Below, piece after piece: positions 1-64,000 of a DNA stretch of 64,000 bases. The position numbers and the translations under genes were made by a program. This DNA comes from a virus. Within the stretch, counting starts at the first letter, position 1. Each line of letters starts with the position of its first letter. Below the pieces are notes generated by a model, which ran no database searches, was not told the origin of the DNA, and worked only from the letters and a program-made list of their open reading frames with translations. Where the stretch lies: IMG/VR virus record IMGVR_UViG_3300036770_005084, positions 64,001 to 128,000 of that record. One strand, 5' to 3'.

Positions 1-924
1 GTTGACACAGGTTCATACATTTTTAATGCATTGGTTTCAGGTAGTGTATTTGGTGGTGTATCTGGGAATAAGATTACTGCTATTGCTGGAGAGTCTAGCA
101 CTGGAAAAACTTTCTTCAGTCTCGCTGTTGTTAAGAACTTCCTTGATAATAATCCCGATGGGTATTGTCTCTATTTTGATACTGAGGCTGCTGTAACCAA
201 ATCTTTATTGCAAAGTAGGGGTTTGGATATTACAAGAATTGTTGTTGTGAATGTAGTAACAATTGAAGAATTTCGTTCAAAGGCACTTAAGGCAGTAGAT
301 TTATATCTAAAGAAGAAAGAAGCAGAACGTAAACCATGTATGTTTGTTCTTGATTCTCTTGGAATGCTTTCTACTGAGAAAGAAATTGATGATGCTTTAA
401 ATGAAAAGCAAGTTAGGGATATGACTAAATCTCAACTTGTCAAAGGTGCATTCCGGATGCTAACCTTGAAACTGGGGCAGGCAAAAATTCCAATGATTGT
501 CACTAACCATACCTATGATGTTGTTGGTTCTTATATTCCCACTAAAGAAATGAGTGGTGGATCTGGACTTAAATATTCTGCTTCTACAATCATTTATCTC
601 TCTAAGAAAAAAGAGAAGGATGGAACTGAAGTCGTTGGAAATATTATTAAAGCAACCACTCACAAATCTCGTTTAAGTAAAGAAAATAAAACAGTCGAAT
701 TACGTTTGTATTACGATGAACGTGGTCTGGACAAATACTATGGTTTGTTAGAACTAGCAGAAAAGTATGAAATCTTTGTAAAATCTGGTACTAGATATCA
801 AGTTCCGGACGGAACTTCTCAATATGGTAAAACTATTATGGAGAATCCTGAAAAATATTTTACTGAAGACGTAATGCAAGCATTGGATGAAGCAGCACAA
901 AAAGAATTTTCGTATGGAGGATGA
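1..924 (+). CDS. uvsX: RecA-like recombinase UvsX (5'-truncated by window edge)
   Basis: Open frame from position 1 ([15 protein letters not shown]...), Walker [14 protein letters not shown], Walker [17 protein letters not shown]; sits upstream of helicase as in T4-like phages. Confidence 0.95.
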
Positions 925-1550
925 TGGAAAGGGTTGAAACTACAATTCTCAGAAACTTAATCTTCAATGACAACTATTGCAGAAAAGTTTTACCTTTTAT
1001 TAAAAATGAATATTTTGAAGAGATTGATGAACGGGTAATATTTGAAGAGATTTGTAAATTTATTCTTTCCTATGATAATCTTGCTACAAAAGAAGTAATT
1101 TTAATCGAAACTGAAAATAGAACAGATATCACAGAAGATATCTATAAGAAAATCTGTGATTATATTACTTCCTTAGATGATATATCTGTAGATCAGCAAT
1201 GGTTAATTGATACAACAGAAAAGTGGTGTAGAGATCGGGCAATATATCTTGCACTGATGGAAAGCATCAAAATTGCTGATGGGCAAGATGAGAAAAAAAG
1301 TAGAGATTCCATTCCATCAATATTGCAAAATGCACTTGCTGTAAGTTTTGATGACCATATTGGTCATGATTATTTGAATGATTACTTAGAACGATATGAG
1401 ACATACCACAGAAAAGAAGACAAAATTCCGTTTGATTTGGAATATTTTAATAAAGTTACGAAAGGTGGTTTACCTAATAAGACTCTCAATATCGCTCTTG
1501 CTGGTTGTGTTCATCCAGAAACCAAAGTTAAAATTAGGTTTAAAAAATAA
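921..1550 (+). CDS. 41: gp41 replicative helicase, N-terminal fragment (about 195-aa extein) fused to a 14-aa N-intein
   Basis: [12 protein letters not shown]...[28 protein letters not shown] is the gp41 N-half, ending at the first Gly of Walker A; followed by [14 protein letters not shown]-stop. Confidence 0.93.
1506..1547 (+). mobile_element. Split intein N-fragment (IntN, 14 aa: [14 protein letters not shown])
   Basis: Starts with Cys1 (TGT at 1506); C-x-x-P-x-T-x-V fits intein block A; placed exactly at the Walker A break. Confidence 0.88.
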
Positions 1551-1576
1551 TAAATAATTTAAATGGAACAATAAAA

Positions 1577-1948
1577 GTGTATTTCAAGGAGTTTTTATTA
1601 GAATCCAAAAAAAGTTCAATATCTCATTTTTTGGCGTTTATAAAAAAAGAATTAAAACTATCTAATTTACCTAAAATTATTATAATAGATGATCCAAAAT
1701 TTTCAATAGTTAATAAAACTTTTGGAACATTTGATATTGATGATAATTGTATTAGAATACAAGTTTCTAAAAGACATAAATTGGATATTTTTAGAACTCT
1801 TGCTCACGAAATAATTCATTATAATCAAAGAAAAAGTGGAAAAGAACTTAATGGTAATGATGGGAGTGTAGATGAAAATGAAGCAAACTCAAGGGCAGCA
1901 GTTATATTGAGAAAATATACAAAAATTATTGATAATCACGGTTATTAA
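1577..1948 (+). CDS. Putative zincin-like metalloprotease (HExxH), inserted between the helicase halves
   Basis: RTLAHEIIHYNQ plus downstream ENEAN motif; N-terminus YFKEFLLE resembles T4-like head-targeted proteins; AATAAATA late-promoter-like site at about 1549-1556. Confidence 0.7.
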   Translation: MYFKEFLLESKKSSISHFLAFIKKELKLSNLPKIIIIDDPKFSIVNKTFGTFDIDDNCIRIQVSKRHKLDIFRTLAHEIIHYNQRKSGKELNGNDGSVDENEANSRAAVILRKYTKIIDNHGY

Positions 1949-2613
1949 TTTATTTTTTTAACTTTAGAATTTGGTGCTGGTTCTCCTGTCCCAAATTTCC
2001 ATCCTTCATTTAGTTTAATATCAATATCTTCTGGAGGTATTCTTTTCCATCCCTTTGTCCCCGGTAAGTGCATTACTTTCTTACCTTTGTGTGCTTTTCC
2101 TCCAAGAGATGCTCTTTCTTGTCTTCCTTGATTGGATGCCCAGTAATTAAACTCTTTGGATGCTCTTTTTTTGCCTCCAAGAGATGCTCTTTCTTTTCTG
2201 CCTTCTTCTGTGCTCCAATAATAAAAATTTTTAACTTTATCGTTTAGATATTCTTGTTTTTGAGTTTCTATTCCTCTAATCATCCACTCTTTTCTTTCTT
2301 CTACTGGTGTTGAAAAGAAACCAAGTTGATTATCTCTACAAAACTCTCCTATTATTTTTCTATGTTGTGGTGATAAATTCGCACCTAACATTTTCATAGA
2401 CCTCAAATCATTTGGATTTTTATAAATCTTCCAAAGTAAATAATGTGCTATGATATGTTCTCTAACATTCAAGTATGTAAGGTTGCAATCATCATCTGTT
2501 CCTCCCATATGTTTAGGAACAATATGATGCTCGTGTAGTCCTGAATATTTCTTATAGTTTTCTCTTCTTGACTTATTACCTTCGCATAAGTTAGAATAGA
2601 TACGATCAAACAT
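1945..2613 (-). CDS. HNH homing endonuclease (free-standing, inside the fractured helicase locus)
   Basis: HEHHIVPKHMGGTDDDCNLTYLNVREHIIAHYLL HNH core; repeated ERASLGGK units; C-terminal GWKFG motif; SD-like AGGGACAGGGA before ATG. Confidence 0.9.
   Translation of the reverse strand: MFDRIYSNLCEGNKSRRENYKKYSGLHEHHIVPKHMGGTDDDCNLTYLNVREHIIAHYLLWKIYKNPNDLRSMKMLGANLSPQHRKIIGEFCRDNQLGFFSTPVEERKEWMIRGIETQKQEYLNDKVKNFYYWSTEEGRKERASLGGKKRASKEFNYWASNQGRQERASLGGKAHKGKKVMHLPGTKGWKRIPPEDIDIKLNEGWKFGTGEPAPNSKVKKIN
2568..2597 (+). promoter_or_regulatory. Candidate sigma70-type promoter for the IntC-helicase half (antisense within HNH gene)
   Basis: TTGACT (2568-2573) - 18 nt - TAGAAT (2592-2597). Confidence 0.45.
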
Positions 2614-2641
2614 TCCCTGTCCCTGCTACTGCTAATACTAT

Positions 2642-2649
2642 TATTTATA
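2642..2649 (-). promoter_or_regulatory. T4-type late promoter TATAAATA for the HNH gene
   Basis: Exact TATAAATA on minus strand, about 30 nt upstream of HNH ATG. Confidence 0.75.
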
Positions 2650-2653
2650 CAAA

Positions 2654-3028
2654 ATGTGGATTGAAAAAGAAACATCAATTACTGAAATCAAAACATTACT
2701 TGATAATGGATATGAGGTAGAAGTTGATTCGCCTGATGGATATGTTCCAGTCAATTTCTTTATTAACAAAGGAATGTATGATGAATATGTTTTAAAGGTT
2801 GATGGTGAAGAACCCATTAGGTGTAATGCCGATCATTTATTTGAAACATCTTTTGGGTGGATGAAAGCATCGCATCTTTGTGGAAAATATCAAACAAATC
2901 ATTTTCTAACGAAGAATGGTTATAAACTTGGTAGTGTTTTTAAAACGGGAAATCAAATACCTATTGTTGATATTAATGTAAATCATCCAAATCATAGGTA
3001 TTATACTAATCAAGTTTCTTCTCATAAT
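2654..3028 (+). mobile_element. Split intein C-fragment (IntC, 125 aa), Thr+1 nucleophile
   Basis: Block B CNADHLF, block F IVDINV, block G YYTNQVSSHN ending His-Asn (3023-3028), then Thr; no embedded endonuclease. Confidence 0.92.
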
Positions 3029-3829
3029 ACTGGTGTCGGGAAATCTTTATTCATGTGCCACATGGCTAGCTCCGTCCTCTTGCAGGGGAGGAACGTTCTC
3101 TACATTACACTTGAAATGGCAGAGGATAGGATTGCTGAAAGAATTGATGCAAACCTACTAAATGTAAATATTAAAGATATCCCAGATCTGAGTAAAAATA
3201 TATTTGAGAAAAAGATTAATAATCTAATTAGTAAGACAAGTGGGAAGTTAGTCATTAAGGAATATCCAACTGGATCTGCTCATACTGGTCACTTTAAAGC
3301 ACTTTTGAATGAACTATCACTAAAGAAATCCTTTAGACCAGATATTATCTTTATTGACTATCTAAATATTTGTTCTTCTTCTAGATATAAAAGCAACTTC
3401 TCTGTAAATTCATATAGTTATATTAAAGCAATTGCAGAAGAATTGCGTGGTCTGGCAGTAGAATTTAATGTTCCTATTGTATCGGCAACGCAAACAACAC
3501 GAAGTGGATATGGTAATTCTGATGTTGAACTAACGGACACTAGTGAATCTTTCGGTCTTCCAGCAACTGCAGATCTAATGTTTGCTCTCATTAGTACTGA
3601 AGAGTTGGAAAATCTTGGACAGATTATGGTAAAACAATTAAAGAATCGTTACAATGATCCAACCGTCAATAAAAGGTTTGTGATTGGTATTGACCGTGCA
3701 AAAATGCGGTTGTATGATTGTGAACAATCTGCTCAGCAAGATATACTTGACTCTGGACAAGATGAAGAGTATGATACTGAAGAGCATTCTAATTCAAAAA
3801 GAAAATTCGCAGGGTTTAATTTTTCATGA
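2654..3829 (+). CDS. 41: gp41 helicase C-terminal fragment preceded by 125-aa C-intein
   Basis: After ...SSHN the sequence resumes TGVGKSLFMCH (rest of Walker A), YITLEM, IFIDYLNI, SATQTTR, SESFGLPATAD, QLKNRY: DnaB/gp41 motifs. Confidence 0.95.
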   Translation: MWIEKETSITEIKTLLDNGYEVEVDSPDGYVPVNFFINKGMYDEYVLKVDGEEPIRCNADHLFETSFGWMKASHLCGKYQTNHFLTKNGYKLGSVFKTGNQIPIVDINVNHPNHRYYTNQVSSHNTGVGKSLFMCHMASSVLLQGRNVLYITLEMAEDRIAERIDANLLNVNIKDIPDLSKNIFEKKINNLISKTSGKLVIKEYPTGSAHTGHFKALLNELSLKKSFRPDIIFIDYLNICSSSRYKSNFSVNSYSYIKAIAEELRGLAVEFNVPIVSATQTTRSGYGNSDVELTDTSESFGLPATADLMFALISTEELENLGQIMVKQLKNRYNDPTVNKRFVIGIDRAKMRLYDCEQSAQQDILDSGQDEEYDTEEHSNSKRKFAGFNFS

Positions 3830-4236
3830 CACAAAAGATTGATTTTAATAAGTATCAAAATTTCGTTGATGCTGTAACTTCAGAAGCATCAAAAGATTTT
3901 GTAGCACTATCTGATCGTATGGTAGAACTTGATAGTAAAGGTGCTAATATCGAACGTCTTCTTACTGCTTCTGTTGGCATTAATGCTGAGGGTGGAGAAT
4001 TTATGGAGATCGTTAAAAAAATGGTATTTCAGGGGAAATCTTGGAATCAAGAAACACGAACTCATTTAATCAAAGAGTTGGGTGATACCATGTGGTATAT
4101 TGCTCAAGCATGTATTGCTCTTGAAGTATCATTTGATGAAGTACTACAAACCAATATCGATAAACTACTAAAACGATATCCTGAAGGATTTTTTGATGTT
4201 TACTATTCGGAAAATCGAGAGGAAGGAGATATTTGA
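3826..4236 (+). CDS. mazG: MazG-like nucleotide pyrophosphohydrolase
   Basis: GINAEGGEFMEIVKK, KELGDTMWY, NIDKLLKRYP; follows gp41 as is usual in cyanomyoviruses. Confidence 0.92.
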   Translation: MTQKIDFNKYQNFVDAVTSEASKDFVALSDRMVELDSKGANIERLLTASVGINAEGGEFMEIVKKMVFQGKSWNQETRTHLIKELGDTMWYIAQACIALEVSFDEVLQTNIDKLLKRYPEGFFDVYYSENREEGDI

Positions 4237-4241
4237 TACGG

Positions 4242-4274
4242 ACCCGTTTCTAAATACAAGAAACGGGTTTTTTT
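4242..4274 (+). terminator. Intrinsic terminator with late-promoter motif (CTAAATA) in its loop
   Basis: ACCCGTTTCT-aaataca-AGAAACGGGT followed by T run. Confidence 0.75.
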
Positions 4275-5087
4275 ATGGCATCACCTGAACAGTCTGGAAA
4301 AGAGTATGAGTTGTTATTAATTAATATTTTGACAAATATATTCGGAAAAGAAAATGTATCTCAAACTGCTGCTGGAAGCAGTTTATATCCAGATGTATTT
4401 TTTAGGGATCAATTTAGAAGTATGGTTAGAGTTGAAGCTAAGACAAATATAGGTGCTGATTTTGGACAAAAAGGAATTACTTTAGATAGAGATACTAGAA
4501 AATGGACTCCAATTGCGAGAGAATTTGCAGCAAGAAATAAATTTACAGGAAGATTGGATAACTTATATTCAACACTATTCGAAGATCTAGATATACATCA
4601 AAAAATTGTTGATGCTTGGAATCTGCCAAATAAAGATAACAAGGGAATGGATGTAAACACATTACTTTATTTGATTGAGACCAAACAACTAAATAAGTCT
4701 TTAAATTTTGAACGTCAATTGGTAAGAATTGAAAGAGGGTTTGATCCATATAAAGAAACTACTCTTGTTCGAAACGTAACAAATAGTATTATTAAATATT
4801 ATAATTCATTAAACACTTATTATATTCAGATAAAAGATCGTGGATTTTATTATATGGGGCAGGATAAAAATGATTTAAATAAAAAATTGAGAGATAGAAA
4901 TATTGATTTTATAATTCCTTCATTTTCACCAGGGGAATCTAAATTAAACTTGAGAGGAAAAACTAGTGAGACTGGTCAATATTTTAGACCAACATTGAGA
5001 TTTAAAATATCTGGATTGCAAAAATCTCCAGTATCCTTGGAAGATACTGCATTTGTTCAGGCACTTTATCAAATTTTGTGGTCATGA
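4275..5087 (+). CDS. Putative PD-(D/E)XK nuclease
   Basis: N-terminal GKEYE helix, YPDVFF...VRVEAKT catalytic-type motif, YYIQIKDRGFY. Confidence 0.55.
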   Translation: MASPEQSGKEYELLLINILTNIFGKENVSQTAAGSSLYPDVFFRDQFRSMVRVEAKTNIGADFGQKGITLDRDTRKWTPIAREFAARNKFTGRLDNLYSTLFEDLDIHQKIVDAWNLPNKDNKGMDVNTLLYLIETKQLNKSLNFERQLVRIERGFDPYKETTLVRNVTNSIIKYYNSLNTYYIQIKDRGFYYMGQDKNDLNKKLRDRNIDFIIPSFSPGESKLNLRGKTSETGQYFRPTLRFKISGLQKSPVSLEDTAFVQALYQILWS

Positions 5088-5308
5088 AAGAATTATTTTT
5101 GGAACTTATATCAATATATAAAACTAAAGTGCGAGTCAAACAACTTAAACGAAAGACCATAGAAAATTTTTCTAGATTTTTTATATCTTTTATTGACTCA
5201 AATAAAAATCCAAAAGATAAGAAAGATAAATACTTACAATTGAAAAAATCAGGTCTCAACTACATTCTTGATAATCAAGATTTTATATATTCTCAAATTA
5301 GTAAATGA
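5078..5308 (+). CDS. Hypothetical protein
   Basis: 76-aa ORF coupled to both neighbours. Confidence 0.6.
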   Translation: MVMKELFLELISIYKTKVRVKQLKRKTIENFSRFFISFIDSNKNPKDKKDKYLQLKKSGLNYILDNQDFIYSQISK

Positions 5309-6540
5309 AAAAGTTCTTAGATTTCATTACCGAAGCAGTAGAAACCACTGCATCCGCTCAGGCAAAACGGATGGGTTTGGTTGGAAATGGACATGGAGAT
5401 TGGTATGACTCAAAGGGAAAACTTGTAGCAAAAACAGTCAATAAACAATTAAAAGTATTCAGTGGTAAACCATCCTCCAAAAAAGAAAAGGACGAGACTG
5501 AGAGACCAGAACCTGCAAAAATTTCTGGAAAAGCAAAGAGTGCATATAGTGGTGGAAGAAAAAGACTAGGAAAACCCCCAACAACATCATCAGCATCCTC
5601 TGGATCTGGTAGATCTGCTAGTTCTTCTGCTTCTATGGCAGGTCAACAACAATCTCAAATCAGAACAGATGTTGTTACAGTTTCTTTTGGGAAGTTTAAT
5701 CCCCCGACAAAGGGACATCAAAAATTATTGAAAGTGATGGAACAATCTTCCACTGGAGGAAATTTCTATATCTTCCCGAGTAGAACACAAGATAATAAGA
5801 GAAATCCTTTAGATCCGGAAACAAAAATTGCTTATATGCAAGAAATGTTTCCTGAGTATGCTGATAGAATAATTGATAGTGATGAATTTAAGACAATATT
5901 TGATGCACTAGCATTCTTAAATCGGGAAGGTTATACTACAGTTAATATAGTTGTTGGTGATGAAAGAGTTTCTGAAGTTGATAGTTTAACTGCAAAGGCA
6001 AATGGAAATCTATATCAATATCAATCTATAAATGTAGTATCTGCTGGACCTAAAGATCCGGATTCAGAATCAGAATCTTCTATTGCCAGAAAATCTGCAG
6101 CAGATGGTGATTATCAAACATTTTTAAAATCAATGCCATCTGGGGTAGACGAATCTGTAATTAAACAATTGTTTATGGATCTTAGATCTACCATGGGAAT
6201 TGAAGAAGGATATAATCTATGGGAGATATGTCCAGAATTAGATTGGTCTGGATTGAGGGAAATGTATATCACAAAGAAAATTTTTAAAGTTGGTAATATT
6301 GTAGAAAATTGTAATACTGGATTACGTGGAGAAATTATTAGATCTGGAGCAAATCATTTGATATGTTTAACTGATGATGGAATGATGTTTAAGTCTTGGA
6401 TAAAAGACGTTTGTGAGGTTCATGAGATTGGAACTGATGAGTATAGAGAATATGTGCAAAAATTAACTCCATATCAAAAAGTTGAAAAATATTCAAAACC
6501 ACAATCTAAACTAAATAAAAAAAGAACTAGAATTAATTAA
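5305..6540 (+). CDS. Cytidyltransferase-like (HxGH nucleotidyltransferase fold) protein
   Basis: SFGKFNPPTKGHQKL, NPL..ETK, IVVGDERV; N-terminal MKKFLDFITEA. Confidence 0.8.
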   Translation: MKKFLDFITEAVETTASAQAKRMGLVGNGHGDWYDSKGKLVAKTVNKQLKVFSGKPSSKKEKDETERPEPAKISGKAKSAYSGGRKRLGKPPTTSSASSGSGRSASSSASMAGQQQSQIRTDVVTVSFGKFNPPTKGHQKLLKVMEQSSTGGNFYIFPSRTQDNKRNPLDPETKIAYMQEMFPEYADRIIDSDEFKTIFDALAFLNREGYTTVNIVVGDERVSEVDSLTAKANGNLYQYQSINVVSAGPKDPDSESESSIARKSAADGDYQTFLKSMPSGVDESVIKQLFMDLRSTMGIEEGYNLWEICPELDWSGLREMYITKKIFKVGNIVENCNTGLRGEIIRSGANHLICLTDDGMMFKSWIKDVCEVHEIGTDEYREYVQKLTPYQKVEKYSKPQSKLNKKRTRIN

Positions 6541-7473
6541 ATGGAAAACATCTGGTCAGAATCTTATAAAAGTCTTAGAGAACCATTTTTTGAAATTGAA
6601 GATCCATACACCAATTTAACTGAGGAAAAATGCAATAAGTGTGGAAAGTCATCATGTGAATGTGAAGATAATAAGTATGGTGAAAAGGAAGAGAAAAAGT
6701 ATAAAAAAAGTGGTAAGAAATCAAAGGACTATGATGGTGATGGTGAAGTAGAAGATGAATCTGATGAATATGCTGGTGTAAAGGATCGTGCCATTAAAAA
6801 GGCAATGAAAGAAGGATATAGTGCATCAAAAAAGATAAAATCTAACGAAAAGATTGATGTAAAATCTGGAATTCAAAATAAAATTAATACCTCTCCAACT
6901 ATTCCAGAAGAATTTTGTGCTTGGGTAGATTCTCTTCTAGAGGAAGGTTACGATCTATCTGATTATACTTGGGATGAAATGTACGACATCTATGAAGCAG
7001 AAGGTTCATATGGTGCTACACCAAAGGCATATAGTGCAGCATCAACAACAAAGATGACTGCAAAGAGAAAACCTTTTCTCAAGAAAATGCTAAGCAGAAC
7101 TAATCCTGCTAACAGAACTTCTACTTATGATTCTCCAAGAAAGGGAATGAGTGATGAAGATAGAGAAAGAGCAAGAGCAGGTTCTAAGCATGGTGTAGGT
7201 ACTAGTCAAGAACACGATTATCCTTCAGAGGGTCCTGGTGGTGTAACCAAGAGTGCCAAGAAACTCCGTAAGCAAAAAGCAATGGGTGAGTTTGGTGAGG
7301 AATATGAGATTGATGAAATGGTGGATTCTAATGCAAGTAAATCATCTTTAGCACAAAAGAAAATTAGAAAAGAAAAGGCAGATCTTGAACTTGCAAAAGA
7401 AATGCAAAAGAGTCCTAATTTAAATAACGAATCTGTAATAAATTATCTTAACTCTCGATATCATCAAATTTGA
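6541..7473 (+). CDS. Hypothetical protein, probable internal head protein (alternating acidic and basic modules)
   Basis: DYDGDGEVEDE, LLEEGYDLSDYTWDEMY modules; CTAAATA upstream at about 6511. Confidence 0.6.
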   Translation: MENIWSESYKSLREPFFEIEDPYTNLTEEKCNKCGKSSCECEDNKYGEKEEKKYKKSGKKSKDYDGDGEVEDESDEYAGVKDRAIKKAMKEGYSASKKIKSNEKIDVKSGIQNKINTSPTIPEEFCAWVDSLLEEGYDLSDYTWDEMYDIYEAEGSYGATPKAYSAASTTKMTAKRKPFLKKMLSRTNPANRTSTYDSPRKGMSDEDRERARAGSKHGVGTSQEHDYPSEGPGGVTKSAKKLRKQKAMGEFGEEYEIDEMVDSNASKSSLAQKKIRKEKADLELAKEMQKSPNLNNESVINYLNSRYHQI

Positions 7474-7505
7474 TAAATATTTAATGTAGTATGTAATTTA
7501 AAATC

Positions 7506-7670
7506 ATGGCATCTATAGTGGAACTTTTCAGACCAATTCTAATTGCGTTTTTAAGTTCATCTCACACAAAAAAACTGGTTTGCGATTTGCTCGATCACTA
7601 TGTCGCAACTACAGATAATGATGTTGATAATGTATTAGCAACAGCAGTTAGACACGCACTATTAAAGTAA
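7506..7670 (+). CDS. Small hypothetical protein (54 aa, MASIVELFRPILIAFLSS...)
   Basis: Translated by hand; follows GATAAATA late motif and precedes a terminator. Confidence 0.65.
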   Translation: MASIVELFRPILIAFLSSSHTKKLVCDLLDHYVATTDNDVDNVLATAVRHALLK

Positions 7671-7690
7671 ATAAAACATAAAAATATATT

Positions 7691-7724
7691 GGGGGAATCT
7701 GCGGATTCCCCCTTTTTATAAATA
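7691..7724 (+). terminator. Intrinsic terminator immediately followed by TATAAATA late promoter
   Basis: GGGGGAATC-tgcg-GATTCCCCC-TTTTT then ATAAATA. Confidence 0.8.
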
Positions 7725-7752
7725 ATTCAAAGGAAACTAGCAGGTAAAACAA

Positions 7753-8562
7753 ATGGCTCTTTGGGGAAAATCAGATAGCATCTACTCAATTGGTACTATT
7801 GATTCAATTGATTATAGCAATAAAGTTATAGTAGGATCTGGAACATCTTTTACTGCTGCAGAAGTTGGTGATGTAATTACAATTGGTGTTGGAGCAACAT
7901 ACGGGGAAGCAATCATCACTGGAATTACTTCAAATACTCAAATCTCTATTGCATCTACAGCATTTTTAATTGGGCAAATTCCATCTGGTGGTGGTGCTGG
8001 TGTTGCTTATACCATGTCAGAAAAACCAATATATACTTTGCATGATACTAACTACACTGCAACCGAGATTTATGGTGTAGATATTAACGAAACAGGTGTA
8101 GCAAAAACAACTAAGTACGCAGTAGCACATGCCGGATGGGTTGGTGTTCATACCTATATTGATATGCATGGAACACTAAGAGTTAAGTCTGAAACTCTTG
8201 TTGCAATGTCTGAAATTACTAGTGGTACTTCAGCAACTTATGCTGCTGGTGGAGATGCTAATGATGATACAAGATACCCAGATGCTATCATCTCAATCCT
8301 TTCTGGACCACAATCAGTTGGTGTTGGAACAACAGCAACTGCTACATTTAGTGTAAGTGCTTCAATTACTCCAACATATGCTCCTCTGACCTATCAGTGG
8401 TATGAAGATGATGGAGTATCACCAGTTACTATTGGAACAAATAGTGCTAATGTAAGTGTTGCAAACACTGATGCAAGCAAAGATGGTTATGAGTACTATG
8501 TTGTATTAACATCTGGTGATGTATCAGTAACCTCTGGAATTGCAACCATGACAGTAAGTTGA
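7753..8562 (+). CDS. Virion structural protein with C-terminal Ig-like domain
   Basis: MALWG start, HAGWV motif, C-terminal ATFSVSA...LTYQWY...DGYEYYVVLT Ig-like pattern; late promoter upstream. Confidence 0.7.
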   Translation: MALWGKSDSIYSIGTIDSIDYSNKVIVGSGTSFTAAEVGDVITIGVGATYGEAIITGITSNTQISIASTAFLIGQIPSGGGAGVAYTMSEKPIYTLHDTNYTATEIYGVDINETGVAKTTKYAVAHAGWVGVHTYIDMHGTLRVKSETLVAMSEITSGTSATYAAGGDANDDTRYPDAIISILSGPQSVGVGTTATATFSVSASITPTYAPLTYQWYEDDGVSPVTIGTNSANVSVANTDASKDGYEYYVVLTSGDVSVTSGIATMTVS

Positions 8563-8568
8563 TGATAT

Positions 8569-8940
8569 ATGAAATTTAATGAGTTGAACGATGATAATTA
8601 CTTATTGTTTGCAATAAAGTATTACGATAACCCCAATGCCATAACTAAGGAAGATTTTTTTGAAGATTTGAGTAGATTTAAATATATAAAAAAACTTCTT
8701 AGAAAATATCAAAAGACTAATGATTTAAAAGTTAGTCTTTTGATAAATCATTTTATTATTGTTTTTAATGTCTTTAGTGATGCTGCAATTCCACTATTGT
8801 TTTTTAAACTAGAAACAGAATTGTGGCCATCTTTAAAGGCATTTTTAGTATTTTTAAATAGAGTGCCAACGTATCCTAAATCTTTTCTCGACGATATTGA
8901 ATTAGATAATAATTGTCTTAATACATTACAGTCAATCTAA
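8569..8940 (+). CDS. Conserved T4-like phage hypothetical protein
   Basis: MKFNELNDDNYLLFAIKYYDNP...LINHFIIVFNVF, typical just upstream of primase. Confidence 0.75.
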   Translation: MKFNELNDDNYLLFAIKYYDNPNAITKEDFFEDLSRFKYIKKLLRKYQKTNDLKVSLLINHFIIVFNVFSDAAIPLLFFKLETELWPSLKAFLVFLNRVPTYPKSFLDDIELDNNCLNTLQSI

Positions 8941-9146
8941 TGGACAAACTAGATAGAATCATAAATATTGTAAGATTATCTATTTGTGAAGAGGTTCCAA
9001 ATATGAATCTTGGATCTAAAAAAATAGCAGGAACTCCTGAAGCAGATCCCGGAAATCCACCAGTTGACTTACGAAAAAAAAGAAGAAGGTATTGGAATCC
9101 ATTTTTTAAAGACCTTGCAAATTTATACAGAAGGAAAGAAAAATGA
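8940..9146 (+). CDS. Hypothetical protein
   Basis: 68-aa ORF translationally coupled to neighbours. Confidence 0.6.
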   Translation: MDKLDRIINIVRLSICEEVPNMNLGSKKIAGTPEADPGNPPVDLRKKRRRYWNPFFKDLANLYRRKEK

Positions 9147-9562
9147 TTCTCAATAAAAGTACCAAAATTGATGTACTTGAATCTAAATTCGAAATGTATG
9201 AAGATTTATCCAAACAGATGTTAGATAAATTAGAATCTGCAGTAGAAAAAATCGGTGAGGCAAATAATAAGATTGCGACGATACTTACAAAACATGATGA
9301 AAGACTTGAGCAGGCAGTAAAGACAGATGATTATATTTTAAAAGAAATTGAAAATCTTAGAGTAACTAATGGTAAAGATCATTCAAAAATTGAAGATAGG
9401 GTAGGTTCAATTGAAAAACGTATAGAAGATCTTTATAAGTTTAGATGGCAAGCTAGTGGAATAATTGCATTAGCATTAATCGTAGTAACTGCAATCACAG
9501 CACTAGTTCCCCATTTCTTGACAAATCAAGATAATAGCACTAGGATAGAAATGACCAAATAG
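9143..9562 (+). CDS. Coiled-coil protein with C-terminal transmembrane helix
   Basis: Heptad-rich body then GIIALALIVVTAITALV. Confidence 0.65.
   Translation: MILNKSTKIDVLESKFEMYEDLSKQMLDKLESAVEKIGEANNKIATILTKHDERLEQAVKTDDYILKEIENLRVTNGKDHSKIEDRVGSIEKRIEDLYKFRWQASGIIALALIVVTAITALVPHFLTNQDNSTRIEMTK
9518..9546 (+). promoter_or_regulatory. sigma70-type promoter for primase-nrdAB
   Basis: TTGACA-17nt-TAGGAT. Confidence 0.6.
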
Positions 9563-9574
9563 TACACCTAGTTA

Positions 9575-10573
9575 ATGTCTTATATTGATGCAAAGTACAT
9601 TTCGTTGGTTTCTTCTAGATTAGAAAAATTTAAAAGGGTAAAATCTGACCTTTATAATTTTAGGTGCCCGTATTGTGGAGATTCTAAAAAGTATAAAAAT
9701 AAGGCAAGAGGTTATATTTACGAATCAAAAAATGACCACAATTATAAATGCCATAATTGTGGAATGTCTAGATCTTTTACAAATTTCTTGAAAGATTTAG
9801 ACATTACATTACATGACCAGTATGTGATGGAAAGATATAAGAATGGAATTACTGGAAAAAATTCAAATACAGCAGAACCAAAATTTAATTTTACAAAACC
9901 ATCTTTTAAAAAGGATTCTCTAGATCTTCCAAAAATTTCAGATCTGGATAAAGATCATCCTGCAAGAATATATTTGGAAAGTAGAAAAATACCGTCAGAT
10001 TATCTTCATAAATTATATTACTGTGATAAATTTAAAGAATGGACTAACACACAAAAACCCACATTTAATTCTATTGAAAATGATGAACCTAGAATAATTA
10101 TTCCATTAATTGAAAATGGTTCAATCTTTGGATTTCAAGGAAGAAGTTTAAAGAAAAAATCTAAAGTCAAGTATATAACTGTGATTTTAGATGAAACAAA
10201 ACCAAAAATTTATGGGATTGATAGTGTAAATTATGAAAAGACAATTTATATCGTGGAAGGTCCTTTTGACTCGATGTTTATTGAGAATTCTATTGCTATG
10301 GTAGGATCTGATATAGATTTTAATTTCATTAAATCTAATAATGCAGATTTTGTTATTGTGTATGATAATGAAAAGAGGAACAAACAAATTGTTGATAAGA
10401 TGGTAAAGTGTATTGATCGAAAATTACCAATTATAATTTGGCCGGATAATATTATTGAAAAAGATATAAATGAAATGATCATGTCTGGACTTGATGTGCA
10501 ATCTATGCTAAAATCAAATACCTTCATCGGACTAGAAGCAAAAGCAAAACTTATTGGTTGGAAACGAGTATGA
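9575..10573 (+). CDS. 61: DNA primase gp61
   Basis: Zn finger CPYCGDS...CHNCG, TOPRIM VEGPFDSMF, YDNE, KDINEM. Confidence 0.95.
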   Translation: MSYIDAKYISLVSSRLEKFKRVKSDLYNFRCPYCGDSKKYKNKARGYIYESKNDHNYKCHNCGMSRSFTNFLKDLDITLHDQYVMERYKNGITGKNSNTAEPKFNFTKPSFKKDSLDLPKISDLDKDHPARIYLESRKIPSDYLHKLYYCDKFKEWTNTQKPTFNSIENDEPRIIIPLIENGSIFGFQGRSLKKKSKVKYITVILDETKPKIYGIDSVNYEKTIYIVEGPFDSMFIENSIAMVGSDIDFNFIKSNNADFVIVYDNEKRNKQIVDKMVKCIDRKLPIIIWPDNIIEKDINEMIMSGLDVQSMLKSNTFIGLEAKAKLIGWKRV

Positions 10574-12864
10574 GTAACGGAACTAAAGTTGTAAAGAGAA
10601 ATGGATCTGTAGAGTCACTTGATCTTGATAAGATGCACCTTATGGTAGAAGAGGCATGTAAAGGTCTCTCTGGGGTCTCTGCAAGTCAAGTTGAGATGAC
10701 ATCTGGGATCCAATTCTATGATGGAATCACTACTAAAGAAATTCAAGAAATTTTAATTAGAAGTGCTAGTGATTTGATTGATTTGGACCACCCAAATTAT
10801 CAATATGTTGCTGCAAGACTTCTATTATTTTCCGTTAGGAAGCAACTGTATGGTGGAATTAAAGAATTGCCAGATCTAGAATCTCATATTAATAATTGTG
10901 TTCAAGCAAAAGTTTATGATCATGAAGTATATGCCAAATATACTAAAGAAGAAATTGCAAAAATAAACTCTTTCATTGATCATGATAGAGATATGCTATT
11001 TACATATGCTGGTCTTCGTCAGGTGGTTGATAAATATTTGGTGCAAGATAGAAGTGTTGGTGGTGTATATGAGACCCCACAATTCATGTACATTATGATT
11101 GCACTCACAATATTTGCAGAATATCCAAAGGAAACCCGTCTTTATTATATAAAGAGGTACTATGATGCAATCAGTAAGCACAAAATCAACATTCCCACAC
11201 CAATTATGGCAGGTGTTAGAACCCCACTTCGTCAATTTGCAAGTTGTGTTCTTGTTGATGTTGATGACACCCTTGACAGCATCTTCACTTCTGATATGGC
11301 AATTGGTCGGTATGTTGCTCAAAGAGCAGGAATTGGTATCAACGCAGGTCGTATCAGGGGTATTAATAGCAAGATCCGAGGTGGAGAAGTTACTCATACA
11401 GGGGTTATCCCATTCCTCAAAAAGTTTGAGTCAACTGTCCGATGCTGTACACAAAACGGGATTCGTGGTGGAAGTGCTACTGTCCACTTTCCAATCTGGC
11501 ACCAGGAAATAGAAGATATTCTAGTATTAAAAAATAACAAAGGAACCGAAGATAATCGTGTTCGTAAGTTAGATTACAGTATCCAAATCTCAAAACTGTT
11601 CTATGAACGATTCATTCAAGATAGAGAAATTTCACTCTTCTCTCCACACGACGTTCCTGATTTGTATGATGCTTTTGGCACTGATCGATTTGACAGTCTA
11701 TATGAGTCTTATGAACGAGATCAATCTCTTCCAAGAAAGACTGTCGGAGCTCAAGAACTCATTTTGGATCTTCTAAAAGAACGTGCAGAGACTGGTCGTA
11801 TTTACATAATGAATATTGATCATTGTAACTCTCACTCTTCCTTTAAGGATAAGGTAAACATGAGTAATCTTTGTCAAGAGATCACTCTACCAACAGATCC
11901 ACTTAATCATATTGATGATACTATGGGTGAGATTGCTCTATGCATTCTCTCAGCAATTAATGTTGGTAAAGTAAAATCAGATGAGGAACTTGAAGAACTG
12001 TGTAATTTATCAGTTAGGGCACTTGATGAACTAATTGATTATCAAGATTACCCAGTAAAAGCAGCAGAAATTGCTACTAAAGCACGTCGTTCCCTTGGAA
12101 TAGGTTTTATTGGTCTTGCCCACTATCTTGCTAAACTTGGATTTAAGTATGATTCTCAAGAGGCATGGGATGCAGTACATGGTCTTTCAGAGTCTTTCCA
12201 ATATTATCTTCTAAAAGCATCTAATGAACTTGCTAAAGAAAAGGGGCATTGTGAATACTTTGGTCGTACTAAGTATGCTGATGGAATTTTGCCAATTGAT
12301 ACATATAAGAAGGACGTAGATGAAATTAGTTGTATCGATCTAGAACATGATTGGGAGTCTCTCAGAAAATCTATTCAGACACATGGACTACGACATAGTA
12401 CATTGTCCGCACAAATGCCTTCGGAGAGCAGTTCCGTTGTGTCAAATGCAACAAATGGAATCGAACCACCTAGAGGTTATTTGTCCGTTAAAAAATCGAA
12501 GAAAGGACCACTTAAGCAAATTGTTCCACAGTATCAACAACTCAAAAATAATTACACGTTACTTTGGGATATGCCTAGTAACACTGGTTATATTAATACT
12601 ATTGCGGTAATGCAAAAGTTTTTTGATCAGGCAATTTCTGGTAATTGGTCCTATAATCCTGAAAATTATCCAGATAATGAAGTTCCAGTATCAGTCATGG
12701 CACAAGACTTCTTGACAACATATAAGTATGGATGGAAAACTTCCTACTATCAAAATACCTATGATCATAAAACTGATGAGGTAAAAGAAGACATTCCAAA
12801 TATCGACTCACTAATTCAAGAATTACTAGAAGGAGAAGAAGATTGTGAATCCTGTAAAATTTAG
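10570..12864 (+). CDS. nrdA: Ribonucleotide reductase class Ia alpha subunit
   Basis: ATP cone VVKRNG, PTPIMAG, FASCVL, SNLCQEI, SNATNGIEP, C-terminal CESCKI; ATG at 10570 preferred to TTG at 10558; no intein. Confidence 0.97.
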   Translation: MSNGTKVVKRNGSVESLDLDKMHLMVEEACKGLSGVSASQVEMTSGIQFYDGITTKEIQEILIRSASDLIDLDHPNYQYVAARLLLFSVRKQLYGGIKELPDLESHINNCVQAKVYDHEVYAKYTKEEIAKINSFIDHDRDMLFTYAGLRQVVDKYLVQDRSVGGVYETPQFMYIMIALTIFAEYPKETRLYYIKRYYDAISKHKINIPTPIMAGVRTPLRQFASCVLVDVDDTLDSIFTSDMAIGRYVAQRAGIGINAGRIRGINSKIRGGEVTHTGVIPFLKKFESTVRCCTQNGIRGGSATVHFPIWHQEIEDILVLKNNKGTEDNRVRKLDYSIQISKLFYERFIQDREISLFSPHDVPDLYDAFGTDRFDSLYESYERDQSLPRKTVGAQELILDLLKERAETGRIYIMNIDHCNSHSSFKDKVNMSNLCQEITLPTDPLNHIDDTMGEIALCILSAINVGKVKSDEELEELCNLSVRALDELIDYQDYPVKAAEIATKARRSLGIGFIGLAHYLAKLGFKYDSQEAWDAVHGLSESFQYYLLKASNELAKEKGHCEYFGRTKYADGILPIDTYKKDVDEISCIDLEHDWESLRKSIQTHGLRHSTLSAQMPSESSSVVSNATNGIEPPRGYLSVKKSKKGPLKQIVPQYQQLKNNYTLLWDMPSNTGYINTIAVMQKFFDQAISGNWSYNPENYPDNEVPVSVMAQDFLTTYKYGWKTSYYQNTYDHKTDEVKEDIPNIDSLIQELLEGEEDCESCKI

Positions 12865-14023
12865 AACAACTTCCGAAAATAAAGTAAAAGGTATGACCGT
12901 ATTTAATACTCAAGAGGTTGATTTCAAAAAGCAACCAATGTTTTTTGGATCTCCTCTTGGGGTTCAAAGATATGATAGTTATAAATATCCTATTTTTGAT
13001 AAACTTACCCAACAACAACTTGGATATTTTTGGAGACCAGAAGAAGTTTCCTTACAGAAAGATAGATCTGATTACGCACAACTCAGACCAGAACAAAAAC
13101 ACATTTTCACTTCAAATTTAAAATATCAAATTCTTTTAGATTCTGTTCAAGGTCGTGGTCCCGGTATGGCGTTTTTACCATACTGCTCTCTCCCAGAACT
13201 TGAAGCATGTATGACAGTATGGGAATTTATGGAAATGATTCATTCTCGTTCCTATACATATATTATTAAAAATATATATTCAGATCCTTCTGAGGTGTTT
13301 GATACAATTTTAACTAATGAAAAAATTCTAGAAAGAGCATCTTCTGTAACTGGTGCATATGATGATTTTATTGATTCTGCACAATCTTATGGGAATTCAA
13401 ATCTGTGGTTACATGCATTAGAAAATGCAGGTAACTCTAAAGATGAAAGGATAGAAGTAAAACGTAAATTATATCGTGCAATTGCTAATGTAAACATTCT
13501 AGAGGGGATTAGATTTTATGTATCGTTTGCTTGCTCGTTTGCGTTTGGTGAACTCAAACTTATGGAAGGATCCGCTAAAATTATCTCTCTCATCGCAAGA
13601 GACGAAAATCAGCACCTTGCAATTACTCAAAATATCCTCAACAAATGGAGTCAAGGAGATGATCCAGAAATGCAGCAAATTGCTAAAGAGGAAGAAGAGT
13701 GGGTAATTAATGCTTTTAAAACTTGTGTGAATGAAGAGAAAAGGTGGGCAGAATATTTGTTTAAAGATGGATCTATGATTGGTCTGAATGATAAATTATT
13801 ACACAATTATGTTGAATGGATTGCCAATCGCAGGATGAAATCAATTGGAATTAAACCAATTTATGAAATTCCAGCAAAAAATAATCCACTACCTTGGACT
13901 GAGCATTGGATTTCTTCTAAAGGGTTGCAAGTTGCTCCTCAGGAAACAGAAGTTGAAAGTTATGTTGTCGGTGGTATTAAGCAAGACGTGACTAAAAATT
14001 CATTTTCGGGATTTAAACTATAA
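12845..14023 (+). CDS. nrdB: Ribonucleotide reductase class Ia beta subunit
   Basis: FWRPEEV, EMIHSRSY, LEGIRFY, RDENQH, APQETEVESY. Confidence 0.97.
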   Translation: MNPVKFRTTSENKVKGMTVFNTQEVDFKKQPMFFGSPLGVQRYDSYKYPIFDKLTQQQLGYFWRPEEVSLQKDRSDYAQLRPEQKHIFTSNLKYQILLDSVQGRGPGMAFLPYCSLPELEACMTVWEFMEMIHSRSYTYIIKNIYSDPSEVFDTILTNEKILERASSVTGAYDDFIDSAQSYGNSNLWLHALENAGNSKDERIEVKRKLYRAIANVNILEGIRFYVSFACSFAFGELKLMEGSAKIISLIARDENQHLAITQNILNKWSQGDDPEMQQIAKEEEEWVINAFKTCVNEEKRWAEYLFKDGSMIGLNDKLLHNYVEWIANRRMKSIGIKPIYEIPAKNNPLPWTEHWISSKGLQVAPQETEVESYVVGGIKQDVTKNSFSGFKL

Positions 14024-14028
14024 TAACT

Positions 14029-14060
14029 GGAGGTCACAAGACCTCCTTTTTTTATAAATA
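14029..14060 (+). terminator. Terminator followed by TATAAATA late promoter
   Basis: GGAGGTC-acaa-GACCTCC-T run then ATAAATA. Confidence 0.8.
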
Positions 14061-14080
14061 ATTGAAAATCTAAAAGTGTT

Positions 14081-15184
14081 ATGTTTGAAAGTAAGACACC
14101 AAGTTTTCAAATTAAAAAGTCTTCAGGTGCGGGAGCACTTACTCCAAATGCTGCCAAGCAATTGGGATCAAAAGCAGTTGAAATGCAAAAGAAGAAAGCA
14201 GCAGGAGTTAGTTTACCAAAACTAAAGAATGAAGAAATTGAAGCTCAGGATAGAATGAGAGCACTTTTACGTGAGGCAAAGAAAGAAAAGACTTTAAAAA
14301 ATACAAATCCTTGTTGGAAAGGGTACGAACCAATAGGAACTAAAAAGAAAAATGGTAAAACCGTTCCAAATTGTGTTCCCAAAGAAGAGTTTGAATTGAT
14401 CGAAAAGGCACCTCCAGAGGATAAGTATGAGAGAATGGTGAAGCATATTAAAAAAGGATATTCTAAAGATGGTCTATCTCAGAAAGAAAGATCCATTGCT
14501 TATGCAACTGCTTGGAAAAAATATAAGGATAAGCAGCAAAATGAAGAATATCTTGACGAAAAGGCAAGAGGAACCAGACCAAAAAGAACAGTTCATGCAT
14601 ATGATGTAGATGAAACCTTGTTTTCACATGGAAAAAAAGGAAAACCAAACGTTAAAGTGCATGTAAAAGATTCTTCTGGAAAGAGAGTTAAGAGTCTAAG
14701 TAACCAAGAATTCAATACCCATAAGTTGGAGAAGGGGCATTCATATGATTTTGGTGAGTTTCAAAGTGCTAAAAAGTTCAAGGAAACTTCAAGTCCAAAT
14801 AAAAAAGTAATTAAAGATATTAAGAGAAAGCAGGCAAGGGGACAAAATGTTCACCTTATCACTGCTCGTTCCAAATTTGATAAACCAGGTGAGTTCCAGG
14901 GGCATCTTAAGAAGCATGGTGTTAATGTTGACAAAAAGAACATCCATTACACTGGTGGAATGAAGGGTGGTGATGTTGGTGAGAAAAAAGTAAAAGTTGC
15001 CAATGCAGTTGCTAAGAAGAGTGGTACTAAGAAAATGCATATGTATGATGATGCTGCTAAAGTTCATAAGGCATTTGAAAAAGAAAAGCAAAATGCACCA
15101 ACATCAAAGAAAATTAAAACTCATATGGTAGCACCAGACAAGAAAGGTGAATCTAGAGTTCGTTCATATCAAGCAACCAAATGA
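14081..15184 (+). CDS. Lys-rich modular protein with C-terminal HAD-superfamily domain
   Basis: CWKGY...VPNCVP module; HAD motif I YDVDETLF, motif II LITARS, motif IV MYDD. Confidence 0.65.
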   Translation: MFESKTPSFQIKKSSGAGALTPNAAKQLGSKAVEMQKKKAAGVSLPKLKNEEIEAQDRMRALLREAKKEKTLKNTNPCWKGYEPIGTKKKNGKTVPNCVPKEEFELIEKAPPEDKYERMVKHIKKGYSKDGLSQKERSIAYATAWKKYKDKQQNEEYLDEKARGTRPKRTVHAYDVDETLFSHGKKGKPNVKVHVKDSSGKRVKSLSNQEFNTHKLEKGHSYDFGEFQSAKKFKETSSPNKKVIKDIKRKQARGQNVHLITARSKFDKPGEFQGHLKKHGVNVDKKNIHYTGGMKGGDVGEKKVKVANAVAKKSGTKKMHMYDDAAKVHKAFEKEKQNAPTSKKIKTHMVAPDKKGESRVRSYQATK

Positions 15185-15630
15185 AATTTGATTTCAATTT
15201 TGGTAAAAAGAAAACATCTATTAAGGACTATGCCATTATTGGTATGGTCCTTTTTTTACTAGTTGGATTTTTATCTAGTAAGTTTGGAATTAGTGAGAGG
15301 GATGCTTGGAAACTAATTGATATAATTCAAAAAGAGTTAGTTAAGAGAGGATTGATTGATAGTAAGATTAATGATTTTATTATCAATACACCAGAATTGT
15401 TGGATCAAAGAGTTGAACGTGATGTTGATTATGCTATTGGGGAGTACAAGAGATTGGAACCCAAGGACCCTCCTAGGATGACCAATAAGACCATTCTAAA
15501 GAACTTGGAGTCCTCAAGGTTTACTGATACTCAGAGACTGATCGTAAAGGATGCGATTTACTATGAGTGCCCTGATGGAATTATGGGCATTAGAGCAGTA
15601 TGGGTTGACAAAGATCCTAAATGTAATTAA
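15181..15630 (+). CDS. Hypothetical membrane-anchored protein
   Basis: N-terminal hydrophobic helix AIIGMVLFLLVGFL. Confidence 0.6.
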   Translation: MKFDFNFGKKKTSIKDYAIIGMVLFLLVGFLSSKFGISERDAWKLIDIIQKELVKRGLIDSKINDFIINTPELLDQRVERDVDYAIGEYKRLEPKDPPRMTNKTILKNLESSRFTDTQRLIVKDAIYYECPDGIMGIRAVWVDKDPKCN

Positions 15631-15685
15631 AATCACTCTGTTAGGTTTGAAGATAAATAATACCTTGAATAACTTAAGGATTTAA

Positions 15686-16117
15686 ATGACTTATGAAAAC
15701 CCTTGGATATATCAAGGAGATATTTTTGATTCACCTGACATATTGGATTACTTTGGTTTTGTGTATAGGATTGAAAGTATTGAAACTTCCAGAATTTATT
15801 TGGGAAGAAAGTATTTTTGGTCTTTTAGAAAGCAAAAGGGTAAGTCTAGAAAAGTTAAACAAGAGAGTGATTGGAAAAAATATTATGGATCCTGTCCAGA
15901 GTTAAAAGAAGATATTAAAAAATACGGTAAGGATAAGTTTAAAAGAACAATATTGTCTCTTCATAAGACACTTGGAAAAACTAACTATGAAGAGACAAAA
16001 CAATTATTCTTAAACAATGTTTTAATGGAATCCCTTGACAACGGAGATCCTAGGTACTACAATAGTAACATCCTTGGACGTTACTACAGGAAAGATTATT
16101 TTTATGAGAATTTATGA
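15686..16117 (+). CDS. GIY-YIG family nuclease
   Basis: GFVYRI...IYLGRK, YYGS, E..Q, YYNSNI; promoter TTGACA-17-TAAAAT at 15605-15633. Confidence 0.75.
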   Translation: MTYENPWIYQGDIFDSPDILDYFGFVYRIESIETSRIYLGRKYFWSFRKQKGKSRKVKQESDWKKYYGSCPELKEDIKKYGKDKFKRTILSLHKTLGKTNYEETKQLFLNNVLMESLDNGDPRYYNSNILGRYYRKDYFYENL

Positions 16118-16283
16118 TTTTTGCAAACAGACTGTAGATAACCACATTGACAGAATGCACTATTTGTGCGAGATTGGAGAAACTGATGCAGCATCTGCAT
16201 TACACGAGGAAATTCGTGAATGGATTATTCAAAAAAATAATATTGAAGTAATTTCACTAGAATATCTTAGAAATTGCACTTGA
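16104..16283 (+). CDS. Hypothetical protein
   Basis: Likely ATG at 16104 (MRIYDFCKQ...), overlapping end of previous gene. Confidence 0.5.
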   Translation: MRIYDFCKQTVDNHIDRMHYLCEIGETDAASALHEEIREWIIQKNNIEVISLEYLRNCT

Positions 16284-16343
16284 TATTAAATTACTAAATA
16301 ACCCATTGTAATTAATTTTATTATTAGAATTTGAAGTGAAATT

Positions 16344-16404
16344 AGAGCCTAGGTTAATCTCCTATGAAAATAGGATAAAGATTTTCTATTAGGATGTAGA
16401 GTTC
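16344..16404 (+). ncRNA. Candidate structured leader RNA upstream of rlpA
   Basis: TCCTAT-GAAA-ATAGGA GNRA hairpin extended by AATCT/AGATT, in a long leader behind CTAAATA (16294-16300). Confidence 0.35.
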
Positions 16405-16415
16405 AATTTAATTTA

Positions 16416-16778
16416 ATGCTTTTTAAAACAATTTCAATCATTGCCTTTGGTCTAGTCGGACTGGCACCCGTAACAGCAAAGGCAGCAATCGGATGTTCCC
16501 TTGCATCACATTATGGAGTAGGTGATGGATATCACGGTCAAATTGCGGCAAATGGTGAAAGATTTGATGCATACGGTCTGACAACTGCTCACAAGTACTT
16601 ACCATTTGGTACTAAATTAAGAGTTACAAATCAATCAAATGGTCGTTCTGTAATTGTAAGAGTAAATGACAGAGGACCATTTATTGCTGGTAGATCACTT
16701 GACCTGTCCTATGGGGCATTTAGTAAAATCGCATCTCCTGGACAGGGAGTTGCCAATGTATGTTATAGTAGGGTATAA
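16416..16778 (+). CDS. RlpA-family (DPBB) lytic transglycosylase with signal peptide
   Basis: ASHYG...ANGERFD...TTAHKYLPFGTKLRVTN...VRVNDRGPF...LDLS. Confidence 0.9.
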   Translation: MLFKTISIIAFGLVGLAPVTAKAAIGCSLASHYGVGDGYHGQIAANGERFDAYGLTTAHKYLPFGTKLRVTNQSNGRSVIVRVNDRGPFIAGRSLDLSYGAFSKIASPGQGVANVCYSRV

Positions 16779-16787
16779 TATGCATAC

Positions 16788-16816
16788 TTGACAACTAAAT
16801 AAAAGGGGGTTATACT
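16788..16816 (+). promoter_or_regulatory. sigma70-type promoter for tRNA-Gly
   Basis: TTGACA-17nt-TATACT; spacer also contains CTAAATA. Confidence 0.7.
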
Positions 16817-16828
16817 ACTCCCATCACT

Positions 16829-16899
16829 GCGGATATGGTGTAGTGGTAACATCTGAGCCTTCCAAGCTCCAGTCACGGGTTCGAGTCCCGTTATCCGCT
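16829..16899 (+). tRNA. tRNA-Gly (anticodon TCC)
   Basis: GCGGATA/TATCCGC acceptor stem, GAGC-ctTCCaa-GCTC anticodon arm, GGTTCGAGTCC T arm; CCA not encoded. Confidence 0.93.
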
Positions 16900-16950
16900 T
16901 TCCCCTTTCTGGGGACTAAATAACCAAGTAGTTATAAAACTTTACAAACT

Positions 16951-17790
16951 ATGATGATTCGTTCTATTATTGCTGCCACTGCGGTTGCTGCTACTGCTGC
17001 TCCTGCTATGGCTGCTCCCCTGAGTGATGTTCAACCTACTGATTGGGCATATCAGGCAATCGTCAACCTAAACAATAAGTATGGTTGCCTTGTTGGTTTT
17101 CCTGATGGTACTTTCCGTGGGGGTGAACCTGCTACTCGTAATCAAATGGCAGCACTTGTAAATCACTGTCTAGATAATATTAGTGCTTTCCAAAGTGCCG
17201 AAGATGCTAAACTTGCTGCTGCTCTTCGTGCTACCAACGGTCGGGTAACTGCTCTTGAGGTTGCTGCTGCTCAAAAGGCAGAAGGTGTTGGTAACTATCT
17301 TGGTGTTGGTGTTCTACTAAATCAACAAGGTACTGCTGGTAACGGATATGATGCCGAACGTACTGTATCTGGTGGTACTGTCCAAGCACGTTATGCTGTA
17401 AAGACATTCAAGAATCAGAATGCTGTTTCTGTTCGTCCTTATGCTAACTTTGTTGGTACTCCTGCTGGTGAAATCGGTGCTGGTGGTGGTGCTCTTCTTT
17501 CTTATGATTGGAGCATTTCTCGTGCACCTTCTGGTGTAAGTCGTGCTAACATTTACGGTGGTGTTGGTTATCAGATTCCTTTCGTAAATAACACTGCTGC
17601 TAACTTCCAATCTGCCGTTGGTGAGAAGGGTCAAGTTGTACTTGCTCTTGGTCTTGAAGGTCGTCTAACTAATTCTTTAGTTGGGTTTGCAGATCTTAAA
17701 TTCCCAACTACTACTGCTGCAAATAGTTATGGTGTAACTAATGGTACTTATTCACCAGTATTTACAACTGGTCTAGGATTTAAGTTCTGA
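16951..17790 (+). CDS. SLH-domain outer-membrane beta-barrel protein (cyanobacterial porin-like N-terminus)
   Basis: Signal peptide, SDVQPTDWAYQA...YGCLVGFPDGTFRG...TRNQMAA (SLH), amphipathic beta strands, terminal TGLGFKF. Confidence 0.82.
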   Translation: MMIRSIIAATAVAATAAPAMAAPLSDVQPTDWAYQAIVNLNNKYGCLVGFPDGTFRGGEPATRNQMAALVNHCLDNISAFQSAEDAKLAAALRATNGRVTALEVAAAQKAEGVGNYLGVGVLLNQQGTAGNGYDAERTVSGGTVQARYAVKTFKNQNAVSVRPYANFVGTPAGEIGAGGGALLSYDWSISRAPSGVSRANIYGGVGYQIPFVNNTAANFQSAVGEKGQVVLALGLEGRLTNSLVGFADLKFPTTTAANSYGVTNGTYSPVFTTGLGFKF

Positions 17791-17825
17791 TAAGTACTCA
17801 AATCTGGGGTGGTTTCACCCCTTCT

Positions 17826-17896
17826 TGTGGGTGAGTGTAAAGGTAGCACAGAAGTCTCATAAGCTTCAGGAGGGGGTTCAATTCCCCCACCCGCCA
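17826..17896 (+). tRNA. tRNA with CAT anticodon (Met or Ile2), non-canonical features
   Basis: GAAGT-ctCATaa-GCTTC anticodon arm, GGGGG-TTCAATT-CCCCC T arm, GTGT/GCAC D stem; 1:72 mismatch and G at position 8. Confidence 0.75.
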
Positions 17897-17915
17897 TTAA
17901 TAAATATAAAAAAAT

Positions 17916-18077
17916 ATGAAAAAGAAAAAATTTCAAGAACTAATTCAAAAACCACTCAGGTTCCATCATCAGGATATTCATGAAGAACTTGATCAAATAA
18001 AGGAGATGATATGTGATGTTAAAAATCAGATGCAAGAATTGCAACGTAATATTGGAATCACATCCAACAAGGACTAA
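17916..18077 (+). CDS. Small hypothetical protein (53 aa, MKKKKFQELIQKPLRFHHQDIHEEL...)
   Basis: Translated by hand; AATAAATA upstream. Confidence 0.5.
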   Translation: MKKKKFQELIQKPLRFHHQDIHEELDQIKEMICDVKNQMQELQRNIGITSNKD

Positions 18078-18267
18078 ATGTTGTGGGTGTGATAATTTAA
18101 CTGCTGTTAAAGGAGAAACTATAACAGCATTAGATTTAAGTTTAGTTGAGTTAATAACTAATACTAAAATTAAACAGAATACTAATACTTTATCGAAAGA
18201 AGATCTTTATTATCAAGAAGAAAGAAGATCTAGAAAAGTTAGAAAACTTGAATTTGAAATAAGATAA
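18013..18267 (+). CDS. Small Zn-ribbon protein
   Basis: CKNC...CGCDN. Confidence 0.7.
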   Translation: MMLKIRCKNCNVILESHPTRTKCCGCDNLTAVKGETITALDLSLVELITNTKIKQNTNTLSKEDLYYQEERRSRKVRKLEFEIR

Positions 18268-18340
18268 GTGTTGAAACTCTGATAATATAAATATACTGGT
18301 TTCGAAATATTGTAAATAGTAATCATTTGCAATATGATCC

Positions 18341-18490
18341 ATGGATCAACATACACGCAATAACTGGATTAAGATTAAGGAAACTTTTGAAAAATCTGGT
18401 AATACTGATAATATGTTTTATAAGAGAGCATGTGAAATAGTTAAAAGTGGTGTTGATCCAATGGAAAAATTTTTAAATTCAAAGAATTGA
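18341..18490 (+). CDS. Small hypothetical protein (49 aa, MDQHTRNNWIKIKE...FYKRAC)
   Basis: Translated by hand. Confidence 0.6.
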   Translation: MDQHTRNNWIKIKETFEKSGNTDNMFYKRACEIVKSGVDPMEKFLNSKN

Positions 18491-18515
18491 CATAATAATA
18501 TTTTTTTGTTATTAT
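18487..18515 (+). promoter_or_regulatory. sigma70-type promoter for tRNA-Ile and glycan cluster 1
   Basis: TTGACA-17nt-TATTAT. Confidence 0.7.
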
Positions 18516-18523
18516 TTTTATAT

Positions 18524-18595
18524 GGGACTGTTGCTTATTGGTTAAAGCCCACTGCTTATAACGGTGTGAACAGAGTTCAATTCTCTGCAGTCCTA
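18524..18595 (+). tRNA. tRNA-Ile (anticodon TAT)
   Basis: GGGACTG/CAGTCCT acceptor stem, CACTG-ctTATaa-CGGTG anticodon arm, CAGAG-TTCAATT-CTCTG T arm, discriminator A. Confidence 0.88.
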
Positions 18596-18664
18596 TTGTC
18601 TTGGGAAGACCTAAAACTCATCCTGGTGGAGCCAATGACCTAAAAATTTTAATCTAATTGATAT

Positions 18665-19714
18665 ATGGAACAATATAAAAAAACAGCACTAGTTCTTGGT
18701 GCTGGTGGTTTTATAGGAAGTCACATGGTTAAACGACTACGATCCGAAGGATATTGGGTTCGTGGTGTTGATTTAAAGTATCCAGAATTTTCTGAAACTG
18801 AAGCACATGAATTTGTAGTAGGGGATCTTAGAGATTACTCTTTTGCCGAAAGAGTAATTACATATAAAGGTCCTTATTCCAATTTTTATAACTTTGTTCC
18901 ATCAAAGTATATTGATACTTTTGATGAGATTTATCAATTTGCTGCTGATATGGGTGGAGCAGGTTTTGTTTTCAGTGGGGATAATGATGCTGATATTATG
19001 CATAATTCAGTAACGATTAACCTCAACATTCTTGATGCTCAAAGAAAACTAAACGACTTTAAAGATACAAATAAAACCAAGATTTTTTATTCTGGATCTG
19101 CATGTATGTATCCAGAACATAACCAATTAGATCCAGATAATCCTGATTGCCGTGAAGACTCAGCATACCCTGCTAACCCAGATTCTGAATATGGTTGGGA
19201 GAAACTGTTCTCAGAGCGGTTGTTTTTCTCTTATTCTCGTAATTATGGGATCCCTGTTCGGGTTGCTAGGTATCATAATATCTTTGGACCAGAAGGAACT
19301 TGGGAAGGAGGTAGAGAAAAAGCACCAGCAGCAATCTGTCGTAAAGTAGCATATCTTCCAGAGGAAGGTGGAGTGATTGAGGTTTGGGGTGATGGAAAGC
19401 AAACTAGATCTTTCTTGTATATTGATGAGTGTATTGAAGCAACACGAAGATTAATGGAATCGGACTTTGCTGGACCAGTTAATATTGGTTCTGAGGAAAT
19501 GGTAACTATTAATCAACTAGTAGATACTACTGCTAAAGTTGCTGGTAAGGAGGTAAAGAAAAGTCATATTGATGGTCCTCTCGGTGTTCGTGGACGTAAT
19601 TCAAATAACGATTTAATTAAGGACAAACTTAATTGGGAATATACCATGTCTCTTGAAGATGGAATTCTGAAAACTTATACTTGGATTAAGGAGCAGATTG
19701 ATGCTAGCATTTAA
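18665..19714 (+). CDS. NAD-dependent nucleotide-sugar epimerase, GDP-mannose 3,5-epimerase-like
   Basis: GAGGFIGSH, FAADMGGAGF, SACMYP, YGWEK, GGREKAPAAICRK, WGDGKQTRSF, GVRGRNS. Confidence 0.88.
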   Translation: MEQYKKTALVLGAGGFIGSHMVKRLRSEGYWVRGVDLKYPEFSETEAHEFVVGDLRDYSFAERVITYKGPYSNFYNFVPSKYIDTFDEIYQFAADMGGAGFVFSGDNDADIMHNSVTINLNILDAQRKLNDFKDTNKTKIFYSGSACMYPEHNQLDPDNPDCREDSAYPANPDSEYGWEKLFSERLFFSYSRNYGIPVRVARYHNIFGPEGTWEGGREKAPAAICRKVAYLPEEGGVIEVWGDGKQTRSFLYIDECIEATRRLMESDFAGPVNIGSEEMVTINQLVDTTAKVAGKEVKKSHIDGPLGVRGRNSNNDLIKDKLNWEYTMSLEDGILKTYTWIKEQIDASI

Positions 19715-20576
19715 TCATCTAGGTAGGTTAGGATATCTTGCTAATCAAATGTTTCAATATGCAGCAATTAAAGGAATTGCTGCATATAATGGTATAGAAT
19801 ATATGATTCCTGAAAATAGTCAGATGCAACTATTTGAAGGATTTAAAATGGAAAATGCTACTAAGCATAGAGGATTTTTGGGAGATGTATCTGTTCGTGA
19901 TGGTAGAGGTGCTCCAGTAGGATGTAACATTAGAGCAGAATCTGGATTTCATTTTGATGAAGAACTCTTTAAAAATCCTCCTTCAGATACTTCTTTGTAT
20001 GGATTTTTTCAATCTGAAAAATATTTTTCTAATATTTCTAATGAAATCGTAAAAGATTTTACCTTCAAGAATGAAATACTAGAACCTTGCATTGAGTTTA
20101 TTTCAAAGGTTACTTCTTTTTACGGCAAGACAGTATCACTTCATATTCGAAGAGGTGACTATTTAACAAATTCTGCAAATCATTACAATCTATCTTTAGA
20201 CTGGTATCAAAAAGCATTGGAAAAATTTCCAGAACATACGGTATTAATATTTTCTGATGATATCGAGTGGTGTAAAAATCAATCAATATTTGATGCCGAT
20301 AGATTTATGTTTTCGGAAACTAAAGATGGTAAGGTTGTAAGATTAGACGGTAGATGGGACAGTACAAATATGGATCACTGGTATGATCTATGTCTACAAT
20401 CTCTTTGTGATGATAATATTATTTCTAATAGTACATTTAGTTGGTGGGCAGCATATTTAAATCAAAACAAAGAAAAAGTTGTAGTATCACCTGACCCAAG
20501 CAAAATGTGGTTTGGTCCAAATAATGCACACCTAGATACAAAAGATTTAATACCTAGTGATTGGATTTTAGTGTGA
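19701..20576 (+). CDS. GT11 alpha-1,2-fucosyltransferase-like glycosyltransferase
   Basis: GYLANQMFQYA, GFFQSEKYF, HIRRGDY, FSDD, NSTFSWWAAYL. Confidence 0.9.
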   Translation: MLAFNHLGRLGYLANQMFQYAAIKGIAAYNGIEYMIPENSQMQLFEGFKMENATKHRGFLGDVSVRDGRGAPVGCNIRAESGFHFDEELFKNPPSDTSLYGFFQSEKYFSNISNEIVKDFTFKNEILEPCIEFISKVTSFYGKTVSLHIRRGDYLTNSANHYNLSLDWYQKALEKFPEHTVLIFSDDIEWCKNQSIFDADRFMFSETKDGKVVRLDGRWDSTNMDHWYDLCLQSLCDDNIISNSTFSWWAAYLNQNKEKVVVSPDPSKMWFGPNNAHLDTKDLIPSDWILV

Positions 20577-21280
20577 AAATATCAATAGCAGTACCAGCAT
20601 ATGAATATAATGGTCGTGGTGTAGAATTTCTTGATGATTTATTTCGAACAATCAAAATTCAAACTCATAAAAATTATGAAATTGTAATATCCGATCACAG
20701 TGTAGATAATAAAATTGAAGATTATTGTGAATATAATGAATACGATCTTCCAATAATTTACCATAGAAATTCTGAATATATTGGAAATGGTCCTCATAAT
20801 ACTAATACAGCAATAAGTTATTGTTCTGGGGATTTAATTAAAGTAATGTTTCAGGATGATTTCTTTTGGGATGATGAGGCATTAGAAAAAATAGAAAATG
20901 CAATTGGTTCAAAACAATGGATTGTTTGTGGAACTAATCATACTAATGATGATGGTCATAACTTTTTTTGGGAATTATATCCAAAATGGAATGATCGTTT
21001 TTTATATGGAGTTAATACCATTAGTTCACCTTCTGTGATTGCTTTTAAATCTGATACTAAAGTTAAATTTGATACTGAATTAACTATGTTAATGGACTGT
21101 GAGTTCTATTATCATATGAACTCTGTATATGGACAACCAGCATACTTAAATGATATACTAGTTTCAAATCGTTTACATTCTGATCAGATATCTCAAAAAA
21201 CTTCAAATTCAAATAATTATCAAAATATTATGAATTCTGAAATTAAATATTGCCTAGGAAAGCATAAAGTGAATCTATGA
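20561..21280 (+). CDS. GT2-family glycosyltransferase
   Basis: ISIAVPAY, EIVISDHS, MFQDD; real start may be GTG at about 20573. Confidence 0.8.
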   Translation: MDFSVKISIAVPAYEYNGRGVEFLDDLFRTIKIQTHKNYEIVISDHSVDNKIEDYCEYNEYDLPIIYHRNSEYIGNGPHNTNTAISYCSGDLIKVMFQDDFFWDDEALEKIENAIGSKQWIVCGTNHTNDDGHNFFWELYPKWNDRFLYGVNTISSPSVIAFKSDTKVKFDTELTMLMDCEFYYHMNSVYGQPAYLNDILVSNRLHSDQISQKTSNSNNYQNIMNSEIKYCLGKHKVNL

Positions 21281-21954
21281 AAATTGCTATAGTTACTGCA
21301 TCTATAGGAGCAAATTCTTTAAATACACCACCAGTTTGGGATGGGGTCGATTATCATGCTTTTGTCGATAAAAGATTATTGGGTCATCCAATATGGAAAA
21401 CTCATGAATATGTTAAATTTAGTTCTGATCCAGTTTATGCTAATCGTAGAAATGCAAAAATATATAAAGTTCTACCTCATCTAATTTTGCCTGGATATGA
21501 TTATTATTTTTGGATAGATTCTACTCATATCGTAGAAGAAAATCCTAAAGTTATAATTGAAAAATATTTAAGTGAAAGTGATATAGCAGTATTCAAACAT
21601 CCTTATAGAAACTGTGTATACGAAGAGGCAAATTTTATTGTCAATTTACAATATGATTATCCAAACTTGGTAGAGTCTCAGATGGAGTTTTATCAAGATA
21701 TGAATTATCCAAAGAACAATGGACTTTATGAGTTATCTTCAAGGGTTCAGAGAAATACTCCTGACATTCAACGAATGTCACTGATGTGGTGGGAACAATT
21801 ATGTATGTACTCGTCAAGAGATCAACTTAGTTTCCCATATTGTTTACATCAAGTTGGAATAACACCAACTATCCTACCTGGGAAATCAAGCACTCATAGG
21901 GGAAACAAGTTAATGCCAGAAATTGTACTATCAAATCATAATAGGAGATGTTAA
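21277..21954 (+). CDS. DUF616 / TOD1-MUCI70-like glycosyltransferase
   Basis: KIYKVLPH, YFWIDS, HPYRNCVYEEA, SSRDQLSFPY. Confidence 0.75.
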   Translation: MKIAIVTASIGANSLNTPPVWDGVDYHAFVDKRLLGHPIWKTHEYVKFSSDPVYANRRNAKIYKVLPHLILPGYDYYFWIDSTHIVEENPKVIIEKYLSESDIAVFKHPYRNCVYEEANFIVNLQYDYPNLVESQMEFYQDMNYPKNNGLYELSSRVQRNTPDIQRMSLMWWEQLCMYSSRDQLSFPYCLHQVGITPTILPGKSSTHRGNKLMPEIVLSNHNRRC

Positions 21955-22730
21955 TTATTATGTCTGAAAGAATAAGTTTTAATGAAAAAATACAATGGTC
22001 TATGGAAACGGATAGAAATCCATTGAAGACATATTGTACAGACAAGATTCAAGTAAAAGAATATGTAACTGATAAATTGAATGATTCTTTTATTCCTAAA
22101 GTTTATGTAATTGCAAATGATGTAAATGATCTTCTGCAAAAAGTTTCCGATTATGAAGATCACCCACAGACATGTTTAATTAAATCAAATAATGATTCTG
22201 GAGGTGTATGCTTTGTAAAAGATGGTGTTATTGAAGACCCTTCAAAACTTAATTTAGTTGAAAAGTATAAAGATTCCCCATTCGATGGTGTCTATAAAGG
22301 TGAATGGTTTTATAAGGATATTGAATATAAATGCTTCACCGAAGAATATCTTGGTGAAAATTTAATTGATTATAAATTTCATTGTTCTGGTGGTAAACCA
22401 AGATTCTGTCAGGTTATACGCGATAGAAATATTAAAAGGACTAATGAGGTTTGTGTTGACCTAAACGGAAATTGCTACGATTTTCATTTTGATATTAATT
22501 TTAAATTGGTAAAGGAATTTGAGAAACCTAAAAACTGGGATAGGATGATTGAAGTTGCCGAGATTTTATGTCAAGATTTTGATTATGTTAGGGTAGATAT
22601 GTATAATATAAATATTGAGGATTCAACTGACGAATCTATATTTGTTGGTGAATTGACTTTTGCCCCGATGTCTGGTGACTATAGGGGAGATGGACAAATT
22701 GAAGTAGGAAAATTATTACTAGGGATCTAA
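21948..22730 (+). CDS. TupA-like ATP-grasp amide ligase (glycan aminoacylation)
   Basis: FNEKIQW, DKIQVKEYV, KSNNDSG, DYKFHC, DYVRVDMY, GELTFAP. Confidence 0.82.
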   Translation: MLIIMSERISFNEKIQWSMETDRNPLKTYCTDKIQVKEYVTDKLNDSFIPKVYVIANDVNDLLQKVSDYEDHPQTCLIKSNNDSGGVCFVKDGVIEDPSKLNLVEKYKDSPFDGVYKGEWFYKDIEYKCFTEEYLGENLIDYKFHCSGGKPRFCQVIRDRNIKRTNEVCVDLNGNCYDFHFDINFKLVKEFEKPKNWDRMIEVAEILCQDFDYVRVDMYNINIEDSTDESIFVGELTFAPMSGDYRGDGQIEVGKLLLGI

Positions 22731-23290
22731 TGGCATCATTACAAAGAAAAGTTTTAGAAAAATATCCTAATAAGTACTTTGTTGAAACTGGAACTTGTTG
22801 GGGAGATACAGTACAACTAGCATTGGAATGTGGTTTTAAAAAAATTATAACCATGGAAATCAGTGCAGAAAAAGTAAAACACAACGAAGAAAGATTTTGT
22901 AAAGAAATTTCTGAAGGAAGGGTTGAGATATTTTATGGAGATACTGTAGATATATTTAAAGATGTTATTGCTGCAATAGATTCTCCGGCCACTTTTTGGT
23001 TAGATGCTCATTGGGATGATGGTCCGAAAGGAGAGTATCTTTGCCCTCTTCCAATCGAACTTGATATCCTAATAAATCATCCGATTAAAGAGCATACGAT
23101 TCTTATTGATGATAAAAGACTATTTGGTGTTCCAAATACAACTTGGGGACATACAATCGATTTAGATGGAATTATAGATCTTTTATATGATATTAATTCA
23201 AATTATACAATATCATATGAAGACGGATGTGTACCAAAAGACATTATTGTTGCAAAGATAAAAAATGAAAAATCTTTATATCCATTGTGA
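22730..23290 (+). CDS. Class I SAM-dependent methyltransferase-like protein
   Basis: FVETGTCWGDT, FWLDAH, ILIDD. Confidence 0.72.
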   Translation: MASLQRKVLEKYPNKYFVETGTCWGDTVQLALECGFKKIITMEISAEKVKHNEERFCKEISEGRVEIFYGDTVDIFKDVIAAIDSPATFWLDAHWDDGPKGEYLCPLPIELDILINHPIKEHTILIDDKRLFGVPNTTWGHTIDLDGIIDLLYDINSNYTISYEDGCVPKDIIVAKIKNEKSLYPL

Positions 23291-24125
23291 TGGAGGTTTT
23301 GGAAATAGATTTAATTCATTGATAGTTGGTTTATTAATATCTGAGGTTGGAAATTATAATCCTATTATATCTTGGCCATCTACAAATGTATGTAGAGCAA
23401 AATATTTTGAAATTTTTGAAGATTCTAAAATTAATAATTCTGATAGATTGGAAGAATATATTAAATCTATTGATGATCTTGAATTTGTAATGCATGAAGA
23501 TCAACTATCTTGGGGAATTTCATATACCCATCCAAATTCTTTTATATCAATTGATGATGTTGTAAATTTATATAATAAAAGTTCAAAATCTAAATTATTC
23601 TATTTTAATAATTTAATACCAGACTTTGCCAAATCCTCAAAACTTCTTTCTAAAGTATTGACGAGAATTAAATTTAAACAAGAATTTATTAATGAGGTTG
23701 AAGAATTTATTGAAAAAATTGGCAGTCCATTTATTGGTGTTCATTTGAGGGCAACTGATTTTTCAAGCAATGATAGAATAGACTTTAAAACTATCTATGA
23801 ATTTATTTTAAATAATGATCATCTTAAATTTTTTGTATGTTCTGATTCTAAAGATCTAGAAAATAAATTTTCTAAACTTGAAAATGTGATAGTTAAAGAA
23901 AAGAAAAACTACGTGGAAAAAATTGAAGATACTTATGATTGGAGAGGATCTCGTGGTTTCATTCAAGATGAATATGGTAAAAATTTAAGTTTTAATGTTG
24001 AGAGAAGTAATGATAGTGTGAAGGAAGCAATAATTGATTTGTTAATATTATCAAAGTCTGATATATTAAAGACATCAAATAGTACTTTTTTAGAAACAGC
24101 AATTTTATTGAAAGATTATGGATAA
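23265..24125 (+). CDS. GDP-sugar-dependent fucosyltransferase-like protein (GT23/NodZ/O-FucT-like)
   Basis: GGFGNRF, GVHLRATDF, FVCSD, AIIDLLILS...STF. Confidence 0.7.
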   Translation: MKNLYIHCDGGFGNRFNSLIVGLLISEVGNYNPIISWPSTNVCRAKYFEIFEDSKINNSDRLEEYIKSIDDLEFVMHEDQLSWGISYTHPNSFISIDDVVNLYNKSSKSKLFYFNNLIPDFAKSSKLLSKVLTRIKFKQEFINEVEEFIEKIGSPFIGVHLRATDFSSNDRIDFKTIYEFILNNDHLKFFVCSDSKDLENKFSKLENVIVKEKKNYVEKIEDTYDWRGSRGFIQDEYGKNLSFNVERSNDSVKEAIIDLLILSKSDILKTSNSTFLETAILLKDYG

Positions 24126-24906
24126 AAATAAATCACTATACAAACTTAAAAATTTTGGTCCTGTATATTATTTGAATCTTGATGATCAACCAGAAAGAAA
24201 ACAATATATGGAAGATCAATTCAAGTATTGGGAAATTGAAAACTATACTAGAATTTCTGCATATGATGGTAGAGACGATGATCTAAGTGAAATTATAAAA
24301 GGAAGATATCCTTCATCTATGACATCCGGTGAGATTGGATGTACTACTTCACACCTCAAAGCAATTAAGCATTGGTATGAAACATCAGACAGTCCATATG
24401 CAATAATAATGGAAGATGATTGTATGCTAGATCTTGCAAAGTTTTGGACATTTAACTGGAATGAATTTGTAAATAAATTGCCTTATGATTGGGATGTTGT
24501 TCAACTTGCAATTATTTGTACGGGGAATATTCATGTAAAACTTCATAAGAGATTTGTTAACGATTTTTCTACAGCATCTTATATGATAACCAGACATCAT
24601 GCGGAAAAACTATTAAAAAATCATGTGAGTGGTGATAAGTATAAGTTGGATAATGGTGTTAAACCAAGAGCAGTGGCAGATGATTTAATATATAATTCTG
24701 GCAATACTTTCAGTATCCCTTTATTTTTATATAAAATATCATTAGGATCCACAATTCATCCTGATCATATTGATACTTTCCATAAAAATAGTTATGATGG
24801 AATATTTAATTATTGGAAATCAAATGGACCAATGCTCAATATATCTGATCTAATGGATTATGATCCATATCTTGGAAGGATGACACTTCCCGGAAATGCC
24901 CCTTGA
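24118..24906 (+). CDS. GT25-family (LPS biosynthesis) glycosyltransferase
   Basis: YYLNLD...ERK, RISAYDG, GEIGCTTSH, IMEDD, WDVVQL. Confidence 0.88.
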   Translation: MDKNKSLYKLKNFGPVYYLNLDDQPERKQYMEDQFKYWEIENYTRISAYDGRDDDLSEIIKGRYPSSMTSGEIGCTTSHLKAIKHWYETSDSPYAIIMEDDCMLDLAKFWTFNWNEFVNKLPYDWDVVQLAIICTGNIHVKLHKRFVNDFSTASYMITRHHAEKLLKNHVSGDKYKLDNGVKPRAVADDLIYNSGNTFSIPLFLYKISLGSTIHPDHIDTFHKNSYDGIFNYWKSNGPMLNISDLMDYDPYLGRMTLPGNAP

Positions 24907-24931
24907 CAACCCATTGAATTTGATATATAGT
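24903..24931 (+). promoter_or_regulatory. sigma70-type promoter for the hli cluster
   Basis: TTGACA-17nt-TATAGT. Confidence 0.7.
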
Positions 24932-24956
24932 ATTGTTGTAAATCTTAACAAATTGA

Positions 24957-25151
24957 ATGACTGTAACAACTAATGATCGTGGTCAACAAAACATGTGGGC
25001 AAAAGAGCCTACCATGTATTACCACAATTATGGTATGCAAACCCCTAACGAATGGAAGGAGACATATAATGGGCGCTGGGCAATGGTCGGTTTTGTTTCT
25101 GGTCTTGTTTCTTATATGGTCACTGGTAATTTCTTCTTCGGGATCTTCTAA
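24957..25151 (+). CDS. hli: High-light-inducible protein with N-terminal extension
   Basis: ETYNGRWAMVGF chlorophyll-binding motif; N-terminal QQNMWAKEP. Confidence 0.88.
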   Translation: MTVTTNDRGQQNMWAKEPTMYYHNYGMQTPNEWKETYNGRWAMVGFVSGLVSYMVTGNFFFGIF

Positions 25152-25238
25152 ATGACCGAACTAATTTTTACTGTGACTAGTGTTGCATTTTTTGTGCTTC
25201 TTGCACATTCAATTAATAAACTATCTGATACATTTTAA
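25152..25238 (+). CDS. 28-aa hydrophobic peptide (MTELIFTVTSVAFFVLLAHSINKLSDTF)
   Basis: ATG directly after hli stop; single transmembrane-like helix. Confidence 0.55.
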   Translation: MTELIFTVTSVAFFVLLAHSINKLSDTF

Positions 25239-25249
25239 GGAGAACTATT

Positions 25250-25369
25250 ATGAAATTTGGTTTTACCCCTGAGGCAGAAATGCTCAACGCACGTCTAGCA
25301 ATGCTTGGTTTTGTCATTGCTGTTGGAACATATCTTACTACTGGGCAAATTATTCCCGGAGTACTTTGA
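25250..25369 (+). CDS. hli: High-light-inducible protein (39 aa, missing from ORF track)
   Basis: MKFGFTPEAEMLNARLAMLGFVIAVGTYLTTGQIIPGVL; AAGGAG SD upstream. Confidence 0.92.
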   Translation: MKFGFTPEAEMLNARLAMLGFVIAVGTYLTTGQIIPGVL

Positions 25370-25372
25370 GAT

Positions 25373-25403
25373 AAACCCTCACTAAATAGTGAGGGTTTTT
25401 TTT
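25373..25403 (+). terminator. Terminator with late-promoter motif CTAAATA across its loop
   Basis: AAACCCTCACT-aaat-AGTGAGGGTTT plus T run. Confidence 0.8.
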
Positions 25404-25406
25404 ATC

Positions 25407-25568
25407 ATGCCAAGAAATCATATAACAAAACAAGAAATAAAAACTTTTGTAGAAAAGTTAAAGACAGAACTATATAACTTAAATTATTATGGATATGGTG
25501 ATCCTAAAGAACTAGCACATAAATATCTCAATAAAGTTATGGATAAAATTCAAGAATATAGGGAGTAG
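25407..25568 (+). CDS. Small hypothetical protein (53 aa, MPRNHITKQEIK...AHKYLNKVMDKIQEYRE)
   Basis: Translated by hand; first gene of the lysis transcript. Confidence 0.65.
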   Translation: MPRNHITKQEIKTFVEKLKTELYNLNYYGYGDPKELAHKYLNKVMDKIQEYRE

Positions 25569-25571
25569 AAA

Positions 25572-26270
25572 ATGCAGATCGATCTACATAACTTCTTTAA
25601 ATACTATGACGAGAAGAATCCAAAGCACGTTGCTGCTGTTGAGCAACTAGAAAAGGATCTTCTCAATTCAGTTAGTAGTCTTATGGAAGATGATGCTAAC
25701 TGGGTTAGAATTTTTAGAAAAAAAGAAGTGATTCCAAAATCAAATATACTTGAAGTTCCTTTTTTCCCACAAACAGATAATTATAGGGATGCAAATAGAA
25801 CTTGTAATTCATCTGCTTGTGCAATGTGTCTTGAGTATTTTAGTCCAGGAACACTTAAAGGACCTAACGGTGATGATCAATATGTACAGAAGGTCTTTGC
25901 AATTGGTGACACCACAGACCATCTAGTACAGACTAAAGTTTTAAATTCATACGGAATTAAATCTACTTTCTCGTATACTCTTACTTTTGCAGATCTTGAT
26001 AGAGAGATTGCTTCTGGCAGACCTATTGTTATTGGAATTCTTCATCGAGGACCTATTTCCAATCCAACCGGAGGACACATGGTAGTTGTGATTGGTAAAA
26101 CTCCATCAGGTGACTATGTTGTAAATGATCCTTATGGTTCACTTAACGATGGTTATACTGGTGCAGTTACTAACGGCAAAGGTGCTATCTATAAAAAATC
26201 TGATTTATCCCGTAGATGGGTTCCTAATGGTAATGATGGTTGGGGAAGAATCTTTGACGTAAAAAAGTAG
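25572..26270 (+). CDS. C39-like cysteine peptidase (0-frame product; N-part of frameshifted endolysin)
   Basis: VPFFPQTDN...TCNSSACAM (Cys), GGHMVVVIG (His), VNDPYG (Asp). Confidence 0.85.
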   Translation: MQIDLHNFFKYYDEKNPKHVAAVEQLEKDLLNSVSSLMEDDANWVRIFRKKEVIPKSNILEVPFFPQTDNYRDANRTCNSSACAMCLEYFSPGTLKGPNGDDQYVQKVFAIGDTTDHLVQTKVLNSYGIKSTFSYTLTFADLDREIASGRPIVIGILHRGPISNPTGGHMVVVIGKTPSGDYVVNDPYGSLNDGYTGAVTNGKGAIYKKSDLSRRWVPNGNDGWGRIFDVKK

Positions 26271-26371
26271 AATCAACATCACAAAAAGTCCCTCAGTGTG
26301 GTGTTGATTTAATTAAAGAATTTGAGGGGTGTCACTTGAATGCTTATCCTGATCCATTAACTGGGGGACTT
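26242..26371 (+). promoter_or_regulatory. Programmed -1 ribosomal frameshift signal
   Basis: SD-like GGGGAAG (26242-26248), heptamer A AAA AAG (26261-26267), 13-bp hairpin 26271-26309, loop complementary to 26323-26328 and 26361-26371. Confidence 0.8.
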
Positions 26372-26746
26372 CCAATCACAATTGGATGGGGTTCTACTAA
26401 AGACTTTGATGGAAATTCATTTAAATTGGGAAGAACTATTTCTCAAGATTATGCAAACAGATTGTTAACGTATGACATTGAAAATAGATTTATTCCTACA
26501 CTACAAAAGATACCTTACTGGGGGGAGATGAATGACAACCAACGTGGGGCACTTTTATCCTTTGCTTACAATCTCGGTGCTGGCTTCTATGGCAACAGCA
26601 ATTTCAATACTATTACCCGCAATCTACGTGAGAAGAATTGGAAGGCAATCCCAGAAACATTAAAACTATATCGTAATCCTGGATCAAATGTTGAAGCAGG
26701 ATTGCTTAGAAGACGTGCTGCTGAAGGTAAACTTTGGAATTCTTAA
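26267..26746 (+). CDS. GH24 (T4-lysozyme-like) muramidase domain, translated via -1 frameshift
   Basis: -1 frame reads VESTSQKVPQCGVDLIKEFEGCHLNAYPDPLTGGLPITIGWG...ALLSFAYNLG...GLLRRRAAE; catalytic Glu (26324-26326) lies upstream of the first TTG (26336). Confidence 0.88.
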   Translation, partial: VESTSQKVPQCGVDLIKEFEGCHLNAYPDPLTGGLPITIGWGSTKDFDGNSFKLGRTISQDYANRLLTYDIENRFIPTLQKIPYWGEMNDNQRGALLSFAYNLGAGFYGNSNFNTITRNLREKNWKAIPETLKLYRNPGSNVEAGLLRRRAAEGKLWNS

Positions 26747-27030
26747 TCGTCTACTTTAGTTCTTAATGCAATTACTGTAGTAAGAATAGTTAGTAAAGTT
26801 TCATACCCTCTTCTTTCAGATTCTTTGCAATCTAAAGGAGGGGGGTTTTTTAATTCTCCTTTTACATTTGCTTTATTAATGGTTCCTGGAACCATGAAGT
26901 TGCAAGCAATAAAGTTAATACCAACAAATCCAACAACGGAACAGCAGACACCAAAGATTAATTTATTTAGTAGTGATCCGTATTTTTTCTCTGATGAATC
27001 TGATGATTTTTGGAAATTATCTTTTTCCAT
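26743..27030 (-). CDS. Small membrane protein
   Basis: Likely ATG at 27030 (MEKDNF...); hydrophobic segments LIFGVCCSVVGFVGINFIAC and LLTILTTVIAL. Confidence 0.6.
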   Translation of the reverse strand: MEKDNFQKSSDSSEKKYGSLLNKLIFGVCCSVVGFVGINFIACNFMVPGTINKANVKGELKNPPPLDCKESERRGYETLLTILTTVIALRTKVDD

Positions 27031-27133
27031 CAGGAACCTTCTATGTTGTCTAACAATAATATGTATATTATACAACAAAGAACAAATGTTAAAATAAGAC
27101 CTAGACCTATACTTACTCCCCAGGGAAATTCAG

Positions 27134-27340
27134 TCATTCCCAATTCTCATATAAATTTCTAAAGTATATATCATATTCTTCTAATGTGGTGTATTTTTCA
27201 ATTTTATTTTCATCGCACCAAAATAGTGCTATTTCATGAAATTTTTCTTTAGACCTTACTTTATTTACACCATAACTTCTTGAAAATGATGACATTATAA
27301 AATGCCAACATTTAATTTTAGAATCATTGTCCTTTTTCAT
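27134..27340 (-). CDS. Hypothetical protein
   Basis: 68-aa ORF in a minus-strand cluster. Confidence 0.6.
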   Translation of the reverse strand: MKKDNDSKIKCWHFIMSSFSRSYGVNKVRSKEKFHEIALFWCDENKIEKYTTLEEYDIYFRNLYENWE

Positions 27341-27518
27341 TTTTATGAATCCAGGTTTTTAGTTCTGAAATATATTCTCTAAGTATTTGTGCTTTTTTTA
27401 AATGCCACTCATCACCATCTTTTAAATATTCTTGAGTATGATTGTCTATTGCTTTTAGTATATTATGTATCGGGGAATTCCATCCTTCACGTATAGGAGT
27501 GTTCCATTCTCGGGGCAT
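27324..27518 (-). CDS. Conserved cyanophage hypothetical protein
   Basis: MPREWNTPIREGWNSPIHNILKAIDNH...; minus-strand ATAAATA at 27540-27546. Confidence 0.7.
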   Translation of the reverse strand: MPREWNTPIREGWNSPIHNILKAIDNHTQEYLKDGDEWHLKKAQILREYISELKTWIHKNEKGQ

Positions 27519-27591
27519 ATATTTTTCAGGAACTATTTTTATTTATTTCTTAGTGATAATATAAATACAAAAAATATAAAATTAATTTACA

Positions 27592-28011
27592 ATGAATCCT
27601 AAGTATAAAATACGAATAAATGAGATAACTAGATTAGAGTCATTCGATACTCTAAGTGATATTATTGTGAGAGTGGAGGTTTTTGTCCAAGCATATATAG
27701 AAGAGAATTCATCTATTTCCACTTCTCGGGTCTTTGTAATTGACTTTTCTGAAGAAGATTATAATTTTGATAATTTTGTATCATATACTAACGTAGATTC
27801 GGACTTAATTATTTCTTGGATTGTAAGTAAATATAATGTTTCTTCATTTGAAGAACTTCCAATAGTTAAGTCTATAACTGAAGAACTTTCTGAAGTTTTT
27901 TCTAGATATGAAAATAAAATTATCGAAACTGTTAACTGGAATGTTAATCTTGATAAAGTTACTATTAAAGAGGAAATTGGAATTTCAACTGGTACTCTAG
28001 GAGAGGTATGA
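27592..28011 (+). CDS. Acidic hypothetical protein (paralog of next ORF)
   Basis: FVSYTNVDSDLIISWI motif; TATAAATA at 27560-27567. Confidence 0.65.
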   Translation: MNPKYKIRINEITRLESFDTLSDIIVRVEVFVQAYIEENSSISTSRVFVIDFSEEDYNFDNFVSYTNVDSDLIISWIVSKYNVSSFEELPIVKSITEELSEVFSRYENKIIETVNWNVNLDKVTIKEEIGISTGTLGEV

Positions 28012-28012
28012 T

Positions 28013-28381
28013 ATGGAAGATATAAAATACCAAATTGAATTAAAAGAAGTTAAATATAGAAATCAATATAATAATTGTGAAAAATTTATAGAATCCATTC
28101 TTGGAAAAGTTACTGTTACTTCTATTTCTTGTCCGGAAATAGTTTATGAAAAAAAGATAAATGTTAAGTTTGATCCTGAAAATTTTAATTCAGAATCATT
28201 TATTCCATATGAAGAAGTAGATTTAGATACTTTTGTCAATTGGATGATTGCTTTAGATGGTGAAGCAGATACAATTGAGCAGGTTGAAATAGTTAGGAAT
28301 GGAATTGAATATGTTCAAAACTGTATTTCCAAAAGATTGAGTTCTGAAACTGAGACTAAGGATTGGGTTATTTCTAATTAG
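28013..28381 (+). CDS. Acidic hypothetical protein (paralog of previous ORF)
   Basis: FIPYEEVDLDTFVNWM motif. Confidence 0.65.
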   Translation: MEDIKYQIELKEVKYRNQYNNCEKFIESILGKVTVTSISCPEIVYEKKINVKFDPENFNSESFIPYEEVDLDTFVNWMIALDGEADTIEQVEIVRNGIEYVQNCISKRLSSETETKDWVISN

Positions 28382-28395
28382 ATCTTGGAGAGGGG

Positions 28396-28429
28396 TTGAC
28401 AGAAAAGTTAGGATATGCTAACATAAATA
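28396..28429 (+). promoter_or_regulatory. Overlapping sigma70 and late promoters for psbA
   Basis: TTGACA-17nt-TAACAT overlapping ATAAATA; followed by hairpin TGTTAAGGAA...TTCCTTAACA (28432-28459). Confidence 0.7.
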
Positions 28430-28495
28430 AGTGTTAAGGAATGTTTCTTTTCCTTAACAATACATATCCCTCAACTACTCGGAGTATTTAAATCT

Positions 28496-29575
28496 ATGAC
28501 TGCAACTATCGCCCAACAGCGGAGTAGCAACACTTGGGAGCAATTTTGCGAGTGGGTCACTTCAACCGATAATCGTCTGTATGTCGGTTGGTTTGGAACT
28601 CTAATGATTCCAACCCTTCTTGCTGCTACTATTTGCTTCATCGTTGCTTTTATTGCTGCACCTCCCGTCGATATTGACGGTATCCGTGAACCAGTTGCTG
28701 GTTCACTCATGTATGGAAACAACATCATTTCTGGTGCTGTTGTTCCTTCATCCAATGCTATTGGACTTCACTTCTATCCCATCTGGGAAGCTGCTTCTCT
28801 TGACGAGTGGCTATATAATGGTGGACCATTCCAACTGGTCGTCTTCCACTTTCTGATTGGTATCTATGCCTACATGGGTCGTGAATGGGAACTATCTTAC
28901 CGACTGGGTATGCGTCCTTGGATTTGTGTTGCCTACTCAGCACCCGTTGCTGCTGCTAGTGCAGTTTTCCTGGTCTATCCCTTCGGTCAAGGATCCTTCT
29001 CTGATGCGATGCCTCTGGGGATTTCGGGAACTTTCAACTACATGCTTGTTTTCCAGGCAGAACACAACATTCTTATGCATCCTTTCCACATGCTGGGAGT
29101 TGCTGGTGTCTTCGGTGGTTCTCTTTTCTCTGCTATGCATGGATCTCTTGTCACCTCTAGTCTTGTACGTGAGACTACAGAAAATGAGTCTCAGAACTAT
29201 GGATACAAGTTTGGACAAGAAGAAGAGACCTACAACATTGTAGCTGCTCACGGTTATTTTGGTCGTCTTATTTTCCAATATGCTTCCTTCAATAACTCAC
29301 GTTCACTGCACTTCTTCCTTGCTGCTTGGCCTGTAGTTGGTATCTGGTTTGCTGCTCTTGGTGTTAGCACCATGGCATTCAACCTCAACGGTTTCAACTT
29401 CAACCAGTCCCTGCTGTCTTCTGACGGTCGTGTAGTCAACACTTGGGCAGACATCCTCAATCGTGCAAATCTTGGATTTGAAGTAATGCACGAACGAAAT
29501 GCTCATAACTTCCCTCTCGATCTTGCTGCTGCTGATAGCACTCCTGTTGCTCTTACCGCACCTGCAATCGGTTGA
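28496..29575 (+). CDS. psbA: Photosystem II D1 protein
   Basis: Full D1 sequence ([38 protein letters not shown]); uninterrupted. Confidence 0.99.
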
Positions 29576-29602
29576 TATAAAATTGAATAATTGATATACG
29601 TT

Positions 29603-29627
29603 AGAGGGTGTAACAACCCTCTTTTTT
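29603..29627 (+). terminator. psbA terminator
   Basis: AGAGGGT-gtaaca-ACCCTCT-TTTTT. Confidence 0.8.
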
Positions 29628-29659
29628 ATTTTTATACATAATGAGGTTGCTTTTTATCC

Positions 29660-29821
29660 ATGAAAACATTAACATTTACAGAAGATCAGATTAAACTTCT
29701 TGCTGATGCGGTTTGGATGCGTCAGAGATGTTTTATTGCCGGAGATAAAAGATTCAAAGAATATGGAGTAATGCTGGAAGATATTCTTTTAGATCTTGAG
29801 TATACTCCATCCCGGTATTGA
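29660..29821 (+). CDS. Small hypothetical protein (53 aa, MKTLTFTEDQIKLLADAVWMRQRCFIAGD...)
   Basis: Translated by hand. Confidence 0.6.
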   Translation: MKTLTFTEDQIKLLADAVWMRQRCFIAGDKRFKEYGVMLEDILLDLEYTPSRY

Positions 29822-29822
29822 A

Positions 29823-29960
29823 ATGATTACATCTGAAACATCTTATAAACTTGCAGAGATTATTAGAGATACTTTTCCAAATCTTTACAGAAAACCTCAA
29901 GTGACCTATAATAATCAAAAGTCTTTAAATAATGAACGAATATTGGATTGTAACAGATAA
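29823..29960 (+). CDS. Small hypothetical protein (45 aa, MITSETSYKLAEIIRDTFPNLYR...)
   Basis: Translated by hand; ATG 1 nt after previous stop. Confidence 0.55.
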   Translation: MITSETSYKLAEIIRDTFPNLYRKPQVTYNNQKSLNNERILDCNR

Positions 29961-30204
29961 TAGAACCGGAAGAGTTATCTCACATTGTGGAGATATTACC
30001 GATGCAATTATGATGGTGGGATTTGATCCCAATCATAGAACCTATAGTCGGCATCGTTATATTATGGACCAAGTAATTGACATTACTTCCACAACCGATA
30101 AACAACTTCCCGGTCAAATTGGGTTGCCATTAGGGAAAATAGATTCTCTTAATTCATATAAAGAAAAACTTCCTGATAGGATGGAAGAACCTTTTATTCC
30201 ATAA
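29932..30204 (+). CDS. Hypothetical protein
   Basis: 90-aa ORF. Confidence 0.6.
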   Translation: MNEYWIVTDNRTGRVISHCGDITDAIMMVGFDPNHRTYSRHRYIMDQVIDITSTTDKQLPGQIGLPLGKIDSLNSYKEKLPDRMEEPFIP

Positions 30205-30223
30205 TATTAATATTATATTCACT

Positions 30224-31201
30224 ATGCATTTAGCAAAATTAGCATTGGATAATGGTGGAGTACTTAAACCACTAATTATTCCTTCATCATTAACTTCTGG
30301 GACAGGATTGATGAATCCATCAATTTTGATTGATGATGGAAAAATTTTAGTAAATATTCGTCACGTAAATTATACCTTTTATCATTCTGAAGAGAAATTA
30401 TATCAACATCAGTGGGGTCCATTGACGTATATACATCCTGAGCATGATATGCATCTTAGGACCTGGAATTGGTATTGTGAGTTAGATTCTGAATTCAATA
30501 TCACTAGATATCATAAAGTTGATACTTCAAAGTTTGATACTTATGAACCACTTTGGGATTTTGTTGGTCTTGAAGATGCTAGAATTTTTAAATGGGAAGG
30601 AAAACTATATCTTTCTGGAGTAAGAAGAGACACTACAACTAATGGTCAGGGAAGAATGGAACTTTCTGAAATTGTAGTTGGTGATGGTGTCAAGGAAGTT
30701 TCTAGGGTTAGAATTCAACCTCCAAATGATCCAAATTCATACTGTGAGAAAAATTGGATGCCCATTATGGATAAACCATATCATTATGTTAAGTGGACAA
30801 GTCCAACTGAAGTTGTAAAAGTAAATCCAGAAACTGGTGAGTCTGAGACAGTAGTTAAATCTAATTATATTCAGTTTTCAAGAGACTTACGAGGAGGTTC
30901 TCAGGTAGTAAAGTATGGAGATTATTATATTGCGGTTACTCACGAAGTAGAATTTCTTGAAAGTGAAGTTGGGAGAAAAGATGCAAAATATTTACATAGG
31001 TTCATAGTTTGGGATAGAGATTTTAATATCTTTGCTTATTCTAGAGATTTTTCTTTCATGAATGCTCACGTTGAATTTTGTGTAGGACTTCAAATTTTAA
31101 ATGATGATTTTATCTTTACTTTTGGGTATCAAGATAATGGTGCATACATACTAAAGTGTCCATCTTATGTTGTAGTTGATTTTTTAAATGGAAAATATTA
31201 A
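30224..31201 (+). CDS. Five-bladed beta-propeller glycoside hydrolase/phosphorylase-like protein
   Basis: NPSI, GLEDARIF, EKNWMP, RGGSQ, VEFCVGL, FGYQD. Confidence 0.7.
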   Translation: MHLAKLALDNGGVLKPLIIPSSLTSGTGLMNPSILIDDGKILVNIRHVNYTFYHSEEKLYQHQWGPLTYIHPEHDMHLRTWNWYCELDSEFNITRYHKVDTSKFDTYEPLWDFVGLEDARIFKWEGKLYLSGVRRDTTTNGQGRMELSEIVVGDGVKEVSRVRIQPPNDPNSYCEKNWMPIMDKPYHYVKWTSPTEVVKVNPETGESETVVKSNYIQFSRDLRGGSQVVKYGDYYIAVTHEVEFLESEVGRKDAKYLHRFIVWDRDFNIFAYSRDFSFMNAHVEFCVGLQILNDDFIFTFGYQDNGAYILKCPSYVVVDFLNGKY

Positions 31202-32687
31202 GTTGATAGATTGCTTTCCATATTTCAATGAAAAGGAAATATTGGAACTTAGAATTAAATTGCTTTATGATTACGTAGATAAGTTTGTAATTACCGAAGC
31301 AAATCAAACTCATTCTGGTCTTCCAAAGGAATATACTTGCCATGAAGTATTAAAAAGTATAGATGACCCATTAAATAAAATTGAATTAGTACAGATTGAT
31401 TTTTCCGAAAAGAATAATTTTGATCATTGGAAAAGGGAAAGAGTACAAAGGGATGCAGTTCTCCAAATCTTACATACTTTTGATGATGACTGTTTATTCT
31501 ATTTTGGTGATTGTGATGAAATTTTAAATCCAAATCATATTGCTTGGATATGTGATATTGCTAGACAAAATCCAATGAATATCCTGCGTACACCACTCGC
31601 ATTTTTAAATTGTAGAGCAGACCTTAGAGTTTTTGATGAGTATGACAATCCAATTATTTGGAGGTGTCCATACATAGCATCAAAAATGCACTTGGGCAAA
31701 TACACACCATCACAAATTAGAGAATCTTCAGCACTATCTGGGAGCATAGAAACTTCTGACTTGGGAAGATATGTTAGTTTTCCGGATATTACTATAACTT
31801 GTAATGATATTGAAGTTATTCTTGGTTGGCATTTTGCTTGGATGGGTGATAATGAAAGGAGAAAAATAAAGTGTAAATCATATCTTCATTATCATGATGA
31901 AGTTTCTAATTCTGTGGCACCACTTAATAGTGCTGAGATGATGAATTTTATGGAAATATACCGTGCAGAAAATGGTGCAACAGATCCTTTAGGTAGAAAT
32001 AATCATATCCTAAAGAAGTATGATGTTAGTTTACTTCCAGATTTAATTTTATCTGAGAAAAAATTTAGAGATTTCTTTATTCCAGAAAATCAGTATGAAA
32101 CTATACTTGAATTGCTTCAGAATAATCCAGAAATAAGCACAGATAAAAATTCAATAAAGTATTATGATAAATCTTTAGAATGGGATTTTATGCAATATCA
32201 TAGTTATATTGATAATTTTTATAATGAAGAATTTAAAAAATATAAAAATAAAAATATAAGTCTATGCGAAATTGGAATTGATACTGGAGGTTCTATTGCG
32301 ATTTGGAGTAAGTATTTCCCAGATTCAAATATAATTGGTATAGATAACAATACTTCTAGACTAAAAGATGAGTATAAATCTTACAACTTTGATAATGTTA
32401 GATATATCATTGATAATGCTTATGATTCGGATTTAGTCAAATCTCTTCCCAACTTTGATATTATTATTGATGATGGACCACATACTTTTGAATCCCAAAA
32501 AGAATTTATTCAATTATATTCTTCAAAATTAAATCCTGGAGGAGTAATGATTATTGAAGATGTTAAATCTATTGACTATATTGAAGAATTTAATAAGATC
32601 CTTATGCCTGGATATACTTCTGAATTTATCGACCTTACAGTAACTGATAATTTATATGATAGTATTCTTTACATTATTCGAAAATGA
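31188..32687 (+). CDS. GT17-like glycosyltransferase fused to a SAM methyltransferase
   Basis: N-part DCFPYFNEKEILELRI, TEANQTHSG, GDCDEI, GWHF; C-part CEIGIDTGGS, DIIIDDGPH, GGVMIIEDV. Confidence 0.8.
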   Translation: MENIKLIDCFPYFNEKEILELRIKLLYDYVDKFVITEANQTHSGLPKEYTCHEVLKSIDDPLNKIELVQIDFSEKNNFDHWKRERVQRDAVLQILHTFDDDCLFYFGDCDEILNPNHIAWICDIARQNPMNILRTPLAFLNCRADLRVFDEYDNPIIWRCPYIASKMHLGKYTPSQIRESSALSGSIETSDLGRYVSFPDITITCNDIEVILGWHFAWMGDNERRKIKCKSYLHYHDEVSNSVAPLNSAEMMNFMEIYRAENGATDPLGRNNHILKKYDVSLLPDLILSEKKFRDFFIPENQYETILELLQNNPEISTDKNSIKYYDKSLEWDFMQYHSYIDNFYNEEFKKYKNKNISLCEIGIDTGGSIAIWSKYFPDSNIIGIDNNTSRLKDEYKSYNFDNVRYIIDNAYDSDLVKSLPNFDIIIDDGPHTFESQKEFIQLYSSKLNPGGVMIIEDVKSIDYIEEFNKILMPGYTSEFIDLTVTDNLYDSILYIIRK

Positions 32688-33415
32688 GTATTGTATTATA
32701 TTGTAATTGCTACAAACAAAAGACTCCATATAGAATTCAGCAAAATCAAAAAAATTTAATGTTGGGATCATCTCAATATACATCTAAATTGAAGGATGAA
32801 TTAATTTCTGAAGGATATATTTTAGATGATATTGGAGATAATATTTCTCATTTAAATAAATGGTTTGGGCAAAGTTGTGGATTGTATTGGGTATATAAAA
32901 ATTCTAATGAAGATTTTGTTGGAATGAATACTTATAGAATTTTTTGGAATGATTCTGCGATTTCTAATCTTGATGTTAGTGAAAATAAGTTATATGTTCC
33001 ATCTAAATTTGATGTTAGTGATGATGGAATAAATTATGAAAATTTGGAAAATCATTTTCGTGTTAGTCATGGCAATGGATCTTACAAAATGCTTATGAAC
33101 TGTATAAAAAATAATAATATTTTATATACAGATTTTAATAATTGGATGAGTCAAAAATTTCTTTATCCATTTTCTATCTTTATTGCTAACAAAAAAATAT
33201 TTGATAAAATATGTAGTATTTTATTTGAACTTGCCTTTGACTTTTTTGATACGAATAGGTATACTATATACAACTTTTCAGATCATTATGGACAAATTCG
33301 ACAAATGGATTTTATTTGTGAAAGAATATTACATCTAATATTTAATAATATAGATTATTTTATTCCAAACATAGACATAACAGAAATACCAATCTATCAA
33401 TATAAACATATTTAA
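32684..33415 (+). CDS. DUF4422-like glycosyltransferase
   Basis: DDIGDNISHLNKWF, LYWVYKN, VGMNTYR, FICERIL. Confidence 0.7.
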   Translation: MSIVLYCNCYKQKTPYRIQQNQKNLMLGSSQYTSKLKDELISEGYILDDIGDNISHLNKWFGQSCGLYWVYKNSNEDFVGMNTYRIFWNDSAISNLDVSENKLYVPSKFDVSDDGINYENLENHFRVSHGNGSYKMLMNCIKNNNILYTDFNNWMSQKFLYPFSIFIANKKIFDKICSILFELAFDFFDTNRYTIYNFSDHYGQIRQMDFICERILHLIFNNIDYFIPNIDITEIPIYQYKHI

Positions 33416-33426
33416 GATCAATAATT

Positions 33427-34677
33427 ATGAATCTACTAGATCAATACTTGGTTAATTATATAAATGAACCAGAACTTCCAGACAATAATTTTCATATTGC
33501 AAGATACTATGATCTCATCGGACAAACTGCAACAGCAGTTTCTTATTATTTGAGAACGGCAGAAAGAACTAAAGAACCAGAATACCAATATGTATGTTTA
33601 ATCCTTGCTGCAAAATGTTTTGAACGTCAGGGTTCTAGAAATTTTACTGTTAAGGGATTATATCAAAATGCTATCACTACTTGCCCCGATCGACCAGAAG
33701 CATATTATTTCTTATCTAAGTTTTATGATAATGAGAATAAAGATGGTTCTTGGACTGATGCTTATGTAATGGCAAGTATTGGGGTTAATAACTCTAAAGA
33801 TAAGGTATTTTCACAATTAAAGTGTGAGGTTGATTACCCTGGTATGCAGGGATTATTATTTCAAAAGGCACATAATGGATGGGTGTGTGGTGTATGCGAT
33901 GATGCAAGGAATATCTTAAAATATATTCTTAGGGAATATATTTCAGATAAAAAAATTTGCAGGGATACTTTTAATGAACTAATATCCATAGATAAAAATA
34001 ATTCATTTGAAGTGTACACAAATGAAAATCATTCTAATTTAAAGTATAAATTCACTAACTCTAATATAATTGATAAAAACTTTTCCGAAGCATTTCAAGA
34101 TATGTTTATTTTGAGTATGCTGGATGGAAAGATGAATGGATCATATCTTGAAATTGGTGCTGGTAGTTCCTATTATGGAAGTAATACTGCTTTACTTGAG
34201 ACTAAATTTAATTGGACTGGAATTGGGTTGGATTTATCAGAAGAATTTGTAGAACAACATCGTAACGAAAGGAAAAATCTCTGTTTATTAAAAAATGCTT
34301 TAGATATTGATTATGAAGAATTTATTTTGAAAAATTATAATTCAACAGACATTGATTATCTACAATTAGATTGTGATCCACCAGCAGTTACATATGAAAT
34401 ATTATTAAAAATTCCTTTTGAAAAATTTAGATTTTCTGTAATTACATATGAGCATGATTACTATATTGATGAGACTGAATCCTTTAAAGATAAGTCTAGA
34501 GAATATTTGAGATCAAAGGGTTATGAATTAGTTTTGGCAAATGTTGCTCCCAATGAATGGAAGGATTATGAAGATTGGTGGGTGCATCCTGATCTTGTAA
34601 ATGCGAAGGTATTGACTCAACTAAAAGATACTTCAAATAAAATTAAAAAAGCAAAAAACATTTTTGTAGAATTATGA
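33427..34677 (+). CDS. TPR-like domain plus FkbM-like methyltransferase
   Basis: PDRPEAYYFLS (TPR); QDMFIL, YLEIGAG, IDYLQLD, ITYEH, EDWWVHP. Confidence 0.75.
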   Translation: MNLLDQYLVNYINEPELPDNNFHIARYYDLIGQTATAVSYYLRTAERTKEPEYQYVCLILAAKCFERQGSRNFTVKGLYQNAITTCPDRPEAYYFLSKFYDNENKDGSWTDAYVMASIGVNNSKDKVFSQLKCEVDYPGMQGLLFQKAHNGWVCGVCDDARNILKYILREYISDKKICRDTFNELISIDKNNSFEVYTNENHSNLKYKFTNSNIIDKNFSEAFQDMFILSMLDGKMNGSYLEIGAGSSYYGSNTALLETKFNWTGIGLDLSEEFVEQHRNERKNLCLLKNALDIDYEEFILKNYNSTDIDYLQLDCDPPAVTYEILLKIPFEKFRFSVITYEHDYYIDETESFKDKSREYLRSKGYELVLANVAPNEWKDYEDWWVHPDLVNAKVLTQLKDTSNKIKKAKNIFVEL

Positions 34678-35312
34678 AAATTACACAAGTACCAGATCCA
34701 GAACAAATTTACTTTAGAGTAAATCATAAACCAAAACGAAGACCTGCAATGTGGATTGTAGATGATTTTTATGCTGATCCATATGCTGTTAGAGAATATG
34801 CATTAAAACAAGAATTTTTTGATGATGAGGGGTATATTGGTAGAAGAACTAGAAGGCAATTTTTCTTTCCTGGTCTCAAAGAATCTTTTGAAGATATTAT
34901 GGGAATGACTATAACTGAATGGGAATCTCATGGAATGAATGGAAGATTCCAACACAATTGGGCAGGAGAAAAATTGGTATATCATTGCGATGCTCAAAAA
35001 TGGGCAGGGATGATATACTTGACTCCAGATGCCCCATTTGAATGCGGAACATCTTTATATGCACATAGAAAAACTAGAGTTCGACATAATTCAGAACCAC
35101 TAGATGAAGTTTTTCCAGGAAATACCTTTCTCGATAAAACTCCATATCAAGTCGTAGATGTTGCTGGGAATGTATTTAATAGATTAGTTATTTTCAATGG
35201 TGGATGTATTCATGCAGCATCTGAATATTTTGGGCACTCTTTAGAGAACTGTAGGTTATGGCACATGTTTTTCTTTGATACTTTAGAAGATAATCATAAT
35301 AGAGATAAATGA
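34674..35312 (+). CDS. 2OG-Fe(II) oxygenase-like protein
   Basis: IVDDFYADP, HCD (HxD), IYLTP...GT, NRLVIF...H, R..HMFF. Confidence 0.8.
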   Translation: MKITQVPDPEQIYFRVNHKPKRRPAMWIVDDFYADPYAVREYALKQEFFDDEGYIGRRTRRQFFFPGLKESFEDIMGMTITEWESHGMNGRFQHNWAGEKLVYHCDAQKWAGMIYLTPDAPFECGTSLYAHRKTRVRHNSEPLDEVFPGNTFLDKTPYQVVDVAGNVFNRLVIFNGGCIHAASEYFGHSLENCRLWHMFFFDTLEDNHNRDK

Positions 35313-36100
35313 ATAAAATTTCAGTTATAGGTACTGCCGTAGTAAATAGTTCATATTGGGTGTCTAGACTTATAATGAGTATAGATTATCCAGTAGAAAA
35401 TTTTGTTATTATTAATAATAATGGTAGAGGTGAACTTGATGACGAGTTAGATTTATTAAAAAGTTTAAACAAAAAATACATTGATAATATCAAAGTTTGT
35501 CACATGCCAGCAAATATTGGTTGCTCTGGAGCATGGAATTTAATAATTAAGTGTTATATGAATTCCCCTTATTGGATTATCGTCAATGACGATGTTTCTT
35601 TTGGTCCTGGACTACTAAAGGAGTTTTATGATACAATAAGTGAAGACCCAGAAATTGGAATAATACATGCTAATCCTGGTGATTTTAATGTTGGTAGTTG
35701 GGACTTATTTTTAATTCGAGATTTTGTAATTCAAAATTTTGGATTATTTGATGAAAACCTATATCCTGCTTATTGTGAGGATGCGGATTATATTATGAGA
35801 TTTATTCATAGACCAATAAAAAAAGTTACTTCTTTATCCTCAATGTATTATCATGGTCATGCAAGTAAAGAAAATTATTATTCACCATCTGGTGGAGGTC
35901 AGACTAAAAAAGCAGATCCAAGATTAGAAGAAATGTTGGATAAAATTAATGAAGTTAATTTTGAATATATGAATTCAAAATGGGGTCCAAATTGGAGAAG
36001 TTGTTCACCAACAGTTTACCCATTTAATCATGACACTATTCCAATATCATATACATCATATGATTTAAATTATGTTCGTTCAAAAAATTTAGGATTTTAA
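35309..36100 (+). CDS. GT-A fold (GT2-like) glycosyltransferase
   Basis: NIGCSGAWN, IVNDDV, GLFDENLYPAYCEDADY. Confidence 0.78.
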   Translation: MNKISVIGTAVVNSSYWVSRLIMSIDYPVENFVIINNNGRGELDDELDLLKSLNKKYIDNIKVCHMPANIGCSGAWNLIIKCYMNSPYWIIVNDDVSFGPGLLKEFYDTISEDPEIGIIHANPGDFNVGSWDLFLIRDFVIQNFGLFDENLYPAYCEDADYIMRFIHRPIKKVTSLSSMYYHGHASKENYYSPSGGGQTKKADPRLEEMLDKINEVNFEYMNSKWGPNWRSCSPTVYPFNHDTIPISYTSYDLNYVRSKNLGF

Positions 36101-36104
36101 AAAT

Positions 36105-36353
36105 ATGAAATTTACTGTATATTCTAAGTATGGTTGCCCATACTGTGTTAAGGTACTTTCTCTGCTAAATCAAGTTAGTGTTATGAAGGGAATTCAAGTA
36201 GTCGAATATGTACTTGGAACTCACTTTACAAAAGAAGAATTTTATTCTGAATTTGGTCAAGGTTCTACGTTCCCTCAAGTTATTTGTAATGAAACCCATA
36301 TTGGGGGATGTTCAGATACTGCTAAGTATTTAAAAGAACAAAATATCGTATAA
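36105..36353 (+). CDS. Glutaredoxin
   Basis: CPYC, TFPQV, IGGC. Confidence 0.92.
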   Translation: MKFTVYSKYGCPYCVKVLSLLNQVSVMKGIQVVEYVLGTHFTKEEFYSEFGQGSTFPQVICNETHIGGCSDTAKYLKEQNIV

Positions 36354-36532
36354 TGTCTACTATAAATAATGGTGGGTCCTCACAAATAAATCGAGGAGTG
36401 GAGTTGTTATTAAGGAAAGAAGTAAAAGTTAAAAATACGTTTTCAATTTATTTTGAAAAATTATTACTGTTTTTAAATAGAGAGTTGAAAATTTACTTTA
36501 ATTTTTCCTTTGATTTAAGGAAGCAAAAATAG
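36353..36532 (+). CDS. Small hypothetical protein (59 aa, ...INRGVELLLRK...)
   Basis: Translated by hand; TAATG coupling with glutaredoxin. Confidence 0.55.
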   Translation: MSTINNGGSSQINRGVELLLRKEVKVKNTFSIYFEKLLLFLNRELKIYFNFSFDLRKQK

Positions 36533-36546
36533 CAAAGGAGAAAACC

Positions 36547-36768
36547 ATGCTAGCAATTACCCTTGTATTTTCAACATTACTTTTTATTATGGCTTTAATT
36601 GTTGGAGGGTTATTTGGATGGGTTTACCGAGAATATATTTGGTCAACACGTCCAGAAAATATGCATCCTGAGTTATTTGATTCTAATGGAAATATTTTAC
36701 CAGATGAAATAATAGCATTTAGGTTTGAGCAATTAAATTCTGATGAAGAGGATTTAGAAGATTATTAA
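36547..36768 (+). CDS. Conserved cyanophage membrane protein
   Basis: TM helix, HPELFDSNGNILPDE, acidic tail; AAGGAG SD. Confidence 0.75.
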   Translation: MLAITLVFSTLLFIMALIVGGLFGWVYREYIWSTRPENMHPELFDSNGNILPDEIIAFRFEQLNSDEEDLEDY

Positions 36769-36786
36769 TTAAATGGAGATTAAACT

Positions 36787-37233
36787 ATGAAATTACCACC
36801 AAATCAATTGGTGTCTGAAGTTATTCAGAGAGTATCAAACGCAAAAACTAGGGATGAGAAGATAGAAATACTTCGTCATTATGATAATGTTGCTCTTAGG
36901 GCAGTTCTTATTTGGAATTTTGACAATAGAGTAGAATCTGCTATCCCAGAGGGTGAAGTTCCGTATACTCCAAATGATGCACCTATAGGAACTGAGCACT
37001 CACGATTAACTCAAGAGTGGAAAAAATTTAATCATTTTGTTAAAGGAGTAAATAATTTAGTCCAAACAAAACGGGAAGTTCTTTTTATTCAACTATGTGA
37101 GTCTTTACATAGTTCTGAGGCAGAAATTCTTTGTCTTACAAAAGATAAACAACTGCATAAAAGATATAAAATTACCAAAGCAGTTGTTAAAGACGCATTT
37201 CCAGATATAAATTGGGGGGTGGATGAAGATTGA
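36787..37233 (+). CDS. Conserved T4-like hypothetical protein
   Basis: PEGEVPY, KRE.LFIQLCESLH..EA motifs. Confidence 0.75.
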   Translation: MKLPPNQLVSEVIQRVSNAKTRDEKIEILRHYDNVALRAVLIWNFDNRVESAIPEGEVPYTPNDAPIGTEHSRLTQEWKKFNHFVKGVNNLVQTKREVLFIQLCESLHSSEAEILCLTKDKQLHKRYKITKAVVKDAFPDINWGVDED

Positions 37234-37481
37234 AAATAATATCTGAAAAGTGTGAAAAGAAAGAGTCTAATGATAAATCATTACCATTAGACTCCTATCT
37301 AGTCACTTATAAAATAGAAGATGAACTTTTTTATGATATAGTGCAGTCTTCATCATCTGTCGAAATATTTGATTATTATTATGATACTTATGGTAAAAAT
37401 TCTATATTAAAATATGAATGGACAAAGGGATCCGTAAATCCTAAACTCTATAGATATTCAAAGAAGAGTAATAAAAAATAA
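37230..37481 (+). CDS. Hypothetical protein
   Basis: DKSLPLDSYLVTY, IFDYYYD, VNPKL. Confidence 0.7.
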   Translation: MKIISEKCEKKESNDKSLPLDSYLVTYKIEDELFYDIVQSSSSVEIFDYYYDTYGKNSILKYEWTKGSVNPKLYRYSKKSNKK

Positions 37482-37807
37482 TGGGGAAGCATTATCTATT
37501 AAATTTGTATGGATGCTCTTTTGTCCTTTTGGACGATGAGAAATATCTTATTGACTTATTAGAGAATGCTGCAATTTCTAGTGGAGCAACAGTAATACAA
37601 ACTATATCTAAAAAATTTGACCCTCAGGGAGTAACAGTAATATGTTTATTATCTGAGAGTCATATTAGTATTCATACTTGGCCTGAAGATGGTAAGGCAG
37701 CAGTAGATATATATACCTGTGGAGATTGTAATCCAAAGATTGGTTGTGATATCGTAATTCATCAACTCTACGCACAAAATCATACTTTGAGTTATATAGA
37801 AAGATAG
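37481..37807 (+). CDS. speD: S-adenosylmethionine decarboxylase proenzyme
   Basis: GKH, FDPQGVT, LSESHISIHTWPE (pyruvoyl cleavage site ES), DIYTCG. Confidence 0.93.
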   Translation: MGKHYLLNLYGCSFVLLDDEKYLIDLLENAAISSGATVIQTISKKFDPQGVTVICLLSESHISIHTWPEDGKAAVDIYTCGDCNPKIGCDIVIHQLYAQNHTLSYIER

Positions 37808-37845
37808 TGTATAATATTATACAAAATTACTTTACTACATAAAAT

Positions 37846-37891
37846 ACGTTCATCACATTAGTGACGGAAGTAGGGAAACCGAAGGAACGCA
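37846..37891 (+). ncRNA. Glutamine riboswitch (glnA-type three-way junction)
   Basis: CGTTC...GAACG P1; TCAC-atta-GTGA P2; CGGAAGTA junction; GG-GAAA-CC P3; GAAG element. Confidence 0.8.
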
Positions 37892-37918
37892 CTTTTACAA
37901 TAGTAAAGGAGCACCCTA

Positions 37919-38077
37919 ATGTCTAAAGCAACTTATAGAGGTTGTCAGTATGATACTGATTTACCTAAAGAAGAATATCGTAAGTGGTATTCAATGACTC
38001 ATTCACCAACACATGCAAATAATGTATATCGTGGAACTGAGTATCGTCCCTGCAATAATCAGGAGGTTGCAAAGTGA
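37919..38077 (+). CDS. DUF4278-like small protein (52 aa, two YRG..Y repeats)
   Basis: MSKATYRGCQYD...NVYRGTEYRPC; AAGGAG SD; directly downstream of riboswitch. Confidence 0.8.
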   Translation: MSKATYRGCQYDTDLPKEEYRKWYSMTHSPTHANNVYRGTEYRPCNNQEVAK

Positions 38078-38175
38078 ATAGTTATTTTGTTAGATATCTT
38101 AAGAATAAAGATAGGAAGGAAAAACTTTTAAAGATCGCACAAATTAATATGGCAAAGCAACCTCAAGTTGCTTGA
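38074..38175 (+). CDS. Small basic peptide (33 aa, MNSYFVRYLKNKDRKEKLLKIAQINMAKQPQVA)
   Basis: GTG start overlapping upstream TGA; AGGAGG SD at 38061-38066. Confidence 0.65.
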   Translation: MNSYFVRYLKNKDRKEKLLKIAQINMAKQPQVA

Positions 38176-38181
38176 TATATT

Positions 38182-38220
38182 AGAGGGGAACTTGACTTCC
38201 CCTCTTTTTTTGTGTAAAAT
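38182..38220 (+). terminator. Terminator with an embedded sigma70 promoter
   Basis: AGAGGGGAA-cttgac-TTCCCCTCT-T run; TTGACT (38192) -17nt- TAAAAT (38215). Confidence 0.75.
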
Positions 38221-38241
38221 TCAAGAAACACTATTCACGAT

Positions 38242-38406
38242 ATGGATGTAGAAAAAATTAAACTCATCATCAATAATATGGAATGTCTTGTGCGGTGTTT
38301 GAAAGAAGAAATTGCAAACAAAGAATTGCCAAATGTGGAGTATGAAAATTTTATTGCTCCTTACGATGACAACGATTATGATGAAGTGTATCTAGATGAG
38401 AATTAA
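38242..38406 (+). CDS. Small acidic hypothetical protein (54 aa)
   Basis: MDVEKIKLIINNMECLV...DYDEVY; translated by hand. Confidence 0.6.
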   Translation: MDVEKIKLIINNMECLVRCLKEEIANKELPNVEYENFIAPYDDNDYDEVYLDEN

Positions 38407-38557
38407 AAAGATGGTGAGATTGCTTAAAGAAGCAATAGATCAAAAACAAGATCTTTATTCAGAAAAAGAATTAGATTATATGAAATCTCAATTGGAGAAT
38501 ATTGAAAGTCAAATTAAATTAGCAAAAAGAATGGACTATAGGGGGTTTGGTAAATGA
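38396..38557 (+). CDS. Small hypothetical protein (53 aa)
   Basis: ...LYSEKELDYMKSQL...RGFGK; overlaps thyX start. Confidence 0.6.
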   Translation: MRIKKMVRLLKEAIDQKQDLYSEKELDYMKSQLENIESQIKLAKRMDYRGFGK

Positions 38558-39213
38558 TTAAACTAATTTCAATTACTCAAGGTGCAGGAGAACTTATTAA
38601 TACAAATGCACAAGAAGTGATTTCATATATTGCGAGAGTTAGTAATCCAAATAATCAATTGAATTTTGATACTGCTGCTGGTCTCCTTAAATACTGTATT
38701 AAGCATGAACATTGGAGCATTTTTGAACATGCTTTTATGACACTTGAGATTAATACTACCAGAGGTATCGCAGCACAAATTCTTCGACATAGGAGCTTTA
38801 CATTCCAAGAATTTTCACAACGGTATGCCGATACAAAACTTCTTTCTGATCGTCCCGTGATTCCAGACCTTCGCAGGCAAGACAATAAAAATCGTCAGAA
38901 TTCAATTGATGATTTTGGTGATTATAAAAAACTCAAAATGCAAGGAGAAATCCAAGAATATTTTGAGAGAGGTCAACAACTTTATAACAGTCTTCTTAGT
39001 CAAGGAGTTGCTAAGGAATGTGCAAGATTTGTACTTCCATTATCAACACCAACTAGAATTTATATGACTGGATCTTGCAGGTCATGGGTACATTACATCA
39101 ATCTTCGTTCTGCCCATGGAACCCAAAAAGAACATATGGAGATTGCTGAAGGATGTATGGAAATTTTTAATCAACAATTCCCAGATGTCGCAAAGGCACT
39201 TGACTGGGTATAA
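38554..39213 (+). CDS. thyX: Flavin-dependent thymidylate synthase
   Basis: HWSIFEH, QILRHRSFTFQEFSQRY, ARFVLP, HGTQKEH. Confidence 0.96.
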   Translation: MIKLISITQGAGELINTNAQEVISYIARVSNPNNQLNFDTAAGLLKYCIKHEHWSIFEHAFMTLEINTTRGIAAQILRHRSFTFQEFSQRYADTKLLSDRPVIPDLRRQDNKNRQNSIDDFGDYKKLKMQGEIQEYFERGQQLYNSLLSQGVAKECARFVLPLSTPTRIYMTGSCRSWVHYINLRSAHGTQKEHMEIAEGCMEIFNQQFPDVAKALDWV

Positions 39214-39238
39214 ATAAAATGTATTGATTTCATAACTT

Positions 39239-39481
39239 ATGGCAATTTATCCTGTTATTCATATAGATACTGGAGAAAAGAAAGAAGTTGAGATGAGTGT
39301 TCATGAGATCACTCAATGGTATAAAGACAATCCCGAATGGAAACGAGATTGGTCTGAAGGTTGTGCAAGTCCTGGAGAAGTTGGTGATTGGAAGAATAAA
39401 CTAGTCAGCAGAAATCCAGGATGGAATGATGTGCTTGCAAAGGCAAGCAAAGCTCCAGGTTCCCGTGTAAAGAAAATCTAA
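39239..39481 (+). CDS. Conserved T4-like hypothetical protein
   Basis: MAIYPV..TGE...GWNDVL.K...PGS. Confidence 0.75.
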   Translation: MAIYPVIHIDTGEKKEVEMSVHEITQWYKDNPEWKRDWSEGCASPGEVGDWKNKLVSRNPGWNDVLAKASKAPGSRVKKI

Positions 39482-40239
39482 TGGCAAGAAAAAGAAGAAA
39501 TAACGATTTGCATCCAATTGGAATTGGAATGACTGCTAAGCAAATGAAAAGAAGAAAACCAATTAATACTGATCTTCTTGTAGATGTTAAACCGGCAACA
39601 GAAAATCAAGGAAAGTTATTTGAAGCATACGAATCCGACAAACATTTATTTGTATATGGATGTGCAGGAACTGGAAAGACCTTCTGTGCATTATACTTGG
39701 CACTAAAAGATGTACTAACTGAAATTACTCCATATCAAAAAATTGTAATTGTAAGATCACTTGTACCTTCTAGAGAAATTGGATTCCTTCCTGGTGATCA
39801 TGAGGACAAAGCATCACTTTATCAAATTCCATATAAGAATATGGTAAAGTATATGTTTGAAATGCCTACCGATTCAGATTTTGAAATGCTGTATGGCAAC
39901 TTGAAACAACAAGAGACAATTACATTCTGGAGTACATCTTTCATTCGTGGTACAACTTTAGACAATTCTGTTATTATTGTAGATGAGTGTCAGAACTTGA
40001 ACTTCCATGAATTAGATAGTATAATTACTAGGGTTGGAGATAATTCCAGAATTGTATTCTGTGGTGATGCAACTCAATCAGATCTAACAAAAAATTATGA
40101 GAAAAATGGCATCCTAGACTTTATGAAAATTACAAAACGTATGCCAGAATTTGAACACATTGAATTTGGTGTAGATGATATTGTAAGGTCTGGACTCGTT
40201 AAATCTTATATCGTTAATAAAATGTCTGAAGGATTTTAA
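39481..40239 (+). CDS. phoH: PhoH-family ATPase
   Basis: GCAGTGKT, IGFLPG, RGTTLD, DECQN, GDATQSD, DIVRSG. Confidence 0.95.
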   Translation: MARKRRNNDLHPIGIGMTAKQMKRRKPINTDLLVDVKPATENQGKLFEAYESDKHLFVYGCAGTGKTFCALYLALKDVLTEITPYQKIVIVRSLVPSREIGFLPGDHEDKASLYQIPYKNMVKYMFEMPTDSDFEMLYGNLKQQETITFWSTSFIRGTTLDNSVIIVDECQNLNFHELDSIITRVGDNSRIVFCGDATQSDLTKNYEKNGILDFMKITKRMPEFEHIEFGVDDIVRSGLVKSYIVNKMSEGF

Positions 40240-40922
40240 TGTTTAATCATGTTAGTGATGTAAGTCTCCCTCAACTTGAGAGGGAGACTATAGATGGAGT
40301 CAGGTATTATAAAATACCTGACAATTCAGAACTCCTTAAATTTGTATCTATTACTTCTGTTACAAGTCATCATAACAGACACATATTTGAAGAATGGAGA
40401 AATAAAGTTGGTGAAGAAGAAGCAAACAAAATAAACAAGGCAGCAACTACTCGTGGAACACAACTTCACAGCATGGTTGAAAATTATTTGCTTAATATTC
40501 CCGAACTTCCAGAGGGATCACCAATTTCTAAACATTTGTTTAGAATCATAACTCCAGAATTAAAAAAAATAAATAATATTTATGCTTTAGAAAATTCTTT
40601 ATACAGTAAAATTCTTGGTATTGCAGGAACAGTAGACTGTATCGCAGAATATAATGGAGAACTTTCTATTATTGACTTTAAGACTTCTAAGAAACCTAAA
40701 CCATTGAAATGGATTGAACACTATTTTGTTCAAGCAGCAGCATACGCATGTATGTTTTATGAGTTAACTGGAATCCCCGTGAAAAAACTCGTAATTCTAA
40801 TGGCATGTGAAGATGGTGAATGCGTTGTTTATGAAGAATATAACAAAGCAAAATACATCAAACTTTTATCAACCTACATTAAAGACTTCATAGAATCTAA
40901 ACTAAAAGAATATGGAAAATAA
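40239..40922 (+). CDS. PD-(D/E)XK exonuclease
   Basis: SITSV, RGTQLH, AGTVDC, IIDFKTS, Q.AAYA. Confidence 0.88.
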   Translation: MFNHVSDVSLPQLERETIDGVRYYKIPDNSELLKFVSITSVTSHHNRHIFEEWRNKVGEEEANKINKAATTRGTQLHSMVENYLLNIPELPEGSPISKHLFRIITPELKKINNIYALENSLYSKILGIAGTVDCIAEYNGELSIIDFKTSKKPKPLKWIEHYFVQAAAYACMFYELTGIPVKKLVILMACEDGECVVYEEYNKAKYIKLLSTYIKDFIESKLKEYGK

Positions 40923-41169
40923 CATAGAAAGTATTTTAGAGAAAAAATTTTTATGTCAAAGTAAATTTTCTAAAATTATCGAGGACATTGTAAAAGTAAA
41001 TTCTGAGATGAATTATATTGATGCAATAGTTCATTATTGTGATGAAAACAATATTGAAATTGAATCTGTATCTAAGTTAATTAGTAAACCACTTAAAGAA
41101 AAGATTAAGTGTGATGCTATTAATTTAAATTTTTTGAAACGAACTAGTAGAGCAAAACTTTTTATATGA
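40912..41169 (+). CDS. 33: Late transcription coactivator gp33
   Basis: NYIDAIVHYC..NNIE.E...LISKPLKEKI. Confidence 0.88.
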   Translation: MENNIESILEKKFLCQSKFSKIIEDIVKVNSEMNYIDAIVHYCDENNIEIESVSKLISKPLKEKIKCDAINLNFLKRTSRAKLFI

Positions 41170-41756
41170 CACCATTTGATGCTTATAGACAATACTTGGC
41201 ACTAAAAAATCATTTTAGTAAACCAAAATATGATTATCATCGTTATGCAGGAAAATCTAAAGCATCAATAGAATCATTTAATAAAAGAAAAGATAGATAT
41301 TGGTTTGAAAAAATATCAAGACAAAAATCAGATAAGGAGATCATAGATTTCTTTATCTCAAATTTTGTTGGCACTGATGATCCATCTATACTTTGGATTG
41401 GTAGTATTATCAGAGGTGGTGATGAATGTTATAGAGAATGGGTTAAACGGCAGCAAAGTTTAAAGTACTTATTCAAAGAGCAATCATCAGAATTACTATC
41501 AAAATATACTTTGGAGGAATTATTTGATTGCTCTAAGAATCATCCACCTTTACTTAAAAAGTTTTTAAGTTCCGAAGTATCACCAGAAGTGCTAGTGATA
41601 TATGAGAAAATATTTTCATATTCAAAAAATTTCGATAAAACTCTTTTAGATCCAATTTGGGAAATAGTTGCATTGAAAGTGAAGAAGTATTCTCCATTTC
41701 TAAATATTGATGTTGGTGAATATAAAACAATATTAAGAAGTATAATAGGAGAATAA
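41166..41756 (+). CDS. 59: Helicase loader gp59
   Basis: YLALKNHF...YDY, F.KRKDRY.FEK, KY.PFL. Confidence 0.88.
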   Translation: MTPFDAYRQYLALKNHFSKPKYDYHRYAGKSKASIESFNKRKDRYWFEKISRQKSDKEIIDFFISNFVGTDDPSILWIGSIIRGGDECYREWVKRQQSLKYLFKEQSSELLSKYTLEELFDCSKNHPPLLKKFLSSEVSPEVLVIYEKIFSYSKNFDKTLLDPIWEIVALKVKKYSPFLNIDVGEYKTILRSIIGE

Positions 41757-41759
41757 TAA

Positions 41760-42080
41760 ATGTCGTTCTTTAGTTCCGAAATTGTTAAGAATGAACTGGA
41801 TGAAATTAATGAAATCCAAGTTAAAATCGCAAAGGATGTATTTAAATATCCAATAATGACTTTAGAGGAAAAGAGAGATCATATTAAACTTCTAAATACT
41901 TTGTTGGAAAAGCAACAATTAATGTATACAAGATTGAGTCTTTCTGATGATCCAGATGCGATTAAAATGAAAAAAGGAATTGAGGACTCATCAAGACTAC
42001 TTGGGTTTGAAAATAATGATGTACACTCAGTGTTCAGGTCAATGAAAATGACTATCAAAAATCTTGAGCAAAATCTATAG
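41760..42080 (+). CDS. Conserved cyanobacterial/cyanophage protein (DUF1825-like)
   Basis: MSFFSSEIV...LLEKQ..MYTRLSLSDDP.A. Confidence 0.75.
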   Translation: MSFFSSEIVKNELDEINEIQVKIAKDVFKYPIMTLEEKRDHIKLLNTLLEKQQLMYTRLSLSDDPDAIKMKKGIEDSSRLLGFENNDVHSVFRSMKMTIKNLEQNL

Positions 42081-42082
42081 AC

Positions 42083-42111
42083 TTGACACTACACCTAATA
42101 TCTGCTATAGT
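42083..42111 (+). promoter_or_regulatory. sigma70-type promoter for gene 32
   Basis: TTGACA-17nt-TATAGT with extended -10 TG. Confidence 0.75.
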
Positions 42112-42122
42112 TGTTAGGTCGC

Positions 42123-42170
42123 AACTAATCCGACAAATCTAACTAATCCGATTAATCCGAGGTAATCCTA
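42123..42170 (+). repeat. TAATCC(GA) repeats in gene 32 leader
   Basis: AACTAATCCGA x2, TTAATCCGA, GTAATCCTA directly upstream of ATG. Confidence 0.8.
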
Positions 42171-42171
42171 A

Positions 42172-43080
42172 ATGTCTTTTTCTGACCTTAAGAAAAAATC
42201 TTCTCTTGGTTCCCTAACTTCAAAACTACTTACGGAAGTAGAGAAGATGAGCAGTTCAACTTCTGGATCTGATGAACGGATCTGGAAACCTGAAGTTGAT
42301 AAAGCAGGAAATGGATTTGCAATTATTCGATTTCTACCTGCTCCCAATGGTGAAGATATCCCATGGGCAAAGGTATATAATCATGCATTCCAAGGTCCTG
42401 GTGGTTGGTTGATTGATAATTGTCTAACAACTGTAAATCAATCCTGTCCGGTATGTGAAGCAAATCGTGAACTCTGGAATACAGGAAGCAAAGCAAATCA
42501 AGATATTGTACGTCAACGCAAACGTAAACTATCGTATTACAGCAATATCTATGTTGTAAGTGATAAAGCACATCCAGAAAACGAGGGTAAAGTTTTTCTA
42601 TTCAAATACGGAAAGAAAATCTTTGATAAGATTTCTGCTGCAATGAAACCTGAGTTTGATGATGAAACTCCAATTGATCCATTTGATTTTTGGAATGGTG
42701 CCAACTTCAAAGTAAAAATTACTAAGAAAGATGGTTATTGGAACTACGATAAATCTGAATTTGATCGTCCTGGTGTACTTAATGATTTTGACGATGAAAC
42801 TCTAGAGAAAATTTGGAAGCAAGCATATTCTCTTGAAGACTTCACGAAGTCTGATGTATTTAAAACATATGAGCAACTTGATGCTCGTCTAAAAGCAGTC
42901 CTTGGCAAAAAGACTGTAAAACCAGATGAATCATTTGATGATGAAGATTCTGATAGTGCTCCTCCAGTTCCTCAGAGCATGAAGGAAGAACTTGAAAGTA
43001 TTTCTTCTTACTCATCATCTAATGATAGTCTTGAAGAAGATGATACTCTAAGTTACTTTGCTCGTCTAGCAGAAGAGTGA
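42172..43080 (+). CDS. 32: Single-stranded DNA-binding protein gp32
   Basis: DKAGNGFAIIRFLP, NCLTT...CPVCE, KYGKKIFDKI, NYDKSEF, acidic tail. Confidence 0.96.
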   Translation: MSFSDLKKKSSLGSLTSKLLTEVEKMSSSTSGSDERIWKPEVDKAGNGFAIIRFLPAPNGEDIPWAKVYNHAFQGPGGWLIDNCLTTVNQSCPVCEANRELWNTGSKANQDIVRQRKRKLSYYSNIYVVSDKAHPENEGKVFLFKYGKKIFDKISAAMKPEFDDETPIDPFDFWNGANFKVKITKKDGYWNYDKSEFDRPGVLNDFDDETLEKIWKQAYSLEDFTKSDVFKTYEQLDARLKAVLGKKTVKPDESFDDEDSDSAPPVPQSMKEELESISSYSSSNDSLEEDDTLSYFARLAEE

Positions 43081-43743
43081 TTAACGTGGGGAGATAATTC
43101 TTAAATTATCTCCCTTTTTTGTTTTATCATCAATGAACTGTGAAGAGAATCCATATGACATTATTTCAAGCATATCATCTATTGCTGTCTGTAAAAATCT
43201 TCTTCTAAGTAAATATATTGTTCTTTTATTGTTATTTACCTCTACTTCATACTCATAATTCGAAACACTTTTTAGTGGGGATATAGTTTTGGTTTCACCT
43301 ACTCTTTCATCATAATAACTAGTTTCAAAATCAGGATCTACTATTCTTCCACTAGGAACAATTAATCTCCCTCTGCCATCGTAATAAGTGACAGTTTCGT
43401 AATGATGAATAGCATCAATTTCTGTTGGATCATATTTTCTTTTTAGATATTGATCGAAGTCATATCCATTCATAGGCCATTCTGTTTTAATATCAATTAT
43501 ATTATTTGATATTAAAACAATCCAATCATATCTTGAACTTCCATAATAAGAATTTGCAATTTGATCTGGACGTTCATCCCCAGTAATTGTATACTTAGTA
43601 AACACCGTTACATCTTTAAAGAATTCATCTCTTATTTTTGCTCTGCGAAATAAATTCTTTACTTTAATAAAATCTAATGAAGATTTTACTGTAGGTAATT
43701 GAGATTGGTAGTAAAGATCTGATACCTGGTTAAAGTAAGACAT
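43081..43743 (-). CDS. 53: Baseplate wedge subunit gp53
   Basis: MSYF, ERPDQIA..YYG...DWIVL..NNI, IHHYET, NYEYE..N..KR. Confidence 0.9.
   Translation of the reverse strand: MSYFNQVSDLYYQSQLPTVKSSLDFIKVKNLFRRAKIRDEFFKDVTVFTKYTITGDERPDQIANSYYGSSRYDWIVLISNNIIDIKTEWPMNGYDFDQYLKRKYDPTEIDAIHHYETVTYYDGRGRLIVPSGRIVDPDFETSYYDERVGETKTISPLKSVSNYEYEVEVNNNKRTIYLLRRRFLQTAIDDMLEIMSYGFSSQFIDDKTKKGDNLRIISPR
43089..43120 (+). terminator. Gene 32 terminator lying within the 3' end of convergent gene 53
   Basis: GGGAGATAATT-ctta-AATTATCTCCC-TTTTTT. Confidence 0.75.
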
Positions 43744-43756
43744 TAGATTTTAAAAA

Positions 43757-45202
43757 TTAACTTTGTGTTGAGGTTGGAGAATCCCATCCTGCACTATCAT
43801 ATTCGTAAGTATAATCATCATTATAAAGTGGTAGCAATTCAGTAAATCCCAATTGTAGTGTCAATGCTACTGGTTGCGAGTCATCTTCGTATGAATTATA
43901 TATTCCATCTGGGGTATAGTTTATATTGCATTGTTGTAATGCACATGTTTTTATCTTTCCAATTGTATTAAGATCTCCCCTAGGACCTTTAAAATGAATA
44001 TCAAACACCATAGGAGCACCTAAGAAGAATGAACTTGCACCTTCAGATGATCTTAATGGTGCCATTCCCTTTTTGAAGAATTTTACAATTTTTCTAATTT
44101 GTACAGATTCAGTTTTACTTCTTGGGGCAAGTTTGAACTGGAATCCAAAACTTCTTAGTTTAGGACCTTGGAATAAAAGTTCTAGGTTTGGATTGATTGA
44201 AGTACCAGTCACTCTAGATCTAAATGCTTCTGGGTCAATGTTAATACCAACTTTTTTTGTAAGTGCTGCTGCAGCATTTAAGGTGAGTAACTGTTTAATG
44301 ATTGGTTGTGCATCTCCAGAGATTGTAACCTTAGATAAATCTGCAACTGCAGATCCAAGTTCTTGAAGATTTACAACAGATATCCCAGACGCTAATTTTA
44401 GTGCACCACCTCCCAATAGTGCTGCTAAACTAGATAAACTATTTTCCCCCCAAGCAGTTACATTAGATTCTGAAATATCATTTGGCATTGGCAAAACAAC
44501 AGATCCAATTACTTCTGATGGAGTTGTTGCAAATCTATCTTTTTGAATTTTCTTATAGAAATCGACAGTTACTTCTCCAGTCTCTTCTACTGGAATATAT
44601 TTTCTTTGAACTATAACAATCCTATCCTGCGATTGATCCATATTCTCGGGATATGAAATATTTTGTGATAGTTTTTCATTATTTCTAGAACCTGCTTTAT
44701 AAAAATCATTTATTGTTGTTCCAAATATATTTTGAGGAGTATTATCAGTTCCATTATCTGAACTTCCTACTTCAGTTTCTGTGTCATCATCACTTTCTCC
44801 ACTTGGTCTATCTTTTGGTGCAGGTTCTGCATTAGGATCAATTATACCAACACTCTTTGCTCTTGCAGTAACTTCATTTTGGGAGTAATTTCTGAGTAAT
44901 TCTGTTACTTCTGGTCCTGCTCCATATTTGCTTTTAGCAGCTGCAGCAAAATCATTGATAGTAGTATACTGACTAAAATCAAGGATATTACCTGGACCAA
45001 ATTTGTAAAGTATTCTTCCGGTGTTAGCTATTGAATAGTGAGGTACATCGTCAAGATTTTCTCCAGGCAAGACTTTCCTCATAGGAATAAATCCAGTTGG
45101 ATTTGAAATAGATATAGTGTTTAGTTTTGGATCCACATTAACTGGAGTTTTTGTTGGAAGTGATTTACCACTTTCCGGTTTCCAGTTTACTTTAAGTGAC
45201 AT
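43757..45202 (-). CDS. 48: Baseplate tail-tube cap gp48
   Basis: LPMP, NPNLELLFQGPKLRSFGFQFKLAPRS..E, CAL....NYTP, LGFTEL. Confidence 0.85.
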   Translation of the reverse strand: MSLKVNWKPESGKSLPTKTPVNVDPKLNTISISNPTGFIPMRKVLPGENLDDVPHYSIANTGRILYKFGPGNILDFSQYTTINDFAAAAKSKYGAGPEVTELLRNYSQNEVTARAKSVGIIDPNAEPAPKDRPSGESDDDTETEVGSSDNGTDNTPQNIFGTTINDFYKAGSRNNEKLSQNISYPENMDQSQDRIVIVQRKYIPVEETGEVTVDFYKKIQKDRFATTPSEVIGSVVLPMPNDISESNVTAWGENSLSSLAALLGGGALKLASGISVVNLQELGSAVADLSKVTISGDAQPIIKQLLTLNAAAALTKKVGINIDPEAFRSRVTGTSINPNLELLFQGPKLRSFGFQFKLAPRSKTESVQIRKIVKFFKKGMAPLRSSEGASSFFLGAPMVFDIHFKGPRGDLNTIGKIKTCALQQCNINYTPDGIYNSYEDDSQPVALTLQLGFTELLPLYNDDYTYEYDSAGWDSPTSTQS

Positions 45203-45763
45203 TTATTTACCCCAAACTATATCGGAAGGAATTGGTATTTCTACACCACCCAAGTCCCTGACAAATTCTTCCACTGGCAATAGGCATATTGTATCCCATT
45301 CTCTAGTATCAAAGTCTAAAAACGGACTGCGGACTTCTGTTAATAAGTATTTATGTGCTCCTTTAGTGAACCTTGGAATCTTATTTTCTGCTAAAGATCT
45401 AGCAATACCAACTCTTTCTTCTGGACTATAGTAATGTAGATTTACTCCAAAGAAATAGTTTGGTTGAAAATCTAAAATATATGTTAATGGATATTTGTCA
45501 TAAAATGGTAGATCTCTTCTCCACTTTGCTCTATATTCATAGAACATTAAACTAAACAATCTTGGAAATGATCTAATGATGTTTTGATCTCTTCCACCCA
45601 TCTCATCAACGTCATCATATTTTTCGGCATTGATTAAAGATTTTTTATTTTTTTCATATTTCATAGTTCTTGCAAAGAACATTTGAGATCTATACCAACT
45701 TTTTGATTGTTGTTTTCCTCCAGTTTTTTGCGTTACTTCTTCGAAGATAGTATTATACGCCAA
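45203..45763 (-). CDS. 2: DNA end protector gp2-like
   Basis: YRAKW...LPFYDKYPL, GVNLHY, HKYL, LPVEEF. Confidence 0.75.
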   Translation of the reverse strand: MAYNTIFEEVTQKTGGKQQSKSWYRSQMFFARTMKYEKNKKSLINAEKYDDVDEMGGRDQNIIRSFPRLFSLMFYEYRAKWRRDLPFYDKYPLTYILDFQPNYFFGVNLHYYSPEERVGIARSLAENKIPRFTKGAHKYLLTEVRSPFLDFDTREWDTICLLPVEEFVRDLGGVEIPIPSDIVWGK

Positions 45764-46187
45764 GATTATCCTCCGTTAGTATCTGGAAATTCCATCTTCT
45801 ATCTTCACAAAATTCTTTTGCTGCTTTCCATTTTGCTTGGTTCTTTGCATATTCCCGAATTTCATATAATTGTTTTTTACTAATTCTCTTCTTTTGTTCG
45901 GGTAGATTCACTTGTCGTTTTGGTTTTATTTCAATCAAACTTTCTTTAATGGATCCATCAGTTGTTTTATATTTAATGTAAAAATCTGGGAAGTACTTAT
46001 GAACTCTATTATCTATTGGAGATAGGTAAGGAATCCATATTTCTTCAGATGACCACTTCAATATATTCTCATTATTATCACAATAAACCATAAATTTTCT
46101 TTCCCACAGTGAACGATACACTATGTTGGTTGAATCACCGATGTATTTTTTGGGGTATGAAGGTTTGTATATACCTTTATAACTCAT
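45753..46187 (-). CDS. 4: Head completion nuclease gp4
   Basis: YRSLWERKFM, WSSEE, YFPDF, IEIKP, NQAKW.AA, ILTE. Confidence 0.9.
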   Translation of the reverse strand: MSYKGIYKPSYPKKYIGDSTNIVYRSLWERKFMVYCDNNENILKWSSEEIWIPYLSPIDNRVHKYFPDFYIKYKTTDGSIKESLIEIKPKRQVNLPEQKKRISKKQLYEIREYAKNQAKWKAAKEFCEDRRWNFQILTEDNLGV

Positions 46188-46217
46188 ACATATAATATAG
46201 ACACTTAAGTTATTTAG

Positions 46218-46919
46218 ATGGCATTTCCGGTAGACCCAAAAAATACTTATATTAATGATGGTCTGTATAAAAATGTTGGAAGTACAAAATCTTTAATAGA
46301 AAGTTTTTTAAACTTATCATTAACATCAACTTTTGCAGTTGATATGAAAGTTGGTCCATTGATTGACAACATGAATAAAAAAATGGGAACAAATTATGAA
46401 AAAATATACGCAGAAAAACTAGGAATTTTAGCATATGAAGCAGTTATTCCTGGATCTTCTGTAGAGACGGGACAAATATTTGGTGATCGACAAGGAGTGA
46501 CTGAAACATATATTACAAGAAGAATATATCCACCAGTTGATGTTAGTTTTTATATTCAAAATGACTACAAATCTATAGAATTTTTTGAAGATTGGATGTC
46601 ATTTGCATCATCTCAAAATTTAAATTCTACTTCACTAACTAAATTTTCACGTTTAAATTATCCAAATGAGTATAAATGCAATATTAATATTGTGAAATAC
46701 GAAAGAGACTTGAGACCAAAACCACAAAAATTAACTGCTAGAGGTGATGCTGGTGGAATAAATGATCCAAGAACATATACACACTCTTTGATTAATGCGT
46801 ATCCAGTTAATATTATTTCTCTTCCAGTTTCATATGAACAGACTTCATTGTTAAGAACGACTATTACTTTCAATTATGATAGATACTTTAAGCAAACTAA
46901 TAAAGGGGTAAGTCTATAG
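46218..46919 (+). CDS. Tail-tube-fold baseplate protein (gp54-like)
   Basis: IPG, FFEDWM, YPNEY, NAYP, TFNYDRY. Confidence 0.65.
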   Translation: MAFPVDPKNTYINDGLYKNVGSTKSLIESFLNLSLTSTFAVDMKVGPLIDNMNKKMGTNYEKIYAEKLGILAYEAVIPGSSVETGQIFGDRQGVTETYITRRIYPPVDVSFYIQNDYKSIEFFEDWMSFASSQNLNSTSLTKFSRLNYPNEYKCNINIVKYERDLRPKPQKLTARGDAGGINDPRTYTHSLINAYPVNIISLPVSYEQTSLLRTTITFNYDRYFKQTNKGVSL

Positions 46920-46955
46920 GGATAAATAAAAGTACTGACATTATAATCAAAAATT

Positions 46956-47687
46956 ATGCCTTTACCTAAAATTGCAACTCCGACATATGAGTTGATTTTA
47001 CCTTCAACAAAAAAAGCAGTTAAGTATCGACCATTTTTAGTCAAAGAAGAAAAAATTCTTATTCTCGCAATGGAGAGTGGAAACTTTGAAGAGATTATGA
47101 ATGCGATTAAAACAACACTAAAGGATTGCATTTTAACTAGAGGTATTAAAGTAGAAACTCTTCCAAGTTTTGATATTGAATATCTATTCTTAAATATCAG
47201 GGCAAAGTCTGTAGGAGAATCTGTAGAATTAACAGTTACTTGTCCAGATGATAATGAAACAAAAGTTGATGTTGAAGTTTATATTGATGAAATTGCAGTA
47301 GTTATTCCTGAAGGTCATACAACTGATGTTAAAGTTGATGATAATATCACAATTAAAATGAAGTATCCTTCACTCAAAGAGTTTGTTGAGAATAATTTTG
47401 ATTTCTCCGATCAAAATGATAGTGAAGAGACTATTAATAAATCATTTGAAATCGTTGCTTCCTGTATTGATATGGTATATACAAAGGATGACTCTTGGGC
47501 ATCAAGTGAAGTAACAAAGAAAGAATTAATTTCTTGGTTAGAAACTATGGATTCTAACCAGTTTAAAGGAATTGAAAAGTTTTTTGATACTATGCCAAAA
47601 CTATCTCATACAATGAAAATTGTAAATCCAAAAACTAAAGTTGAAAACGAAATTGTACTGGAGGGACTGTCAAGTTTTTTCGGATAA
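46956..47687 (+). CDS. 26: Baseplate hub assembly protein gp26
   Basis: MPLPKI.TPTY, YRPFLVKEEK, FDIEYLFLNIRAKSVGE, LEGL.SFF. Confidence 0.92.
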   Translation: MPLPKIATPTYELILPSTKKAVKYRPFLVKEEKILILAMESGNFEEIMNAIKTTLKDCILTRGIKVETLPSFDIEYLFLNIRAKSVGESVELTVTCPDDNETKVDVEVYIDEIAVVIPEGHTTDVKVDDNITIKMKYPSLKEFVENNFDFSDQNDSEETINKSFEIVASCIDMVYTKDDSWASSEVTKKELISWLETMDSNQFKGIEKFFDTMPKLSHTMKIVNPKTKVENEIVLEGLSSFFG

Positions 47688-47869
47688 TGATGAGTCATGA
47701 AGACTTATCAACTTATTTTAGAATTAACTTTGCATTGATGCAGTATCATAAATATTCATTAACTGAAATTGAAAATATGATTCCATGGGAAAGAGAAATA
47801 TATCTATCATTACTTGAGCAGCATATTAAGGAAGAAGAAGAAAAGGCATCAAGAAAACAAAGTCTCTAA
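47687..47869 (+). CDS. Baseplate hub assembly catalyst (gp51-like)
   Basis: NFALMQYHKYSLTEIENMIPWEREIY. Confidence 0.8.
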   Translation: MMSHEDLSTYFRINFALMQYHKYSLTEIENMIPWEREIYLSLLEQHIKEEEEKASRKQSL

Positions 47870-47871
47870 CA

Positions 47872-50166
47872 ATGGAAACAGTAGATCTAGTACAATATAA
47901 AAAACAAAGACTAAGGGAGGAACTTCAAAAGTTAGTTCCTCCTGGGTTTAATTTGTTTCCACCTCCAAAAAATAGGGGGAATACTTATGATAATCTAGAT
48001 AAATTTTTAGAAAGAGATACTGAGTTTTTAATGAAAGTTGGATATTTAGTTCCAACAAATAGAGGGTATGATACTGCAATACAACATCTAAGATATTTTG
48101 GATATCCCATTGGCAAATATAAAGAAGCAGAAAATGTAGGGTCTTTTTATGGTGATGATCAGTTAAATAAAGATCTTAGGGAAGCATGTGATTATACTAT
48201 TCGATTTTATGATCTTGCTGAAATAACACTAGCAAGAATTGAGGATGAAGTTGATACTCAATTAAAATTAATTCAGAACGAAAGAGATAAAGAAAAGAGA
48301 GATTTAGAAAAGACTGAGGAGAAAAAACAAAAGGCATCTTCATTTATTTCTGGTGCTACTAGTTTTAGACCAGGTAAATCAGTTCGTATAAAAACTACGA
48401 AGATACCTGGAATAATCCCAAAGAAAATAACCTCTCAAAATATTGTTGATAATATATCCAAACCATCTGAGCAAGATGTACAGGTAACTAATATTCCACC
48501 AATTGTTCCGAAGAGAACTCCTCCAGAGCAAATTGCAGCAAGAGTTCAGAATAAGTCTGATGATGAGTCAATCTCTGGTGGAGGAGTTACATCATCACTT
48601 GCAAAATTATCTTTAAATCTAGATCAAACTAATGAAAATCTAGAAGCAATTGCTGATATTATAATTGAAGATATAAAAAATTCGAAAAATATTAATGATA
48701 AAGAGAAGGAAGAATATAGAAAAAGAATTGCAAATCGTGGAAGAAGAATTGGAAAGCAAGATCTTGGAAGTAGTAAAGTTGATGTTAGCAATTTAGTAAA
48801 AACTTATGCAGGGAATTTCTTCTCAGGTGCTGGTGGAGCAATAAGAACATTATCATTATTCAATCTTCTTGAAGGATTGATGAGTGGTGATCCTTCAAAA
48901 ATTTTAGGTCCATTGTTAGGAATTGGAGTAACATATTTACCTGCTATTGGTGCTGCTATAGCAGGTCTAATGGCAAAGAAAGTTGCACAATCTATCTTTG
49001 GTGGTGGAGGAAAACCAAGTGTTACTCCAGGAGGTAGAACTCCTACTGCTCCACAAACACCAACTAAGTTAGGAAAATTTGGAAAGTTTGCTGCAATTGC
49101 ATCTTTAGGAGCAGGTGCACTTTCATTAGGATCTGCTTTCTTATCGAATAGAGATCAACCTGAGGATATTCAGAAAGAAAGATTATCTGAATTGGAGATA
49201 GAACAAAAATCAAAAACAGAAGTTTTAGATAAACCATCAGCAATACCAGATTCTGATCTCAAAAGATTCCAAGAATTAAATCTAAAATTTGAAAAGGCAT
49301 TGGATTTCTTATTGAAAAAGCAGCAGGAACGTGAGGAAGCAATCTCCAGAAGACCATCAGGAGGTCCTGGTGGTGGAGGAGGTGGTGGTGGAGGTCAACT
49401 TATAGAAGGTGAGGCACCTGCAGAGATTGATGCATTAATGTCTGCTATTTCTGGGGGTGAAGGTGGATTAGAATCTGTAAATAGAATTGGTGCAATGCCT
49501 GGATTGTCTGAGTTGACAATAGATGAAGCAATTGCAAAAGTTGAGTCTTTAAGGGCAAAGGGAAAAACTTCTGGTGCAATGGGTAGAATGCAACAGATGT
49601 CATATTATCTTAAAGATAGGGCAATTGCTGCCGGTCTTGATCCGACAAAGGATAAATTCAATGAGGAAAATCAGTATAAAATTGATAGAAGTTACTTGGC
49701 ATCACTATTTTCCGGAGGAGAACGTGAAATTCTTGAGATGTTAAAAAAACCAAATGGCATAGAAGAAGTTGTTAGAAAACTTAAAGGAGTTTGGCCATCA
49801 GTACCAACAGGAGAACAGGAAAATGTACATACTCCTGGGTTCTATGATAGGTATAGAAATATATTGAAAAACTTAAAAGAAAAAGAAGTTGATACTAAAA
49901 AACCTGAGGAAGAAGATTCAAAAGATTCAAAAACTACAAAGGGTCCAGACGTAAGTGCGTTGCCTAGAAATATTCCTAGGATAGAAACCCCAGTATCTTC
50001 TGAGGTTAATTTTCTTCCATTGCCCATAAATGGAGGACAAGATAAACCTTCACAAAAATTATCAGATGGTGATGAAGGAGGTTCTTCAATTCCAAATGTA
50101 CTGACTACCAATCCAGATAATTTTCTAGCACTCAATACAAAATTAAGACTTCAGGTAGTTGCTTAA
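47872..50166 (+). CDS. Large baseplate-hub/tape-measure-like protein with lysozyme-like domain
   Basis: Coiled coils, Gly/Ala hydrophobic stretch, Gly linker, LMSAISGGEGG...GAMGRMQ...F.EENQ...W.S. Confidence 0.55.
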   Translation: METVDLVQYKKQRLREELQKLVPPGFNLFPPPKNRGNTYDNLDKFLERDTEFLMKVGYLVPTNRGYDTAIQHLRYFGYPIGKYKEAENVGSFYGDDQLNKDLREACDYTIRFYDLAEITLARIEDEVDTQLKLIQNERDKEKRDLEKTEEKKQKASSFISGATSFRPGKSVRIKTTKIPGIIPKKITSQNIVDNISKPSEQDVQVTNIPPIVPKRTPPEQIAARVQNKSDDESISGGGVTSSLAKLSLNLDQTNENLEAIADIIIEDIKNSKNINDKEKEEYRKRIANRGRRIGKQDLGSSKVDVSNLVKTYAGNFFSGAGGAIRTLSLFNLLEGLMSGDPSKILGPLLGIGVTYLPAIGAAIAGLMAKKVAQSIFGGGGKPSVTPGGRTPTAPQTPTKLGKFGKFAAIASLGAGALSLGSAFLSNRDQPEDIQKERLSELEIEQKSKTEVLDKPSAIPDSDLKRFQELNLKFEKALDFLLKKQQEREEAISRRPSGGPGGGGGGGGGQLIEGEAPAEIDALMSAISGGEGGLESVNRIGAMPGLSELTIDEAIAKVESLRAKGKTSGAMGRMQQMSYYLKDRAIAAGLDPTKDKFNEENQYKIDRSYLASLFSGGEREILEMLKKPNGIEEVVRKLKGVWPSVPTGEQENVHTPGFYDRYRNILKNLKEKEVDTKKPEEEDSKDSKTTKGPDVSALPRNIPRIETPVSSEVNFLPLPINGGQDKPSQKLSDGDEGGSSIPNVLTTNPDNFLALNTKLRLQVVA

Positions 50167-50170
50167 TAAA

Positions 50171-52207
50171 ATGGAACAACAAGTACAAAATAAACCAAAA
50201 AGAATATTAAGAAGAACTCCAAAAATTAATATTACAAGTATATCACCTATACTGAAAACTTCTGAAGATATTAAAAAGACTACAAAGAAGTTAAGAAGAA
50301 CTTTTGAAAGAAGAACATATCTAAAAGGAACTCATTTATCAGTTCTTAATAGATATAAAAAAAGACTAGACTCTATTGAAAGAGCACAGGAAGAACAAAG
50401 ACAAAGAGCATCTAGAAAAAAATATAAAGCACCAGATATTAAGAAGTTTGCCGGTAAATTCTTTGCTCCTGGATCTAGTGATGATCCTTTTAAGGCAATA
50501 GGTTCTTTAGCAGCATTTAATGCACTTACAAGTTTTTCTGAGGGAAAAGTATTAGATGCTTTAACACCAGCATTAATTGCTGCTGGAATGTTTGCTGGTC
50601 CTGGGTTAATTGGTGCAGGAATAAGTAAAATCTTCGACCGAGGATCAAAACCAACAACAGGAGTTGATGTTTCTGGAAGGAGAGTTCCTAAGTCTGCACA
50701 GCAAAGATATCTTTCTAGATATGGAGAGAAGGCATTTAGATCTAGGTTTGGAAACCAAGCACTAAAAAATTTACAGAAACCAGATCCAAGTATTACTCCA
50801 AAGGGAACTAGTATTGGTGCCAGAACTTCAAAAGCATTTTCTAGATTAGGAAAATCTATTATTCCAGGAGTCGGAGCAGTTTTTGGTGGAATAGATGCAG
50901 AATTAAGAAGACGTGAGGGTGATTATACTGGAGCAGCAATTTCTGGGGCATCTGCTGCATTAGATGCTGCAACTGCTGCTTCTGCTGCAACTGGGATTGG
51001 TCTTGTTGCTGCTCCATTTTTAGGAATTGCATCAATTGCATTAGATCTAGTAAACTTTACTAGAGATATTATTGGAATGAGTGAAAAAGAATCTGAAAGA
51101 AACAAAACAAAAATAAACAAACCTTCAGAAGATAAAATTAAAGAAAGATTAAAGGAGCAAACTAAACTTCAAAAAGAACAAGTTTCTCAGATAGACAAAA
51201 AAGAACCTGAGGGAACACTATCATTTTCACAAACATTAATAGGATACGATAGAGTTGTAACTAAATTTGAGAAATTTTCAGAGAGTTTTAAAATACAATT
51301 GCCAGAAGAAGATCCTGACTATGCAAATTTTAGAGCATCTGAAGTAGAACGTACAACAGGTCTCATGGGTCCAGTGGATGAACCTGGATATGAATTTACA
51401 AAGTATTTAAGTCAATATCTTACTGGAGATCCAGATAGTCCTTCTTATGATTATTATCATGGAACAGTAAGTAATTACCATGATCACTTAGCATTTAAAG
51501 ATCGTGAAACTGCAATTAGAGCATATGAATTTTTAAAATCTAAAGGATTAGATGTTACTGAATTGACAGGGTTTGGTGCTGGAGTTACTGGACCACATAG
51601 TGGAGCAGGGTCAATGCACCATTCTGGTCTCGCATTTGATGTTCCTGGATATCAATGGCAAGGAAGTGGTCCTATTGGAGAAAGAGAATTTAGAGGATCT
51701 AGACTGGTTCGACAATATATGAATGAATTTTTCAAGAATGAAATTGAAAGAGATAAGAAAAAAACTGCTCCAAAACCAACTCCAAAACCAACTTTAAAGG
51801 GGCAACCAAAGGGATACGGAAAAGTTCTTAATAACGAATATTTTTATTTGGATGGAAAGTATTGGGAAAGAAAAGATAATTCTACAAAAGAAATTGATAA
51901 AGAAACATATAAAGCAATTAGAGATAACCATAGAACTGGATTTGGATTGCCATCGTATAAAGATATTCCATTGCCATCTGAAGTATCCATAGTTCCTCAA
52001 AAAAATGAACAGATTGCAAGATCAATTGAAACTTATCCAACATATGATAATAAAAAAATTACAGTTCCTTTGCCAATAATAAATAACCCAGGATCAGAAC
52101 AAATTGCAATGACTCCAAGCAGTCCTGGGATAAGTATGCCATCAGTAAATCGACAAAATACAACATCAGATTTCTTCAAAAAAATTCTACTTAACGAATT
52201 GGCATAA
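50171..52207 (+). CDS. Large baseplate-hub/tape-measure-like protein with Zn-peptidase-like domain
   Basis: Ala/Gly hydrophobic stretch; HDH plus SMHHSGLAFD motifs; ATG at 50171 preferred. Confidence 0.55.
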   Translation: MEQQVQNKPKRILRRTPKINITSISPILKTSEDIKKTTKKLRRTFERRTYLKGTHLSVLNRYKKRLDSIERAQEEQRQRASRKKYKAPDIKKFAGKFFAPGSSDDPFKAIGSLAAFNALTSFSEGKVLDALTPALIAAGMFAGPGLIGAGISKIFDRGSKPTTGVDVSGRRVPKSAQQRYLSRYGEKAFRSRFGNQALKNLQKPDPSITPKGTSIGARTSKAFSRLGKSIIPGVGAVFGGIDAELRRREGDYTGAAISGASAALDAATAASAATGIGLVAAPFLGIASIALDLVNFTRDIIGMSEKESERNKTKINKPSEDKIKERLKEQTKLQKEQVSQIDKKEPEGTLSFSQTLIGYDRVVTKFEKFSESFKIQLPEEDPDYANFRASEVERTTGLMGPVDEPGYEFTKYLSQYLTGDPDSPSYDYYHGTVSNYHDHLAFKDRETAIRAYEFLKSKGLDVTELTGFGAGVTGPHSGAGSMHHSGLAFDVPGYQWQGSGPIGEREFRGSRLVRQYMNEFFKNEIERDKKKTAPKPTPKPTLKGQPKGYGKVLNNEYFYLDGKYWERKDNSTKEIDKETYKAIRDNHRTGFGLPSYKDIPLPSEVSIVPQKNEQIARSIETYPTYDNKKITVPLPIINNPGSEQIAMTPSSPGISMPSVNRQNTTSDFFKKILLNELA

Positions 52208-53505
52208 TGGCATCCTTTTTTAACTATAAAATACAAGAATTCATTATAGAATCTTTAGATGGTTCGAAAAATATAGATGCGACTTCTTGTGTTTCCTCGA
52301 TTAAATATTTTGAAGATTTATTTTCACCATCAATTTTTATAACGATGGTGCTTGCAAATACTGATGGGTTATTAACTTCTCTTCCAATTCGTGGTGGTGA
52401 AAGAGTAAGATTAAAGTTATATCAAGAGGCAACTAATTTATATCTATCATTTGAAGAATTAAAAAATCCTTTGTACATATACAAAGTTTATGGATCAACA
52501 TCAGAATCTACCAGAGAAGTTTTTGCTATTGATTTAGCACCTGCAGAAGTGTTTTCAAATGAAACCACAAGAGTTTTTAATAGATATCCAGAATCTGGTG
52601 AGGGTCAGTTAATTAGTGATTCTGTTGAAAAAATATTAAACGATGTTTTGAAGACAAATAAAGTTCGTCAAATTGAAAGATCTGCCAATAGTTATTCTTT
52701 TTATGGAAATTCAAAAAAACCATTTGGTGTATTGACTTGGTTATGCCCAAAGGCAATACCTACCATTGGAAAGTCCTCAACTACAGAAGGAACTGCTGGA
52801 TTTTTATTCTATGAAAATAGGGATGGTTATCATTTTAGAAGTGTTGATACATTAATGGGTGGATTAATTCCATCATCTTCAGATCAATCTGATTTTATTA
52901 CATATTATTATGATGAGACTGCTACAAATTATGCATCTAGAAGTACAAATACGAAAATTTTAACAATACCAACTTTCGAAAGGAATGAAAACGTATTTGA
53001 AAATATGCGGATTGGTATGTATTCAAGTTTAAATATATTTTTTGATTTAAATACTAAACAATATAATGAATATCAGTATAAATTATCCGATAGTTATGAT
53101 ACTATGAAGCATGTTTCTTCTAGATCAGATAAACCAAAAATTCCTATGGATTTGGAGAATAGTCCCACAAGACTAATGGTTGGATTTATAGATACAATAG
53201 TATCTTCTCCACTTGGAACAAAAGTAGACGCAAAATTTGATGAAAGAGTAAAGTATCAATCCCAATCTGTTGCTAGATATAATCTTGCATTTAGGCAGTT
53301 TTTAAATATTACAATTCCATTAAACTTTAATTTGAAAGTTGGAGATGTAATTAGAATAGATATTGGTAAGATTTCAAAAACAAGTAAGGAAAAAGATCAA
53401 GAAAAGTCGGGTTTATATTTGATTAAAGAATTGGCACACGATTTCTCAGATATTAAAGGATATACTGGACTTAAATTAATTAGAGATTCTTACGGAGCAA
53501 GATAA
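52207..53505 (+). CDS. Baseplate hub protein (gp27-like)
   Basis: YFEDL.SP, LPIRGGE, FLFYENRDGYHFRS, SGLYLI..L.H, L.RDS; directly upstream of gp5. Confidence 0.6.
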   Translation: MASFFNYKIQEFIIESLDGSKNIDATSCVSSIKYFEDLFSPSIFITMVLANTDGLLTSLPIRGGERVRLKLYQEATNLYLSFEELKNPLYIYKVYGSTSESTREVFAIDLAPAEVFSNETTRVFNRYPESGEGQLISDSVEKILNDVLKTNKVRQIERSANSYSFYGNSKKPFGVLTWLCPKAIPTIGKSSTTEGTAGFLFYENRDGYHFRSVDTLMGGLIPSSSDQSDFITYYYDETATNYASRSTNTKILTIPTFERNENVFENMRIGMYSSLNIFFDLNTKQYNEYQYKLSDSYDTMKHVSSRSDKPKIPMDLENSPTRLMVGFIDTIVSSPLGTKVDAKFDERVKYQSQSVARYNLAFRQFLNITIPLNFNLKVGDVIRIDIGKISKTSKEKDQEKSGLYLIKELAHDFSDIKGYTGLKLIRDSYGAR

Positions 53506-55592
53506 TGTTAGAACAATCTTTAATCAATCCCAATTTTGCAGGAAGAGATGGATTTAAGTGGTTTATTGGTCTAACTACTGGAGAGATAGATCGAGCAAAT
53601 GATGAGTATGGATATAGAGTTAAGGTAAGAATAATTGGATATCATCCCAAAGATATATCAGATTCTAATTTGCCTTGGGCACATGTTCTTGTACCAACTA
53701 TTATGGGTAGTGGTGATCGTGGGTGTGGTATTTCAGATAACTCAAGAGGTTCTCAAGTAGTAATTGGATTTTTTGCCGATGGTGATGATGGACAACAACC
53801 AATAATTATTGGTGCTTTATATAACGGTGATAGTGTAATACGAGAGAATTCTATTGATCTTGGAACTAAAAATTTTAAATTATTCAAACCAGAACAGAAT
53901 GAGATAATAAATCCAAATAATTTACAAGTAAAGTCAAATAAAACTATTGGTACTAAAACTAAAGCAGAGTCTAATAAATCTTCATCAACCCCAAAAAATA
54001 CGATTCCGAGAACTGATGGCACTGTTGTAGGTGAAGAGACAGTAACTCATGCAGAACTTCAAAAGGGAGCAACAGTTTCTATTCCTGGACATTGTGAAAA
54101 TGCCAAAGATAATATTTCAAAGATTTCACAATCTTTAATTAAATTTATTCAGGTATTAAACACTGTAAAGAATGTTGGAGATACTTACATAGATCCTGTT
54201 TTGAATAGAATAAAAAATATAGATGATGAAATTAATGAAATTGCAGATGCAATTGCAGATTCTTTAAGTGCAATAATTAAAAGAATTCGTGATGAGATTA
54301 CAACAGGAATTTATAACCTACTAAAAGATTTTTTAGATAAAATTACATTACCGAAGGATTTAGAAATAGTTAAAAAAATTGCAACAGGACAAATAGCAGA
54401 TAGTATTTGGTGTGCTTTTAAAAAAATATTGGATAAAGTAAAGAAGTTTGTATTAGATTTTTTATTTAATTTGATTGGAAAGGTTGTAACAATGCCTCTT
54501 TGTGCAGCAGAAGCATTAGTTGGTAGTGTTATTCAATCTGTAGCAAATGAAATTACTGATGCAATAGGACCAGTATTAGAAGAAGCATCAAATCTTTTAC
54601 AAGGATCTATTGGAACTGTCATGTCATATGTGGATAAAGCAATTGGAATTACAAAAGGTATCGTTAGCTTTTTATCTTGTGAAAACTATGAGTGCAAAGA
54701 GGTTTTTGATTATGAAATGAATAAAGGATTTGTTCCAAAAGGTAATCCAAATTTTGAAGCAATTCTTAATTATTCTCCAGCAAAGGGTGTTAGGAATTTA
54801 TTGGAAGATGGAACTGGACAAGCAGAAAATTTCTTAGATGGAATGTCCGGTGGAGATTTGGTCAGTATTCCATGTGATGTATCATCTTTAGAATGTGGAT
54901 TACCAATCGTAGAATTTTTTGGTGGTGGTGGATTTGGTGCTGCTGCCAATTCCGTTGTAGATTCCTTTGGTCAAGTTATGGGAATTAACATAATTAATGG
55001 TGGATCTGGATATATATCTGCTCCATATGTATCTTTAAAGGATCCTTGTGAAAACGGCAGTGGTGCAACTGCTTATGCAATCATTGATAAAGATGGCAAA
55101 GTAACTGATGTTGTTATGGAAACTGTAGGATCTAATTATATTGGACCATCAGATCTTGGGAATACTGGAGGTACTGATGATACTGGAAGTACTGGTGATA
55201 CTGGAGGTACTGATGGTGATATTAGAGATGTTGCATGTTCTATTGCCCCTATAGATTCTTCAGGATCTACACTTTCTGGATATGTTGAAAAAGTAATAAT
55301 TAAAAACACTGGAATTGGATATTCTTCAGAAGATATAATATTTGATTCTTCTTGTCCAAATAGTGATGTTGAAATTGCTCCTATTTTAGATGATGATGGA
55401 AGAGTAATTGATGTGGAAATTAAAAATCCAGGTTCTTTTATTACTATATTCCCAGAGTTGAAAATAAATAGTGAGACTGGTAATGGATTATCTCTAGTTC
55501 CTGTATTGAGATTTAATAAAATTGAAGATACAAAGATAGAAACAGATCCTACAAAGATTCAAAAAGTTATTTACTGTGCTGATAAAACTTAA
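53505..55592 (+). CDS. 5: gp5-like baseplate hub/spike protein (N-terminal OB fold, no lysozyme domain)
   Basis: GRDGFKWFIG, RVKVRIIGYH, LPWA, VIGFFADG..QQPII.G; GGSGY/GSGATA repeats later. Confidence 0.75.
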   Translation: MLEQSLINPNFAGRDGFKWFIGLTTGEIDRANDEYGYRVKVRIIGYHPKDISDSNLPWAHVLVPTIMGSGDRGCGISDNSRGSQVVIGFFADGDDGQQPIIIGALYNGDSVIRENSIDLGTKNFKLFKPEQNEIINPNNLQVKSNKTIGTKTKAESNKSSSTPKNTIPRTDGTVVGEETVTHAELQKGATVSIPGHCENAKDNISKISQSLIKFIQVLNTVKNVGDTYIDPVLNRIKNIDDEINEIADAIADSLSAIIKRIRDEITTGIYNLLKDFLDKITLPKDLEIVKKIATGQIADSIWCAFKKILDKVKKFVLDFLFNLIGKVVTMPLCAAEALVGSVIQSVANEITDAIGPVLEEASNLLQGSIGTVMSYVDKAIGITKGIVSFLSCENYECKEVFDYEMNKGFVPKGNPNFEAILNYSPAKGVRNLLEDGTGQAENFLDGMSGGDLVSIPCDVSSLECGLPIVEFFGGGGFGAAANSVVDSFGQVMGINIINGGSGYISAPYVSLKDPCENGSGATAYAIIDKDGKVTDVVMETVGSNYIGPSDLGNTGGTDDTGSTGDTGGTDGDIRDVACSIAPIDSSGSTLSGYVEKVIIKNTGIGYSSEDIIFDSSCPNSDVEIAPILDDDGRVIDVEIKNPGSFITIFPELKINSETGNGLSLVPVLRFNKIEDTKIETDPTKIQKVIYCADKT
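55164..55220 (+). repeat. Imperfect 9-nt-period repeat encoding a Gly/Thr/Asp linker
   Basis: actggaggt actgatgat actggaagt actggtgat actggaggt actgatggt. Confidence 0.7.
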
Positions 55593-55594
55593 AT

Positions 55595-56158
55595 ATGAAA
55601 AAACCAAGAGAAAAACCAACAGGATATTTATTTAATGATCCTCAGTGTGGAACCATTGCAGTTGGGTTAGATCCAGATTCGGTTAGACCAAGACAAATTG
55701 AACTAGTATCACAATCTTTAGCATCGGTGAGATTATTTCAAGATGGTGGATTTGACATTAGAAGTCATCCAGATGCAGTTTTGGCAGATAATATATGGAG
55801 TAATGCTAAAGATGGTCTATTAGTAAAGGGAAATAATATACACTTAGATGCTGGAAATGGTACAGTAACAATAACTGCTAGAGAAATTATATTTGAGTCT
55901 ACTGGCAACGATACTGGGGGAATAACTATTAGATCAAAGCATAACATAACAATGGATGCTGAAGATAATATAAAACTTGAAGGATCTAATGTTGCAATTG
56001 GTGCTAGAAATAAAATGATAGTCGCATCCAAAGGATTTCTAAATATTCGTGGAATTAATGGTGTTACAATAACTGAACCAAAGCAAAAATTAATTCCTAC
56101 TTCAATCAATGATTTGATTGACACATTTTTATCTTCAGTCTTACCAGGATATTTCTAA
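55595..56158 (+). CDS. gp5 C-terminal-like beta-helix spike protein
   Basis: Repeating short beta strands (NIHLDAGNGTVTITAREIIFES...ITIRSKHNITMDA). Confidence 0.55.
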   Translation: MKKPREKPTGYLFNDPQCGTIAVGLDPDSVRPRQIELVSQSLASVRLFQDGGFDIRSHPDAVLADNIWSNAKDGLLVKGNNIHLDAGNGTVTITAREIIFESTGNDTGGITIRSKHNITMDAEDNIKLEGSNVAIGARNKMIVASKGFLNIRGINGVTITEPKQKLIPTSINDLIDTFLSSVLPGYF

Positions 56159-56877
56159 TGCCATACGTTAATACAGTAGAAACAGAGTCTATTCAGGCAG
56201 GAAAGGTATTAAATATACCATTATCCACTGTTGAAATTTGGCCAAGTTTAGATCCACAACTTCCATTTTCACTTCAAAATATGGCAGTTGCCAATATGGT
56301 TGGAATGACAAATCAAATTGGAATTTATAATGGATTTGGAGTTTGGGATCAGATGGGAGTATATAATGGATTAGGTCAAGGAACTGATGTTGGTGGGCAT
56401 ATTGATGGTCAACCATACTTAGATAGTTGTTCACCATCTATGGATCTTTCAACTGCTAATGGAAATCTTTGGGGGTTTTGGAAATATAATGGTGCAACTA
56501 TTTGTGCACCTTGTCCATCAGACGTAAGATTAAAGAAAGATATATCTAAAATCGAAAATGCTTTAGATAAAGTTTTATCATTAAATGGTGTCACTTTTTC
56601 TTGGAATGAAGAAGTTGCTCCAACATTGTCAGAAAAATCTAACGGAGAAATTGGATTAATTGCACAAGAAGTTGAAGGTGTTTTGCCTCAATTAATAGAA
56701 AATATTCATATTAAAGATTCTATTGATCCTGTCAAATCTGTAAAATATGAAAATATTGTTGCACTTTTAATCGAAGCAGTTAGGGAACAGCAAGATCAAA
56801 TTGAAGATTTGAAGAGGACAGTGAAGGAACTGTCCACTGAATGCCCAAAATGCCAAGGACTGTGCTATGATGTATAG
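56158..56877 (+). CDS. Spike/fibre protein with C-terminal peptidase S74 intramolecular chaperone
   Basis: PSDVRLKKDI, ALDKV..LNGVTFSW, GLIAQEV, V.Y..IVALLIEAV. Confidence 0.82.
   Translation: MPYVNTVETESIQAGKVLNIPLSTVEIWPSLDPQLPFSLQNMAVANMVGMTNQIGIYNGFGVWDQMGVYNGLGQGTDVGGHIDGQPYLDSCSPSMDLSTANGNLWGFWKYNGATICAPCPSDVRLKKDISKIENALDKVLSLNGVTFSWNEEVAPTLSEKSNGEIGLIAQEVEGVLPQLIENIHIKDSIDPVKSVKYENIVALLIEAVREQQDQIEDLKRTVKELSTECPKCQGLCYDV
56816..56871 (+). promoter_or_regulatory. Palindromic cyanophage early-promoter-like element
   Basis: GGACAGT-6nt-ACTGTCC (56816-56835) upstream of TG-c-TATGAT extended -10 (56866-56871). Confidence 0.6.
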
Positions 56878-56886
56878 GTACTCCTC

Positions 56887-57063
56887 ATGACCACCATGCA
56901 AATTACTCGTGATCAACTGCAAAGTCTTCGTGAAATGAATGAAGACATTGCAGAGTATTTTATTGATCACAATTTCCCCATCAGTGGTGAAACGTATTGG
57001 ACGTGCGTAGAATGTTTGGCACAGGCAAAACTAGCCGAACTTCGTGGGGAACTTGTCTACTGA
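56887..57063 (+). CDS. Small hypothetical protein (58 aa, MTTMQITRDQLQSLREMNEDIAEYF...SGETYWTCVECLAQAKL)
   Basis: Translated by hand; directly behind the palindromic promoter. Confidence 0.65.
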   Translation: MTTMQITRDQLQSLREMNEDIAEYFIDHNFPISGETYWTCVECLAQAKLAELRGELVY

Positions 57064-57133
57064 TTTCAAAATTGACTTTTTATTTCAAAAAAGGTCGAAA
57101 AAAAATCCCGGCAAAAATTTGCTGTAGGGGTTT

Positions 57134-57868
57134 TTATAGAAATTCAGCATTTTCTGGGTTCTTTAAAAAGTTTAATATTTTTTCACTTTTTTGAATTTGT
57201 TTTTTAAGTTTCTTTCTAGTAAGTTTATAAGCATAATTTTGAAGTTCAATTTCAATTCTAAATTCCCTCAAATCATTTACTTTATTAATATACTTTTTTC
57301 GATCATTTTGCAATATTACGATTTGACCTTCTAAAGATGTAATAGAACTTGCAAATCCTGGGCATCCACATGGGAAAACGGCATAACAGGTTGCCGTATC
57401 ATTGTAGTAAGATCCAATGGCAACTGGTTGTACTTTTAAAATAGTTCCTATACCAGAATTGGATATTGCAAAAGAACCAGATATTGATTCAAAAGGATTT
57501 GGATCTTGATATTTAAATCCTTCATAGTTAATATCATCTCTATATACTGTTGTTATTCCTGCTGTAGTCGTTCCACATCCAGCAGCAACAGATTCTGCTG
57601 CAATAACACTAAGTTGAATTTGTAAATTGTTGATTTGTGTATTAATTTCTATTATTTTTTTATCAATTTGTTTAATTGGATATTCATAATAATCTAAGGT
57701 TTCGTCTGGTCCATATATCGTTATTTCTTCCCTGTTTGTTAACCCAATTCCAGTCTTGGTGCTATATTTACTTTCTATAGTTTTTAACTGTTCTAATTGA
57801 CTATTATCTAAGTCTATCTTTTGTTCGTAGAAATTTATAAGTGACTCTGTTTTTTCGTTTAATGACAT
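57134..57868 (-). CDS. Coiled-coil hypothetical protein (probably virion)
   Basis: 244-aa ORF; minus-strand ATAAATA at 57891-57897, back-to-back with plus-strand ATAAATA at 57900-57906. Confidence 0.7.
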   Translation of the reverse strand: MSLNEKTESLINFYEQKIDLDNSQLEQLKTIESKYSTKTGIGLTNREEITIYGPDETLDYYEYPIKQIDKKIIEINTQINNLQIQLSVIAAESVAAGCGTTTAGITTVYRDDINYEGFKYQDPNPFESISGSFAISNSGIGTILKVQPVAIGSYYNDTATCYAVFPCGCPGFASSITSLEGQIVILQNDRKKYINKVNDLREFRIEIELQNYAYKLTRKKLKKQIQKSEKILNFLKNPENAEFL

Positions 57869-57939
57869 AATTTAAAGATAATAATAGTTTTATTTATTGA
57901 TAAATAAAACAGAAGAAAAAATCTATAGGATATTCTAGA

Positions 57940-60900
57940 ATGGCTTTAGCGAGATTAGAAAATTTCCTTAAAAATTTAAGAGGAAATACTTTATATGTAG
58001 ACCCTAATCAATTGGATGCATCAGATTCAATTGAAAATAGAGGTAACTCTGCGTTAAGACCATTTAAGACCATTCAAAGAGCACTTTTAGAAGCAGTAAG
58101 ATTTTCATACGTACAAGGAAATAATAACGATCTTTTCGATCAAACCACTATTCTAATTTCTCCTGGAACTCACTATATTGATAATAGACCAGGGCATTAT
58201 GTAAGTGGATCAATAATTAAAAACTATTCTGGTGGAAATTCTTCAATTCCAGAACTAGATTTGCAAAGTAATTTTAATATTACTGATTCCGATAACGTAT
58301 TATATCCATATAACAGTGCCGAAGGTGGGGTAATAGTACCTAAAGGAGTTTCATTGGTAGCAACAGATCTTAGAAAAACTAAGATTAGACCATTATATGT
58401 TCCAGACCCAACTAATGATCTTATTCCAAGATCTGCAATATTTAGAGTCACCGGAGGTTGTTATATATTTGGATTTTCCATTTTAGATGGAGATCCAAAT
58501 GGAAATGTATATTATAATCCAGCAAGTGTAACAAAAGTTGTTCCTAGTTATTCTCACCATAAACTAACTGCATTTGAGTATGCAGATGGAAAGAATAATC
58601 TGGTAAGAGTTGGAACAAATCTAGGTAAAACAGACCTAGATATGTATTACTATAAAATATCTCTAGGATATGGAAATAGTGCTGGTGCTCCAGTAATTAT
58701 TGATGGATATGATGATCTACAACTAAACATAGAAGAAACAAGAATAGTTGGAGATCTTGGTCGTGGATCTATAGTAATTGAAAACATTTATGCAGGTGAT
58801 GGAGTTAATTCTTCAAACGTAATTACTGTAAAGACCGCATCTGACCATGGATTTTCCCCACTAACATCGATTTTAATTTCTGGGGTGGGATCAAATCTTC
58901 AGCAGCAAGCAGAGTATAATGGACCATTTACAGTTGCTCAGGTTATTAGTTCTACTGAGTTCACATACAGATTGACAAATGATCCAGAATCATCTCTAAA
59001 TCCTGGAATTGATAGTCTTTCCAATGTAAAATCTGTATCAGACACAGTATCATCTGGTTCTCCATACGTATTTAATTGTAGTCTTAAATCTGTTTATGGC
59101 ATGAATGGTCTTCATGCAGATGGTAATAAGGCAACTGGATTTAAGAGTATAGTTACTGCACAGTTTACAGGTATTTCATTACAAAAAGATGATAGGGCAT
59201 TTGTAATTTATAATGATGCTTCTGGTTCATATAATGATTTTACTTTTGCAGGTGAAAATACATTTCTACATCAAAATTCTAGATCAATTTATAATCCAGA
59301 GTGGGAAAGTTTTCATATAAAAGCATCAAATGATGCGTTTATTCAGTGTGTTTCAATTTTTGCCATTGGATATGCAAAGCAGTTTATTGCTGATGATGGT
59401 GGAGACCAAAGCATTACTAACTCAAACAGTAATTTCGGTGCTATAGCACTTTCCTCTAGAGGATTTAAGGATTATGAGTTAGCAAAAGATAATCATGGTT
59501 TTATTACTCATATTATTCCTCCAAAAGAAATTAGTGAAGAAGAAATTATTGTAAGATGTTTACCAATAGATGTAGAATCAACTACAACAAGGGGATTAAG
59601 TAATAATTATACAAGGATTTATTTAGATGGATATGATAATGCATTAGATCCACCAAAAACATCTTTCCGTGGATATAAATTGGGTGGGAAATTAAATGAC
59701 ACTATAAATTATACTAATGATGGTGTTGTTTATAGTGCTATAGTATCACCAAATTATAAAACTGAAGTAACTGTAACCAATATAACATCAAGTGTTTTTA
59801 CAATAGATACACCACTTACAATAGGGTCAGTTACTGGCATTAATACTTCTCAAGCAGTTAGAATTATTTCAAATGATGGACTATTGCCAGATGGGTTAGA
59901 GCATCATAGACTTTATTATATTAATGGAGAGACTAATCTAACAACCACTACATTTACTTTATCTGAAAATATATTTAATAGTACTGTTAGTGATTCTATT
60001 GTAGAAATTAAAAATCAAATAGGAGCAACTTCTAATAATTTAAAACTTGTAAGTAAAGTATCTGATAGATCTGCCGGACAACCAGCATCACCAGTTCAAT
60101 ATGACACAATAAATGGTCAATGGTATGTTCAAATTATATCAAATGCGGCATTTATTAGTGCTATGAATGGAATAGGTGCGATTACATTTTATATTGAAAG
60201 AGCACTAGATTCTAGAGAAATTAAAGACAAAATTTATAAAGCAAGATATGTAATACCTAAGGAATCTATTGGAGCATCTGCACCATCAATTGGATTTATT
60301 CTTCAAAATTCTACAAGTGGTATAAGTTCTGCGTTAACATTGCCATCTTCTTCTATTTCTGATATAGATGAAACTAGAAATTCAAATCAAATTATAGATG
60401 CCTGGGCATCGTATAGTCCAGGATTTACCAGTTATGCATATGTAAGAACTAAATATCCACACAAATTATTTCCAGGATGTAAGGTAAACATATATGATCT
60501 CAAGAGTTCTAATGAACCAAACCCAGTAGGTTTAGGGACTGGAACTGGATTTAACGGTTCATTTATTGTCGATCTTGTTCCAAATGATGTTGTTTTCAGA
60601 TATCAAATTCTTGCAAATCCTGGAAATATAACTACAATTGATGATACTGCTATAACTACTTGGTTAATTTCAAATGATTGTAATGAGGCAACATTTAGGG
60701 TTCCTCCATATACAGTTTCTGAAGATACTAATGTTAGATCAAATCTTCCATATTTTACATGTGAAAAGGTATTTAATGATTATCAAATATATGGAGTAGA
60801 TACAATTCAAGAGTATAATTATGGAGTTTCAGATGGTGTCTATCATTTAACTTTAAATGCATTTAAAAATAGACCCAGTGTATTTCCATTCAATATAGAG

Positions 60901-63225
60901 GACTTAAAATTATCCCAAAGCATTGAAAATTTATATCCTACAGCAGATAAAGACAATGTAGTTTCTGATCCACTACCAACAAAATCAGTTGCGTCCAGAA
61001 AAATTATCGGAAAGGTAGATATTAATGATTTGGAGAAAAGTGTAACTAAAGAAACATTCTCCGAATTTATTAAGGATTTTGGTATTGGTAAAAGAGTAAA
61101 TTCTATTACATTTAATAGTGGTACTGGAACTTGTACATTAACAACTTTATATAATCATGGTCTTGGTGGAATAAGAACCTTATCGGTTACAACTGCAGGA
61201 TCTGGTTTTGTTAATGGTACTTGGTATGATATTCCTCTTTGTGGTGGATCTGGTGAAAATGCAACCGCAGTAGTCACTGTAACATCGGGAGTAGTGTCAG
61301 ATGTTCAAATTTCAAATCCAGGATCAGGATATTCTGTTGGAAATTCATTAACTATAAGAGGAATACCACATTCCTCAACAAGTGCAGCATCTGCCAATGT
61401 TTCTGTAAACGCTATTTTAAATAATACTTTAGACTCTATACAAATAATTGGATCTACTAATCCAGATAATGACGGGTTCTTCCCAATAACTAGCATCACT
61501 AAAGATACAATTGTATATACCAACTCACTTGGAGTCACAGAATCCAATTCAAATGCCTCTGTAATTATATCTGGATCTAGAAATACTGTCTCTTCGGTTT
61601 CAGGAACTACCGATACTGAAATTACTTCATCCTCCCGTCATTCATTGACTGCAGGAAATAAAGTATATTTTGAATCAACTAATCAAACATTTGATGTACT
61701 TTCAGTAGTATCTCCAACAAAATTCAAAGTTTCTGGTAATGCATCAAGTACAAATTCTAGTAATTTTTACCAGATTGCATTAGCACCATCATTTAGATCT
61801 TCAGATCAAACCTTAGAAAATGTATCAGGAAGGCATTATCCACTTCTTGGAGATTATAATTATAGAACTTCGAATAATTCTGTTGGTGAGATGACACTTA
61901 CATCATCAAGTGTAAATATTAGCAACACATCCGGATTGAAGAAGGGTGATTATGTTCAAATTGATGATGAAATACTTTTAATCACTTTAGTAAGTGGTTC
62001 TGCAATTAATGTAAAGAGAGGATTATTCAATACTGCAATTACAACTCATACTAGAAATACATTAGTTAAATTACTAAGATCTATTCCAGTAGAGTTGAGA
62101 AGAAACTCAATCTTACGTGCATCTGGACATACTTTTGAGTATACTGGATTTGGTCCTGGAAACTACTCTACTGGTATGCCAACAAACCAAGATAGAGTTC
62201 TTTCAACAGATGAGACTTTAATATCACAAGCACTATCAACAAGAGGTGGTACAGTATTATATACAGGAATGAATAGTGACGGTGAATTCTTTATTGGAAA
62301 GAAAAAGATAAATGCTTTAACTGGAGATGAAGAATTTGTAGGAATACCAGAAGGTGTATCTGGAGATCAAACTACTTTTGATGATCTTACTGTAAGTAAT
62401 CTGACAGTTTTAGTATCATTAAATGCTGTTAGTGCTGAAACAACATTAGGTGAGACAATAATTACAGAAAACCTGGAAGTTCTTGGAGATGCTGGAACAA
62501 CTAATTTATTTGCTTCTGGAATTGTTACCGCAACTTCCGTTATAGCAAACGATTTAACAGTTATTACTGATGCTGATATTCAAGGGTCATTGAATGTAGA
62601 TTTAAACTTAACAGTTTCAGGTCATACTGATTTAGACAATGTTACTGCAGGAATTGTTACTGCGACTGAATTCATTGGTCGTGGAATTACACCAAAAGGA
62701 GGAATTATTCTTTGGAGTGGATCTACCTCATCAGCAGAAGCATTACAACCAAATTGGGCATTATGTGATGGAAGAACTGTAAATGGGGTAACAACTCCAA
62801 ATCTCACAAATAAATTTGTTATTGTTGCTGGATCAAGTTATCCGGTCGGATCTACTGGTGGTTCTGCAACAGTGTCATTGAATAAAGATAATCTTCCAGC
62901 ACATAATCATGGTGGTGGTGGAACTTCAACTTTTACTACTGTTGAAAACGGTACTCATAGTCATGGTATTACTGATCCCGGACATAGACATGGATATGAT
63001 AAGTTGACAGATAAACATGATGCAGGTGGTGATACTGATGAGGTTTGGAGAAACTCTGAGGAAAAAAATACAACCAATCAAACTACTGGAATTTCAATTA
63101 ATGAAGGTGGTGCCCATACTCATGATGTTACAGTATCATATACAATTAACACTGAAGGATCAGGAATTGCCCACGACAACATGCCACCATACTATGCACT
63201 TGCCTATATTATGAGAACTGCATAA
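57940..63225 (+). CDS. Very large baseplate/tail-fibre structural protein with C-terminal tail-collar domain
   Basis: MALARLENFLKN...PFKTIQRAL.EA N-terminus; C-terminal PKGGIILWSG...WALCDG...TPNL..KF, H.H repeats, NMPPYYALAYIMR. Confidence 0.8.
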   Translation: MALARLENFLKNLRGNTLYVDPNQLDASDSIENRGNSALRPFKTIQRALLEAVRFSYVQGNNNDLFDQTTILISPGTHYIDNRPGHYVSGSIIKNYSGGNSSIPELDLQSNFNITDSDNVLYPYNSAEGGVIVPKGVSLVATDLRKTKIRPLYVPDPTNDLIPRSAIFRVTGGCYIFGFSILDGDPNGNVYYNPASVTKVVPSYSHHKLTAFEYADGKNNLVRVGTNLGKTDLDMYYYKISLGYGNSAGAPVIIDGYDDLQLNIEETRIVGDLGRGSIVIENIYAGDGVNSSNVITVKTASDHGFSPLTSILISGVGSNLQQQAEYNGPFTVAQVISSTEFTYRLTNDPESSLNPGIDSLSNVKSVSDTVSSGSPYVFNCSLKSVYGMNGLHADGNKATGFKSIVTAQFTGISLQKDDRAFVIYNDASGSYNDFTFAGENTFLHQNSRSIYNPEWESFHIKASNDAFIQCVSIFAIGYAKQFIADDGGDQSITNSNSNFGAIALSSRGFKDYELAKDNHGFITHIIPPKEISEEEIIVRCLPIDVESTTTRGLSNNYTRIYLDGYDNALDPPKTSFRGYKLGGKLNDTINYTNDGVVYSAIVSPNYKTEVTVTNITSSVFTIDTPLTIGSVTGINTSQAVRIISNDGLLPDGLEHHRLYYINGETNLTTTTFTLSENIFNSTVSDSIVEIKNQIGATSNNLKLVSKVSDRSAGQPASPVQYDTINGQWYVQIISNAAFISAMNGIGAITFYIERALDSREIKDKIYKARYVIPKESIGASAPSIGFILQNSTSGISSALTLPSSSISDIDETRNSNQIIDAWASYSPGFTSYAYVRTKYPHKLFPGCKVNIYDLKSSNEPNPVGLGTGTGFNGSFIVDLVPNDVVFRYQILANPGNITTIDDTAITTWLISNDCNEATFRVPPYTVSEDTNVRSNLPYFTCEKVFNDYQIYGVDTIQEYNYGVSDGVYHLTLNAFKNRPSVFPFNIEDLKLSQSIENLYPTADKDNVVSDPLPTKSVASRKIIGKVDINDLEKSVTKETFSEFIKDFGIGKRVNSITFNSGTGTCTLTTLYNHGLGGIRTLSVTTAGSGFVNGTWYDIPLCGGSGENATAVVTVTSGVVSDVQISNPGSGYSVGNSLTIRGIPHSSTSAASANVSVNAILNNTLDSIQIIGSTNPDNDGFFPITSITKDTIVYTNSLGVTESNSNASVIISGSRNTVSSVSGTTDTEITSSSRHSLTAGNKVYFESTNQTFDVLSVVSPTKFKVSGNASSTNSSNFYQIALAPSFRSSDQTLENVSGRHYPLLGDYNYRTSNNSVGEMTLTSSSVNISNTSGLKKGDYVQIDDEILLITLVSGSAINVKRGLFNTAITTHTRNTLVKLLRSIPVELRRNSILRASGHTFEYTGFGPGNYSTGMPTNQDRVLSTDETLISQALSTRGGTVLYTGMNSDGEFFIGKKKINALTGDEEFVGIPEGVSGDQTTFDDLTVSNLTVLVSLNAVSAETTLGETIITENLEVLGDAGTTNLFASGIVTATSVIANDLTVITDADIQGSLNVDLNLTVSGHTDLDNVTAGIVTATEFIGRGITPKGGIILWSGSTSSAEALQPNWALCDGRTVNGVTTPNLTNKFVIVAGSSYPVGSTGGSATVSLNKDNLPAHNHGGGGTSTFTTVENGTHSHGITDPGHRHGYDKLTDKHDAGGDTDEVWRNSEEKNTTNQTTGISINEGGAHTHDVTVSYTINTEGSGIAHDNMPPYYALAYIMRTA

Positions 63226-63258
63226 ATAAGTTTATAAACAGGGGGATAGTGGAACCCA

Positions 63259-64000
63259 ATGGCTTCACAAGATACTTTTTTCAAAGTTAAAACTGGTTTA
63301 GGTGTAGGTACAAATACTTTATATGCTGACGCACAAACTCAAAGAGTTAGTATTGGTGATACAGTAGGTTTATATACCCTTGATGTTTATGGAGATTCTT
63401 ATTATAATGATAATTTATATGTAGATAATAGGGTTGGTGTTGGAACTACTGTTCCACATCAACAATTAGATGTTAGGGGTGTAGGTATATTTTCTGGTGT
63501 TGGAGTAGGAGTAACTGAACCTAAGCAAAGATTTCAAGTAAATGGGCAAGATCCATTTAACCCAGGAGACAGACCAGTAGTAATTACTGGATTTGGTTCA
63601 TTAGGAATAAACCGATTAAATCCAGTACATCCATTTGATTTTGTAGGTTATGGAAATAGTGATTCAGTTGTTATTACTGGTCTTGCCTCTGTCGGAATTA
63701 GAACTTATAGTCCATTACATCCAGTCCACATCGTTGGAATTTCAACAGATGATACTACAGATGTAGTTATAGATTTATCTGGATATGTTGGAATCAATAC
63801 TTTATTTCCACAATTTGGATTAGATGTATTCAATAGAGATGTAAGAATATTAGGTTTTGCTACAATTACTAGAGAATCTGTAGGAATATCTACAATTGGA
63901 GTTGCATATATTGGTATTGCTTCAATTGGATTTGAGAATGTAGGAGTATCAACTATTGGTATTGCTTCAATTGGGTTTGAAAATGTAGGTGTTTCTACAA
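63259..64000 (+). CDS. Tail fibre protein (3'-truncated)
   Basis: MASQDTFFKVKTGLGVG...; VGVGTTVP..LDV type repeats; open to window end; ATAAATA upstream. Confidence 0.75.
   Translation, partial: MASQDTFFKVKTGLGVGTNTLYADAQTQRVSIGDTVGLYTLDVYGDSYYNDNLYVDNRVGVGTTVPHQQLDVRGVGIFSGVGVGVTEPKQRFQVNGQDPFNPGDRPVVITGFGSLGINRLNPVHPFDFVGYGNSDSVVITGLASVGIRTYSPLHPVHIVGISTDDTTDVVIDLSGYVGINTLFPQFGLDVFNRDVRILGFATITRESVGISTIGVAYIGIASIGFENVGVSTIGIASIGFENVGVST
63872..64000 (+). repeat. 15-aa-period repeat (ENVGVSTIGIASIGF) in tail fibre
   Basis: attggtattgcttcaattgg.tttga.aatgtagg repeated with 45-nt period. Confidence 0.75.

Follow-up and report, generated by a model that had tools for sequence, protein, structure and literature searches.

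A candidate programmed −1 ribosomal frameshift linking a C39-like peptidase to a start-less GH24 lysozyme in cyanophages

In the dnaX gene of Escherichia coli, which encodes tau and gamma, a slippery A_AAA_AAG followed a few nucleotides downstream by a stem-loop yields two products with a common N-terminus. The dnaX shift requires that Lys codons be read by tRNA-Lys(UUU) alone, an arrangement that makes A_AAA_AAG especially slippery in this host. In the OrfA/OrfAB genes of the IS3 family (IS911, IS150), a heptamer of the A_AAA_AAG type is found close to the 3' end of the first ORF and precedes a hairpin or pseudoknot. In phages, the slippery sequence of the lambda tail chaperone is G_GGA_AAG, usually with no strong downstream structure. 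The lambda gpG/gpGT tail-assembly chaperone frameshift is credited to Xu, Hendrix and Duda (2004, as cited in PMC5506516). For endolysin genes, a one-line annotation of Alteromonas virus vB_AspP-H4/4 mentions a putative −1 slippery sequence involving genes 39/40 (PMC5658483), and no other report of such a sequence at an endolysin gene was found in the literature searched. Full-text searches also found no published report of the lysin frameshift proposed here, or of its locus at the protein level.

The locus lies in a 64,000-nt stretch of a T4-like cyanophage (positions 64,001 to 128,000 of IMG/VR record IMGVR_UViG_3300036770_005084; hereafter the window). An initial annotation, made from the sequence alone, had proposed that a programmed −1 frameshift produces both a 232-aa peptidase and a 391-aa peptidase-muramidase, and comparison with relatives strongly supports this proposal. 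The peptidase ORF (25572-26270, + strand, as are all features below) encodes 232 aa (25.9 kDa) and ends with GAC GTA AAA AAG TAG. As initially described, this 3' end contains the heptamer A_AAA_AAG at 26261-26267, in the X_XXY_YYZ register of the peptidase frame, with the TAG that terminates the short product directly abutting it (26268-26270). Also as described, a TGA at 26255-26257 closes the −1 frame upstream, so that the two frames share only the slip site. Past this TGA the −1 frame translates as RKKVESTSQKVPQCGVDLIKEFEGCHLNAYPDP... and runs to a TAA at 26744-26746. The resulting coding segment (26267-26746; 159 codons plus TAA) comprises a linker rich in S, T and P followed by a complete GH24 lysozyme, as judged from its translation and Pfam. 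The predicted shifted product is a peptidase-lysozyme of 391 aa (43.8 kDa); across the junction it would read ...IFDVKKVESTSQK... in the present phage and ...FDAKKVTSSTSR... in cyanophage S-PM2.

The description of the upstream domain as C39-like is borne out by a match over the whole of PF13529 (Peptidase_C39_2, profile positions 1-143 of 143, E 2.6e-13) and by a papain-like fold. A sequence search of the peptidase against the PDB gave no match. The AF2 model (pLDDT 83.7) matched papain-like folds in Foldseek, including Alr0975 (2bu3), the C39 domains of PCAT1 and ComA, 3erv and PeiR (E 2e-5 to 2e-3, TM 0.4-0.6). Cys78 (25803-25805), His169 (26076-26078) and Asp186 (26127-26129) are invariant in 25 homologs and probably form the catalytic triad, an assignment based on invariance and fold rather than on superposition. 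The constant pairing with a muramidase, together with a fold resembling those of PeiR and of enzymes cleaving gamma-glutamyl bonds, suggests peptidoglycan stem peptides as the predicted substrate.

The lysozyme half matches PF00959 (Phage_lysozyme) over profile positions 1-125 of 125 (E 2.5e-23), with profile position 1 at residue 20 of the −1 ORF, and is the only GH24 match in the 155-kb record. Residues 8-156 of the −1 segment align with whole solved GH24 lysozymes, including residues 4-139 of P22 lysozyme (2anv); the structures 9kbq, 6et6 and 2anv all align from the LIKxFEG helix on. The catalytic Glu is encoded by GAG at 26324-26326, and the Asp follows nine residues on (E-x8-D). Translation confirms that no ATG, GTG or TTG lies between the TGA at 26255-26257 and the catalytic Glu. 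The first such codon, the TTG at 26336-26338 that is taken by mechanical ORF calling, lies four codons past the Glu; a start there would remove the first 7 profile positions of PF00959, and S-SRM01 has CTA as the corresponding Leu codon. This TTG is not a credible start. Because it has no initiation codon of its own, the lysozyme domain would be made solely as a fusion.

The heptamer alone says little. In the AT-rich window AAAAAAG occurs 41 times against 44 expected, which is not significant, and its presence was rejected as sole evidence; since the sequence is common in the genome, significance rests on its position and on its conservation across relatives. Phage isolates and IMG/VR contigs supplied 133 distinct junction sequences, the contigs being related so that junction counts are not independent events. 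In 58 of the 133, including S-PM2, N_NA_AAA_AAG and a 0-frame stop occur together with a −1 frame that encodes a lysozyme lacking a start. A_AAA_AAG is identical in all 58, and the codon 5' of it varies (GTA, GCA, ACA, GAA, ATA) with a final A in every case; as a baseline from the same ORFs, Val is encoded by GTA in 29% of cases and Ala by GCA in 42%, and 6 of the 40 Lys-Lys dicodons inside the ORFs are AAA AAG. The 0-frame stop directly adjoins the heptamer in 52 junctions and lies one codon on in the other six, and the −1 frame is open and conserved in all 58 over the 159-codon domain (59-86% amino-acid identity). S-PM2, an independently sequenced phage with three database records, reads GAT GCA AAA AAG TAA followed by a start-less −1 lysozyme frame; its annotation at the locus is a truncated 'putative lysin'. 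In S-CAM7 and two contigs, a U-run (GTT TTT TTT CCA CAG TAG) with its own hairpin occupies the same place. Furthermore, natural in-frame fusions of 395-407 aa align with residues 1-391 of the conceptual product at 56-72% identity, and phrog_3617 covers both halves of the fusion.

The search for a conserved heptamer, stop and hairpin in homologs, which the initial annotation had suggested, found the combination in the 58 start-less junctions. In the present phage, a predicted stimulatory hairpin of 14 bp spans 26270-26310, on the evidence of its minimum free energy (MFE) fold, shuffling and covariation. Its 5' arm (26270-26283) lies within the linker and its 3' arm (26297-26310) within the C-G-V-D-L codons at the start of the lysozyme domain; the MFE is −16.9 kcal/mol (z −3.26), and none of 200 shuffles was equally stable. 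All 58 start-less junctions have such a hairpin, usually of 8-16 bp (mean dG −16.5 kcal/mol, mean z −4.7), beginning 0-8 nt 3' of the heptamer except for one at 14 nt. No hairpin was found in relatives that lack the heptamer and start their lysozyme from an overlapping codon of its own (z +0.3).

The stem sequence is lineage-specific, with compensatory changes. The first Gly codon of the lysozyme domain is base-paired in 58 of 58 junctions, and its wobble base takes part in six types of pair (A-U 23, U-A 19, G-C 10, C-G 2, G-U 2, U-G 2). These pairs come from MFE folds computed sequence by sequence, a procedure that biases the count toward pairing; the own-start relatives and a chimera control answer this in part. 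In the chimera control, a native linker folded with its native lysozyme 5' end about 7 kcal/mol better than with a foreign one, the native pairing having a median rank of 3%. A single global MAFFT alignment of the hairpins was set aside, as it shifted the 5' arms out of register between lineages; a pair table in coding register and sub-lineage alignments were used instead, and RNAalifold recovered 11-bp stems with 4 compensatory pairs apiece in two sub-lineages.

A possible H-type pseudoknot (26290-26328) would pair the loop CCCUCA (26290-26295) with UGAGGG in the F-E-G codons (26323-26328). The complementarity extends over 5-11 nt in the lineage of the present phage (9 nt in the phage itself) and over 14 nt in two further junctions (L048/L050). 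It exceeds that of shuffled loops only in the present lineage, where p<=0.05 in most members, and in L048/L050. A universal pseudoknot was rejected, as it cannot form in lineages with loops of 5-8 nt, and a pseudoknot is possible in some lineages only.

An SD-like GGGGAAG (26242-26248), ending 12 nt 5' of the heptamer, is present as initially noted; the comparison does not support it as a frameshift stimulator. Its GGGG belongs to invariant Trp-Gly codons, and the neighbouring Gly/Arg codon choice (GWGR) does not differ between frameshift-dependent relatives and those with their own lysozyme start. TGGGG lies 15 nt from the heptamer in 53 junctions; in the other 5 the distance is 18 nt. An Rfam scan of 25000-27600 returned sub-threshold chance matches only.

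We also asked which Lys tRNAs likely hosts carry. A strong tRNA-Lys(UUU)-like match is present in 30 of 31 picocyanobacterial genomes, with all seven that were checked by ARAGORN being UUU, and tRNA-Lys(CUU) is found in only 2 of the 31. In most sampled hosts tRNA-Lys(UUU) is the sole Lys tRNA, in agreement with the heptamer.

On this comparative evidence, we consider it very probable that the end of this late cyanophage peptidase gene carries a programmed −1 ribosomal frameshift cassette of the dnaX/IS3 type. The reading is favoured by the retained heptamer, stop and covarying hairpin, and by the natural fusions colinear with the predicted product. More specifically, ribosomes would read ...GTA AAA AAG, and most would reach the UAG and release the 232-aa papain-like (C39-like) peptidase. 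Some would stall at the 14-bp hairpin a few nucleotides downstream, allowing the Lys tRNAs to shift their pairing from A_AAA_AAG to AAA_AAA. The −1 frame (GUA GAA ...) would then be read across the S/T/P-rich linker into the complete GH24 muramidase, giving a 391-aa two-domain cell-wall hydrolase. That the shift occurs, and with what efficiency, is what we infer from sequence comparison. The products presumably act in lysis rather than entry, and the fixed ratio and recoding-controlled lysis of the initial proposal are presumed in the same way.

Of the other explanations, transcriptional slippage would give an identical protein product: polymerase would add an A within the A6 run (or a U within the U8 of S-CAM7), placing the two domains in frame in some mRNAs. 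The site is indeed a homopolymer, genomic variants with seven As occur, and the run of 8 T in S-CAM7 has a length at which polymerase slippage is known. Six As, however, are short for efficient transcriptional slippage. Furthermore, the run always has the X_XXY_YYZ register and always ends in G, which is relevant to tRNA re-pairing and not to polymerase, and the conserved covarying hairpin lies at the distance of a ribosomal stimulator, where it is still untranscribed while polymerase is on the A run. The hairpin is also absent where the lysozyme has its own start. We regard transcriptional slippage as improbable. A homopolymer sequencing or assembly error, by which the true genome would have seven As and a plain in-frame fusion gene, is very improbable. 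The initial annotation had named homologs with seven As as evidence against a frameshift; two of about 60 junction types, both from IMG/VR (L029/L106-L109 and L110), do have seven As and an unbroken fusion, and the remainder do not. Both retain the hairpin and encode exactly the predicted fusion, so that homopolymer length either varies or is sometimes mis-assembled. Against an error in general stand the exactly six As in 58 distinct junctions from many metagenomes and in cultured S-PM2, the abutting stop and the specific covarying hairpin after it, and the same frame change made by S-CAM7 with a different run. This pattern goes beyond random errors and rules out sequencing error as its source.

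It might also be supposed that the lysozyme is translated separately, from a non-canonical start or by termination-reinitiation, as a protein of about 17 kDa beginning within VESTSQKVPQCGV, with no fusion being made. Many relatives do couple the two genes through ATGA or GTGA overlaps, and in one relative (L049) a −1-frame GTG shares bases with the stop. That position is GTA in the present phage, however, and none of the 58 junctions has an ATG or GTG overlapping the stop of the peptidase, which is where self-starting relatives begin. The codon for the Ile close to the Glu is not constant (ATT, ATC, ATA), any reinitiating ribosome would have to start within a stretch covered by a stable hairpin, and the heptamer with its A-ending preceding codon would be left unexplained. 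Separate translation is in our view distinctly unlikely. That the lysozyme frame is a decaying pseudogene, with the peptidase alone being made, deserves next to no credence. It is true that the frame has no start codon and was truncated or skipped by annotators in S-PM2 and S-CAM7. Against decay, the frame is open and conserved throughout the 58 junctions, it retains the catalytic motif and is the sole GH24 domain of the record, and no relaxed selection (dN/dS near 1, or stops) was seen in it across relatives.

About six alternative architectures exist for this one peptidase/lysozyme gene pair. The coupled separate genes have no hairpin. In-frame fusions of the ACG-2014f group and of one further relative (L111) keep A_AAA_AAG, an immediate −1 stop and the hairpin; with the heptamer in frame, the short form would be the shifted product, and these may thus have an inverse, dnaX-like topology that is possibly a recent relic. 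Fourteen more distant in-frame fusions have no heptamer.

A further idea, which we hold to be unlikely but still worth stating, is that the short and long forms of the lysin, which would share an N-terminal helical module and assemble as a mixed oligomer, owe their stoichiometry to frameshift efficiency, or else that this efficiency follows host state by way of the single hyper-modified tRNA-Lys(UUU), tying lysis timing to host physiology. Some Gram-positive phage endolysins are mixed oligomers of two forms made via internal starts. If the idea is true, the architecture series (coupled genes; heptamer plus own start; obligatory frameshift; in-frame fusion keeping heptamer and −1 stop; seven-A variants) would represent different settings of one ratio dial.

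In the T4-like cyanophage studied here, the laboratory phages S-PM2 and S-CAM7 and dozens of uncultured relatives, one locus almost certainly yields a short peptidase and, overlooked by current annotations, a long peptidase-lysozyme. If so, lysins join the short list of phage gene classes with programmed frameshifting, with unusually rich natural comparative evidence. The reading would correct the 20-year-old annotation of S-PM2, a model cyanophage, as well as those of S-CAM7 and many metagenomic contigs, in which the lysozyme is called truncated, split or hypothetical; in automated pipelines that place its start at an internal TTG or ATG, the predicted enzyme lacks the catalytic Glu. Because picocyanobacteria, marine and freshwater, are major primary producers, the way in which their dominant myoviruses produce the hydrolase is relevant to when cells lyse and carbon is released. 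The cassette is also a compact candidate frameshift element for cyanobacterial use.

Compared with known systems, in-frame fusions of cyanomyophages (ACG-2014f gp211, phrog_3617) have the same two domains and linker position and need no recoding, and S-CREM1 and phrog_10051 represent peptidase/lysozyme fusions in reverse order. In vB_AspP-H4/4 the shifted product is an internal virion protein and not a lysozyme domain, and no analysis of conservation or structure accompanies the annotation. The proposed cassette would share with the tail-chaperone frameshift its conservation among phages, its −1 direction and an output of two proteins, one short and one long, at a set ratio; the two differ in gene class and slippery sequence. 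With dnaX it shares the identical heptamer, a downstream stem-loop, products with a common N-terminus and, in most likely hosts, tRNA-Lys(UUU) only. In dnaX, however, the shifted frame stops almost immediately and gives the shorter protein, whereas here the 0 frame stops and the shift would add a catalytic domain; dnaX also has an upstream SD-like stimulator, an element that cassettes of this class do not in general require and that is unsupported at the peptidase-lysozyme junction. The topology is that of the IS3 family, in which the shift likewise extends the first protein by another catalytic domain that has no start codon. Those elements encode transposases and usually have a longer frame overlap, whereas the present cassette encodes a cell-wall hydrolase and its stop in most cases abuts the heptamer.

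The peptidase ORF (25572-26270, plus strand; 232 aa; Pfam Peptidase_C39_2 match) ends GAC GTA AAA AAG TAG, placing the heptamer A_AAA_AAG at 26261-26267. On the same strand the -1 frame, closed upstream by a TGA at 26255-26257 and open from there to the TAA at 26744-26746, encodes a complete Phage_lysozyme domain (PF00959, E 2.5e-23), the only PF00959 match in the 155-kb IMG/VR source record (completeness rated 76%). Post-shift residues 8-156 align with whole solved GH24 lysozymes (9kbq residues 5-145; P22 lysozyme 2anv residues 4-139) from the N-terminal LIKxFEG helix onward. No ATG, GTG or TTG lies upstream of the catalytic Glu codon (GAG, plus strand, 26324-26326) in the window's -1 frame, and the earliest candidate start, TTG at 26336, falls four codons past it. 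The initial annotation, which had proposed a programmed -1 frameshift fusing the two domains, was thus accurate in every detail of this anatomy.

AAAAAAG is not enriched in the window (41 copies versus 44 expected), so the weight of the heptamer case comes from relatives. Three IMG/VR scans added 185 loci, and reduction to distinct junction sequences left 133: 58 start-less with A_AAA_AAG, 2 with the U-run of phage S-CAM7, 9 with heptamer and an own overlapping start, 18 with such a start and no heptamer, 14 in-frame fusions lacking the heptamer, 4 retaining it, 2 in-frame fusions with seven As, one other (L112) and 25 in which the GH24 domain is absent within 300 nt. No +1 arrangement was found among the 133. 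The 58 start-less junctions come from related contigs and are not 58 independent events; the heptamer is unchanged among them although flanking sequence has diverged (peptidase identity 54-89%). The codon preceding the Lys-Lys pair ends in A in 58/58 (GTA 28, GCA 25, ACA 3, GAA 1, ATA 1), while in the same ORFs GTA encodes 29% of Val and GCA 42% of Ala residues, and of 40 internal Lys-Lys dicodons just 6 read AAA AAG. The 0-frame stop follows the heptamer immediately in 52 of the 58 and one codon further in the other 6.

Downstream lies a 14-bp hairpin (26270-26310, plus strand; -16.9 kcal/mol, z -3.26), and every start-less junction has a comparable one (mean dG -16.5, mean z -4.7) beginning 0-8 nt past the heptamer, with one exception at 14 nt. 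The stems are lineage-specific (AUCAACAUCACA/UGUGGUGUUGAU, CGCCAACUAAC/GUUAGUUGGCG, AGUUCUAUUCC/GGAAUAGAACU, AACUCUACUCC/GGAGUAGAGUU); the 3' arm always falls on the G-V/I-x-L codons opening the lysozyme domain and the 5' arm in the free linker. When positions are compared in coding register, all 58 junctions pair the Gly codon, with six pair types at its wobble base, and two more synonymous stem positions show at least three Watson-Crick types. RNAalifold gave an 11-bp consensus stem with four compensatory pairs in each of two sub-lineages. As a control against folding bias, each linker was joined to the lysozyme 5' ends of other lineages: a foreign end costs about 7 kcal/mol, and native pairing has a median rank of 3%. 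The structure is absent in relatives with a self-starting lysozyme and no heptamer (z +0.3). A separate hairpin is present in the S-CAM7 group, and in a contig of 88% identity it persists although an A-U pair has become G-U. In the window's lineage, complementarity between loop CCCUCA (26290-26295) and UGAGGG (26323-26328) exceeds that of shuffled loops and a pseudoknot is plausible sterically; it cannot form in lineages with 5-8 nt loops. The upstream GGGGAAG, read initially as a Shine-Dalgarno-like signal, is present but owed to invariant Trp-Gly codons, and frameshifting and non-frameshifting relatives share the same context, so that the comparison lends it no support as a frameshift signal.

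The conceptual product (391 aa, 43.8 kDa, versus 25.9 kDa for the short form) aligns along its whole length, residues 1-391 in one segment, with in-frame fusions that occur naturally (395-407 aa; 56-72% identity), and one PHROG family covers both halves. Phage-database matches to the locus (66-71% nucleotide identity) are S-PM2, S-SRM01, S-CREM1, DSL-LC02/03, ACG-2014f and S-CAM7. S-PM2 has the window's layout, GAT GCA AAA AAG TAA followed by a start-less -1 lysozyme whose annotation begins at an internal start; S-CAM7 reads AGA GTT TTT TTT CCA CAG TAG, its lysozyme likewise -1 and its annotation likewise truncated. S-SRM01 retains the heptamer, yet its lysozyme starts at an ATG of its own within an ATGA overlap. 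ACG-2014f is a 405-aa in-frame fusion and S-CREM1 a fusion in reversed order; with both orders found fused, domain pairing has been kept while order and linkage changed. Lysozyme-first fusions (phrog_10051) occur in L003 (S-CREM1; 1494-2675), L044, L053, L057, L058 and L066, L-numbers denoting loci of relatives. Relatives with a separate, ATGA-coupled lysozyme gene carry on that lysozyme an additional N-terminal domain of about 60 aa (MTIKFIDAVKNHKDLPHQNDAW...EILDEFARRYRN; L037, L038, L070, L071, L083, L084, L087, L112, L121, L126-L132, L136-L138, L150), and a similar domain opens the gene downstream of GH24-less peptidases (L040-L047, L054, L069, L085).

Could the two frames reflect a sequencing error at the A run? 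Breadth and specificity of conservation rule this out, and we give it very little credence. Homologs with seven As, which the initial annotation had equated with simple in-frame fusion, do exist as two junction types (L029/L106-L109 and L110), but they retain the hairpin and encode exactly the predicted fusion (...DVKKVE.../...DIKKVE..., domains in frame). The identical seven-A sequence was found in four metagenomes. These types may be either repeated assembly slips or natural fixed fusions through homopolymer-length variation; under either origin they reveal the protein that the locus is built to produce. That the lysozyme frame is a pseudogene is hardly credible at all, the frame being open and conserved. 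Independent initiation of the lysozyme, for which there is no start codon at all and which would begin within a stable stem, is improbable. Transcriptional slippage would yield the same protein and is most conceivable for the U8 run, but it leaves the fixed register, terminal G and downstream hairpin unexplained, and we regard it as unlikely.

Ribosomal frameshifting at the heptamer also draws partial support from the tRNAs of likely hosts. In E. coli, AAG is decoded solely by tRNA-Lys(UUU), which makes A_AAA_AAG strongly shift-prone. The hli genes and phage tRNAs in the window identify a T4-like cyanophage, and we used the tRNA-Lys(UUU) of a Prochlorococcus single-cell genome as BLAST query against that genome and 30 others of its family. 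One close match was found in 30/31 genomes, only G014 having no strong match, and ARAGORN called all seven of those examined tRNA-Lys(UUU); a sample of the remaining matches consisted of tRNAs for Asn, Gly, Thr or Arg. tRNA-Lys(CUU) appeared in only 2/31 genomes, a count that a divergent CUU tRNA could escape, which is why the support is partial. The phage's own tRNA genes in the window (Gly(UCC), 16829-16899; Met(CAU), 17830-17896; Ile(UAU), 18523-18596) include no tRNA-Lys. The closest genome_contigs match of its hli gene (80% identity) is L194 (CAZRFN010000182.1), a 1.5-kb contig binned in an 'uncultured Acidibacter' MAG and most likely a mis-binned cyanophage fragment.

No PDB sequence relative of the peptidase was found. 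Its AlphaFold2 model (25 homologs, pLDDT 83.7) is papain-like, with best Foldseek matches (TM 0.4-0.6) to phytochelatin-synthase-like Alr0975, the C39 domains of PCAT1 and ComA, a B. anthracis C39-like protein and pseudomurein endoisopeptidase PeiR; Cys78, His169 and Asp186 are invariant among homologs. The domain always adjoins, couples to or fuses with a muramidase, whichever of the two comes first, and its putative substrate is the stem peptide of peptidoglycan. Upstream, a terminator-like hairpin (25373-25398; AAACCCTCAC TAAATA GTGAGGGTTT, then a T run), its loop similar to the T4-type late promoter core, separates a small hli-like ORF (25251-25370) from ORF 25389-25568 (phrog_566), which precedes the peptidase gene. 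Downstream, a convergent minus-strand ORF (26746-27078) overlaps the lysozyme stop and encodes a conserved protein of about 108 aa with a hydrophobic segment LIFGVCCSVVGFVGINFIACNF and near-invariant C-terminus PPPLDCKESERRGYETLLTILTTVIALR. It has no Pfam or PHROG match, its 495 homologs are all annotated 'hypothetical', and its synteny with the lysin holds in 58 loci (70-87% nucleotide identity); S-PM2 gene p158 is annotated in a different frame from the homologous ORF. The protein of the convergent ORF may be a lysis partner, perhaps a holin-like one.

A full-text literature search found neither a report of a frameshift joining a start-less lysozyme to a peptidase nor protein-level evidence for one. 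The in-frame fusions of the ACG-2014f group (L006, L088-L091) and L111 keep A_AAA_AAG in register with a hairpin 5-6 nt downstream, and their -1 frame stops immediately (AAA AAA GTC TGA); a -1 shift there would yield the short peptidase, the topology of dnaX, and the arrangement may be a leftover or a genuine reversal of the window's. The -1 mechanism itself is textbook, known from dnaX and the IS3 family; its predicted use here is to attach a start-less lysozyme to a peptidase, for which the search gave no precedent.
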